The translations under genes were made by a program, and so were the position numbers. 64,000 nt of DNA, from the NCBI GenBank assembly GCA_020536535.1, contig JAHLWZ010000496.1:62001-126000 (forward strand). Direction: 5' to 3'. The DNA comes from Pelomyxa schiedti (taxonomy: Eukaryota > Protista > Evosea). The notes under the pieces were generated by a model, which worked only from the letters and a program-made list of their open reading frames with translations, did not search any database and was not told where the DNA came from. Shown piece by piece: positions 1 through 64,000 of the stretch (its first letter is position 1; every line of letters starts with the position of its first letter).

Positions 1-47
1 TGATTCCGAGGAAAAAGCGAGACAAGTGTCAAGGAGATCAGAAGAGG

Positions 48-1286
48 ATGCCCTACACTGAGTGTGTGCTAGCGATCCCTAGTGACGGTGTAATCCCACA
101 ATTCGTTGTGCCTCCCATATTCGCTCGGGACCAGCTCGCTGCCCTCGCGACGGCCTACATCCGCCGGTGCGGATGCGGGTCCCCACTCCAAGTCCTCGGC
201 CCCAGCCTCTCGATGGTCCTGAGGCTCCTCTGGGATCTCGTCCGCGAAACCCAGAAGATTTTCATCTCAGGCGCCAACGGTGAGATCCGCGGAATTGGTG
301 GGTCCGATCAATACACGTATTCCTTCGGCGTGTCGCCTCTGCTTCTTGGAATAACGAGGCCACCGCGGAGCCAAAACACCTCGCATTTTCCCGACTCCGA
401 ATGTGTTCAGTGGCTTGACGAGACACGCCTTTTGGACTCTGGGTTCGGTCTGAGAAAAGTTGGAAGTGCCGAGGTGATTAGCGTGATCGACTGCGACTTG
501 GTGCACAGCCCTGCAACCAATTCCAGGTGGATTGCATACTGTGAAGCATTCCAAAATATGGGAGGGAGGGCCATGAAACTCGCAATCTCGAATCTTATGC
601 ACCCAGACCCGGAGGGGACAAAACTTTCTCTTTTGCTTCCTACTTGCCCTCCTGTCGGTGCAAGATTGGAAATGTCTTTCCCCAGGCTATTACAAAATGA
701 GCTTGTGATTGTCTATAGCAAGGACGAAGCGGGTCAGAGCTTCACATTTCTAGTGATTGATGTGGAGAAGACCTATACATCAAAATCCCTATGTATATTG
801 AGCGAGACAAACTGCCAGTTTCCTGAGAAACAACACATAAGGGCGACTGTGTTAATGACCAAGAAAAGTGGTGCCCGGTCATTCATTGTGCTGGGAATTT
901 ACATGCCCCCTTTCAGATTTAACCTCATTGAGGTGGAGGAGTTAAGTGGAAGAGTGAAAGATATTTCTCAATCTGATATGCAGGAGGTATCTCCAATATC
1001 TCTCTCGCAATTCTCTGTTTCCTATGCACAAGGCCCAAAGCTGTGTGATGTTTGGGACTGCAATGATACTACAAAGCCAGTCAAGATTTTTCTAGCTACT
1101 CCCGAGTCTAGTGATCATCCTGTGCGGATGCTTCGCAAGTCCCTAGCAGAGGATGGTTTCATTTTTACACTTGAGTTCAATGAACTCAAGGTGATTGAAG
1201 CCGCCTCTGGTTTTACTGTGATGCATTTGATTTACCCAGATAGAGACCTGACTGGCTTTGCCTATCCTGTTTGCGTCCATTCCTAG
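48..1286 (+). CDS. Intronless hypothetical protein (412 aa), member of an apparent lineage-expanded family
   Basis: Long uninterrupted ORF. Its N-terminal motif FARDQLAALATAYIRRCGCGSPLQVL matches LSAREQFVALAAGTLVARCGTNSSLRLL in the ORF at 29164-30285. Confidence 0.6.
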   Translation: MPYTECVLAIPSDGVIPQFVVPPIFARDQLAALATAYIRRCGCGSPLQVLGPSLSMVLRLLWDLVRETQKIFISGANGEIRGIGGSDQYTYSFGVSPLLLGITRPPRSQNTSHFPDSECVQWLDETRLLDSGFGLRKVGSAEVISVIDCDLVHSPATNSRWIAYCEAFQNMGGRAMKLAISNLMHPDPEGTKLSLLLPTCPPVGARLEMSFPRLLQNELVIVYSKDEAGQSFTFLVIDVEKTYTSKSLCILSETNCQFPEKQHIRATVLMTKKSGARSFIVLGIYMPPFRFNLIEVEELSGRVKDISQSDMQEVSPISLSQFSVSYAQGPKLCDVWDCNDTTKPVKIFLATPESSDHPVRMLRKSLAEDGFIFTLEFNELKVIEAASGFTVMHLIYPDRDLTGFAYPVCVHS

Positions 1287-1772
1287 AGACTGAAAAAGCA
1301 AAGAAAATTGAATTACATTTCACAACCTTATTCCCACCTCACACTCCCAAACCAAAGCAGCACCAACATTCAACCAACACACACAAAAAAAAAGATAGGT
1401 CAGACCTCCACACAAGCCATCCCCATTGATAGACCATTTGGTTGGCATCCAAAGGGCCCTGGGGAACGATCTTCACAAGTTCACGCTCTGACTTGTGGGA
1501 ATCAATGGCGGTCATCATCCCTATTTCACTTATGGACTCATGACTTGGATTCGGCACAATACTCCAGAAATGATCTTGAGAGTATGTCCAGAAGTTTTTG
1601 CTCTCGGATTCGCAATTTCTTTTTGAAATTTGGCTCATGCCACATTATGGGAATTTTTACGGAAGGAGATGCGCCCGAAACCGGTACCAGAAGTGCACCG
1701 GTACTGTCAAATTTCCCCCCGATCGAACCAGAAAATCGAATTGTTTACTCATGAATATTCAGGTGTTCCTTT

Positions 1773-4700
1773 TTATTTACGTTCTTCCACAAATTTCTGT
1801 GCAGCACCCAACAAAAGTGGGAGAGAAAGCAACAGTGGTTTCAGCACAGAGGCAATTGCCCTCTTGGCCTTTGCTGCAATCAGCACCCACTCATCCTGCC
1901 GTTCTTTGTGGCAGGATTCCAGCAGGCCGAGCATAATGGCGGAAGCCCAGACTTGTGCCCTCAGTGGTTCTGGTGTGATGGTGACCAGTTCCGCAGGAGT
2001 GTGTGATTGAATCACCTGGATTCCCAGAGAAAGCACTGCACTGACACTCGCTTCATCCCACCAGCCGTGTGCCTCCTGCAGACTCAGTATACTATCAAGC
2101 TGTATGTATGCATCATTGAGTTAGATACAGGAGAATGCAGGAGTACACACATCTGATTTGCTTGGGGGATTAATGGCTGTGGCGGGTGTAGGCGTGGTTG
2201 AAGTAGAGCTACTGGGTTGGTGCAAATCGTTACTGATACCTGTAGGTGGTATTGGTATTGTTATTGTTGCTTTTTCGGTGAGAAAAGTGTCTTCTAAAAC
2301 AGAAATTCTCTCTTGCTGTTCGCTGATTTTAGCATGCAGAGAATGAATTTCTTGTTGCTTTTCGCGAATGGCCTCTTCTTCTTTTTCACATAACTGGCTG
2401 AGGCACCATTCTTCTTTGTCCACAAGCAGGGCACTGTGCCTCACCGCATTACAATGTTCCCTCACAGAGTCTAATTGATCTTGCATTGCTTCTATGGTTT
2501 GGTTCAGGAGTTCAGTTTTATGTTTCACTTCTTCCGTGGGTTCCTGGGAATTGAAGTGTTGTAGAGCCGCCTTCTCATTTTGGAGTCCAGTTTCCAAACA
2601 GTGGCGCTCCTTTTCTAGCTGTACCATTTCTGCCTCGACTTGATGGAGTTGCATTCCCAAGCGACTACTACGTTCCTTATGTTCCTCCCATTCTTGTGCG
2701 GCCACCTCAAGTTCTTGATGCTTCAAAGGTAGACTTGCTTGAAGGGCCGCAGTCTTTGCGATCATTTCTCGACGCTGCCGCTCAACTCTTGCTGCGATTT
2801 GGCTACTTGTATCTGTGTAAACTTCAACCTTTTCCATCGCAGAAGAAACAATTGTCCTTATTATGTTAGATTGATTTTGAAAAGAAGGGGAAACCTCTTT
2901 TCCACTGCCACGAATGCTGTATATGGGCATAAAACATTCCATTTCAAGGATATTTCTGTCAGAATAGGTTTCAGCTTAGGGTCGTCGCGGGAACCCGCTC
3001 CAAGCTCCCTGCAGGATTCTTAACAATTTTCGCTCAGTAGAATTGATAGATACTTGATAAGATGACTAGCTGCAAGTCTGTGAATGGAAAGGTTTTTTGA
3101 AGAGCCACCTTGTGGAAATCAGATTGGTACTTCACCATTCATTTACCAATTTCACAGGCAATAGCATACTCGTGCACGTTTCCATCTGGACCAATTCCTT
3201 GAAGCAAGATAGGAACCTCCCCAGATGGTGGTAAATTACAACCCTCCAATAAAGCGTAAATGGTAAGTCTTCGTCCACAGAAAGCTGGTCTATAAAGAAT
3301 TAGATTAGATTTTTACCAACATCATGAACAACCTTATTCTTTGAGGAGTCTGCTGAGCAACACCTGGCCACTTGATAGTAATTTGTCTCAGAGGAGGTTC
3401 AAGGGCCTGCTTTAACTGTCGTATCACCTTACTTGCTTTTAGAAATTAACCATGAAATTTGAGTGAACTTTTTGCCTCAGTTCAATGGGGGATCCCAGTA
3501 ATTTTACATATTCTACTGTCCCATTCCCTGCTTCGGCAAGGGACCTCACTAGGTTGAGATCCACGGTTTCACCAATCCCAATAGTAAAAACTTTTAGACT
3601 GTTAAATCTTCACACTTATCACGACGTGGAAGATACCCTGTATCCGATGTGAGTGCTGCTGTGCAAGAGCTATAACTTGATTGCGGTGTGAGACGTCACC
3701 ATCAGTGAGAACAAACACTTGCCGATGGTACTCCTCATCAAATTCTTCTTCGAAGATGTGCTGGAGTGGAGGAAGCAATTCTAAGTGTGAATATATAATT
3801 CTGTGAGATACGAAACGAGCACTAAGAGAGACCTGTCCACTCGAGGTCAGCCTCCATGGAATTTACATGTGCTATTGCCACCTCAAGCGTTTCTCTAGAA
3901 TAGGACACACTTTTGGGAAAGAGCTTTTCATAGGAACTCCCAAATCCTACAACTAAGCAGGTTTAATAAAATTATGTAAAGGTATAAAATCTGACTATTA
4001 AACTTGGACTTGAATGGAAGACTTCGGAGAAACAGTTCCATAGTTTTTCCTACAGTGCGAATAGAGGAAGTCATTGAACCAGACCTACAGTGATTTCCAG
4101 GAGCCAAAGATAATGTGGAAAACCAACCTGTCAACAACAAAAATAACATCACAGGCTAGCTGGGTGGCGTCAGGATCCAAATGCTGCCAAGTTGGTACAA
4201 ATGTAACCAAGGCGGCAGGGGCACCATTTTCTGATTGTTCGATTCTGCCATAGCATTTGTTAGCCTGCTCGTGAAGTATTATGCATTCAAAGTGCTTTAT
4301 CCCAAGGCCTATTTGCTTCCTTGATGGTTGGAGAGGCTAGGAGAAAAGTACTTTTCAATTCGAAGTGAAACTCGCTAGAGCTTGAGCTCTGTTTATGATG
4401 AACTATTTGTAAAACAGATTTAGGGAATACATGCTCAAGTGCTTGATGGGATAACGCAAGAATATTCGTCACAGGAAAGCAAGAGTCAACATGTACATCA
4501 ATCGAGAATGATGCAGGTGAGGGGCAAACATGATTTGGGATAGATAGCACCAAATCCATTCCATTGTCCAAAAGTTCCGTCACATATTGTATAATAACTG
4601 ATGCATTTATTAGGAGGGGTAAATAAAAATCTAAGAGGACGTTTTGCTTGTGCCCTGGCAGGTAAATTTCCCAGACACACTCTTATAAGGTTGGATTCCG

Positions 4701-5558
4701 TCACTTCAATAAGATAGGCACCATGTCCAGATGCCTTGAAGTCATTTTAGTAAGAGGCAATAGATCACCAGAGAATTACAATGGAATCATCATATTTGTT
4801 GATTGCATGCTCTTTTTCTCTCAGCTGAGAGTAATGTAAATGAATAGTGACAATAAGAAAAAAAAAAAAAGGAAACCTCTGTCGCTATACACTTATTGTC
4901 AATCTCTACCTCCACATTAAATATTGCCATGTCGTTATAAAAAGGAAAAGAGTAGCTTGTGCATGAGAAAAATTAATTGGCAATTTGTGAGTAGAAAATT
5001 CTACTCACATGGCCTCAACAGCAGAATCACTTTGATTTTGCCATATTTGTTCTACAGTTACCTTAACTTTTTAAATATTTTCTCTTTCTTCTTTCACCCA
5101 ACAACCACCAAAACATGAATGTTCACCTTCCCCCCAGTCCCAAACAACAACAACAAAAAAAGGAAAACCCAACAAGCCAGCCACCTACCACAGTCACACA
5201 ACACACACACAACACACACACACACACACACACACACAACACACACAACACACACAACACACACAACACACACAACACACACAACACACACAACACACAC
5301 AACACCTACCTCAGCACAAGTGTCCTTCACGCGAGCGACTACGTGGGCGGACACAGGGAAGCACAGGGCCATGACAGACACGCCGGGCCAGGGGCAGGAG
5401 GGCCCCCACCCCCTCGCCTCCCTCCGCCACCACTCCTGCCGCTCCGCGTCCTCCACCCGCTCCCTCTCCCTCGCTAGCTCCCTCTCCCCCGTTCCCACCC
5501 CGCCTGTCTCGGTGGCTGTGGCTGTGTCCCTTCCTCCAACCGCTGCTGTGTCTGCCAT
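1773..5558 (-). CDS. VWA5A: VIT + vWA domain protein (VWA5A / inter-alpha-trypsin-inhibitor-like), multi-exon, with a coiled-coil insert
   Basis: Exon 1 is MADTAAV...VARVKDTCAE. VIT motifs: VTVEQIWQNQSDSAVEA, EKEHAINKYDDSI, GHGAYLIEV..IRVCLGNLP. vWA motifs: RSGSM, LFLRSLP..FN, FVLTDGDV, FTIGIG. C-terminal motif: VWASAIMLGLLE...EWVLIAAKA. Confidence 0.85.
5200..5303. repeat. Compound microsatellite, (CA)n followed by about 8 copies of ACACACAAC, inside intron 1 of the VIT-vWA gene
   Basis: Directly visible tandem repeat next to the GCTGAG|GTAGG donor (minus strand, about 5310). Confidence 0.9.
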
Positions 5559-5697
5559 TTTTGGTGTTTGGGTTGTTAGGGGAATTAAATTAAAAGTCTG
5601 TGTGAGTGGGTAGAGGCGTTTGTGAGGTTTTTTTTTTGTGGCACTACACTGACAGGGACAAAGTAAGGGGGTTGGCCCCACCCAAATATTCTCCCAA

Positions 5698-6984
5698 TCA
5701 ACCCAAATCGGCACCAGCCACAGCACATGTAGAAGGAGGGAGGGGAGGAGGGGGCCTGAGTGGCTTTTGCCCAGTGACCATGAGCATACACACACAGTGA
5801 CCAATCTCGGAAAAGCCAAGTTGCGTGAGAGTCTGCGAAACAAATGGCTGTGCCAGGCTGTGAATCCATATCTTGTTGTTGATGAGCACATGATGCGAAG
5901 AAATAGTTCGGGAAACAGTACATCACAATGTGCAGTTTGGTGTGGGGGTGTGTCTTCAGCCATAGCTACAAGAAGCGCCCCCAATGAGACCTTATCTTCA
6001 GAAAATACAGGCCCAAACCTGAGGCCGTCTGTGGAATACCTTGCTACACCACATGCTTTTGGAGAAGCACCTGGCTCTAAAGACGGAAGGAGCCATCCAA
6101 AACTGAATTCCCCATCTCCTTTGTAACAAAACACCTACAGTTGCTGTGGAAGAGGAGGGAATCACCGCCAGGAGGGGAACCTTGGATCTTTGGGCTCCAA
6201 ACACTGCGGCATCAGCTTTAATCATGTCAATCATTTCCGATGGTGCCATTCTTATCACTCTTCTTGATAGTTCAACGGCCTCAGAGGAAGCTGATATGGG
6301 AACTTTCCTGTTGTAACTTTTAAGTGCTAAGGAGTACATAGAGTTCGAACTTAATAGTGGTGCACACGAAAACACGGATCGTTACACCAGTGTCTTCAAA
6401 ACCAATTCTCTTATAAAGTGGAACAGCCAAATTGGCAGCACAAAGCTTAACTTCCATAACACCTCTCGCCTGTAGTGCACTTATAGCCTTTCTAACTAGA
6501 GTCTCCCCCAGACCTATGTTGTTAAGAAAACATACATTTCAGGGAGGATTCAGTCAGACAAAAAGGGGGTGGGGGGAGAAAAGTGTACCCTTATTCCTAA
6601 ATAGTGGTTTCACAATAACATTTGCAATGGCAGCAACATAACCATCATCAGATACAGCAAAATTTATTGAGCCCACAACAACATCCCCCTCCAAAGTGGC
6701 AGCCACAAATCCACCCTTTACGTTTTAGCGCCCAAACACCACGAACTTAGTTATGGGTGCAAAAAAAAAACCTCCGGCCAATTTCTGAAGAGCAAGTTGT
6801 AGTGTCCAGAAGTGTTTTGGTTGCTCCAATTGACGTCACGCAACATCGACACACAAGCATCCACGTCAGTTTCCCTCATGGGTCTCACAACTACACTGGT
6901 CCCACAATCGCGCAGGCCTCGCACCCCATCATCTTCCCTGATCGCTGGCGTAGTTTCGTGCCCTATGGCGCCTGAGCAATACAT
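5698..6984 (-). CDS. Tandem GNAT N-acetyltransferase (YitH/HolE-like second GNAT domain), multi-exon
   Basis: VRPMRETDVDAC; spliced acetyl-CoA motif NVIVKPLFRNKG|LGETLVRKAI; LYKRIGFE. Second domain: GLRFGPVFSEDKVSLGALL...LTQLGFSEIGHCVCML...AVAGADLG*. Confidence 0.8.
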
Positions 6985-7352
6985 TGAGAACCCAAACGTC
7001 GTGCGCGAATGCGCGGCGCTGGAAGTGTTGAGCTTTTCTAAGCTAATTGCAGTTGCCTCTGGGAGTTTGATGCACTTCGTTTTCCGAGAAGCCTAAATTC
7101 AAGAGAAAACAAAAGACCTCGAAGGTATTTCGATATCTTCGATTTTTTCTTTAATTAAACACTTTTTCCCCCCTTCTCGCTCTTATTCCTTTTTTTGGTC
7201 CAATACACCAACGTTGCTCCGGATAAACGCCCCAACACTGTAAGACACCCAAACACGACAGATCGCGACACACAAACTGCGGCTCTCTCATATAAACTAA
7301 ACGCTACTTCCATGAGAAACAAACAATACCTAATACAAAACTCAATATTAGG

Positions 7353-9759
7353 ATGGGAATAAAACACTATTCAGCGTTGGCCTTAGTTGTGGCCATTGCA
7401 GTGTTGATTTTGCTGCCCGGCACGAGGGCCGAGGTGTCAGAGCCATTCACACCTGGCGGTTGTGTCAACGAGTACACCAGGGAATTTACTTTCGACGTAC
7501 CCAGCACATTCTACGTATTGTACACTGAAATTGAACTGCAAGCACCGCACTACGAAGGTGGCGAGGAGCAACCAGAGCTCGTCCTCTCTTTGGAGAGAAG
7601 AACCCCACTTGAGGGCGAAGAGGAAGAAGTAACGGAAAAGGTCCGCTTGCGTAAGGTTCGTCGTATTCCTAACCGCAATGTATTTCCTTATTAAGTCATT
7701 CTTCTACCGCCTACAGCTCTCTGACAGTCTGAGCTCCGGTTCGACCAACAACCACGCATCTCAAAGTGAAGCTTCTTCCAGCAGTCATCCTATGCCCCCA
7801 GCCGATACCAAAGGCGAGTGGGTCGTAGCTGACGACTCCATGGAGTGTGTTGTTGCTGCAAAGCGTTTTTCGTGCATCAAGAACTTTGATGCAGATAAGT
7901 GGAATCACACAAAGCAAGACATGTACCGTTTCTCCGTCTATGCCCACGGGAACTCGACTGCTCCTGTGTGCTTAATCTTTGAGACCATTCCCCTGGGGAA
8001 AATTGGTCAATATCAGGCTTACTTTGCCGGAGTTATCTTTATCGTCGTCTTCACCATCCTTGCTTTCGAAGTTATCTCACGAGCTATAGTGACAATGCTT
8101 GGTGATGTTGTGTTGTTTGGACTTTTGTGGGCCTTCCAAGCACAACCAACACTTGAGTCAGTTATGTCCTGGCTGGACTGGAGGACAATGGTCCTGCTTA
8201 CTTCAATGATGATTGCAGTCGCAATATTTGCTGAAACCGGATTTTTTGAGTTCGCTGCATGGCAGGTTTTGAAGTTCAGTAAGAAGTACTGGGCTAGAGT
8301 TCCCATTGTCAACCGGAAATGGAGAATTCTGATAATCATGGGGTTCATGACAGCAGCAGCCAGTGCTTTTCTTGACAACTGTACAACTGTATTACTTTTT
8401 GCCCCAGTGACAGTTCGTATGGCAAGGCTACTTGAAAGCGACCCTCTTCCAATGCTGGTATCTATGATTTACTTTTGTACGCTGGGTGGTGCAATGACTT
8501 ACGTGGGGGACCCTCCAAACTTGATCATTGGTGGGCAATTCGAGCTCGGCTTCAATGATTTCATCATTAACTGCTCGCCTCCCATCGTCTACCTTTTCCC
8601 GTTTGCTATCCTTTACATTTATCTACTCTTCCGAAAACGCATGAGATTGGTTGTAAAGCCTGGTGAGGTGGTGGAGGAAAAAGTGTCTACTACATCCTCT
8701 GGCCATGTAAGACTCACCTCAAAGGCTGAAGACGAGGAAGCGTATGCTTTCCCTTATCATCTTTCTCTTGTCCTAACAACCTTTTTAGAGCTGAGGAGCA
8801 ACCACTCCCAGGCGACACAGCAGGGGAGCCAGGCTCCACGTATGCGTTTTTTTCCTTTTGGACTTGGCTCTAATTTTCTGAAGTGAAATTCCGTTGTCGG
8901 TTGCTGGAACGTCGGAGGTCCCACCAAAAGTACCAGAAATTCCACTCGAACCCGAAGTTGATCCCGAGGAAGAGAAAAGACGCAAAGAGGCAGAAATGGA
9001 TGAAGGTTGTCTTATTCGCCTCTCCTTGATCTAACGTTTTCGCAGAATACCGCATCCGTGATAAGAAGTCATTCTGGAAATGTGTTGTAATGCTAAGTCT
9101 CATGCTTGTTTTCTTCTTGTTGGAGAGTGTTACACTGGTTTCCACCACCTGGGTTGCTGTTGTCGGTTCCGGAATTTTACTGTTGATTACCACTCCACGC
9201 CAAATCGCACCAATCTTGGAGAAGGTCGAGTGGCCCACTCTGTTCTTCTTTGCCTATCTTTTCGTCTTCGTCAAACTGATTGAAAAGCTTGGTGTCATTC
9301 TTCTGATAAGTGAATTAACTATTCAACTCATTGAAGGTTTGGTGAAGTTGTGCCAGCAGTTTAATTAACATCTCTGCAGCATTCCCAGTTGATATGAGAC
9401 TCCCAATCGCCATGATGATCATTCTATGGATGAGCGCTCTTCTCGCTTGCTGGTGCAACAACATTGCCTTTACGGCTTCTATCATCCCACTTATCTACTA
9501 CATTGCCAACAAGCCAGGGCTTGGTGTGCCCTTGAGACCTCTTGCCTGGACTCTGGCCCTTGGTGTAGCCATGAGCGCCAACGCCACGCTGATTGCCGCA
9601 GCACCTAACCTGATTGTGGCCCAAATCGCCGGAAGAGCTGGCTACAAAATTTCCTTCCTGCGGTTCTTGGCCTGGGGATTCCCCTTCATGCTCCTCACCA
9701 CTTCTTTGATTGCTGGGTACTTGCTCTGCGTGTATTGGTGGTGGGGCTTTTCCGGCTAA
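7353..9759 (+). CDS. OCA2: OCA2/P-protein-like ArsB/NhaD (ion transporter superfamily) permease with N-terminal signal peptide and luminal domain
   Basis: Motifs SAFLDNCTTVLLF, GGAMTYVGDPPNLII, LEKVEWPTLFFF, WCNNIAFTASIIP and NATLIAAAPNLIV, with many TM helices. Introns splice in frame. Confidence 0.88.
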
Positions 9760-9907
9760 CCTCCGGAATAACTCACTTTCCTTTACTCACAAAAAAACCA
9801 CATGAGGCCTTCTTGTATGGACAAGTTTTCCATAAAAACTTAACCCAAAGAAAAAAAAATCATTTTTTCCTTGTATCCCTTTTTTTTTCCCTTCCGTGTG
9901 CTATCCT

Positions 9908-11900
9908 TTAGCCCCACACACTTGCGTAACACCCACAGAACCCAATCTAAAATTGCACCCCCATTAGTGAAAAAGGAAACTGGAAAACAAGTGGCTACTT
10001 GAAGTGGACCTCCACCAACAAACAACTGTGGTCGTGTAAGTCAGAGACAGGGATTGGGTGGGTACCTTTGTGTCAGAGGGATCGTACTCTAGTACCATTG
10101 CAGCTTGAGGTACATCGTTTATTGGGTGATGTAGGAGGGCCAAATCAGAGGGTATCTGAACTTAGGGTTACAAATGAAGAGACGACGTTAATGTTTACTA
10201 TTTGACTGCGGGAGCACTGATATGAATGCAACTGTGTGGGATTCTTACCAATCAATTAGAAAAGGGATGAACAAAGTGAATACCAGAAATCTCAGATCGT
10301 AGAACCCAACAAGACCACCACCAGTGCCGGTCGTGAGGATGCCGTAGTGAAATGCCGCACTACGTATCCCTTGTGTGATGAGTGAGAGAAAAGGAATAAC
10401 AGAGAGTACCCCAATTTGAATCCTGTACTCTGATCTTCGAAATTACGGGTGTTGATACTCTTGGATCCATCAAGATGGTTCCACTTCCTGCTTAGTACAT
10501 GAGGTAATAGTAGAGAATATGAATAAGACCTGAACCTACAGCAATCTGCACATAAATGAGATATGATAAGGAAGGTTGTAAGTGGAAGTACTAGAGAAGA
10601 AGTTTTGTCCACCGCACAACACACTAGATCGGATGTATCCGTTAGTGAAATCGTCCTTATCTTAATTCTGAAATTAAAACAAAAATCATGAGCCAGATTC
10701 ATACCACATTCATGGAGAGGGAGTCCCACACTTTGCACGATAAGTCGGAGGAAACTGTAAAAAATTTAGACTGGACCCTGTCTATCTCCAGGCATCTAGG
10801 TAACTGAGATGTGTGTCTATGGAAACAAATAATAACCTGACTTTATCATTGTGTTCGGCTTTGGTAGTTACGGGATTGATAGTACGGAGAGGGAGATCCC
10901 AGGAATTTCGAAGTTTCCACAACTTCACCGTACAATCTCGTGATGCTGGGACAATTAACAAATCATCTTTTTCACTGTTTCTACCAGAAATGATAGTATC
11001 GAAATCAAGGAACTGGAAGGCAAATACCCAGTCTCGATGACCCTGCAGCCATAAGTAGTTGTGCGCAAAAATATTAAGTGCAACCTGTAGAACTGCTATT
11101 GGCTTAAATGATGTGACATCCAGCAGAGCAATGTCACATACATTATCTCCGCCAGTGGCGACCATCGTTTCATAGGGATCTACAACAGGGTGAGGAGCCT
11201 CACAAAACATCCATTCATACCGACAGCTATGTAATGTATTCCACAGGTATCCGTAGTTTGTGCAAGAGGAGGAACAATAGGAAGTTGAACATCAGTAACA
11301 ATGCCTTAGTTTCGTTAGGGAATTTAGGAAAGTAATGCACACCTGTCACTGCATCCCAAAGAGCCAACTGCAATACTTGAGGGGAGCGAGAGATAATAGA
11401 CTAGGATCGAAAACATACTTTATTATCTTTGGTTCCGAACAAAATGGTTTTGCAAGAAAGCCACCTACGGGAACAGCGTGAAAACAAGATGAATACACGC
11501 ACCCCTACCTGGCTGCAAAGATTTTATCAAAACGAGTTAGAGTGTGAAACTTGTATCTTTCTGGCTGTAGAAACGTAGGTGTTTTCCTTCCTAACCACCC
11601 ATGAAGATTGCCACCGAGAGAGGGTTTCCTTCTAGCTATTACCCAAAGAGGAAAAAAAAACCAAAACTAACCTTTTGCACGTTTGAAAATCAATGAGAGT
11701 GTTGTGTATCATCCAATCTGGTACAAAAGGAGATCGTTGGAGTACTTAGTGTGGAACGCACTAATGGATGCACGAGGGAAAAGGGAAGCAACGGACGGAT
11801 CTCCACCAAAGAGGACAAAAAAGAAAAAATGAAGTGGGAGTGTGTCATAGACACACTATGGCATTAACTGACACCAGTTCCCTGGCACACAAATTTCCTC
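9908..11900 (-). CDS. DCAF12: WD40 protein, DCAF12/WDR40-like CUL4-DDB1 substrate receptor (5' end uncertain)
   Basis: FDKIFAAR, FGTKDNK, MVATGGDN, GHRDWVF...ISG-SRDCTVKLW, and C-terminal LFVGGGPL...IGFCGCYASVWG*. These match the recalled DCAF12 pattern KVFASQW/CGTKCN/LATGGDN/GHKDWIF/LFVAGGPL..GNYAGLWS. Confidence 0.85.
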
Positions 11901-12207
11901 GAAAGTCTTCCCAAACCAACTTGTCTTCAGAGTGGTGTCTGTGCCGGACACTGAGTACTTTGTGGGACACTCCTCCGGCCTCGAGGGAAGCAACCGAGGA
12001 TACTCTGAGATCTGAGGTGACACCAAAAATACCTTCCAGTATTTCGCAGTTGAGTTTAAGACCTAAGTGTCAAGGACGAAGAAAAAAAATGCCGGCCCTT
12101 TACTTTTTATTTTTTTCCCCCCGTTCGTTCGCAATTCATCGACAGCAAGCAAGCGCACGTAATAGCGTGTTGCGCGCGAGATCCCGCAGAGAACAGAAAG
12201 AAATAAG

Positions 12208-13471
12208 ATGTCGTCCGACAGCACTCAAACACCCGTCCCCACTCCCGTGGTCGAAACCGCACCAGCGACGCCCGCCGAACCGGCAAAAACCGAAGCGCCG
12301 GCCGTCGTTTCCGAGGCCCCCGCAGTGCCGGAAGTGAAGACAGAATGTTGCGCTTCCTGCGCGACAACCAGCGACGCTGCACCTGTTGTTGTGGCGGAGA
12401 AAAAGGCTGAGGAGCCGGTTGCTGTTGCCGCTCCTGCCGCTGAAGAGAAGAAGGTTGAGGAACCGGCAAAGGCTGTGGAAAGCACACAGGAACCAGCTGC
12501 TCCTGTTGTTGTTGATACACCTGCTCCTGCAACAACCACCACGGCCACCTCAGCCGCTGCCATTCCTGAGGATGATGATGTTCCTGATTTGGAGGACCCA
12601 ACCACTGCTAAACCCAAGGAGGGCGAGGAAAAGCTTGGTATGCTGTGAAACAATGCCAACAACAAAGCAAAACCACAACACAACAAACTTGCCGTAAAGT
12701 AGACACTGCAGTAGAGAAAACACGACCAACACTACTTTACTAATGTAATCCTCGTTCGCAGAATCCGCTCAAACCAAGAAGCAGAGCCGCAGCGAGAAAA
12801 AGTCTCGACAAGCAGTGGCCAAACTCGGTCTCAAGCCTGTACCAAATGTGACCAGAGTGACAATGAAACGAGCTAAGAACGCAATGCTCGTCATCATCCA
12901 CCCCGAGGTATTCAAGGCACCAACATCCGACACCTATGTTATCTTTGGTGAAGCCAAGATGGAGGATACCTCCAACACTGCTGCCTCCAATGCTGCAAAG
13001 GAAATCGAGAAGGCCGCCCGTGCTGCTGGCGTAGCCCCCACAACCACTCCAACTCCTGCAACACCAACTACCACAACGACAACGACCACTACTCCTACTC
13101 CTTCTACTCCCACCCCAACTCCAGAAACACCAACTCCAGCACCTGAAACCACTCCAGCAACTCCAACTGCTGCACCGGAAACCACTCCAGCAACCCCAAC
13201 AACACCGGCGGTTTCAACTCCTGCTGGTGAGTGACATGTGCACTTTGTTTTGTTGTTTATGTTTTGTCAATTTATTCTAACTGTTCATTACAGCGGATGA
13301 GACAGGATTGGACAACACCAAGATTCAAACTGTCATGGATCAAGCCAAGGTAGACAGAGCAACAGCCATTCGCGTACTCCAAGAGAAGAAGGGAGATATG
13401 GTTGAAGCTGTCATGGTACCTACTGCTTTTTTACTCCTTACAACTAACTGTGTCTGTAGTCCTTGTCTTAA
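12208..13471 (+). CDS. NACA: Nascent polypeptide-associated complex alpha subunit with long Ala/Pro/Glu/Thr-rich extensions
   Basis: KQSRSEKKSRQAVAKLGLKPVPNVTRVTMKR...SDTYVIFGEAKMED (NAC domain) and UBA-like IQTVMDQAKVDRATAIRVLQEKKGDMVEAVM|SLS*. Confidence 0.95.
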
Positions 13472-13687
13472 CCGGCTCTGTGTTCGGCGCTTCCGGCTTT
13501 TTTTTATGGTACCAGTTTCGAAAATCGGGAATAAAAATAACAGACAACAACCATGCTCTTGCCTTTTTCAATACAAAGATAATCAAACTCAAGTTACTTG
13601 TTCTTTATCCTTGTGGTGGTTGACTCAAAACACCCTTTTAAGGTGCCTTGAGGTAAAATAAACACTAGTGGTTACACAGAAGACGTC

Positions 13688-16600
13688 TCAGTGTTCGTGT
13701 GCGACTTGCTCCTTCCAGTGTGTGAGATTACTTTGAAGGTTGGGCACACAGAATGATACAACTTCTGGGATGACTTTGCCCAGTGATTGGGCCAGAGGGA
13801 GAACAATGTGCCTGTTGGGTTTTGTAAAGTGGGAGAATGTAGTAGGAGTTAGGGTACTCTATAAAAGCCACTTGGCAAGTCGCAGTCCGGGGAGAGTCTC
13901 TATCCATAAACGCCGAGACAGTGAGATTGAGGCTTTTCTCCTTTTCTCCCTGTTCAAAAAATTCTTCTTCAATGGACCGGGTCCAGCGCTGGCAAATCTA
14001 GGGTAAATGAGTACATGGCAGACCTTTGGTTGTTCTAGTACCTCCCAAGGTCTGGATGGGTTGCTTACATCGGCGAATTTAAGAATAATGGTAAGTAATA
14101 ATACTTCATCATCCAAGGTCTTGTATGAAGTTAAAAACCGTCACTGGTGACTTGAACTACCATCGACGTATCAGGGTTGTAGGCGTTACTAGACACTCGC
14201 AGGTTAAACTGGCTCATAAGTTCCACATGCCTTGTTTGGATGAGTACCAAGAAGGTCTTGAATTAGGAGTTTAGTAAATTAGTACCTGGCCATATCCGTT
14301 CCCAGAATAAATTTTGCGACCGACTTATGGAATTGAAGAAATTGGTCCTTAAAGCAAATCACAAGGAAAACTCGGGCCACTTGGCTTACCCTAGACATCC
14401 ACGTCAACCAGTTATCTTGTAATAGAAGTCGGAAAGATTCAGATGTATGAAAGTTCTCAAGAATCTTAGTGGGAACGGCATTACTTTTTGAGCTCGTGCC
14501 AAAATTGAATACAAACTGAAATTCCATTATACAGAAGAGCCAGTGGGTCCAAAGTCTGGTAGCAAAAGACATTGTTCTTACCAGGATGACCTACATCATG
14601 GCTCTGAATTGGGTATGAGTTTGCTTTATGTGAATAATAATAAAAAGCCGTCTCACCACAGCGGCATATAGCAGAGCAAGTAGAGAATGATCAGAAAGTT
14701 TTTTAAATTTCTGCAGCCACGTTACCAGGCATAAAACTGCTTGCGTAACATCCTTGGCGTGATGGGCGTTGTGATATCTGGACTTTGTCATATCTTTTCG
14801 GGATATAGTAGGGAATTACGGATTTCCTCTGTAATTAGCCTGTATGTTGTTTAGCCAGCTTACAAAATTGGAGGTATTGGGAATCAATCGGGGACATAGA
14901 GCAGCTTGCAAAAAAGCTGCCTGCGCGACTTGAGCAAGTGTCATAGCTACATTTTAGGTTAATTCTACTCTCTTTTCCGAATAACGAACCATCCAGTATG
15001 GCATCAAATTGCCAGGACACTGCCAAGGTTTCTGTCTTCTCTGAAGGCCTAATATGTGTGAAGGGAAATAATCAAATCTACATGGAAAGTACAAGGGTAA
15101 TTCATGGGCCGATACAGACATTCCAGATTCTGCACTGTTATTAAACAAATTCAGCACCAGAAATTTGTCAACTTCAGTGTCAATATCTACAAAATTCAGT
15201 AAGGGGTAGGGGGCGGCTGAGGATTTACTAAGAGTTCCAGCTTTGCGTTTATCTAAGTACTCTGCATGGTGTAATTTATCTGTTTTAATGAGCTGGATTA
15301 TCTCTGTCAAGTCCTTCGTATCAGCATTTCCTAGATCTAGAGGGATTAGAATAGTAGTAAAGGGAATAAGAATAAATACTCGATTTGTTGATAATACGTT
15401 CTAGTTTCTGGATTGCGTGAGCTGCTGGAGTAGACGTTGCCACTACGGAATCTTCGACTGGGTAGAGAGTGGCCATCTATTCACAGTCATATACGAAGAG
15501 AGATGCAGAGAGCAAAGTACTTTTTTCCGGAAGTATTTCACGGTTCCAAGGAAAACAGCAATTGCACCAAGTAACACGAGACATAGAGCACCAACCAAAA
15601 TACCTACGACAATTTTTGTCACTGGTGTATTCAGCTTGACTTGTAGGGTCACTACAGTTGTGTAGGAAAAACTAGTTCATTTAGAAGAGTCGACAACAAG
15701 GTGAAAAGAACCAGAAGTGTTCTGCAGTCACACCGTCTTCAGCAATGACTTTTAAGTAGGCCTCGAGGGGTAATGATATAGACTCTAGCATTACCATCCC
15801 TCTAACAGTGACCGCACTTTGTGCTGGGAGAGTGAAACTAGAATCTGAAAGTGGTGAGATTTCCATGACTTAAAGCGGCCTACTTGCTACGATTGTTCTA
15901 TCACTGGAATAAATCATTATATTCAATGGGATCGCTGGTCGAGATTACTTTGTAAAAAGGAAGGAAGAAGAATTGCTTACATCCATTATTGCTGACAGTA
16001 AAAGAAAAATTTGTATGACTTAGCATTTTTTCGTCACTGCTTAGAACAAGTTCAATGCTGGGAGGAAGGATGGAAATTTGACCGGCTATTTTTTTATGAG
16101 ATGCAGTGGTAACAATGACAAGTACCTCCAATCACTTCATTTTCTGGGGCTAAGAGGCCCAGAATCCAAGGAACTGATGTCAAATGTTCGTGGACGAAAA
16201 ACCAGTTTCTAGTTTTGTTATTTTCGGTTATTTCAACCAAGTCATGCCCATCAAGCGTCATGTTGATAACTGCCTGTTAGGATTGGTATATTCATTGATA
16301 CACTGAATGGGAACCTTATCAAATTGAGCATTTGGTGCCTGCCATAGAGTGAATATCTCCGAGGAAGTATAATTCCGAGAGAACAATAGATTAAATCCAT
16401 TTGGTGGTATGGAGATGATAGCGCCTTGAGCCGTTAATAGCATGGTAAACCCTGTGTTCAGAGTGAGAGGTTTCATTATTGTAGTATTGTACCTGATGGT
16501 GTGGGAGTAACCTGGTCCAGCAGGTTCACAGTATTCGTCATATCAACAAAGCATCCCGCCATGAGAAACTCGTTTGTAGAAGTAGGGGGAGCAGTTTTGA

Positions 16601-17547
16601 TATCCCACGCCCAGGCAAGCATTTCAAAGCTATTTACCACACCCAAGGAATTTATCGACGGGCCTACCCAAGTGGGGACCAGAGGCAGAAAAAAAGTAAA
16701 ATTCCCACTGGTCCTTCCCGTAACTTGAGCGGCAGTTGTATTCATTTTGGCAAGGGATCCAATACCCCCAAGAACAACTCTAATATAAATTAATAATCTA
16801 CAAGGGATAGGGCTTTACCTTACAAAGCCTCCTGAGTGGAGTGTCCAAACAAAGGTGTTCCAAGAAGGGTCAGACGACCAAAAACTTTGTACAAGAGGAG
16901 TGAGTGGAGCTGTAACGCGTAGAAAGCGGTCTAAAACGCAGGCTCGTTCACATGGAATGCAGTAGCCGGCTCGAAGAAAATTATTTTGTGCATCAAAAAC
17001 AGTAGGCCAGTACCAGGATACTTGGCTAAGCACCATGAAGACCACACATCATAGCACGGGCAAGAAGTGTCATTCAAATTCACAGGCACAGGAACGAGGT
17101 ACCATGGGGTCACCAGAACCTGGCTGAATCTTAGAGAGCGAGAGGAGGGAAAAATGGCAACTTCAGATGTCCTAAAGGGGCACAAATCGACCCCAGAGCC
17201 ACCCCCAAGGATGCCCGAAGGTAGAATCGAAACAGAGTCCAGTCCCATTGGGCAGCCAGGATCCCCAGTAGTTGGCACCTCTTGCAAAAGTGATATTTGG
17301 CGTTTCGTAACAAGCAAAACCTGCGAGGAAAAAAAAGGATGCACACTTAGGTGTTCGATTGAAAATCGAGGAAAAAACAAACTTTTGGAATGCCCCAGAA
17401 AACAGGTGAAATCTGTGCATCAACCAATGGTCCCACAGACAACAGACCCTCCAAAGTACAAACAGCAGGAATGTCCATCACGCAGTCAGAGTTCACCAAC
17501 AAACCCACAAGCACACCAACCAACACTGCCCATTTGCCTGGCACCAT
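13688..17547 (-). CDS. Type-I membrane, receptor-like class I cyclic nucleotide phosphodiesterase (signal peptide, large ectodomain, 1 TM, PDEase_I)
   Basis: N-terminus MVPGKWAVLVGVLVGLLVNSDC; TM VVGILVGALCLVLLGAIAVFLGTVKYFRKK. PDE motifs: YHNAHHAKDVTQ, HDVGHPG, PLALLYNGIS..ENFH, ILGTDMA, ILKFADVSNPSRPW. Confidence 0.85.
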
Positions 17548-17948
17548 TTTTTTTTAAGTTATGTTATTATGGCAGTTTTGTGCTTTACTTCCAAGAGCTT
17601 CTTGGTTTTGTTTTTTTGAAGCAGCCTTGTGCCGCGTGTTTTCCTGGGGCAATGTGCATTTCTCGTAATCCGCTTGAAAAGGAAAGTTACGGTGGAACAT
17701 CGACACGAAAACGTCCTGGCACTTGTCTTAATCAGGCAGTGCAAGTTCTTTAGCGCACGCAGCAGATTGCTGTTGTCCTGGATTATCAAACATAAGTAAT
17801 CCCTGCGGGGCTTTGAGCAACATAAAAAACACAATGTGGATGGAATGCAACACATCAAGCCACAGCGATTATTTTCGGTGTGACAAAGTAAAAAAAGGAA
17901 GGACTTGCTGATTCCTACATACGTTTTTCGTGGTTTTTTTTTTCCAAA

Positions 17949-18943
17949 TCACCTTCTTGTCCCCTTCTTGCTCTTCCTACTCTTGGTAGTCTTTTCCCTG
18001 TCACAAAGTCTTGTGTTTGTTCTCCACTTTGGTGAGGAACTGGCTATCTTCTTAGAGAGATACATGGTTTCATTCTCTGCACCTGTGTCACTGTCTTCTT
18101 CATCCTCAGGCACGTTGTTCACAGGGGCATCATCCCGAGCACCATTCCGCAGTGGGCTCTTCATATGGAAGGTTCCATTGTCGGCATCAAAGTCAAGAAG
18201 TGCCGCCAAAACTGGTCTTCCATCAAGAACAAACTCCTTGTTGGCAGTTGGTGGTGGGTTCTCCAGGATAATCCGAAGAGCTCCGTTTGTTGCCGGGTGC
18301 TTGTTTAGGTACGTTTCTGTGAGGTGCTTGGCCCACGTTGCGACTCGAGGAAACATTTCAGGGTGGGCTTTGTAGAAAGGAGTCTTCTGCAGCATGGTGG
18401 CCCCAGCATGAACCCATTAGACTTGGCACTGCACGTTCCATCAACAGGTTCTTCGCTGAGCACCACCCAGTGGGTGTACAGAAATTCCAAGTCAGCAGCC
18501 ACACATTTGTTTGTGGGTTAAACACAACATTTGCCCACTGTAACGTCGCGGTGGGCTATCCCAAGACCATGGAGTCCTGCAAGGGCAAGCAAGGTGCTCA
18601 CAGCAGCCACAAAAAGCTCCAGTTCATCTGTTGCATAATGCTGATCCCCAATTGGATACAGGTGAATTCTGGGAAAACTATATTACCACAGCACTTCCAT
18701 TTGCAGGGAAGAACCCTTCTTTGGTTTTACTTGTAGGAGGTTTGCTTGGGGGCTCAATGGCATGTATTATAAAGGGCTGTAAGTTTGCCTCAATACTCAG
18801 CAGAACGTACCACTTGTGAGAGAGGGAAAGAGGAAATAATATATATAGTTGATGATGGTGTTGGCCTGGTTTTGCTTACGTATTTGGTTTGTTTCCCCTG
18901 AATTGCAAAAGTTCTCTGTAAGAGTAGCAAACGAAGCCTCCAT
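17949..18943 (-). pseudogene. Frameshifted remnant of a Crinkler/fungal-type protein kinase C-lobe
   Basis: LAGLHGLGIAHRDV, then +1 shift to (Q)WANVVFNP..VWLL, then shift to DLEF..SAKSNGFMLG, then shift to MLQKTPFY. The in-frame read after HRDV hits TAA. Confidence 0.5.
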
Positions 18944-19133
18944 TGTATGTGACTCACGTGTGTGAAACAAGAACGAAACAACTCTCTAACGCGATGATGG
19001 GAATGGCACACCGAGGACTGGAATTGCTGAGGTAAGTTGCCGTGACTATGCAGATGAGACACCACCTAAAAACGTGGGGAATCCGCGCAATCACAGCAAA
19101 CTTTCAGTTCATACTTGTAAAAAAGAGATCTCT

Positions 19134-22100
19134 ATGAGAGCGAGGCCGCATGTGCGAGATTACTGCTACGAGGAGCACCGACGAACGGTAGATCTTCTGT
19201 TGTTGGTGGGAGGAGTTCCTCTCCCTGATTTGGGGAGATCTGTAGTTCAAACACTGGGGTGCGACGGTTCGGCCACATGCTCTTTTTGTGCTGTATCACG
19301 TGGTGGCGCACGTGCGTGGTCGTTTGTTGGTGATGGCCACGATGTCAGCCCGCCACCGCGCTCTCCCGACACAGATTTCAGCAGTGCACTACCAAAAGCA
19401 ACGAAATTTCGCGCTCTGCTGGACGTGGTTTCGACAGATCCCTCGCTGAGTGACAAGGAGTGGCTACCTTTGACACACAGTGGAAGCGAAAGTGCTTTGT
19501 TGTTCAATAGGCTTCCCAGTCTCATATTCGTGATAAAAGGTTTTCCCGCTTACGACTACGAGACGACACTAGTTTCTGTGGAACCGCCTCAGCTCAGCCA
19601 CAGTACTTTTAGTGATTGCGACTCCCTGCTGAAGCTGTGGGCCCACTTCCTTCTCTTCCTTCTTGATTTCACATTGCATTGATTACATGTAGGCTACATA
19701 GCGTACAAACGTTTGAGTCTGATGAGTATATGGATGGGTGGAATGCATCACAACCTCAGCGGTCAGAGATCCTAGCCGATCTAGAATGCGAATTCCATCA
19801 CAAGACAACCTCCGAATCGCCAACAAAACACTGTCAACAAGCAGTTCCTGAATCAACTACAATTGAACCAATGGAGTGCCTAGAGCTAGAGCCACTTAGA
19901 GGGAACCAGGAGGTCACACAGAGGAATTCCCTCCTTGGAAAGTGTTCCACCCAGCTATGCTTGTCTGCACTTGATCTAGTTTCCCCTGGTTTCATTGACC
20001 TACCTTCAATTTGTATTTTTTTTCCCTATACACAAACGCCTGTTGAAAGATATAGGTACACTTCCCTGTTCAGGACTGAAGAATTTCCAAGAAGCATTGC
20101 ACCACGAAATCCACTTGGAACCTTTCCTCCTCCCTGCTTTTCCTAAGCTATTTTCTGAAACTGACACACTGCATCAACCTTGTACAGACATGATCCCCTC
20201 TTTCCAACTAAGGCCACACTAGTTTTGCCTTCCATAGAAGTACCACAACTGTTTGGGCTGGATTTCTCCACTCTTTTTACACACTTGAAGTACTTAAACT
20301 GCCATATTCCAATTGAGTGTGTTTACTTTATTTTGACTTTTTTTTTTACATATTGCAGTGGAAAAGAGAATATACCGTTCGACAATGACTACATAACTCG
20401 CCAACTAATGGCGCTGTGGGATCCCGAACTACTTATCCCTGATACTATTTCTTCTAACAAAACGCAATGCCTCTTGAAGTGCTGGAGTGTTCCCCGCTTT
20501 TCCAGAATGAATAGGGGTGGGTTATTGAAAAAAGTTAAGAAAGTACACTGCATGACCTCCAAGGTACTGATCCAACACTGTAAATACTCTCGTCACTATT
20601 GTTGCATGCAAGCCTTTGGCTCCACTTGAGCTACATTTAAGACCCTTTTGGTACACAAATTTCCTCAGGAAAAATCGTCATTTAAATAAAGGAACACGGA
20701 CCACATGTCTCTTCAACGAGAGAAACTTCTTTCAGTGGCAAATACTCCTATACACTGCGTACCAGAGTGTCTTTTATCTAGACTAATTGATAAATCTCTC
20801 TCTTTTGAACTAGTGGAATGTAAATGTCGGTGAAGTTGGTTTTTTCTCCGTTTACTAATGACCCTAGGTGCCACACAAAGTGTCACTTTTGACGAGGAAA
20901 AATGTAGCACTCACACTATTGAAGGTGTGGAGTTATTTTTTCTGAGTTCCTTAACCAAATCAAAAAGAAGTGCAAAAAACACTTGAAAACGAAATTCCAC
21001 CATCTACAGAAAACCTCACAAACCAAGTTATCACACGTTCGATTTCTCCACCATGCCCCCGCGACACACCACACTGTGTAGCTGAAGCTCTTAAAAGTAT
21101 AAACCTAGATCAGATGATTTCTCAATATCAAAACCAACTGATATCCCTACCTACAGTATTTTGTATTTTTATTCATATGAATGCTAATCAAGTTTTAGCT
21201 TACTCAATTCTCTTTACGTCACAAAGGTTTGTCACTATTTCTATTTTCACCGAACTTTTCGATTTAGTATGCCGGACATCAAGTAAAAGCAGCCCTCACA
21301 ATATTTCAAGACTAAGAGTTCTTGACAAAGCTGAAAATTCCCGTGTAATGTCTTTGATGCATTCTATTCCATTCTGACTTAACTCAAAGAAAGCCTGTTT
21401 ACAGAATTTCATGGTGATATCAGGTTGTAGTAAAGGCACTCAACCTACAAGCATACGTGATATTGTTCACCACTCTCTTGTTACACCCCAATTTGAAACC
21501 TATACAAATTATCAGGTAGGCTTTTTTATGCCAGTTTTCGTTCTCAAAATTACAGATGGAAGTTGCACAGTCTTTTACTGGAAATAACACCCTTCTTGGT
21601 ATAAATCTTTTCTTTGTCTTTTACTCATGTTGACCTAGTAATGGCCCCAGAAATTGGTCCACTTCAAACACTTACAGCTAGGGACCAACTTTCTTTGCAT
21701 TAGTTAATTATCAGCAGTTAATTTTGTACAATGTATTTCACCTTTTCTCTGGTCTGCAATTGGACGTTATCTGGGTTGCTGACAACTTAAATTCTCCTAG
21801 TTTGCACTACATCAAGTACGAATGTTTCCCTTTCATAATTTTCATTGGGTCAAGGTGGTTCTTTGGAAAAGCTGGTATACAGCTAGCAGTTTTCCCTGGG
21901 AAGCCTTTACAACCTGAAAACTCTTCTGTGACTATTATACAAGCTTCATGGGCTTATGAAAAACTCAGTAACATCAAGTACTGTTTACATAGACGTTGAT
22001 TATCACCTCATTCACTTCTTAAGCCAAGCCTTCAAGTTACGAGGACAGACTCACGTCGTTGTGATGGAGCCCACGGCTGCTTCTGAGTCTCACACTATTT

Positions 22101-24999
22101 TGGGAAAGATATCTACTGGTACATAATACACTCTCATGGCGTACAATACCTAACTGCATTGAAAACAGGAATCCTGCAAATACATTCAGATGTTCCTGTG
22201 ATTGCATTGTCTTACGGTGGTGTAAGAGATGTGAAAGCTCTTTCTGACCTCGTTGTACAATATAAATTGGAGGTTTCCTACTTTTTTTTATATTTTCTTT
22301 AAGTTACATAGAAAATAATTGGCCGCTGTACATGTGATGGGTATGACAGTTGAAGTTGTTATTCTCCTAACATCTTTGAAATACCACTCCAGTGATGTCA
22401 ATGCTGTACTGAAGGTGAGCTTCTTTTCTGTAAACCCTATCTGAGAAACAAAGTAGAAATGCTTGGAAGTCAGAGTCATTAGCTCAGACTGTATGCAAAG
22501 AATCAACTCGATTGCCGATACTTTTTTCCTCCATTGGGATCTTCCATTGGCTGTTGATGATCCTGCATTTGCTGTTGTGCGTTCATTACTTACTGAGGGT
22601 ATAATTGCAGCAAATATCACACTTGGAACACTGGAAGAGACTTCTAAAGTGAAGCTATCCAAGTTTGCAGAGGAAATTCACCATGCTATGGAGGAGTCAT
22701 CTGCAGGATTGTTTGAGGATCACCCCAAACTCATATCGCTTATGGAATGGCTCCTACCTAAGTGGAAGCAGGCAATTGCACGCAGAGACCCGTTTTCTGT
22801 TCATATTCCGTTTTAATTTTGTTTTTTTTGAGTATTTTTAGGCGTTATTCATTATTCCGAACTGCAATGTCATCCCATCACTATCTGCCAAGTTAACGAA
22901 GGAAGGAATTGACTGGAGCCTATTCAGTCAGTTACCTCTACCCCGGTTTACATTTTGTATTCATGTCTCTGTACCCTAAATTATCCTAGAGTCCCCTGTA
23001 TTTTAATTACGAGCAATGATCTCTCACAAGATCCCCTTCACTTTCCATGGGACTCCTTTGGTTCAATTGTGGAGTATGATATGCTTGATTCCTTGTCTGA
23101 ACCAGGGTTCTCTGTCATACATTATTGTCTCACACACAATGTTACATTAACCAAGGTTAGGTCATCTATTACCTATTTTCACTCTTAAAAGAATAGTTCT
23201 TAGTGCAACACCCTCTGATGCCCCAAATTTACAGTTTTATAACAAGCGATGTAACGGGTGTGACTCTTCCATGTTTGATTTGATAACCTTGGCTAGATGC
23301 GTGGCTCCTGGCTTTGAGGTTGTGGAATGCAAGTGTAGCCGGGAGGGGGTATACACAACAACATAGTATAGATATTCCCGGTCTATTTTCACACCCAATT
23401 CCAAGTACTCTATTTGAGGGTATGTCACTAATTCACCTTACGTGATCCTGACTCAATCTTTAGGCCTCAGTAATCGAGTCGCATCCAGCTTTAATTTTCA
23501 AGGGGAACAAATCATATCGCAGCGACAATTACCCAATAAGTACAGACTCATTGCCAGGTATTAACAATTTAGTTTATACAGGCTAACCATCTTCAGTGAA
23601 ATGATTCTACAAAAATATCCATTTCTTAAGTCCTTTACATCTATGACTCTCATACCCCGAAAGTATAATTAGATGTTTAAATTTAACTCTTAGAGAATAG
23701 GCTAAATGAGGGTGGTCCACATATCATTCTTGATCCCTTTTCTTCACTGTTGATCTTCTCTGGGGATACTGACACAACCACGATTAATTCTTGTGTCAGC
23801 CAATCTATGAAATGTGGCATCACTACGAGCTACATCCTTATTTTTATGTATAGAACATAAACTATCAAGTTCTGTTCTTATTTTTTAAAAAGTACGAAGC
23901 CAAGTGATTTCAATGTGGACAACCTTGTTTCCACCTGCTCACAACTATCTTCCTCCGACTCTTTAGTGTGGACAATCCGTTTGGCACTATCACCGCAAGT
24001 AAGAGTACGCTAACAACCAACAACCAACCAAAATAGAACGTCGAACAAGAAATTATAAGTGCTTGCATACAAGCTTCCAAACGAGCTACAGAGGCTTTTC
24101 CTTCTCTCAATCTCTGGGGTGAACGAAATTGGTTACTGTGTCAGCAGTCAAGTGTATGTAATAGTTTGTATCTTGCTTTCATAAGTTTTGGAGCATGAAC
24201 TGTTTTTATCCAAACTGCCTATGATGAATCCAGTAACAGCGCTGGTCAGTTTTATGTAACAAGTGTATTTTATTTTTCACTTACTCCAGTTAATATTGTC
24301 CGTAAAAACGCTGTCAGACATATTTGCCATGGACCAAGGGGTGATAGATTTTCTGCACTCCAGTTTCCCTCCATTCATCGCTGTTAGAAACACGATCACC
24401 TCTCGTATACCTTACATTTTCTTCAACAGGAAGCACTGATAAAGGCGGTTACCCAGCCAATCAAATACCAACCTCGTGCCAAGGTTGCTGGTTCCGCAAT
24501 GCTACAAGCACCAGCAGTAGTAAAACCTCACGGTGTCCCTAAACCCACTGCTAACCACTCACAGCGCACATTACCCTCTAACACCTCTGCATCCACTACT
24601 AATCGACACACGCTTACTGCTCGCACCTCTGCAATCCCGGTCCGCACCGCGACCGCAATTCCACAAATTCCACAAGCACAACCACACCCACACCATACAG
24701 GACAAGCCCTCAATAGGATATCAACAGCACACTCCGCCATGTTGACTCCAATGTCCGTCTCCCTGTCCGAGCTTTTGTCATCTGTTGACAACCTCTACCT
24801 TCCCAATGATGTAACACTTCACCAAGAAACTGCCCCTCCTTCACTTCATCACACACCAACAAAACCAACACCAACACCACCAATCACAAGCACCACACCA
24901 ACTACTGACATGATACCCCTCGGCACCCACCGTAAAAGAACTAGACCACCACGGCGCCGAGGAAATACCACACCGCGCAAAACGCGCACTCTGCACTAA
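19134..24999 (+). CDS. SHOC1: SHOC1/Zip2/MZIP2-like meiotic crossover protein (XPF-like + HhH2-like C-terminus), multi-exon
   Basis: N-terminal MRARPHVRDY; VPCILITSNDLSQDPLHFPWDSFGSIVEYD; PHIILDPFSSLLIF; WGERNWLL..EHELFLSKLPMMNPVTAL. These resemble recalled human C9orf84 and plant SHOC1 blocks, in the same order. Confidence 0.68.
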
Positions 25000-25123
25000 C
25001 TGTGAATTGAAGTCACCGTTCAACTCTTGTAGTGGTGTCTCCGTTCGCGGAACCGATATCCGTTCACAATCATTCCCAACGGCTTCCCACGAACCAGAAA
25101 AAAAAAGAAAACCCAAGCAAACG

Positions 25124-26483
25124 ATGTCGACCAGCCACGGCACCAACCAACAGACCACACGAGTGAAGATAACGGCCACCGGGGCCAACTACTACCAGCT
25201 GGCGCGGCACCAGCCGTCGGCGCCGTCCATCGTCGTCGAGGTGCTTACGCACAACACGCCGAGCGGGGGCCACGCGCAGGCGCAGGCGCGGACCAACGCG
25301 CTGGCCGACTGGTGCTGGTGCGAGAGGCACCGCGGGGTGTCGCTGTGCGTGCTGTCGCGGGACGACATGAGGGTCGTGCACACCGACTCGTACGACACCT
25401 GGGGGAACCCGGACCGCTCCCGGGCGTTGGCTGAGGACCTCATCAGATTCAAATCCGGGTCGCTGGCTTGTTTTTTTTTTTTTTTTTTTATTTTCGTTTT
25501 TCGCTCTTCGTCGTTTATTCTACGCTTCGTTCTGCCGTTTTAGCAGGGGCACTTTCGTTTTTGACTCTTTGGTTTTGGGCCTTACAAAATTGCAGCAATG
25601 TGTGGGCTATTGCTACTGGAGATGCATTTTTGAGTCAATTATCAGAGAGGGCGCGAAATGTACTGAAGGATGCAGGATGCAAGACTGTATTCCCTGGGTA
25701 TCACACCTAACTTAACATATCCAAAAATCCACTAAATTGGGCACAAAAGTGGGGATCGCTACAGCTATGCTGCAATTGTCGTCCCAGATACACAAAGTGC
25801 TGTAGAGTCACTTACTGGAAACGTGGAGGATTCCCCTCTGGCCGTTGTATCACTTTTCCTGAGGAAAAAGACAAATCCCAATGGACACGCCTTGTTTTGT
25901 GTACCCCAAGACCTGCCTCACCCTCCTCAGAGCACCTTTCAATCTGATTGGCGAACAGTTCTGAATGATGAAGGAAGCTTCCCCCGCGATGCTAGTATAA
26001 TCACTTGTGATGGAAATATAGTAACAGCACATTGGTACCTACTATACCCGCTTTCTAGTCCTCACTCATCTTTGATTAAACAAACAAAAGGCTGGTCCTT
26101 TCTACACGTTCCGAATACTTCAGAACCATGCGGCAACACAATGGGCCACAGCCCTCAGTTTCAGTCTCCTTCAGTAAACCAGTCATGGATGCAGTGATGG
26201 AGTATCTGTACTGTGACCAAGTATCAACCATGACACACTCCAACGTAATGGAACTCTGGTTGGCTGCTGATTTCTTCTTACTTCCACGGCTGCTCTCTTT
26301 GTGTGAGAATTACATAATGGTAAAGGAAGTACATTTGCATCCTTTTCTTACTTGTCCTTTCAGGATAACCTCTCGGCGGCATCATTGCATAGCATTGAAC
26401 AAGCTGCACAAGAAATCCATGCAGAAGGTCTCCTTGAGGTTTGCCAACTTTGGATGGACAGGCACCCAGAATTCCATTATTAA
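25124..26483 (+). CDS. ILEI/PANDER (GG-lectin-like) domain + C-terminal BTB/POZ protein
   Basis: HRGVSLCVLSRDDMRVVHTDSYDTWG..LAEDL..AIATGDAFLSQLSERARNVLKDAG..RYSYAAIV (ILEI pattern). DASIITCDGNIVTAH..LSTRSEYFRTM..VMEYLYCDQV..ELWLAADFFLLPRLLSLCE (BTB). Confidence 0.75.
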
Positions 26484-26753
26484 GAAAAAGAAAGAAAAGA
26501 ATGAGGAAAATATATTTTACACAAACATTGAGCACAAAATGCCACCAGGCAAGTGGCTTGTGTTCTTGTTCTTTAGTTTGTTGTTCCTCCAACACTCCTC
26601 ACTCATTTCAAAGTGTTGAAGGTTTGTTTGTGTTATTTTTTTTTTTTTTGTTTTGTTTTGTTTTGTTTTGTTTTGTTTGTGAACCACAGACAGCCACAAA
26701 TTCTTCAGAATGCAAAAGTAAAGGATTTCTCCACTTCCATCGCAGTCACACCA

Positions 26754-27495
26754 TCACGCGGCAAAAGGAAAGAAGCCAGCGTCCTCGAGCAGAGCCACGA
26801 GCTCGCTCACATCCACCTTTCCCCTCACCACAGCCATCTCCTCGCGGGCATTAAAGTCGAAGGACTGCACCCCGGCGGCCTTGGCCAGCACGCTCCTGAC
26901 CCTCTGCTCGCACCGGTCGCACATCACGCCGTAGATGAACAGCGTGGCCTGCTCCACCTTGGCCGAGGCGCCGAGCTTCCCGGAGGAGCCGCTGCTGCCG
27001 TACACGCCGCTGCCGCCCGAGTAGACGCCGCTGCCGCCGCCCAGGGCGCCCGAGGACGAGGAGTAGATCATGCTGCCGGGGCGCCGCGAGGCCGCCGCGG
27101 TGAGGGCCGCGATCCACGAGTTCATCTCGGCCGCGCTCTCCGCCGCGATGGGGTACACGCGGTCGATCGTCGTGATCTCCAGCGCGTGCTTGAAGCGGCT
27201 CGAGGCGGAGACGCGCGCGCCGGCCATGTCGATGACCCCCGTGGGCTCGTTGTCGGACGTGGTGACGAAGTAGTACAGGGTGTTGCCTTTGAGCACGAAC
27301 CACCTTTTCTGTGTGGAAGTAGCTTGGTAAGTGGACAGAGAGTTGGTGGTTTGTGAACTAAAGCAACGCGTTGCAACAAAAACGATGACATCTGGGAGAC
27401 ACCTTCCAGCTCTTGACCATGCCACCTTGTTTGGTTAAAAATCCTGCCTTGTCCGGGGACACAATCGATGCCACTGACGGTCCACCCGACGCCAT
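26754..27495 (-). CDS. PH domain + HMA (heavy-metal-associated, CxxC) fusion protein, 2 exons
   Basis: Exon 1 (27403-27495) KAGFLTKQGGMVKSWK; exon 2 KRWFVLKGNTLYYF...EMNSWIAAL, a Gly/Ser linker, then LFIYGVMCDRCEQRVRSVL..GV. Confidence 0.9.
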
Positions 27496-27673
27496 CAATT
27501 TCTTCTTTGTTTTTCTTTGTTGTTGATTTCCAATCAGACCAGGCATTTTCGGGTCTGGTCTCATTTCGTGTTGACATGAAAAAAACGTCAGCAGCATTAG
27601 GACGCGTTAATTACATGGCAACGACATAAAAAAAAAAATTAAAAAAACGAGATCTTAGTAGTGGTTGGTGGCC

Positions 27674-29105
27674 ATGTCAGCACAAGTAGAGGACTATTTC
27701 CGAGATTATGTGCGTATATACCTTTATTCACTACGGGTTGATCCGCTCTTACTTGCTAGTTGTGCACAACACAGATAGGGAGTACATTCGCTTCCTTTGA
27801 TGAAATGTTTCGCGTTGGAATACACGGCGCCCTGCAATCTGGAATCAGCCCATATGGGGATAAAATGGTGGCCGAAAGCATCGTTGCATGCAATCCTGGG
27901 TGGTCTGACGAAGATCATGGTGTGACGGGGTTTTTATTATTCATTCTACTTCCATTTTGCAGGAGACACTCTGTGGTTCACTGGGCAGGGCAAAAAGAAA
28001 GACCAGGAATTGATTAGAGGGAACGCGGCACTTGCCAATGCCTGTAATAAGAAGGCACCCATAAGAGTAATACGGGGCCATCAATTACGCAGCTCGACCT
28101 CACCACACCGGGGTTATAGATATGACGGCCTGTACAGAATCACCACTTACGAGCAGAGAACACATGAAGGAAGGAGAATCTGGAAATTCTTGCTGGAACG
28201 TCTGGAGGTAAAGTAGCTCAGTATATCCTAAGCATTGAGAAACTTTCAGGGACAACCGGCAGCACCCTATCAAGGCATGAAGAACAAGGTTTGTTGTCAT
28301 ATGATTATAAAAGCTCATCGATGCAGGAAGGGGTAAGCAGTTCAACTAAGAGAAAAAGACCATCTCGTCCCTCACACCACGTTCGTAATTATTCAAGCTC
28401 CTCATCGAGTGCATCAAGCAGTTCATCAGAGATAGACTCTGATGATATGTCAACTCCATCACAACAGACTGAGCCGCAGGCGGAATCACAACAGAGTGAC
28501 CTACCGGCACCACACTCTTCTGTACCTAGTACATCTACTCATTTTCCCCGACGATTACCTTGGACCTCCCGCAAAATTACACTAGATCGTAAGCCCTCTC
28601 AGAATTTCATCTTTTTTTTGAATAAGCACTGAAGAGTTTCTCAATGTTCATTCTGGGTTCTCTGCCATGTCAAATAGTGAGATTTCCGAGTGGATTGCTT
28701 CTGGAGTGTGCCCATATTGTGGTTCTAGATCACTCAAATCCCTTCCTCCAAGTGGTGTTCAGAAGGTTACTTATTAAATTTGTTCTTCTTATTCTCATTG
28801 ATTTTAAGCATTTCGGGGATCATTTGCACTTGGCGAAATGTTATTTGCCCCGGCCTTCAATGATTGAGGTGCCTCCCACAACCACAGACACCACAATACC
28901 TACTGCGGCCTCAGAAGAGGCTGTCCCGCCCTGGAGCCTGGGCATAGCCAGCTACTCTCAGGACCCTGGTGTTCTTTCACCGTGCACAGATACGATGTGT
29001 GCTGACAACAACTCGGAAGAGAGTGTAGACAGTGAAACCCACATCACTGAAGACTCGGAAATCCATTCACTCATATCCACCCTTGTTGAACTGATAAACC
29101 CATGA
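27674..29105 (+). CDS. SRA/YDG-domain protein with Ser-rich linker and a possible C-terminal zinc finger
   Basis: GIHGALQSGIS..AESIVA..DEDHG|DTLWFTGQG..DQELIRGNAALAN..PIRVIRG..GYRYDGLYRI..IWKFLLER. Later spliced CPYCGSR...HFGDHLHLAKC. Confidence 0.85.
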
Positions 29106-29163
29106 CAAATAAAACTATCGTCACATGTAAATTCATTCAACATCCCTTTAGTTAGTGACCTTT

Positions 29164-30285
29164 TCATAGTTTGCTTGCTTGTGCATGTAACTCCGCAATG
29201 GTTACACCAGTTTCCACATCAATTAATGAAGTGGAACCATCCACTTGAGCCACAAGGATTCCTGTAGTCGAGGGGCCCCATGCGCGCAGAGTTTGGGCAT
29301 AAGGCAGAGATAGGCATGGTGTTGTCAGGTCAGAGGTGTGATACACATAACATGTTTCGTCCTGCATTATGTAGAGGTGACGGACACCAATCTGGCCTGC
29401 ATCAAATGGAGGGTGGAGTGGAATTCTTAGGCCTGTTTGGGAGTGCCGAAGGAAGCACTCGCCGTGGTCCCGAAATTTGTGCACAGAGAACACAGGATCC
29501 ATCAAGATAAAGGAGCGGAATCCAGAGCGGCTCTCTACCGAAAGCTCAACAGTTCTTAGAATGACCAGCTTATTAAGTGCTGCTGTGTTTGGTAGGTCGA
29601 TGTACACTAGAATTCCTACTCCAGCCAAGTTTGACAAAATAAGCACATCCCTATCTTTGCCACTTGAAATTGCACCATGTCCGGGGAACACCCATGCTGG
29701 GTCCAACTCTACAGAAGTGTGTTCGCTCTGTGGTTCCCCATTAGAAACCTTCCACAGCCTAATTTTCATGTGGAGAAGAAGCACCACCCACTTCTCATTG
29801 CAGTGACGCACAGGGATTCCATTGCGGCACTTGCATAACAGCCTTAACCTCGTCCCGCTCCAATCCACAATGTACAAGTCCACACACTTTTCCTCCACAC
29901 ACAGAGTAACGAACCTCGAGTTCCCAAGGTGGCCAGCAATGCCCACATCGCCCTTCTCGCCCAAAACACACGCGCCCCTAACAACACCAGCAGTGAGTCC
30001 CACGTCGACGAAAACATGCACGTTGCCCACCCCAAGAATATTCACAGTGGCACCAAACACCCTGGAGGCGCACACCACCCAGAGTTGGCCGAATTCCCTC
30101 AGAACTCCCGGAAATTCCCTCAACAGCCTCAGGGAGCTGTTCGTCCCGCACCTCGCGACCAAAGTGCCGGCGGCCAAAGCAACGAATTGCTCCCTGGCCG
30201 ACAATCGCTGAATAAACATCGATGGTGTTTCTGTTGTTGCTTCGGCATGTGCTTCAATCGTGGATGGAGACCACGTCTGGCCCAT
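29164..30285 (-). CDS. Intronless hypothetical protein (373 aa), paralog of 48-1286
   Basis: Long ORF with the shared N-terminal AREQFVALAA..RCG..S.LRLL motif, followed by a beta-strand-rich body. Confidence 0.6.
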   Translation of the reverse strand: MGQTWSPSTIEAHAEATTETPSMFIQRLSAREQFVALAAGTLVARCGTNSSLRLLREFPGVLREFGQLWVVCASRVFGATVNILGVGNVHVFVDVGLTAGVVRGACVLGEKGDVGIAGHLGNSRFVTLCVEEKCVDLYIVDWSGTRLRLLCKCRNGIPVRHCNEKWVVLLLHMKIRLWKVSNGEPQSEHTSVELDPAWVFPGHGAISSGKDRDVLILSNLAGVGILVYIDLPNTAALNKLVILRTVELSVESRSGFRSFILMDPVFSVHKFRDHGECFLRHSQTGLRIPLHPPFDAGQIGVRHLYIMQDETCYVYHTSDLTTPCLSLPYAQTLRAWGPSTTGILVAQVDGSTSLIDVETGVTIAELHAQASKL

Positions 30286-30392
30286 GTCACAGAAGTTGTC
30301 GAAGTGCCGATCCCTCAGAGATCAAGGAAATTTACTGGAACTGATGGAGTGAAAAAACCCTCAAAGTCAGTTACTGAATCAAAAGAAAGAAA

Positions 30393-31919
30393 ATGAGCAA
30401 CCAGGAGGTGAGTGTGGAGGCTGCGTTGGAGGGAGTGTTGGCCAGCATAAGGGCACACGGGCCCAACTCGTGCCCGTTGGCCAGGATCCTCCCGCTTCTG
30501 AGGCTGCCCGCTGCGTCCCCTGACGTGGTTCCCTCCCTGGTACAGACCCTGAGGCTCTGCGCCGACGCCATCCAGGACGCCTCCCCCTCTTCTTCCCTCC
30601 TCCTCAGTCCCCGCCCCACTCCTCCTCCTTCATCTTCATCTTCAGCTTCAGCTTCAGCTTCCGCCTCGGCGGCGACTCCCCCGCCCACTCCCACCGTGCC
30701 ACTGGCCCTGAAGCAGTCGATGCGCTGCGTGGTCACCCCGGCCACTGGGCAGGACGAGCCCATGGTCTCGCCCATGTGCGGGCGCCGCTTCATCGACGAG
30801 GAGGTGCTGCCCAGCGGGGCGCGGGTCACCGCGGCCTGGCCCCACGGCTGGGGCTCCTGGCCCGCCCGCGTCCTCCTCAAGTGCCACGGCTTCCGCACCC
30901 CGAGCGCGCGGGGCCCCAGCCCCGAGCTCTGCGTCGACGAGGACCCCCTGGTCTGCGAGCTCATGGCCCGCGGCTGGGCCGTCGCCGCCACGAGCTACCG
31001 CCGCGACGGCCTGTGCGTCACCGACGGCATCGAGGACGCCAGGGACCTGAGGGAGTGGGTCGTCTCGAAGTGCGTGGAGAGGAACTGCGCCCTGCCCGCT
31101 GTGGTTTTGCTCGAGGGGCGGTCGATGGGGGGCTGTGTGTGCACTTTGGTGGCTGAGAGGTACCCTGGGCTGTTCGATGGGGTCGTTGCCGTGGGCGCTG
31201 CGCTCCTGGCTGGAATGGGCGAGAGGCCGCCGATTCCCTTCGCTCATAACCCCAGAATCCCTATCTTGTACCTTACAAATCAGAGTGAGTGCGGGCCAAT
31301 CGAAGCTTACATAGACGGGACTAGAGCTGTTTCTTCGGCTTCGTCTTCCGCTACTGAGACTATCGGTGACCGGCCGGTTATTGTTCCAGCACTCTGGCAA
31401 GTACTCCGCGACGGGCATAACAGTGCATCGGTCGGGGAGAGACTTTCTGCTTTGGATGCAGTTTTATCCTGGATAAAGTACGGAACTGCTATCACCATGA
31501 GGAAGAGAGACCTCATAATTTCCCCGCAGCCTCGAGCCAATTCTCCAATTATTGATAGTGCCCACCGGTCTGCAATTGCAACTGTTCAGAGCATTCACAG
31601 TAACCTGAGGTATGTTGTTCTCAACATGATGCCAGAGGATATGGCTGCAACAGGGATCAGGCAAGGGAAGAACTTCACCCTGACTCATATCCACAAGCCA
31701 ACACCAGCAACCAAGGGTACAACCTCAACACCAGGACCCAGGTCATTCACTGTAAAATACTGCACCTACCCACCTCTTGGAGTAGAGAAAGGTGACCTGT
31801 TTGCTCTTGATGATCCTGATGGTGGAATTGTAATCAGTATCTTTGGCTGGTTCCTCGACACTGATACCGCTGCTGATATGGGTTTACAAGTGGGTATGAA
31901 AGTGGAGCTGCATGCCTAA
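30393..31919 (+). CDS. Intronless alpha/beta-hydrolase with a C-terminal domain resembling the SAM hydrolase/halogenase (DUF62) C-domain
   Basis: CHGFR, GWAVAATSYRR and nucleophile elbow LEGRSMGG. C-terminal TYPPLGVEKGDLFALDDPDGGIVISI..AADMGLQVGMKVEL. Confidence 0.78.
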   Translation: MSNQEVSVEAALEGVLASIRAHGPNSCPLARILPLLRLPAASPDVVPSLVQTLRLCADAIQDASPSSSLLLSPRPTPPPSSSSSASASASASAATPPPTPTVPLALKQSMRCVVTPATGQDEPMVSPMCGRRFIDEEVLPSGARVTAAWPHGWGSWPARVLLKCHGFRTPSARGPSPELCVDEDPLVCELMARGWAVAATSYRRDGLCVTDGIEDARDLREWVVSKCVERNCALPAVVLLEGRSMGGCVCTLVAERYPGLFDGVVAVGAALLAGMGERPPIPFAHNPRIPILYLTNQSECGPIEAYIDGTRAVSSASSSATETIGDRPVIVPALWQVLRDGHNSASVGERLSALDAVLSWIKYGTAITMRKRDLIISPQPRANSPIIDSAHRSAIATVQSIHSNLRYVVLNMMPEDMAATGIRQGKNFTLTHIHKPTPATKGTTSTPGPRSFTVKYCTYPPLGVEKGDLFALDDPDGGIVISIFGWFLDTDTAADMGLQVGMKVELHA

Positions 31920-31991
31920 GTGGCCAAAAAAACCAAATAGTAAATAAAAGGGATTTTTTTCCTTTTAATTTCTTCTTGTGGGGAATTGTGG

Positions 31992-34416
31992 TTATGTGGT
32001 TTTTACAAACACTGTCCTGGATTCTAGCTGAATATGTGGAAGCCTTCCTGATGAATCCCGAAGAACCTCGATGAGAATGTCCTTGGCACAAGAAAGGTGC
32101 TCTGAGGCCACAGTGTCCTGAGGGAGCTCTTCTTCAATCCCAAGCAAACTTTGGCGAATGTTGTAGATGTACTCACTCATGGCAATCTTGCTCTTGTGTG
32201 AGAAGCTTCTGGGAAGTATATGCTTACTTTATACACAGCTTCAGGACGAACTTCTTCCCCGCAAATCGTAAATGAAGTAAGTTGTCCGCTTTGTACATTG
32301 TATACAGCGTGAATACCGCAGCTCACCTTAGTGTATCTTAGATTGAGGGGCGCATTATTAATTACTAACCTGGAAACTGTTCTTCACTTTGTCAAGTTGG
32401 GTTCTTGACATCCAGTGGCAGAAAGCTGCTTTCAACTTGAAACCAGAAATGTGATGAACCCGATATGGGTGAAAGAACCTGTAAAGTGTTGTCAACGAAG
32501 TATTTGCCATACTCGCAGACTTACGGGAATGCTACTTGGACTACTCCTATTGTCAAAGTAGGTCCAATTCTTGGAACACTCAGGGCACCGGAAGCAACCA
32601 GGACAACGTCTACATCGGCTCTGTCTCTGATAATGTCTTTACAAAATAAGAGTAATATGTGCATGACAATGGTAATACCGGCTACGAAATTGCCCATGGT
32701 ACATTCTACCTGCAGCGAGTCAACAGGGTATGTTATATAATTTACAAGTTCCCGATGTAATGTACAGAGAACCTAGGAACGGAATATCAGACTTGAAAGA
32801 ATAAAAGGGAAGTTAGACATACAGTATTCATTCGTATAGCAGTAAGTTGGAAGCCTAGTGAGATTAGTACCTTTAAAAACCGAAAAAAGAGCAAACCTTG
32901 TACAAGCTCTTGAATTTGAGGATCAATAGGAGCCGTTACAGAGTTGACACGGACACATTCCCAGTCATAATTTAACTGTTTGGTGGACGTATCAAAGGTA
33001 AAGTGGAGTTTCCCAATTTGCCCTAAGTTCAAGAGTTATAAAATACACAGATCATGGTGTACCTGATCCCTGCCCTACATGCATGATAGGAATCCCATTT
33101 ACAATCCGCGGGCTAAACATGATGGTGTGACTGTGGGCACCAAGGATGAATCGTACACCCACATCGGGGGTAAGTCCTGCTGCCAATTTCTTGTCGGCCT
33201 CTATCCCAAGATGGGAAAGTACGATAATAATAGAGCTACGACGCTGAAAAGCACGTGCAATTTTGATTGTTTCTGCCAGTGGGTCCCGAAATTCGACTCG
33301 TTCAAGAATTTCAGGCTCCTTGATTGTCTTGAGGAGATCACTTGTCACCAGCCCGATAAATATAATCTTTCTGCTGTTGGTGGAGGAAAAAAGTGAAAAT
33401 ATCAACCTCATGCCCACTAGGCAGCGTAACTGTTTTGTGTGATTTCAGTACTCGGCGCTCCGTATTTTTAACATACAAATTAGCACAGACCAAAGGGAAG
33501 TTGGCAAGCTGCATAACAATTAAAGATAAGTTGTATAAGTAAAGTAATGCAGGAACCTTCTCCTGCCATAACAAGTTTGGCAATCCATAATCAAGCTCGT
33601 GGTTTCCAATACATCCAACTGCCTAAATTTGGCTGAGTAACGGTAATAATGATCTCAGTTTCATACAGGGTTCAGGAAGTTGAGAAGCTCCATCGAACAA
33701 ATCTATGTGCCTTAAATAAGGTACAAAAATGAATCTCCTCACCCCTTGTTGTCCAAGATCAATTGGGCACCCAGCCAGCATATCACCACAAAGTACATAC
33801 AAAACATCATGTTTGAGTTCTGCTCTAGCCTGTCAATGTAAAAACAAAAACAAAACAGGGGAAGAAAGTAAAAGAAAGCCGTGAAAAAAAACAGAAAAGG
33901 GGGGGCACACACTTTTCCCAGAATTCCAGAAACATAGGCAATTCCACCAGTAGTTCTGGGTGCCTCCCTCAACCCCACAGCGCTGCTCAGCACCGCCATG
34001 GCCTGCTCTATAGTATGCGCGGTGTCATCAACACCATCACAGCTCACCTCCTCACCCTCACCCTCGGCCTCGGCATCGGCATCGGCATCGGCCCCAATCA
34101 CACTCCTCTTTTCCGCCGACGCCTTAGCCGCAGCACTCGAGGCAGTAGCCGCGGGCACAGGGGGGTCGGCGGCGGTGACGGCCAAGTTGTCCGTGGGCTG
34201 CAGGTCTCCCTGCAGGTCGGCAGTGTGGAACACCGTGACTTCCATCGTCGTGCTAGTGCTGGTAGTGGTGGCGGGCCCGTGCCCGTGGGCCGAAGCAATA
34301 GGCGTGGGGATGTCCTGCTGCACCAGGTGCCTCACAGCCTGCTTGAGGTGCAACTTGGCGTTGCTGACCGCGTCGCGAGCTACTTCGTTTACTGTCTCCG
34401 CAACAGCCTCTTGCAT
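31992..34416 (-). CDS. 5'-nucleotidase / UDP-sugar hydrolase family (metallophosphoesterase + 5_nucleotid_C), multi-exon
   Basis: VFHTADLQG, GGIAYV, IGNHELDYG, FPLVCANL, IIVLSHLGIEAD, ILGAHSH and VDVVLVASGAL..LTIG. Confidence 0.85.
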
Positions 34417-34839
34417 CGTACCCGGAAGCCAAAGTTTCAACGAGCAGATTGGAAAGTTTTTCTCGTAAGAAATGATGGTTGAATGATGGTTGAGTCCCCA
34501 TTGTTTGACTAATTGGATGTGGTTGCTCTCAACTTCCAGTTGAAAGCCTTTTCAGTTACCCTTTTTTTTCCCCTATGTTAGGTTCTAATACTATCCAGGT
34601 ATGCTAATATAAGCCAAACAACAAAGATCATCGGAGCTCAAATTGAGGTTCTCTACTAGACAAAGATGCGGTGTACTTATTATATTTTCACCTATAATAT
34701 TGGTGCTATAGTAGAACAGAGAGGCCACTTACTTTTGCGTAGGTAGGGGTGCTTACTGCCCTCTTTCAAATTAATTCCCACAAGACCAACACCTCTCCTG
34801 ATTGTGTCTGAGTTGCCACACCTCCAGGAGCGAAAGTGA

Positions 34840-37200
34840 CAGAACTCACTACTTCCACCAGACAAAACTCTATCAATGCACAACGACGACTTCGTCGGCA
34901 TTTCGTAATTCCCTTCAATAATTTTGGGGGTCAAACCAACTCTACCCAAAAAACACAAGAAAATTCTGGATCTGGTCTGGATGGTGTCAAAATCGTGTCG
35001 AACCAGGGGGAGAAGGTAGTACAGAGCTGTCCGGACAGGTGCTGGAAAAAAAAAGTACAATTTTCCGGCACCCGAACCAGATTGTATCATTCTCCTATTT
35101 TGATTACAAAAAACTCTGCTCTTCAGTGACACAAGAATGAAACAACAGCTTTCAGCTGGGGATATGACCAATGAGCAGCTGCCCTGAGCACACCTTCAGT
35201 CAATTCGCGCACAATCTTCTCTTTCTGAGTTGAGACCATACATTTTATGCTACTCAACCCAATAGCTCCACCACCTCTAAGAGATGATGACATACAACAT
35301 GTGCTGTTCAAGAAGGACCTCAAACTCCACCTTCACCTGTGACAACCACAAAAACTTCAGTGCTAAAACCACCAAAAAAGGGTGGTACCACAGTTTTTTT
35401 TTTGTTTTAACTGTTTATAGCATATCTGGGGATTTCTCATTTCTCTTCTGAATTGCTGCTGACATTACAAGCTGCACTGCATCTCACTGACACAGACCTA
35501 CAGCTTGCAGGAAAGTCATCTGCAAATGCACGAAGGAAAGTCATCTCTGACTGGGCTGCAAAAACTGGAAACATGGAAACAAAAACAGCTGTGGCTTCTA
35601 TCAAAGAAAAGCAAGCACAAGCTGTTCCTCAGCAACAGCCACGCAAACACAGACCTTCAGCTTCACAAGTGGCACCCATTCCCAAGGAGACTGCCACAGC
35701 ACCTCAGCCAAAACGACCCCGAAAGCGTTAAAACCTTGGCTCCGGACCACATGTTAGTAACAGATTTCGCAGAATGGTACAATCTACAACGTTGTAAAAA
35801 AATCGAAATTGTCGCATCGTTGTAGATACACAATGTCATGGGGCTCAAACTAACTCCACCCAAAAAACACACAAAAATTCGAAATCTCCTCACCAGGGTC
35901 TCAGAATCAGGGCAAACCAGGTGGAGATGGTAGTACTCAGTTGGGGGCTGTGTTTCCCTCTGTTCCCAGTGCTTTTGTAGGCTGTGGTGTTGAGGAAAGC
36001 AAAAAACTGGCGGTAACCAGGTGGTGTCCGGACAGATTTGATCCAATTTTCCGGACACCACAACAGATTGGATCATTCACCTAAATTGATCGAAACAAAC
36101 GTGTCTGGTTGTGGGCAAATCGTGGTTAGTGGTGAGTGATCGATGACTGCAACAAACAAGAGAGGTGACCAAAGTCATTCTCAACAATCTGTGGTGCAAC
36201 AAACATTTTGACACACCGATGCCCCCTTCAAGGGCTTTGTCTGTTACAGATCAACCTATGGTTTACTCACAACTGTTGGGGCAACCTGCAGTCTCTACCA
36301 CTGTGGCAACTGCTTCAACATCACTTCTTTGCCCTCAAACCTTGGAACTGTCTGCACCACAACAAGAACCAAGTAAGGTCAAAGTACATGGTACCTCTTT
36401 AATTAATTACTCATAGTAATTCATAATTAAATATCCACTTGGAATCCACTTTTGCTCAAGCTAGTGGCCACTCCTCCTGCCACAATCTGTGCTTTCTTTA
36501 ACAACTGGAGTCCAACTTCAGTGTCTGTTTGGAAGCTTGAACTCAAGCTCTGGTACACACAGCAGAAAATAACTGAGGGAGGCTTCCTTGACAACTTTCG
36601 TCGGTACATGTGCTGGAGTCAACCTCACACAACACAGATTGTTGAGGGTATGTTGTTTAATAGATATGACCACCATTCTGGAAGAAGCAGTTGTAATGCC
36701 ACATCGTTTAACCATAGAAGATAAGCTTAAACACCAAGTGAATGTAGTGGAACCATTAAAAACAGCAGCAATGATAACCAACACTGATCTACACAAAACA
36801 AAAGCCTTCTGTTCCAATTATGAACCTCTTCTCCAACTGACTGAAGGTGTTTTACATGCTGCTTCTCATTGGATATACAATCAGCTGAAAGTGGCTGAAA
36901 AGAATCTGATCTTTCATTCCTGTGTAGCAGAGGAGCAGAGCTTATTCTGGGTTGTTGGACAAAATGTACAGTCAAGCTTCACCAGGAAAGTGACTTACAC
37001 AAACTGAAAACATTGAAACTACTGTGGCTCTTATCAAAAAAAGGCAAACCCAAGCTGTACCTCAGCCCCAACCACGTAAACACAAACCTTCATCCTCACA
37101 GGCAGCACCAATTCCAAAGGAGTCTGCCAAAACGACCCCGACAGAAAAACCATGAGAAGTCTGATTTAACAGATTTCGCAGAACGGTACAATCTGTTGTG
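34840..37200. repeat. Degenerate segmental duplication with direct and inverted copies; decayed unknown gene
   Basis: 34930-35105 resembles 35845-36090 (direct). 35560-35790 resembles 37000-37200 (direct). 35105-35205 is the reverse complement of about 36835-36955. Confidence 0.75.
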
Positions 37201-37289
37201 TGGTGTCAAAAAAACGGAAATTGGATGAGGTGGTGTCAAAAACGCGGAAATTGGATTTATTTGAGCCCAACAATGTCGAAACAGCACTC

Positions 37290-38504
37290 TCACGTTTTGT
37301 TCTTTGTTGCCACAAACTGGTAGAAAATTGTGAGAGTCTTGGGATAGCCAGGCTCTGGGTCTCCAATGCGAGAATGAATGCCCCCACTGACATGGATGGA
37401 ATTGTTGGTGACTAGGCCAGATATCTCAGCTGTTACACAGCGGTTTGGAACCATTGAACCGTATGTTGCATAGAGAATCTGATATTTACTTGGTGAGTTC
37501 CTTGTTTTTTTTTTCCACTTGTATTTAGAAGTATGTACATTGATAGTATAGCCTTCTTGTGCCACAATGTCTACAGCCTCCAATTCACGACATGTGAAAA
37601 CTTTCACAGCACCGTCATGGGGTAATGGCACCACCACATATCCAATGATAAGAAAGCCATCTGGATAAGTTGGTTGCCCCATTCGAGAGAACACTGTTCC
37701 GTCAATTGTAACTGAGTTGTTCTGTAACAGTCCTGAGAGCTCTGACGTGACATCATTGCTAAGAGCATGTGCACGTGTGATTTTCAATGCAAATCCCTCA
37801 GGGACAGATAGCGTCACTGGATCGCCACCTGCCCAGTCTATGCAGAATGTGGGCAGGAACCTGTAGATAATTTCCAGCCTCTCCGGAACACTTGTCTCAG
37901 TGTCAGAAACGCATTTGCGAATCCCTCCCTCCACATGTAAACCGGAATCGTCGACAAGCTTACATATAGCTTCAGTCACATCCCTGTCCCCATATGTAGC
38001 CCTCACAATCTGGCAGAACAATTTTTAAAAACAAACGAAATATTGTAAATGGCACATAATATTAGGCATAACAAAAAAAAAAAAAAAAAGGGTTGAATCC
38101 CAAAGGATACTACAAGACCCACACACGTGCAACCAGCGACGGTAGCCTGCAGCGAGGTGCACGGGCTGGGAGCCGTCGCACTCGAGGCGGGCCTCGTCGA
38201 CCATGGCGGCCATGTCGCCGCAGGGCGGGCTCGGGGGGCGCACCGGCGTGGTGCCGCTGGGGCTGGGGACCGTGGGGCAGGGGCAGGGGCAGGGATAGTA
38301 GTCCACCGCCACCCTCGGTTCGATTCTGGGTTCGGTCGGTGTTGGTGTCGGCTGTGGTGATGGTGCTGGGTCAGTGGTTGGTGATGGTGTTGTTGGTTGT
38401 TGTTCCTGCTCTGTTGGTTTTGGTTCTGGGCCTGGCCGTGGTGTGGTGGCTGTCGTAGTTGTAGGGGGTTGCTGTGACTTGGGAGAGGAGTGGCTCGACC
38501 CCAT
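37290..38504 (-). CDS. Predicted N-myristoylated protein with three tandem SUEL-lectin/DUF3395-like repeats
   Basis: MGSSHS N-terminus and Pro/Thr linker. Repeats: IVRATYGDRDVT..V, ITRAHALSNDVT..MGQP, ILYATYG..CVT..IGDPEPGYPKTLTIFY. Confidence 0.7.
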
Positions 38505-38829
38505 CCGTTGTTTCTATGGGCAGTTTTAAACCAAGGCTCGGTGTACCTTTATGAGAGAATCAACCAACCATCTTCGTGCTCTTTGCTTTGGGAAGGAGGG
38601 AGAAAAGGTTGAGGTAGAGGAGGTGCCTCTGCCCCAGATTCTGTGAGCCAGAAGATTTGCACTACGAGTCTCAATCTGTTCGCTGGCTGAAGGCTTCTCT
38701 CGGTGTTCATTGAAGCGATGCGGAAAAAAAGGGAATCAACAAAAAATTACGCCTCATTCGAGGATAAAAGAAAGGAAATTTTTTTTGTTCAGGAGTAATA
38801 AAAAAAAATAGAAAGCGACATAGTCACGA

Positions 38830-40464
<1,635 letters not shown>

Positions 40465-40549
40465 GAGACCGTTGTAAATTTTTTTTGGAACAAATAAAAG
40501 ATTATTATTAATTCGGCACATTCATGTTGTTTGCTTTGGTTTTGGAGGA

Positions 40550-41821
40550 ACAATTATCAAATGGAACCAATAGGAATATAAGCAGTGAAGGTGCTACCCC
40601 CAAGTGGAGTGCCCATGTCAGATGACAGTAGCCTTGTTCCGGCTACAATGGAATAGGCCTCCACAAACCTTAATAATGTGAATGATCAAGCCTTAGAAAA
40701 ATTCATCACACATTTGGGAGCCCTTTCCTTTGAGAAGGGTGAAAGATTGTGTATCAGGATCCCACCAAGGTAGAGAAACAACAGAATAGTCAATCTAGTA
40801 CCAAGTATTTAGTCTTTCGTACGAGGGAAGAATGGTACTGGGAAGGGGTCTTCTATTTGAATGAATACTCCTTGTAGGTAATCCCACCAAACAATACTCT
40901 CACACCCAACTTCTCCCGGGTAGAACCAGATAGTGAGGTTGAAAGTCTGTGCAGATTGTAGGCAACAGAAAGAAAAGGAAACACACACCAGGAGTCTTCC
41001 CGGGTAGCCGGGAACAATCAGAGGAAGTTCGTAGACCCAGTCACTGTATGGTGAATAGTTTCCCGGGTACTCCAAAATGGCACAGTTCACAAGGTCATAC
41101 ACATTTGTTAGGTATGTCATTTCGATCAGCTCATGGTTTGAAGAATCATATGCACGGTAGAGTGCGTTGCTGTGAAATTGGCTAAGCGGTATGTATGATA
41201 TTGAAGCAATTTACAAGTTCGTGTCACAGCAAGTGGCATCAATCAAATTTGTCATTTCACCGGTATTCTGGTCAAGCAACCAGATATAATTCTTCCACTG
41301 TGCTCTCCAGAAGACAGTCAGAACCAACTTGTGCCAGACACTATCACAACTCACAGTGAAATATTCCGGTGTTGTTTGTGTTGTGAAGTTTGCTCTAGTA
41401 CATGTTAGAGTGCATAAAGCAGAATCCAAGATTGTTACAGCTTTGTTGCTTCACCAGACGTCGCATTGACTTGCATAGTATAAAACCATATTGGAGATGT
41501 TTTATCATAAGCGAATATCCCATACGCCAGGCCAAGGTTCACATCTGCACAGCCACCCCAATAGTACAATCCTGGGCCATAATCATATCTTGAAAAAAGG
41601 TAACACGCAAAGTGAGAATAAGCACTATTACAAAAAAGCGGAATAACTTACATGATTTTGTAAACAGGAGGGTCGACGAAGTAATCCAACCAGATCACCT
41701 TCTGAGTGCTATTTATAGTTGCATCCATCAGCACCCTGCTGCCCCTCGTCGTCGCATTCGTGCTCCCAATCCACACCCCCACGAGCGCCGCGAAAACCGC
41801 TACCAACCCCCACCCCTTCAT
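40550..41821 (-). CDS. Secreted hypothetical protein, multi-exon (3' end approximate)
   Basis: MKGWGLVAVFAALVGVWIGSTNA signal peptide. Exon 1 splices to YDYGPGLYYWGGCADVNLGLAYG. Further aromatic-rich exons follow. Confidence 0.55.
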
Positions 41822-41921
41822 CCTTGAAACGGCGTTTAAGGAGAGAGATCTTGTGATTTGTCTGATTTGTTGTTGTTTTGGAGTTTCTCCCACCAATTTA
41901 GGGTAGGGTCGAATTTCGGGG

Positions 41922-43470
41922 TCAACTGGAGGATGTGGGTGTTGTTGCGGTTGTTGTTGGCGGTGGTTTTGGTGAATCTGCGCAGGTCGCATTTGGGCAT
42001 GGGAAACACAGTCCCAGCAGTTTGTTGGTAATAACTTCTGCGATGTGTTCCATATCCTCATGCTCATTTACGGGCGCCAGGCCACTGGCACAGTCATTGA
42101 TTTCTAGTATAACTGTGGTTTCATTAGGTAATTCCCTGGATGGATTGGAGTGTGTTTAGAATGGGCACACATACACTCTTTTCCATCTGGTGTTCTGATG
42201 GCGTCCACTGTAAGTATATCCATTCCACCGAATAGTTTTCCGCACTCCTCTGCCCACAGCCGGTATTGGTCCGTGACTGGAATTTCTTCTAATATTGAGG
42301 AGCCAACATTTCCTGGGCAAGGAATTAACTGGATGGATTAGAGGAATGTAAGAAAACCTTTCCAGTTGGGATTGATTCTCTTGTAGACACGCAAGTGGGT
42401 ACCGATTTTTTGTATTCTCAAATCATACAGACGACCTTCAATGAATGGTTCTGCAGTTACATAGTCTTTGTGGAGTTCTAGACAACCACGAAAATCTGTC
42501 AAGTCTAAAATAGAGGATTTAAAAGAAGATATATAAAAAAAAAGGAAGTATTACCTGACTGCGAAGTGAACTTCATTTTGCCATACCCTGCTTGTGCGTA
42601 TCCAACTTTGACTACCTGCATTACTGTTAACTTCGAGGGGCATAAGAGGTCTGTGGTACCAAGGGCAACTCGGGTGTAAACATCATTCCTATTAGGTATA
42701 TTAATAAAGGGCCTAGGAATGACAAACAAACCTACCGCGGGGATGGGAGTAGTACGACTGAGGTATGAGAGGAAATACTTTGGCACCTAATCTATCTCGT
42801 ATTTTGGCAAGTTCTGCATAAACAAGGGGCCGTTCAAGGGCTCGATAGACACTTTCCAACGAATTTACAGCCGGAATATTACTGTACATGAGACCTGGAA
42901 CAAATTATACAGTGGTGTTTGAGAATGTGCCTCACCAAAGAGGGCATTCGAGTAATCTTCATCATCACGCAGTCCACGAACGAGTTTCCTTACCAACACC
43001 ATGTCAGGGATGAATTGTGAACCACCACCTGTAGCGGATCGTATCTATTTGGAGAAAAGATTCCTAAAATTAGAGTGCATTTGCGGAACCAAGAAAGCTG
43101 AACCTTACATTAACAACTGGATTAGAGCCCGAGTCACAAGTTACTGTCATATTTTCCCACAGGCAAGTGACAATCAAATATCCTGGCGGTGGGAAAAAAA
43201 AAAAAAGTGCATGCATTAAGTATGGAATGTAATTAAAACTGAACATATAAACCCACTTCGGCCATCAGGCGTCCTCTTGTTTAGAAAAATTTCCTTCCAG
43301 TTGTGTTTGTCAGAATCAATCACCAGCAGGTTGAATGGCAACCTGTCATCCTCCTGACAATACCATCAATTTCTCACAAACAAAACTAAAGGGAAAAAAA
43401 GGCCAACAGGAGGAGTAGTTGGGGTCGATGTCGTGGCGGCAACGGCTTTACGACCAAACAACGAAAACAT
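41922..43470 (-). CDS. SYN: Synapsin homolog (ATP-grasp synapsin C domain)
   Basis: LLVIDSDKHNW, FIPDMVLVR, IPAVNSLESVY, FPLIPQSYY, VVKVGYAQAGYGKMK, YVTAEPFIE..YDLRIQKIG, NVGSSILEEI, LFGGMDILTVDAI. Confidence 0.9.
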
Positions 43471-43559
43471 CCAAGTTTCGAAAAGCGAAAAAAAAAAAAA
43501 AACCTCCCAGGTGATGTGATGAGGTTTGTGAGAATGTGGGTGACGTTGCGAAACCCATA

Positions 43560-45784
43560 ATGCGCCTCCCGTACCTTCGCATGGTGTGCGGTGTTCAGTC
43601 CAGGTGTTCAGCGTTTGTGGTGCTGGGTGTGCTCATGGTGGCGGTTGCCATTCTGGGAGGCGCGGAGTGCAGCTACACTGTGGATTGCCAGAGGGACATC
43701 AACCAAGGCCGATCTGGTGGGGGCGCCGGTGCCGTGTTCGACGTGATCGACACTATTTCTGTGAGGAGGGGCAACGAAATTTCTGTGAGTATTCAGGGAG
43801 ACCTCGTGCAGAACACTGCTTCCATGGCTTTGGTGTGGGCTCTTTTTTTGTTTTACATAAATATTCCAAGGTGTATAATTAGCACTTGGTTTATCTAACT
43901 TCCTTGATACTTTAGTACTCATATGATGATGGGGCAAAGCTGAGTCTGGTTGGAGTCAAGGCTACTAGATCGAGTTCAGGTGTTATTATCTCTGGAACTA
44001 TTCCTGTTTCGGCTCCAGTTGGATCCTATTATCCTGTTATAAATAGCGTATGGGGCTTTTCTACTGCTTAGGTATTCCCTTTAACGTCATCAAGGTGAAC
44101 ATCCAATGCAACTTCTTTGTTTCTTTCAATCCTTGGCATAGCAGTGATGATGCGTACTGTTCGTCTGATGCTTACAGAGCTGCTCACATGCAATCTACCA
44201 CTGGACTAGTTTTCCTTGACAGTGTCCGCATTGATTATGCTCTGACTTGGTCGTACGACCAGTTTGACTGGAGTATATTGAGATCTTTACAGCACTATCT
44301 GCCTTACCTCGATTCCAAGTCAAGAGCAAACCCTGCGCTTGTTGCAAGATTTTTGCACTCTCTTACTCAAGGGACCATTCTAATAGGCAGTTGGGATTCA
44401 TTTGTTGGAGGCATCAATCCACTGTGAGTACATCTTTGTTTTCTCCCTCTTACTCCATCAGATATTGGAGATCATCTACTGAGATTTTACAGCGACATGT
44501 TACATGGGGATTTGCACCAGTTCGATACGCTCAGTGCTGGGTATTTGCGGCAGTCCTCACCTCCCTTCTCCGTGGAATGGGTATTGTTACAAGACAAGTT
44601 ATGTGTCAGCCTTGCGCTCACAATGTTGCCGAGTCAGTTGCGTCATTCCTTTATTAAAACAAACCGCCAACTACCAGACTAACATATTATTACAGACTGT
44701 CACTGAAATGTTCTTTGATAGCCATGGAACCAACTGTTGTTGCAAAGATTTCTGGTGGAACTTCATAATTGGTGTGAATGTTGGCTCAGACGTAGAGATT
44801 GGTCTGGTGTACATTCCGCTTCCCAATTTCAAGCCATTGATGGAACGTTGTGTCCCCATCTCTAAATAGCGTCCTCTAAACAATACTGCCAGTTATGCAG
44901 TTGGCCCGGCTCCCCGCACAGCAATAGATGCTCAAACATATGGAAACTTTGACGTGCAATTCTTTCTGTCTGAAGTGAAGTCGTCTGTCACCTATTACCA
45001 CCCAAAGAGTGGCGTGCAGATGTATGAACTGGATCCAATCATAGAGGACAAAACACCCCGTGTATGGATAATGTCTGTAAGTCCACACCCCCATCCTTCT
45101 CTTTTTTTTTTTTAGAAATTACATACCCACACATACACACACAAAAAAAAAAAACAAAAGATAGGCAGCACTCCCACAAGTACAGCGTTTGAAATCACGG
45201 GCGATTATAGATCTGGCCGCTCAGTACTCAATTCGCCCTCTACGTTTGGCGTCAGCGTGGCACAGATAAAGACGACCTCCTCAAACACATTTGGCTACGA
45301 GATCACGGCCTCGCGCGACGTTTCATTGTCGGTCCTGGCTTCTGTTTCCCTTGGCGACCCAAATGTTCCCTGTCGCGAGTCCAACCTGGAATCGTGCGTT
45401 TGCCCGCCCCTTTCTCTTCACTTCCTTTCCTCCCCCCCTTAATTATGGGTTGGGGTGACCTGGCCCGACTCGACTCCAGAACTAATACACTATCGCACCA
45501 GGGACACATTCAAGGCCAAGTTTGACGCCGGGGAATCACGGGTGTACACGCTGAAGTTCGGGTCTGTGAGCCAGGACACGGCGTACTATGTGTACTACAG
45601 GGTGTTCCTTCGCGACACGGGCACGGAGCAGGCCGCGCTGTGGCAGAGGAAGGCGACGCCACTGTCGCTCGTGACCACGGCGCTGCGCGTGCGCACCGAG
45701 ATGGCGGAGTCCACGGACCAGGCGTTCCAGGACACCACCACGCCCCTGTGCAGCAGTTCCACCAGCTTCAACGGCAGAGTGTGA
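43560..45784 (+). CDS. Animal-type (papain-fold) transglutaminase with a signal peptide; apparent 1-nt frameshift at the catalytic His
   Basis: FNPW, WSYDQF, VRYAQCWVFAAVLTSLLRGMGI.TR, WWNF then (shifted frame) HNWCECW, QAIDGT|YAVGPAP, FDVQFFLSEV. Confidence 0.85.
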
Positions 45785-45967
45785 AAGGAATAAAGGAGTC
45801 TCATCTGTTATCCTGAGGTTCTTTTTTTATGACTAGAGTGAGAGCTCCACATCGCCCATGTGCAATCAATCACTTGGGCAACCTTGGCACTTGTGTCTAT
45901 GTTCGGAAAAACCTCCGGGAAGAGGCGGTTGGAAACCGAAGCGAAAAAACCAAGAAACTAAAACAAA

Positions 45968-48900
45968 ATGGCGGCCTTCACGACAACGAGTGCAGCGGCT
46001 ACCCCGACGCGTGTAGTTGTCGTACTTGGTCCTCCGGGATCTGGTAAAGGCACCCAATGTAAAAAACTACAGGCAAAATTGGGGTATTTTTCAATTTTCG
46101 TGCTCCCCGTTACACACCCGTTTTTTTTTTCCCCCTTGGCACTCATTGTGTGAAGTCTCGTTCACGTCTCGACTGGGGACATATTTCGTGACGCCGTGAT
46201 GAAAAATACCCCTCTGGGGCGAAAAGTTGCTCCATATGTCAACCGTTCCGACTTTGTACCAGACAACTTGGTGGTGGAGTTAATTCGGGACAGGATCGCC
46301 CGGCACGACTGCGTGACAAGAGGTGTGCTTTTGGACGGGTTTCCCAGAACCCTGCACCAGACCCAGGAACTGCTATCTCACGTCAATGTGGAGAGAGCCG
46401 TTGTCATCCAGGTCGACGACGATCAGTGCATAAAGAATATGCTGGGGAGAAAGATTGACGTGGAGACTGGTGATATTTACCACACCGAGTTCTTTCCGCC
46501 TCCGAATGCTATTCACGCATCGAGGCTTGTCCAGCGCCGCTATGATATCGACGAAGAGTCTGCGAGGCTAAGGCTGCGGGCGTTCCATGCTCAGTTGGGT
46601 TTGATTGTACCTTGCTTTGCTGGCAAGGTGCAGGCTATCAACGGGCAAAGAAAGATGGGCGTTGTTTTCAAAGATTTTCTCAAAATGCTGAATACACCTT
46701 TGTCACCTCTTTCAGAGCCGGCGGCGGCCCCTCCACGCACTTCGAGGAAAAAAAAGGCAAAGGCACCTCCTAAAGGAAAGTGTGCGGTATGTCTCACTGA
46801 AGACGCGGACTTCTTGGTGGTTCCATGTGGCCACCAGTGTGGATGCAAGGGATGCCTAACGGCAATAAATGAGAGCACCGCTCAGTGTCCGATATGCAGG
46901 TCACACATATCCGGGCTCATTCAAGTTTACAGCTGTGGAGTTATAGAAGAAGAACCCGAGGTATTCTTTCTCTCCAATTCTGACAGTCAGTAACAGTGAT
47001 TCCTCTTACAGGGTCTCAACATGGAAGATGTTGACATGTCGTTTAGACCTATCACAACCGCAACCGCAACAACAACTACAGCTTCTGCGGGGAATCGGCT
47101 TTCCGCTGACCAGGCAGCTGATGGGTGGGGGGACGAAGTTAGTGAAACGGCTCATGAAGAAGTTCTACCTGAAGACTTAGTCGAACTCCAAGTTTCACCT
47201 TGCATAACCCCTGTGCTAAATCAGCCAACGCCCGTGGCGGTTACAGTACGCATACCTGATCTTCTTACTAGAACACCTGTAGATATCTGCTGCTGTGTTG
47301 ATGTTAGTGGATCAATGGGGACTGAGGTAACATACCGTGATGATAATGGCAATGTTATACAAAACGATGGCCTCACTGTTCTGGATATCGTAAAACACAC
47401 AGTATCTACTGTAATCCACCTTTTGGGTGATGATGACCGTCTCGGCATCGTAGTTTTTGATGATAACGCCTCGACGGTACTTCCTCTCACTCAGTTGGAT
47501 GCTCCTGGACGTGCTAAAGCCATGGATGCAGCTTCAAAACTAGTTCCCTTAGAGAATACTAATATGTGGGCTGGCATGCTTGAAGGGATGGAGGTGTTAC
47601 GCACTCCTCCAGGAACAACTACTTCCACCTCTGCCAGGAAAAAGTTTCTTTTGGTTCTAACAGACGGACAACCAAATATTATTCCACCGAAAGGTCACAT
47701 ACCCGAACTGAGAGCCTATATGGAAAAGCATCCAGACTTCAAATTCCAGATAAATACCTTTGGTGTTGGCTACGAACTGGATAGCGAGCTACTTGTGAGT
47801 GTTGCATCTGAAGGAGGCGGCACTTTTGCTTTTATCCCCGATGCAAAACTGATAGGAACTTGTATTGTTAACTGTGTAGCTAATGCTGTAACTACCACAA
47901 CTCAACAAGCGTCATTGCATTTGATGCTGAAGGGTGGTGCCACCTTCGCAGGACCTGTTTTAGGAGGTACTTCTGTGAAAGAAGTGACGTGGGGACGTGT
48001 AGTTTCTGTTGGTGCACTGCATCTTGGCCAAGTTCTTGATGTTGTTGTACCTGTAACAATACCAGCAAAGAAAGGCGACTATCTTGAGGCTGTGCTAGTG
48101 TGGGCGAACTCCAAGGGAAAGGAAGTTCGTGTTAGCGCTGTAGGAAACAGCCGTAATATCACCGACCAGTCTGTCAATGCCAACACCCGCTGCAACGTTA
48201 TTGACAAGGTTTCTCAAATCATTAAAGCAGGCTGTGGCCGAACAGGGAAGAGTGACATGGAAAATCTTCGAATTGATACTGATGCTACGAGACAAAATCA
48301 TTCTTGCGATCTTCTCGAAGCCTTGTATGCGGATGTAAATGGAAGAATGAGCAAAGCTGTAAATCAGAAAGCCAGGTATGACAGATGGGGTCGGCACTAT
48401 TTGAGAGCACTTGTTCGCGCTCATCAGGTCCAAGTATGCACTAATATGCTTGATCCAGGACTCCAACTCTATGGGGGCAGCCTTTTCAAGCAAAATTCCG
48501 AAGCCGGTGGAAAAATATTTATCACTCTTCCCCCACCAGTCCATGGAGGCGCAACCCAAACCACAACACAGGCCACAACGAAGAAGAAGAGAAAGAACAA
48601 GAAGTCAAACACAACTGCCACAACTGCCACCTCAGCTTCCGCACCTCCTCCAAAGGCGCCAACTCCTCCACGTGAGCCCACTCCACCAGTCATGGAAACA
48701 TACTATGGTGGAGGTGGTGGTGGCTGTTTTGCTGGAGACTGCACTGTACATGTACATAATGTTGGCGAAACTCGCATTGATCAACTGCGGAAGGGAGATA
48801 TCGTTCTCACAAGCGGATCCAAACTGGCTACAGTTATTTGTATTATATCACTCAAACGCACCGGGCCTCTTGTTATGTTCCCCGGTGGTCTTAAGATTAC

Positions 48901-49285
48901 TCCTCACCATCCCGCTCTTCTTCACGGCTCTTGGCGCAAGCCTAGCTCTATGGTGGGGAGCCCTGGTGTAAGCGAAGTCGAAAACCCCAGTGGTGTAGTC
49001 TACAACCTTGTGTTGGATTCTGCACATGTACTTGTAGTCAACGGCATCGCATGTGTCACCTGGGGTCACAATCTCAAAGGGAACTCTGAAGAGGAATCCC
49101 GCGTTCTGTATCACAGCTTCTACGGAACAGAAAAAGTTGTGGAGGCACTCAAAATATTGTCTAGCTGGGAGAGTGGTTTCCTACAAGTAGAACCTATACG
49201 GCACAATTCCAGTGGTCACACCATTGGTTTTTCTATGGTAAAACTTTCTTGTCCACCATCACCTATATCTCACCTTCGAATTTAA
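45968..49285 (+). CDS. Adenylate kinase - RING-HC - vWA - Vwaint - Hint(Vint) fusion protein, 3 exons
   Basis: P-loop GPPGSGKGTQ, STGDIFR, LDGFPRT, lid GRKID..TG.IYH. C3HC4 RING at 46781-46900. Phase-0 intron 46961-47011 joins in frame to vWA (DVSGSMG, LTDGQPN, FGVGY), Vwaint (RWGRHYL..HQ.Q.C.N..DPG) and Hint (GG|CFAG, ITPHHP, VYNLVLD..H). Confidence 0.85.
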
Positions 49286-49673
49286 GGTAACCTCCTGGCT
49301 CTCCGGTTGAACGAACAATGGGTTGAACAATGTGGTACCTATGGCAACCTGTTTACTGTGAGTGTTTAAAAGAAAGAAAAAAAAAGCCGAAAATTTACAA
49401 GCATTAAACCCTTAGAACGATCAGATCTAAAGATCCAAAAAACACTTTAAAAGATAGCAATTAATTCGGCGATCACAACAAGGTTGGTGGTGCTCATTAT
49501 TACACGTGAACCACGACGGCAAACACGGCAAACAACACAAACAAATCGTACACAACCACTCTTCGGGAGATCTTTTTTGTGTTGTGCTGTTTGATTTCCG
49601 TGTTGGCATGAAGCAAACAACAAAAAACAAACAAACAGGAACTGCCAGTTAGGCAGTAGACTGGAGACGCAAA

Positions 49674-52600
49674 ATGGCCAGTACTGCAGAAGAAATGTTT
49701 GTGAGGCAGTACATGGATGCAACAGGAGGTAATTTTTCAAATGCTGCTATAGAATTGCTACTACTTTTTTTTGATACTTGACAACTGCGTGCCTTTGACA
49801 CCTTTCTCTTGCAGACATTTCGAAAAAATTGAAGCTTGTTGTTGAATTGAGAGAAAACCTGGACATAATGCACACACTGGAATACACCAATTTTCTTGTG
49901 TATGTGTTCCCAGTGCTGTACAATGAGCTGCGAGGCATTGAACCACAGAAAGCTGATGGACCTGAACACAAGCTCAGAAACACAATTTTGGAAATTATCA
50001 AGCGGCTCCCTTGCACTGACCAGCTGAAAACAAATGTTCCTCATTTAATGAAGCTGGCGATGTACCTACTTGAGGTTTAAGACACTTTCAAGAGATCTGC
50101 TCGAAGTGTTCCACTAAACAACCACACCTCTCAGGTTGAGAGTGAGGACAATGTTATCATTTGTTTACACATCATCATTGAATTGCATAAGAATTTCAAA
50201 ATGTCAATGGAAAATGAGGTTGGTGCAATGTGATTGCATGTCTCTGACTGCAGAACTTATCATGCAATAGCTTGCAGAGCAAGTACAAGCTTTTCTCAAT
50301 TTTGTGCACAGACTCCTTGGTGAACTGCCAAAGACCATGGAAAGAACTTTCCAAGAGCCTCCTCCCCCTGCAGGGACCCTTATTTCCGCTCTTCAATCCT
50401 TCAAAGTTTCTTCCATTGTGAATTGAATCTGAACTGAAGGAAGATAGGTCCTCACAGAAGTGCCAATAATGGTTGTGCTGCTGTTTCAACTGTATCCACG
50501 CTTTGTTTCCACAAACATAAATGCTTTCATACCACATATTGTGAATACTCTGGCTCTCAAAGTACCTAATTTGTATAAGGAAAGCAAAGTGCTAACTAAA
50601 TCACTGACAGCCCCCTCCTAATTCTGAAGTCACTCACCACCAAGCATACACAGACTTCATTTCTGCCCAAGTGAAGGTCAGTCGATGATACCACAAAAAT
50701 GGCTAACTTATTAAGACTTTATCATTTCTTGCATTTTTAACACGAGGCTATATTGATCAAATGAGAAGCTACGTTGACAGCATTACAAGTTCTGTCATAT
50801 ATTTGTTTAGGTGCTGCCCACATGAACTCACAGCAACAAGAAAGGTTAGTTAAATATACTCTCCTCTTATGTCAATTCACTGTAACACTAGGAATTGTTG
50901 ATAGCCACGCGCCATATTCTAGCCACAGAATTCAGGCAAAACTTTTTACCACACATAGATGATCTCTTTGATGAAAAAATACTCATTGGTACCGGGCGTA
51001 CTTGTTTTGAACTTCTGAGGTCATTGGCTTATGGTTGCACCACCAGTTGATAATAAGTCTCATTGATGTAGGTATGCTGGCTGACATGGTGCATAATATG
51101 CGTGGCGAGCTTGGCTTCCAGCAACTGTCAACTGTATACTATCATTTATATTTCACCCTTACAGATTCTTGTTAGGTAGTTGCTATGTATTCTCGGAACA
51201 TTCACGATCCCACTTTATCATTCAGTCTACAGTCCATGTCTGCCAAACTCCTCCTTAATCTGGTAGAGTATATCTCAAAATGTGAAGCAGATGGGAAAGG
51301 TTTTTCCCCTCTTACCCTCCCACTCCCTTATTTCTTGTAGCTGGGCCCAGGGCCCTCATAATCCGAATCTTTGATGTGTTCACCAATAAATTCAGTACTC
51401 TTAAAACACAAATCCCAAAACTTCTGAAAGAGCCACCTAGTGATGACCAACAGAACTTAGATGTTATCAAAGGTTCAGTGACAGTTTCTCCCTGCACTAA
51501 CTAAACTATTAGAGTGTCGCATGTTGCTCAAAACACTTGTACTGGGGTTGAAAAATATAATTTGGGGAATAACCTCCTGCACCCAACCTGCCCCGAATCC
51601 AGCAACACCAACATCACCTTTTGCTGCACAGTCATCTTTAGGTGCCTATAGAGTTGCACAAATAGAAGAAAGTAAGACTTATTCAACAATGCTCAAGAGT
51701 GGAATAAGGAGTTTTATCATCTTTTCTCGTGGTCATGGGGCATCACCTGCTGAAGAAAAAGAAGTATGAGTTTGTGGCAACTTTTTCTTACATTGGAAAG
51801 ATTTTAGATCATTTTGCTGTTGTCCTGACAATGGTTGATCCTCGCATTTTCAAGGACGTTTTTGAAACGCACATGCCTTTTTTATTTGATCAAATTTTGA
51901 AGAACCAAGCCATCCTCACCATCCCTCAAACATTTTTATTGCAAGGTGGCTTCCAAAAAATATCTCCAATCTTTGCTGATATTTTACTTAACTTCTTGAT
52001 GAGCAAGCTCAAGTAATTAATTGGCTTAAGTGTTACAATCCTAAAGATTTCACAGGTGCCTTGCTGAACCGGAAAAGCTTGTATCTAGTGTTATGGTGAG
52101 ACTGTTTAAATTGGTTTTTGGCTCCCTAGCTCAGTATCCTGAAAATGACAGTGTTCTGCAGCCACATCTCCAAAATCTTATACAGTCATGCCTCAAATAT
52201 TCCTCTGAAGTAAATACCTCCCCTCTTTTTCATTTAACACCTTTCTAGGAATCTCTAAACTACTTTGCACTTCTGAGAGCTCTCTTTCGGGTAATTGGCA
52301 CAAAAAGTGATGTATTTATCAAAGACATTTTCCCTCTTCTTCCAGGTGCTACTTAAAACGAAACTTTTTTTTTCCCCTCACTTTCTAAAGGAATATTGGA
52401 ATCCCTCAATCACCTTCACCAGTGCTGCCACAATCCAACTATGCGAGATTTGTTTGTGGAGTTGTCACTCACAATTCCTGTGAAGCCAAGTGCTCTAGCA
52501 CCTTTTATTAATCAGCTTATTCCCCCAATTCTCAGTGCTCTTAATTCAAACAACGATTTGGTGTCTCAGGTATACATCAAGAATAAATGTAGGCTCTTAA

Positions 52601-55600
52601 CCTAATAAGGGTTTGAGCACCCTGGATACTCTTGTTGATAATTTGTGTGGCGTCCTTGACAATGAACTTGGGTCTTACAAAGAAGAGTTACTTCGGGCAG
52701 TAAAGCGACACTTAAGGCCTACACCATATTTGCATGGTCAAGCTGCTCTAAAAATTCTGGGGAAAATGGGGGGAAGATCCCGTAAAATTCGACGAGGAAA
52801 CACTTTCAATATCATTCCCCATGTAAGAGCTCCACTCCCCACAATCAAGCCCAGCATCATATAGGAAAACAGTGAAGATTGCTTTTATGAGGAATGTTTA
52901 TCAGTAATGTGCACTTTTGAGGGTTACGAACAGAGACTTCCTCTTAATCTTGGAAGATGTATTCCCTTCGTCAAAAAGTTTACCTTAACATCTTCTTATG
53001 CTAGTGACAAACATCTCCTAGTAACATCTTTGTGCAATAATTTTTGGTTCTAATGTATCCAGAAAAACACCTTCTTATTTGTCCGGGCGAGTATACTCTC
53101 CTTGGTGTCATTCAAACGAGATCCATCCCATTTCCTGTATGCATAACTCTCTGTCTCACAAATTAACGTTTTTAAGGTCTGCCTGTAGTACAACTGTAAA
53201 AGAAAGAGTACCTCCAATTGCCCCTACACAAGTGGTAATTGGTGGGAATGTGAAAACACGGCAGATACTGGAGAACCAAGAATCTGCATTCACAACCTTA
53301 CTCACCTGTGCATTTGCACTTTCATCCTTTGATTGGCTCAAAGTAGATTGCTTAGAAATCAGTGATTAGCTAAAACAATCTGTAGGAGGAGGCGAATACA
53401 TTTATCAAGGGACTGTGTACGCACTTTGCTTTCTTACTATGTGCAAATTGTACTCACGACCGCTCTTCTCTGACGGTTTAACACTGCTCCAATATAAATA
53501 CGCACTGAGATACTTGAGGAATTGGATCCACTTTGTTTCGCTCGGGCAGTTGTTAATACACTGGCACTTGACAATCGCTCCCAAGCAATTTCAGGTCTCT
53601 CTGCTCTGTCAATGCTGATGGATTGTTTAAGCCTACTCTGTGAGACAAAGGAAAGTGTCTTCCATGATTTATTTTTCCCTAATTTTCCTAGGAAGCTGCA
53701 TCCCAATTACCTCTATTTGAATTTTTAGTACAACAGTTGTGTAGTAACTGCTATCACCGTGACTGGAGTGCCAAAGCTGGTGGTTGTCTTGGGTTATCGC
53801 TCTTAGTAAGCCGACTAACTCCCACATGGTGCCATAGGCATCAAATTGAAGTCACACAAGCACTGTTGTCTGTGTTTCAGGTAAACACATCTAAATGAGA
53901 CTTTTTTTTTACAATCAACAAGGACTTGCCTGTTGAAGTTACTCCAGGCACAGTGGAAGACGCAAAAAAAACTTTATCTGATATTTTAAAAAATATTCTA
54001 GCCGATCCCGAGTCCGCCATTAAGGTTGTTCCTTCCGTCGTTATTAAGTGCTTAATTCCTAAAACAGTGTGACTTGGGCACTCTTCTGAAGTTGCTAATT
54101 TCTAGTCTGGCCAACCAATGCCCCACTTTACGCAGTATAGTACAAGAATCTCTTATTTCTATCAGTGCATCACCTATGCTTGTATGCACCCTTTCTAAAT
54201 TTTCAAATCAAAGCATAAGAGACTTACGACTTCTCAGAGTGCTATGGTAATAGAAGAGTACCTCAAGTATGTTTGTGATCAGCCACATCCTTCTCAGCCT
54301 TATGTACACACTGCAATCCTATCGTTTTTCCTTTTTTTTATTTCCATTCAGACTCTAGAGGCTCAAACAGCTTTTTTCTCTTCAATGTCTTTTGTCTTGT
54401 CTCAGTTGCCTCCACCTCTTGTGGACACTCCTACCCTGCGCAGTAATATACAAGTGGCTATGAGTACCCTGGAGGACAGCGTTTTCCTACCATCTCTTAC
54501 AACCTCCCATACGTCTTTAGTAAAAGTTTGTACTCCATTGACTTCAATCCACCTCTGATTAATTCCTTTTTTCAGAATCTTCTGGAATTTTCTTGTGCTA
54601 TTTGCATCAAAATGGACACTTCAAATGACATGAAACAGCACTTGTTTAGTTTATTGGTGAAATTTTTGATTTCAGCCAATAACACTGTAGCGAGTTCTGT
54701 GAAGGAGTTGTTGTCCCCTCTATTATCTTCAAAAAAACTACCATGGGTAAGTACTCCTTGTAACTTCTTTGCATTTTACTTCTATAGGATCTTGTGCAAA
54801 ACTGCTTGCGTCCTGTTCTCTCTCAAGCTCGTGATATCAAACTCTTAACACCTCACCTGTTGCAAGGTCTTCTTTATTTGTTTGAACAGACAAATGCCTT
54901 CACATTTGCTGTTGGAGGTTTGCCCCCGATGCAATTACTTGCCTTTCAACATATTTAGAACGGTTCTTTGAACACCTGAAGCAAGTTACTGAAGTATTGT
55001 GTAAAACTTCTGCCACTACCGCCACTGCTGCAAATACTCCAAGCCTCACTTGCAAAGATCCTGATGTGAAAGTATCTTCGTTACTTCTATGGTTCTTTCC
55101 ATTACTCCACTCTCCGTCAACTTCAAAATTACTGGGTGAGCTATTCCCTATTCACCATCACTAAACTTAATATAATCAATGAAGAACCCCTCGTTTTACT
55201 TGTGATGCAATTGGAACTCCTTTTCACACCAAGAGAAGCTTCTTGCTTGTACTTCCATTTCATCTCCTCCACTTTTGTTAAAAGATTAAACAAACAGATA
55301 TTATGACCCTCTTACAAAATTCTTGAGTAAACATGCTACCCTGACCATCGAATTCTTTTTGTCACACCTCTCTCTGGTTGGTTTTGGTCTTGGAAATTAC
55401 CAGACTAAGCACTGTAAAGGTGCACTTCGCTAAGTTTTTTTGGATCATTCTGTCAAATTCCAATTCTGGACCATTACGTGATGAGCTTACAAAGACACCC
55501 ACAAAATTACTTGCAGTATTTGCTGGCAAGGTATCCACACTTCCTAACTCTCTGTTACTCATTCTTTCAGTATTCAACACAAGGGAATTTTGTGGATGTT

Positions 55601-58600
55601 CAATTGCAGGCAGTGGAATTGGTCCGTCTACTTGTAAAGCTGCTTCCTGACTGGCTACCAAAGAATCGAGCTGTGCTAGATTGCTTGATTGAGCTGTGGA
55701 AATCACCTCTTGTACATTTACACCTATATTGTTGTACGGAGAACTTACCTTTTTCTTCTTTCCTTAAAGCACACTGCAAGATTAGCAAATGCACACACAC
55801 TGCCTTTGCATCAATTACGTGAATCCAAGGTTTAAGAAATGGAAAAAGATTGGTCTATGTAATCCAAAAATTCCACAGAACCTCATAAAATGCTTTTTGA
55901 ATTATTGCCGAGCTCACAACGAGGAACAAGATCTTCTTTTTCACATGGTTTCAGTGTTTCAAGTTAGAACAACTACCGATTTCACTTTCTTAAAAGATTT
56001 CTATGTTGAAGAAGTCGGAAAAGTATGGCAACCATGACAATTTCCTAGTAACAAATATATTTCGTACAGACTTACCCTATTGAGCTCAAGCTGGCACTAT
56101 TGCAGAGATTTCTCCAGTTTTATCAGGATCCTAGTGTTACTATTGAACACAAGATACAAGCAATACAAATGTTTATCTCTCCTTTGTTGAGTGTGACTTT
56201 CTCTTTAAATCAGCCAATAGACAAGCAGGTACTGTGTGAAAATAGCAATACCGCAACTAAAAAAATAGCAGATCATTTTTTCAATTATTATCGAAATCTT
56301 GCACTGTGACACAACCGAGGTTCCACACTTTTTTGTGACCATCATCATGTAATGTGATACACAGATGCAAGGAGCAGGACCTGGGTTTTTCCCCCCACCA
56401 CCAACTCAGTCACAGCAGCAAGCAGTATTCAATCCAGTAGAAGAGTCATTAAGCAGGGAATTGCTGCAGCTTGCTACACTTCTTGTAAAAAATATGAAGA
56501 CAGAACTTCAAGAAAACCGCAAGGTTTATCTACAGAATGTCTTCCTTTTCTCTCTGATTTCTCATAGGAACTCATTAAATTTGCCTGGTATTACCTTAAA
56601 AGTGAAGACATCACAACTCGACAGTGTGCCTACATTCTTGTTTGTCGATTTATAGAAGCCTTTGAAACTCCCCCAAAAATCATTTTGCAAGTAAAGCCTA
56701 CATTCTTAATTAAAAATCTCACTGCACCAGGTATATGTTGCCTTATTACGGTGTTACCAAGCAGAGGCAAAACATCTTGTAAGAGAGGCACTGGACATAT
56801 TGACACCAACCCTACCCAAGAGGGTAAGCTATGACGAGCTGAATCCTCTCGTTTAAACGATACCACAGTTGCAGCCTGACCAGTATGCAACATCTTGGAT
56901 TAAGTGGACGAAAAAGATAGCTGTTGAGGAAACTAATGCCCTACTTCAGTTGACACATATTCTCCACCTCATTCTAAGACATCCCAACATATTTTACATG
57001 GCAAAAAGTCAATTTACACCGCATTTTGTGAACTGTTTGGTAAGGTCGTCACATTACACATCTTCTGACTTTACCAGGTTCGAGTGGGCCTACTTCCCCA
57101 GTCCCCACCAGAAAATAGAAAACTTGCAGTTGATGTTGTCGAACTAACAATACTTTGGGAAAAAGCTAAACTTGGAATTATTCCTTCAAGTTCTCATATT
57201 AGAGAACTACTTCCGTCTAACTTCTTTTTAGATGCACCTATCCAAGTCCCTGGAATAACAGCACAAGATACTAACTCTATTCGTGATACTTCCCAGTATT
57301 TTCTTCTGCCTTCCTCACACTTTATTTACCTCATCACAGTGATGATGGATATCCAACAAGCCAACCTGTCATTGACATGATTGTGTATTTCCTCGTTAGG
57401 ATGCTTCTCATCTGCAATGATAGCTCTGGTCAACCACCAATGCCTGGTGCACAACCACAGCAAACCAATTCCGCCCCTTCACAACTTCCTGAGAGAATAC
57501 TTGGCTTACTCAAGGAAGCCACTACACTCTGGCCATCAGCAGAAGTTAAACCCCCAATTTTTGAAGTATGTGGACCGCTGTTTAAATTGAAACTCAGTAA
57601 CGGAAACATGAAACAAAATCCAGAAATTATTCAGTGCCATTCAACCATCAGAGCAACCAGGCCAGTCCCAGACAGTACCCCAGGCGCTTCTCTCTGTCTT
57701 GGGTGTTATAAATGCTGTGACAGAAACTTCACAACAAATAACTCTCTTCATTACAACAAATCTGGTAGGCTTTTCAGCCACATTGGCTCCCTCATTCGCC
57801 TCAGAAAACACAAAGGTTTGATGTTACTTTACATGCCTTGAAAAAACCACACCCAGCAAGTGCAATTGCTTGCCATGATATTCAAAAAAATCATCAAGGA
57901 GTATCCTCCTGCTGTTGTACAGATGCAACTACCTGAGATGGGGCTATACAAAAAATTACAAGAAGTGATAGGCAGGCACCACCCTCTTTTCCCCTTTCGT
58001 TGTAGTAACCCTTGAATTACTAGAGTCCTCCTTAGGCACACACATTCTGAATGTCCTGTGTTTCCTTAAGTAAAGCTGTTTCTTTTCCAAAATATTCTCT
58101 AAATGGCCCTACAAGGAATATATCGGAAGAACATGAACTTTTTATTGATAACTACATACCATCTCTAGTGAAATACTTCACGGTATCAAGTCAGTTATTT
58201 TTTTGTATAACTAAAAAAAAAAAAACAGAAAGCAATCAAAGATTTCGTCAGTCCGTCCAAAGAAGAGGTGCCCCCAGCAACTGAGTTCCTGTCCACCCGC
58301 CCCCATGTAAAAAAGGTTATCTGAACCATGTCACATCTAGGATGTTAAAGATAATCATAGGAATCAACTTCAATTCTTATTGACACATTCCACTTGATAA
58401 GTTTAAGAATATCACAGTTTTCTGAACAGAGAAAAGTGTTCTACACAGTAAGCCACTTAACCTCATCCAAAGTTCTAATATCAACCCAAGGCACTGATAC
58501 AACTGATAGAAAAATCTACAGAGCCAGAGCTCCTTCTAGAGATTACCAAAGTCATTAGCAGATGGATAATGCAAACACCTGATTCACGATACCCCACCCA

Positions 58601-61600
58601 ACCACCCGTTGTATTAACTCCGAAAGACAAGCTTTCCTTTGTCACTAAAATGGCCCGTTTCGATCAGGTTTGTTGTCACTGTATCCTCTCAGGATGTTAC
58701 CCTGGTTTTAGGTGTCTTGCCCTGAGTTATTCAGTCTGTATTTGGATCTTGTGTATCATATGCATGTGGATCACGCCCAACTAGAAAACAATGGGTTTAT
58801 GATGGGCCTGCATTCTAGGGAACCTGCAACACGAAGCAAATTCTTTGAATTGCACCATCAAAAACTACCAACTGTTGTGAGATTCAAACTTTCTTGCACT
58901 AATGCCCACTAGAATGTTCATCAGAGACTTTTGTATATTGTTTCCTCTAAGGACTGGGAAGGTGTGGCACACACATACTGGATCAAGCAGGTCTAACTTA
59001 TCTGTATATTGCCTTTTCTCAACTTTTGTTAAGGCTCTTGATTTGATTCTCGCAGTTCTTCATATTGAATCTATTCAACTGGATCCTCTTTGTGCACACT
59101 TACCAGTCATCACCAAAAATCGTCAGTCTCCTGCTATCGGTGCGACCATAACTAAGGAGGTATTACTCCATAAATTTTCTTCTTTTATGTAACAGTTCAA
59201 GGTAACAAATTTGGTCACGATGGAATGTGAGTTTACAAACAAAATGAAGAATCTACTTCTCAGTGATTTACTAACTCCCCTGCGGTATATACGTTCGTTT
59301 GCCCTTAAATTCGCTCAATACTTGGGAAGGGAAATGATCCATTACGACCCTGATCTCTCGCATCATCTATGGGTTATACTTTTCCCTTTTGCCTGGTCCT
59401 CTTCCTCTCTCTTTTCGTCTTTAATTCATTGTAGGCGTCACTTCTCTCCCGAACAACAATGTGAATTTCATGCACCACTCATTAAGTTATTGAATCAACC
59501 ATACCATCAAAAACAGCAACAAAACAGACCCAATACTATCCAAGTAACTTCTTTTGTTATCACTTCACCTTTTTTTTCCTCACTATTCTAGACATTACTT
59601 TCTGGAATCTATGCCTCTCCTCAGCCACCACCAATCCCACATCCACATCTGAAATATTTGTCACGCACATTCAATCTGTGGCAAGTTGGTATTGGCTATC
59701 TTGAGGAATACCTTCAAGGGAACGATAAGAGATTTCCCTCTGAAGAAACAGCGGAAAGGCGCGCTGAATTTGTTGGTACATTGGATGTGTTGCTATGACC
59801 AAAATAACTCTAGTCAGCTAGTGCACTGGTTGAATTGGCTGACTTATATACATCTCTGGGAGAAATGGACTACAGATACGGCTTACAAATGTCTTCCAGC
59901 AACTCTGAACATGCAAGGGTATGTTCTCTGAATTACTGTACAATGGCTCACCCTTGATGTTAGGCAGCCTTCCTATATGAGCAATTTGAACAGTGGTCGT
60001 CAGCAGCTGATGCTTATTTTGAAGCTATGAAACAGTTGGCAACAGGTCCAGTCAAACTTCCCACTTCACCAGTGTGTTTTTCCCCCTCCTCTTCCCCTAG
60101 TCAATCCTTGAAGCTTGATGCCATATATGAGGCCGGGTTTGTGGAGTGCACCAAACGGTTAAACAACTGGGATTTAGTAGCAAGCATAGCAAAAGAATAC
60201 TTACACCAAGGTATTCTTCCCTCTTTAACTTCGATTGATAATTTCTTCTCGACAGAGTTGTTGTTTGATAGTCTGTGGAGACTTGGTGACTGGAGTACAG
60301 CTCGCGACACTATCACACACATTCCTGATGATGATTCTAGCGTTACAAAGCGTCTTTTCCATTGCATGGATGCCGTGGCAAATTCGAAGTTTAATGACCT
60401 ATCCAATTTACTACTTCAATCAGTCTCCTTGATCCTCAAAGTACCATACAACACAAAACTACAAGACCTAACAAAAACAAAAAAGAAGTGGCAGCAATAC
60501 CCAGCAGATTGCCTTTCAGCCCAGTTGAATCTGTTGCATTCCATGCATCAGGTAATTCTCATTGTTCATCATTTCCACTGAAGAGTTTTAATAGTTGGTG
60601 GAAATTGAAGAAGCAAGTAATATTCTCACACAGTTGCTTCCCCAGTCCCGGGCAGTGGAAATGAAATCCAAATTCGTGTAGGTTTCCCCTCCACCTTGTT
60701 CTGATTGCTTTCCTGATTCATTCTAGGGTGTGGAGAGACCGTCTCCCCAACATTTGGGAAGATGTATTACTCTGGGGTGACATTATTTCATGGCACCAAT
60801 TTATTTTCAGTCAGCTTGCAACTGCATTCCCAGCGCAAGTTCCACAACCATCAGGTTTTTGTTCTCGCTTTTTCAGAATAGGATAATTACACAACAAGCT
60901 TTTTCTTTGATTGCTCCTCAAGAAACTGCCAGAGGACTTATTCAGCTAAGCCATGCATCAAGAAAATCCGGACTATTGAATACATGCCGCACAACTCTGT
61001 CTAAGCTCTATTCGTTACCAAATATTGATGTATGGATGCTTTCATAAAAAAAATGGATTTAACTAGAGAAAAGCCATCAGATGCCTATAGAAAACTGCGT
61101 GAACAAATTAAGTGTGATATTGCTTCTGGAAATTCAAAACGGGGTACCTTCCTACTCATGTCACTCTTTCCCTAAGAAAAAAAAAAGGTGTGGAAATTGT
61201 AAACCTACTGCCAGATGCTTATCAGGCTTCGCAAAAGGCGGACTTGTGGTGCCTTAAAGCCGAGTGCCTTTCAAGAATAGGATGTTTGGATGAAGCTTAT
61301 GAAACATACTCAGTGAGTATGGCATATGACAAGGGTAAATTGCTTGACAAGTTGTTATTCCTCAGTTCACACAGGATGGTTTCTATGGGGAAAATTCTGC
61401 GATAAGAGGTTTTTTGCAGTACGTGATAATCCAGCCTTACCACAACTTGTGGTCTGCCCTGTTGAGGATCCAATAGAATGGGCTCGGTTCGCAATTTCTT
61501 GCTACCTACAGGTAAAGTACTGAAATATATTGCTCTCAACATCGTTACAGGGTATTAAGCAATATAATGGCAATGTTCAGCCCTATATTGCACGCTGTTT

Positions 61601-64000
61601 GGTTCTTCTTGGTTATGATAATCAGTCGCATGTTCTGCTTGAATACTTCGAGTCTTGTACGGTGCAGTGTAAATTTATATCTACTCAAGTTTTGCAGTAT
61701 TTTCCTCTGTACCACTGTACCCCTGGGTGACATGGCTGCCACACCTCATACATTTATTCAGTGTATACCCAGCGAGTTCATCACTCAAAAACGTTCTGCA
61801 AAAATTCGTGGAATACTACCCGCAAACCTTGTTCTTTGCACTGCAATGTGGAGGCAGTCAGCAAGGGGAACTTTGTAGAAAAGAGGTTGCCTTGTAATAC
61901 TGTCCAATTCTGACTAATCCCAGATGGTCCACGCTTTAATGAGGGCTCAACCTGTGACAACTAGCAAGCAAAATGCAATTGTGCATGAAATATGCCATTC
62001 CTTGCAGCCAACTTCTCTTGAATCGGCACTTGTTAGAATGAAATCCATTTTTCTCCAGTGCTCTCGACAAGTATTGAAAGATAATGTCAACACATCTGTT
62101 CTGCAAGGCATTACTTCTCAACTGGAACAAATACGACTCTCTCTGGGAGACCACCCAGAGGTTACCCTGCCTCTTGAGAAATTTCAAACTGATCAATCCC
62201 AGGTTCTGAAGCGATTTAACTCTGATTTCTCTGAATCTTTGAACGAGCAGTCTTTGTTGCAAGTGACCATTTTGCCCCTTCCGAACAACTTGTTAAACTC
62301 ACTCCTTTAAGCTCATGCAAGTTCTCTCAAGGTGGCTTGACAGTGTGAACTTTAGCAGTACAACTCCTGGAAGTCCCAAGTCACAGGATTTATGCCAGCA
62401 TACTGATCACCTCCACAACAGCAGTCCCTTATTATGTACTATGCCACTACATGATATCGAAATTCCTGGCCAAATGCTTGAGGTCCACAAAAAAAAAGAA
62501 AAAAGGATACCTAACTATTCATGCAGGATAGTGGCATCGGATGGACTGTAATGATTGAACGTTTTTATCCTGAAGTACACATTTCAGCTTTTGAGGGTTT
62601 GAAAGAAACAGAGTAGTAAGGCACCAACACACATCAACAGGTAACTTTGTCCGTATGCTGGGATTTCTGGGATCCAATGGCAAAGTATATTGGGCGCAAG
62701 TGCAAGGCCCCAGTACATGCTACGGGATGCTCGGAGGGTCTTTTTCTGGTGATCCACAGTTGGATTTGTCACCCACAGTATATTACCAAGACTACATGGC
62801 GTGCCATTTGTACCGAAAATTAAACTTGCTTCTTCTCAAGAACAGGGTTGGGTTTTTCCATTTTTCTTCCCCCCGTTGTAATTGTTTCTAGCATACATGT
62901 AGAAGAAATGTTTTTTTGAATATTCCACTCATTGTTCCTGTATCATCCAGTGTACGACTGTTCTTTTGCCCACAAGATTCTGTTTCCTTGTGGCAGGTAA
63001 GAAAGTTTTCATAACGTATCAAGTATTGATACATGCCAGGTATATGTCAATTGGTGTCTTAGTTCTCCCCCACCTGAGGTTTCTATGGACGAGTCGGCTT
63101 TGACTCCATGGCCAACATATAAGCCATTTCTTGTGCATAGGGTTCTTTTTTACACCCTCCTCTAATTTTTTTAAGTTATCACAGAATGAGACAAAGCAAA
63201 ACCACTTTTCCCAATACAATGGACTCATCCCCTGTGACATTCTATCGAAGGTTTGAACTTTCTTTTATGCGTAGTTCTTACAAAAGCAGTACATGTCACA
63301 TTGTGCCACATCACTGGACCGTCTGTTCGAGATAAAACGTAAAATGATAAACGCTACAGCTGCCTCTGCTATCGTTGGATACACCTGTGGAATTCCACCC
63401 CCAACACCAGAAAGAATTATTCTTTCACAATCGTCTTGTCCTACCATGAACATGCTGCATTTTCCAGGTACAGTCAAATCATTTCTGTGTTTCATCTCGA
63501 CTACTTTTAACCTTGCCCAGCATACAATCAACAAGGTCTAGCCTGTGGTTGCTCTGGAATAACTCCCTCTTCTATAATGATGCGCCTTACACCCAGTATA
63601 CAATATTTATTCAACCCGCTAACGGGAATACCGGGGCCTCTTACAGCAGGAATGATCTCCGCCAGCATTGCCCTCTCGCAGTCGAAGGTTCGGAGGCGTA
63701 TCTCTTTTGCCCCTCTAACACTCAGATAGTACCACCTGAAATCATTCTTGGAAGTATTTCTGATGGATGACCCATCGTTCTGTACACAACCAACACATCC
63801 TGAACCCGCCCCAGTTGATAAAATGGACCAAGACAGCACCGAAACAACCGGCGACCACAAGCCCTCATCCTCTGACATGGATCAAGACAGCACTCACCCT
63901 TCCAAGGACAAACTCATTCAACAGAACCTTTCAACAACTTGCACTCGCCTCGACTTCCTCTATGCGCACCCCGGGCCGCCATCCTGTCCTCTAGATACAG
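49674..64000 (+). CDS. TRRAP: TRRAP/Tra1 PIKK-family pseudokinase (SAGA/NuA4 scaffold), very many exons, truncated by the window end before FATC
   Basis: EHKLRNTILEIIKRLP, EDNVIICLHIIIELHK, SVLQPHL, LFVELSLTIPVKPSAL, ILGKMGG, FAT-region WRDRLP..WED, IEIPGQ, RLTPSIQYLF..GPLTAGMI. Confidence 0.95.

What the first reader, a model, noticed from the sequence alone, without database searches (positions are those of the whole stretch)
45968..49285. Adenylate kinase-RING-vWA-Vwaint-Hint polyprotein: a candidate nucleotide-sensing, self-processing ubiquitin-ligase system
The ORF track splits this locus, but a canonical 51-nt phase-0 intron (GAG|GTATTC...TTACAG|GGT, 46961-47011) joins the ADK-RING exon in frame to the vWA-Hint exon. 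The product is about 1,070 aa. The ADK keeps its P-loop, AMP-site Arg and DGFPR. The RING is an intact C3HC4, the vWA keeps its DxSxS MIDAS, and the Hint keeps Cys1 and TxxH. Vint proteins with U-box or RING N-termini are described, but I know of none carrying an adenylate kinase. Inference: the AMP/ADP/ATP state sensed by ADK controls E3 activity and/or Hint autoprocessing.
Basis: partly seen in the sequence, partly recalled or inferred. Interest (0 to 1): 0.85.

Follow-up and report, generated by a model that had tools for sequence, protein, structure and literature searches.

The report
Adenylate kinase-RING self-cleaving Vint protein
This is a real, expressed amoeba gene (Pelomyxa schiedti) that joins an intact adenylate kinase, a ubiquitin-ligase RING finger, a metal-dependent binding domain and a self-cleaving Hint domain in one 1,056-residue protein; it belongs to a conserved family that databases hold but no paper describes.

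Summary
RNA contigs from three runs splice out the 51-nt intron 46961-47011, so the ADK-RING and vWA-Hint parts are one transcript. Two corrections apply. There is also a 72-nt intron in the ADK (46084-46155). The 4-exon CDS translates exactly to a 1,056-aa NCBI protein of Pelomyxa schiedti, misnamed "calcium channel alpha-2/delta-2".

The architecture is not unique. Dozens of ~1,000-1,150-aa orthologues occur in dinoflagellates, a chrysophyte, other Amoebozoa and bdelloid rotifers, plus a second Pelomyxa paralogue that the scan also noted on other DNA (s1-377957). They form a clade separate from the U-box/plain Vint proteins.

Across about 35 orthologues these residues are invariant or nearly so:
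- the ADK catalytic residues
- all eight RING zinc ligands
- the five MIDAS residues
- the Hint Gly-Gly|Cys-Phe junction and TxxH

The core RING-VWA-sandwich-helical module resembles the plant WAV3 E3 ligases. The Hint domain matches the Tetrahymena Vint crystal structure 8R2C.

No paper in the searched library describes an ADK-bearing Vint. That ADK nucleotide state gates the E3 or the cleavage remains untested inference. Verdict: a new variant of a known kind, of moderate interest.

The parts
45968..46083 (+). Exon 1: start codon and ADK P-loop (GPPGSGKGT, nt 46028-46054)
   Evidence: The exon model translates exactly to P0001. No RNA contig covers this exon.
46084..46155 (+). Intron 1, 72 nt, GT..AG, phase 2, inside the ADK domain
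   Evidence: Left unspliced it gives a stop at 46151-46153. Orthologues read straight through KLG-LVHVSTGD. It is not covered by RNA contigs.
46156..46960 (+). Exon 2: rest of the ADK (domain aa 16-218 = nt 46013-46693), a disordered basic linker, and the RING (aa 248-297 = nt 46781-46930)
   Evidence: Pfam ADK 5e-23 and zf-C3HC4_3 3e-13. Catalytic and zinc-ligand conservation. RNA contigs cover it.
46961..47011 (+).
   Evidence: Spliced in contigs of runs X1, X2 and X3 (table 5).
47012..49237 (+). Exon 3: acidic linker, VWA, beta-sandwich, helical Vwaint region, disordered linker, and most of the Vint domain
   Evidence: Pfam VWA, Vwaint and Vint. AF2 domain layout. Continuous RNA contigs.
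47117..47140 (+). Conserved acidic-Trp motif (aa 343-350, W346) in the disordered RING-VWA linker
   Evidence: Trp is present in 33 of 35 ADK-clade proteins. The motif is absent in 0 of 28 U-box/plain Vints.
47279..47890 (+). VWA domain (aa 397-600). MIDAS D404-x-S406-x-S408 is at nt 47300-47314, with T490 and D525
   Evidence: The five MIDAS residues are 36/36 in both Vint clades. Fold hits are 4fx5 and ArnAB 8s05.
47894..48526 (+). Beta-sandwich (aa 602-685) plus a helical bundle (aa 692-812) that holds Pfam Vwaint (aa 741-801, nt 48311-48493)
   Evidence: AF2 pLDDT is about 90 here. Foldseek aligns aa 218-817 to Arabidopsis WAV3, WAVH1, WAVH2 and EDA40.
48710..48730 (+). Predicted autocleavage junction GGGGG|CF (G878|C879; the Cys codon is 48725-48727)
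   Evidence: G874, G877, G878, C879 and F880 are invariant in 35-36 orthologues.
48725..49237 (+). Vint (Hint-fold) domain, aa 879-1049. TxxH is at nt 48899-48910
   Evidence: Pfam Vint 7e-28. The AF2 model (pLDDT 91.5) matches the Tetrahymena Vint crystal structure 8R2C at E 8e-17, TM 0.74/0.83. Sequence E 9e-16.
49238..49286 (+).
   Evidence: Spliced in contigs of runs X1 and X2. Sequence.
49287..49310 (+). Exon 4: last 7 codons (VTSWLSG) and the TGA stop at 49308-49310. The 3' UTR runs to at least 49372

Best explanation
The locus is a single four-exon gene of the anaerobic amoeba Pelomyxa schiedti. It encodes a cytosolic 1,056-aa precursor laid out as ADK, RING, VWA, beta-sandwich, helical Vwaint, then Vint. 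It belongs to a conserved, undescribed subfamily of the eukaryotic Vint proteins.

Most likely mechanism:
1. The C-terminal Hint-fold Vint domain performs an N-to-S acyl shift at Gly878|Cys879 and cleaves itself off. This releases a roughly 96-kDa ADK-RING-VWA-Vwaint fragment. This step is inferred from invariant catalytic residues and the fold, not shown.
2. That fragment acts as a WAV3-like RING E3 ubiquitin ligase. Its IAP/MUL1-type RING recruits an E2~Ub. Its VWA MIDAS site, together with the sandwich and helical module, holds the substrate or partner. This is inferred from homology to characterised plant E3s.
3. The N-terminal domain is a catalytically competent adenylate kinase (AMP + ATP <-> 2 ADP), not a degenerate relic. 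This is inferred from the invariance of every catalytic residue.

What the kinase is for is the weakest link. My preferred guess, at about 1 in 4, is that its nucleotide-dependent open/closed cycle or its local AMP/ADP turnover tunes the ligase or the cleavage.
For: One gene:
- RNA contigs bridge both 3' introns.
- The exon model equals NCBI protein P0001 exactly.
- Transcriptome-derived orthologues have the same collinear layout.

Modules:
- Pfam E-values run from 5e-23 to 7e-28.
- The AF2 model has pLDDT around 90 in each domain.

ADK activity:
- K27, R50, R103, Q107, R137, R166, D169, D171 and R178 are invariant or at least 90% conserved in 35-36 orthologues.
- The fold matches Ap5A-bound ADKs at TM 0.88.

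RING:
- All eight zinc ligands are present in 34/34.
- The nearest solved RINGs are BIRC3, MUL1 and MGRN1. The CPxCR arginine and the V-[FY] tail are kept.

VWA and core:
- MIDAS is 36/36.
- The core aligns to the WAV3, WAVH and EDA40 E3 ligases. These are experimentally characterised E3s (PMC9437102, PMC11047095).

Vint:
- The GG|CF junction, T937, H940, C988, H993 and H1008 are invariant.
- It matches crystal structure 8R2C.

Clade:
- All 36 ADK-bearing rows lie on one side of a branch with SH-aLRT 100. All 15 U-box rows lie on the other side.
Against: - No biochemical activity of any domain has been measured for any member.
- No Vint protein has a known cellular function.
- The linkers ADK-RING (aa 224-244), RING-VWA (aa 299-357) and Vwaint-Vint (aa 822-862) are predicted disordered. 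There is no structural evidence for allosteric coupling between the ADK and the other modules.
- RING-less ADK-VWA-Vint paralogues exist (P0007 of Gymnodinium smaydae, and P0017). Some clade members with a true Met start lack both ADK and RING (P0056, P0059, P0061). The modules are therefore separable.
- Exon 1 and intron 1 have no RNA coverage.
- The tree was a quick search without bootstraps.
Confidence: 0.6

Rival explanations
1. The adenylate kinase is cargo or a local housekeeping enzyme, not a sensor. In this reading the VWA/Vwaint/Vint scaffold, with or without the RING, serves to place, anchor or turn over an active ADK at a particular site. Flagellar and organellar ADK fusions work this way. 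Nucleotide state would not regulate the ligase or the cleavage.
For: - The ADK catalytic set is fully conserved, as expected of a working enzyme.
- The RING can be lost while the ADK is kept (P0007, P0017, P0057).
- Disordered tethers separate the domains.
- Many other multi-domain ADK fusions exist.
Against: - An E3 domain, either RING or U-box, in front of the VWA recurs in both Vint clades and in plants. This points to ubiquitination as the output, not enzyme placement.
- No targeting signal was seen.
Confidence: 0.25
2. The Hint thioester is used for ligation, not mere cleavage. The invariant GxGGG-Cys junction would create a C-terminal glycyl thioester on the ADK-RING-VWA fragment. That thioester would then be passed to a small-molecule or protein nucleophile, as cholesterol is for Hedgehog. 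The ligase would end up covalently tagged or anchored.
For: - The Gly run before Cys1 is invariant in the ADK clade. The U-box/plain clade has P or G at -1 and variable residues before it.
- The region after the Hint core (aa 994-1050, with invariant H1008) is conserved and aligns with the Tetrahymena Vint structure.
- From memory, the 8R2C authors proposed an adduct-recognition region. I could not read that paper here.
Against: - No adduct is known for any Vint protein.
- There is no sterol-recognition region.
- The Gly run may simply be a flexible spacer.
- Hedgehog also has G|CF, so the motif alone does not discriminate.
Confidence: 0.2
3. It is a conflict or immunity module, not a metabolic regulator. 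The VWA/Vwaint would act as a sensor or decoy for foreign factors. The Hint domain would release an effector on triggering.
For: - The nearest Atlas clusters of U-box-VWA-Vint proteins are mostly from Nucleocytoviricota.
- Kinase-VWA-Vwaint fusions are wheat rust-resistance genes with a proposed decoy role (PMC10260399).
- The family is present in bdelloid rotifers, which are rich in foreign genes.
Against: - The family shows slow, orthologue-like conservation: 35-45% identity across supergroups with invariant sites and only one or two copies in Pelomyxa. That does not look like arms-race evolution.
- An adenylate kinase is not an obvious effector.
Confidence: 0.1
4. It is a gene-model artefact: two adjacent genes (ADK-RING and VWA-Vint) are wrongly merged, with translation ending at the TAA at 46991-46993.
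For: The unspliced sequence has an in-frame stop in the 51-nt interval.
Against: - Three RNA runs contain the spliced junction. One contig spans 46449-49372.
- More than 30 orthologues from independent transcriptomes and genomes are collinear fusions.
Confidence: 0.01

Closest known systems
Vint proteins (VWA-Vwaint-Vint; Buerglin 2008, PMC2362128; Pfam PF14623/PF14624; Tetrahymena Vint crystal structure 8R2C)
   Same: - The VWA with a perfect MIDAS, the Vwaint helices and the C-terminal Hint-fold domain with Cys1 and TxxH come in the same order.
- There is no signal peptide.
- The Vint fold matches 8R2C at TM 0.74/0.83.
   Different: - It carries an N-terminal adenylate kinase plus an IAP-type C3HC4 RING. 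Described Vints have nothing or a U-box there.
- It forms a separate clade (SH-aLRT 100).
- It has an invariant GxGGG|CF junction.
- It has a clade-specific acidic-Trp linker motif.
Plant WAV3 / WAVH1 / WAVH2 / EDA40 / SOR1 E3 ubiquitin ligases (RING-VWA-Vwaint)
   Same: - The order is RING, then VWA, then beta-sandwich, then helical Vwaint.
- Foldseek aligns aa 218-817 to all four Arabidopsis members.
- These plant proteins are experimentally shown E3 ligases.
   Different: - The plant proteins have no Hint domain and no ADK.
- Overall TM is low (0.2-0.3) because of flexible linkers.
Hedgehog C-terminal autoprocessing (Hog/Hint) domain and inteins
   Same: It shares the Hint fold (1AT0 E 6e-5; DnaB inteins about 1e-6), the Gly|Cys-Phe scissile junction and the TxxH motif.
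   Different: - There is no sterol-recognition region and no secretion.
- There is no C-extein, so no splicing.
- The second nucleophile is unknown.
Canonical long-LID adenylate kinases (e.g. Aquifex 2RGX, E. coli 1AKE, maize 1ZAK)
   Same: - Sequence E is about 2e-39 and identity 32-36%.
- TM is 0.88 to the Ap5A-bound closed forms.
- All catalytic Lys, Arg and Asp residues are kept, and so is the adenine-specifying Gln.
   Different: - It is fused to an E3/VWA/Hint polyprotein.
- The LID lacks the Cys4 zinc site.
IAP / MUL1 / MGRN1-type RING domains (Pfam zf-C3HC4_3)
   Same: - The best solved matches are BIRC3 (2e-8), MUL1 and MGRN1.
- It keeps the CPxCR arginine. From my own knowledge, this Arg is the 'linchpin' in BIRC7.
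- It keeps the hydrophobic-aromatic tail.
   Different: It sits in the middle of a polyprotein, between an enzyme and a VWA. IAPs carry this RING at the extreme C-terminus.
Voltage-gated calcium channel alpha-2/delta subunit (the name on the NCBI record)
   Same: Only a VWA domain with a MIDAS is shared.
   Different: - No VWA_N, Cache or VGCC_alpha2 domain was found by Pfam.
- No N-terminal TM segment or signal sequence is evident.
- The name is an annotation transfer error.

Membership tests
Vint proteins (VWA-Vwaint-Vint) | VWA domain with a complete MIDAS (DxSxS...T...D) | tested here: met
   Pfam VWA 2e-11. D404, S406, S408, T490 and D525 are 36/36.
Vint proteins (VWA-Vwaint-Vint) | Vwaint domain between the VWA and the Hint | tested here: met
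   Pfam Vwaint 1e-19 against a cutoff of 23.5 bits. It falls in the helical bundle aa 741-801.
Vint proteins (VWA-Vwaint-Vint) | C-terminal Vint-type Hint fold with Cys1 (motif A) and TxxH (motif B) | tested here: met
   Pfam Vint 7e-28. 8R2C matches at E 8e-17, TM 0.74/0.83. C879, T937 and H940 are invariant.
Vint proteins (VWA-Vwaint-Vint) | Autoproteolytic cleavage at the Gly|Cys junction | not testable with these tools
   This needs recombinant protein with and without the C879A change.
Adenylate kinase (PF00406, EC 2.7.4.3) | P-loop Lys, AMP-site Arg (TGDxxR), DGFPR Arg, LID Arg/Asp set and adenine-specifying Gln | tested here: met
   K27, R50, R103, Q107, R137, R166, D169, D171 and R178 are invariant or at least 90% conserved in 35-36 orthologues. 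Equivalence to the E. coli residues rests on my own alignment and knowledge.
Adenylate kinase (PF00406, EC 2.7.4.3) | ADK fold with CORE, NMP-binding and LID parts | tested here: met
   Foldseek TM 0.88-0.89 and rmsd about 2 A to Ap5A-bound ADKs. phmmer 2e-39 to Aquifex ADK.
Adenylate kinase (PF00406, EC 2.7.4.3) | AMP:ATP phosphotransferase activity | not testable with these tools
   This needs an enzyme assay.
RING-type E3 ubiquitin ligase | Eight cross-braced zinc ligands (C3HC4) | tested here: met
   C248, C251, C263, H265, C267 or C269, C272, C283 and C286 are 34/34. Pfam zf-C3HC4_3 3e-13.
RING-type E3 ubiquitin ligase | E2-dependent ubiquitin transfer | not testable with these tools
   Only similarity to the active RINGs BIRC3, MUL1 and MGRN1 is available.
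WAV3-type plant E3 ligases | RING followed by VWA and Vwaint in one chain | tested here: met
   Domain order. Foldseek hits to WAV3, WAVH1, WAVH2 and EDA40 at E 1e-19 to 5e-18.
WAV3-type plant E3 ligases | Absence of a Hint domain, and plant lineage | tested here: not met
   This protein keeps a Vint domain and an ADK. It is a relative of that family, not a member.
VGCC alpha-2/delta subunit (the database name) | VWA_N, Cache and VGCC_alpha2 domains, and a secreted ectodomain | tested here: not met
   None of these appears among the Pfam hits. The N-terminus is an ADK.

The most novel reading that the evidence does not exclude
The family is a direct transducer from adenylate energy charge to ubiquitination. 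The open/closed cycle of an active ADK, set by AMP, ADP and ATP, would gate a tethered RING E3 and/or the Hint self-cleavage. Cellular energy state would then be written straight into protein ubiquitination without AMPK-type kinases. In a more radical variant, the invariant GGG-Cys thioester lets the whole N-fragment be conjugated to a target, ubiquitin-like.
Probability: 0.15. Interest if true: 0.85.

Novelty: new variant of a known kind. Interest (0 to 1): 0.55.

Why it matters
Vint proteins have been known since 2008 and are found across eukaryotes and giant viruses. No cellular function is known for any of them.

This subfamily adds two domains with well-understood, easily assayed chemistry: an adenylate kinase and an IAP-type RING. 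That makes Vint function experimentally approachable, because cleavage, kinase activity and ubiquitination can all be read out in vitro, with or without nucleotides.

An enzyme of adenine-nucleotide homeostasis fused to an E3 ligase is, as far as I could find, not described elsewhere. The fusion is conserved from amoebae to dinoflagellates and bdelloid rotifers. That argues for a real functional link between the two, whatever it turns out to be.

The finding also corrects a misleading database name ("calcium channel alpha-2/delta-2"). And it shows Vint genes in an animal lineage, contrary to the original survey.

Tried and rejected
1. Two-gene reading. Rejected by spliced RNA contigs.
2. Rejected: it lies in a spliced 49-nt intron.
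3. Calcium-channel alpha-2/delta annotation. Rejected: only the VWA is shared.
4. Degenerate or pseudo-kinase ADK. Rejected on the invariance of all catalytic residues.
5. Differences between RNA and DNA at 46843-46909 in run X3 as editing. Rejected. The loose end there encodes the paralogue's CAVCLTANAD, so the contig is an assembler chimera with paralogue P0002.
6. Literature searches. I searched for Vint with adenylate kinase, for Vwaint, for Vint autoprocessing and for the paper on structure 8R2C. Only Buerglin 2008 and the plant Vwaint papers turned up. The 8R2C paper is not held, so what I say about its adduct-recognition idea is from memory.
7. Search with ADK-RING alone against 1.84 billion representatives.
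   - It mostly returned multi-ADK proteins.
   - About 32 of the top 150 match ADK plus RING in one stretch.
   - About 18 of those are full length. The short ones (266-570 aa) cannot be told apart from contig fragments, so a free-standing ADK-RING protein is neither shown nor excluded.
8. 'ADK-less' members of the ADK clade. Several are plainly 5'-truncated. P0005 starts in the RING tail and P0068 starts inside the RING. Counts of losses in the tree are therefore inflated.
9. Inter-domain contacts. I could not inspect them because no PAE or coordinates were returned. No claim about domain packing is made.
Full report
**What is in the sequence**

ORF listing shows the locus broken into pieces. 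Reading the DNA and laying public RNA contigs on it gives a four-exon gene on the + strand: 45968..46083, 46156..46960, 47012..49237, 49287..49310. The introns are 72, 51 and 49 nt, and all are GT..AG. This model translates exactly to a 1,056-aa protein already in NCBI for Pelomyxa schiedti (P0001), so the window is from that archamoeba.

One 2,865-nt contig runs from 46449 to 49372 with both downstream introns spliced out.

Its proposed stop at 49285 lies inside that intron, and the true stop is TGA at 49308-49310. Exon 1 and intron 1 have no RNA coverage. They rest on the annotation and on orthologues that read straight through the junction.

Mismatches in run X3 at 46843-46909 come from an assembler chimera with the paralogue. 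The loose end there encodes the paralogue's RING sequence.

**Domains**

| Domain | Pfam E-value |
|---|---|
| ADK | 5e-23 |
| zf-C3HC4_3 | 3e-13 |
| VWA | 2e-11 |
| Vwaint | 1e-19 |
| Vint | 7e-28 |

An AlphaFold2 model built on 35 orthologues has mean pLDDT 80.9. It resolves this layout:

| Residues | Element |
|---|---|
| 16-218 | ADK |
| 224-244 | disordered basic linker |
| 246-298 | RING |
| 299-357 | disordered acidic linker |
| 365-387 | two beta strands |
| 397-600 | VWA |
| 602-685 | beta-sandwich |
| 692-812 | helical bundle, holding Pfam Vwaint at 741-801 |
| 822-862 | disordered linker |
| 879-1050 | Vint |

Fold searches gave these matches:
- The ADK superposes on Ap5A-bound adenylate kinases at TM 0.88-0.89.
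- VWA plus sandwich matches the bacterial VWA 4fx5 and the archaeal ArnAB 'Sec23/24 core'.
- Residues 218-817 align to the Arabidopsis E3 ligases WAV3, WAVH1, WAVH2 and EDA40.
- A separate model of the Vint domain (pLDDT 91.5) has as top hit the crystal structure of the Tetrahymena Vint domain, 8R2C. That match is E 8e-17 with TM 0.74/0.83. BIL domains, inteins and the Hedgehog autoprocessing domain follow. Sequence alone gives E 9e-16 to 8R2C.

**It is a family, not a one-off**

A search with the VWA-Vint exon returned 152 relatives. More than 30 of them are 970-1,220 aa long and carry ADK + RING + VWA + Vwaint + Vint in the same order.

Named sources:
- a second Pelomyxa paralogue (58% identity over the VWA-Vint exon)
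- the testate amoeba Pyxidicula operculata
- the dinoflagellates Polarella, Symbiodinium, Yihiella and an unnamed Dinoflagellata sp. (Gymnodinium smaydae and Tripos fusus carry the RING-less ADK form, see below)
- the chrysophyte Paraphysomonas vestita
- the bdelloid rotifers Rotaria, Adineta (including a chromosome-scale A. vaga contig) and Didymodactylos

UniRef names several of them simply 'Adenylate kinase'.

A quick maximum-likelihood tree of the VWA-to-end region was built from 96 rows. It has a branch with SH-aLRT 100 that separates two groups:
- One is a 57-row clade holding all 36 ADK-bearing proteins.
- The other is a 39-row clade holding all 15 U-box Vints and the plain fungal or protist Vints.

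Many 'ADK-less' rows in the first clade are 5'-truncated gene calls, for example ones that start inside or just after the RING. A few are real variants. P0007 and P0017 keep the ADK but have lost the RING. P0056, P0059 and P0061 have a true Met start and neither domain.

**Are the modules functional?**

| Module | Conserved residues | Conservation |
|---|---|---|
| ADK | K27 (P-loop), R50 (TGDxxR), R103 (DGFPR), Q107, R137, R166, D169, D171, R178 | invariant or at least 90% |
| RING | eight zinc ligands, plus the CPxCR arginine and the V-[FY] tail | 34/34 for ligands and Arg; 33/34 for the aromatic tail residue |
| MIDAS | D404, S406, S408, T490, D525 | 36/36 in both Vint clades |
| Hint | G877, G878, C879, F880, T937, H940, C988, H993, H1008 | invariant or nearly so |

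These counts come from 35-36 full-length orthologues. By my alignment, the ADK residues correspond to the E. coli catalytic set K13, R36, R88, Q92, R123, R156, D158, D159 and R167. The conserved RING features are also seen in BIRC3, MUL1 and MGRN1, the nearest solved RINGs.

Such conservation over a family that is only 35-45% identical overall says all four chemistries are under selection.

**Features specific to the ADK clade**

- The junction is invariantly G-x-G-G-G|C-F. The U-box/plain clade has Pro or Gly at -1 and variable residues before it.
- A short acidic-Trp motif sits in the disordered RING-VWA linker. Its consensus is D-D-E-W-S/P-E/D-D, and here it is aa 343-350 (nt 47117-47140). 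It is present in 33 of 35 clade members, including those that lack ADK and RING, and in 0 of 28 members of the other clade.

**How it most likely works**

Shown: one mRNA, one ORF, intact motifs, confident folds, and membership of the Vint family.

Inferred:
- The Vint domain performs the standard Hint N-to-S acyl shift at G878|C879. It removes itself and frees an ADK-RING-VWA-Vwaint fragment of about 96 kDa.
- That fragment is an E3 ligase of the WAV3 kind. WAV3 and its relatives are experimentally shown E3s (PMC9437102, PMC11047095, PMC5924906). The RING would bind an E2~Ub, and the MIDAS-bearing VWA/sandwich/helical module would bind the substrate or partner.
- The ADK is a working AMP:ATP phosphotransferase.

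The link between the kinase and the rest is open. But it is supported only by adjacency and co-conservation, and three things weaken it: the disordered tethers, the RING-less variants and the ADK-less variants. I put it at roughly one in four within the overall explanation.

Rivals:
- The ADK is cargo or a local enzyme.
- The glycyl thioester is used for ligation to an unknown nucleophile.
- The family has a conflict or immunity role. This is suggested by giant-virus U-box Vints and by the wheat kinase-VWA-Vwaint resistance genes (PMC10260399).

**Comparison with what is known**

Buerglin (2008, PMC2362128) defined the Vint family. That paper noted a U-box in four members, pointed to an Arabidopsis RING-VWA relative, and stated that Vints are absent from Metazoa. 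No adenylate kinase is mentioned there.

Searches of about 8.4 million papers and preprints found nothing that joins Vint or Vwaint with adenylate kinase. The Pelomyxa genome paper only counts 'six AKs' (PMC8887013). The paper behind structure 8R2C is not in the library. From memory, it concerns the isolated Tetrahymena Vint domain and proposes an adduct-recognition region.

The thing is therefore a member of the Vint family by every testable criterion. It represents an undescribed subfamily with a new N-terminal enzyme-plus-RING module: a new variant of a known kind. It is catalogued in databases under uninformative or wrong names and is uncharacterised.

**Verdict**

Interest is moderate (0.55). 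This is not a unique oddity but a conserved, widespread, four-activity protein, and its assayable domains could finally make Vint biology testable. The scan also flagged the paralogue on another piece of this genome (s1-377957).

Noticed in passing
window 47117-47140 (aa 343-350): A conserved acidic-tryptophan short motif (about DDEW[SP][ED]D) sits in the disordered RING-VWA linker. It is present in 33 of 35 ADK-clade Vints and absent in 0 of 28 U-box/plain Vints. Clade members that lack ADK and RING keep it. Its function is unknown. It might be a docking motif, possibly a pseudo-ligand for the MIDAS.
   Followed up: partly
window 46811-46958, RNA run X3 contig 10: A cluster of about 20 mismatches and indels, plus a 145-nt loose end that encodes the paralogue's RING (CAVCLTANAD). 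The contig is an assembler chimera between this gene and its 58%-identical paralogue P0002. This implies the paralogue is also expressed. It is not RNA editing.
   Followed up: partly
P0066, P0123-P0136 (bdelloid rotifers; not in window): Full-length ADK-RING-Vint genes occur in Rotaria, Adineta (including an 18-Mb A. vaga chromosome contig) and Didymodactylos. The original Vint survey reported the family absent from Metazoa. In the quick tree they nest among Amoebozoa (Pyxidicula, Arcella). That is compatible with horizontal acquisition.
   Followed up: partly
Atlas clusters (not in window): The nearest ESM-Atlas clusters are U-box-VWA-Vwaint-Vint proteins. Their recorded taxa are 63-100% viruses, mostly Nucleocytoviricota. 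Giant viruses therefore carry many Vint genes.
   Followed up: no
P0007 (Gymnodinium smaydae), P0017, P0057 (Tripos fusus): Some dinoflagellate paralogues keep the ADK, VWA and (where complete) Vint but lack the RING. P0007 is sister to a RING-bearing protein with SH-aLRT 100, so the RING loss is recent.
   Followed up: partly
window 45968-49310 (NCBI record of P0001 and P0002): Both Pelomyxa paralogues are named 'Voltage-dependent calcium channel subunit alpha-2/delta-2' in NCBI. This is an annotation-transfer error based on the VWA domain alone.
   Followed up: yes
window 45600-45788: RNA contigs of runs X2 and X3 cover 45600 to about 45788 and run on to the left. Depth then drops to zero until 46148. 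This is probably the end of a neighbouring transcript. The 5' end of the ADK-RING-Vint mRNA is therefore not defined by these data.
   Followed up: no
window 48550 and 48598: C>T differences are seen in the RNA contigs of run X1 (table 3; the contig of X3 also shows two differences on this stretch). They are most simply allelic or strain variation. No DNA run was checked.
   Followed up: no
window about 46661-46780 (aa 224-246) and about 48596-48620 (aa 836-847): Lys/Arg-rich patches (RKKKAKAPPKGK and KKKRKNKK) lie in the disordered linkers and look like nuclear-localisation signals. Conservation across orthologues was not examined.
   Followed up: no
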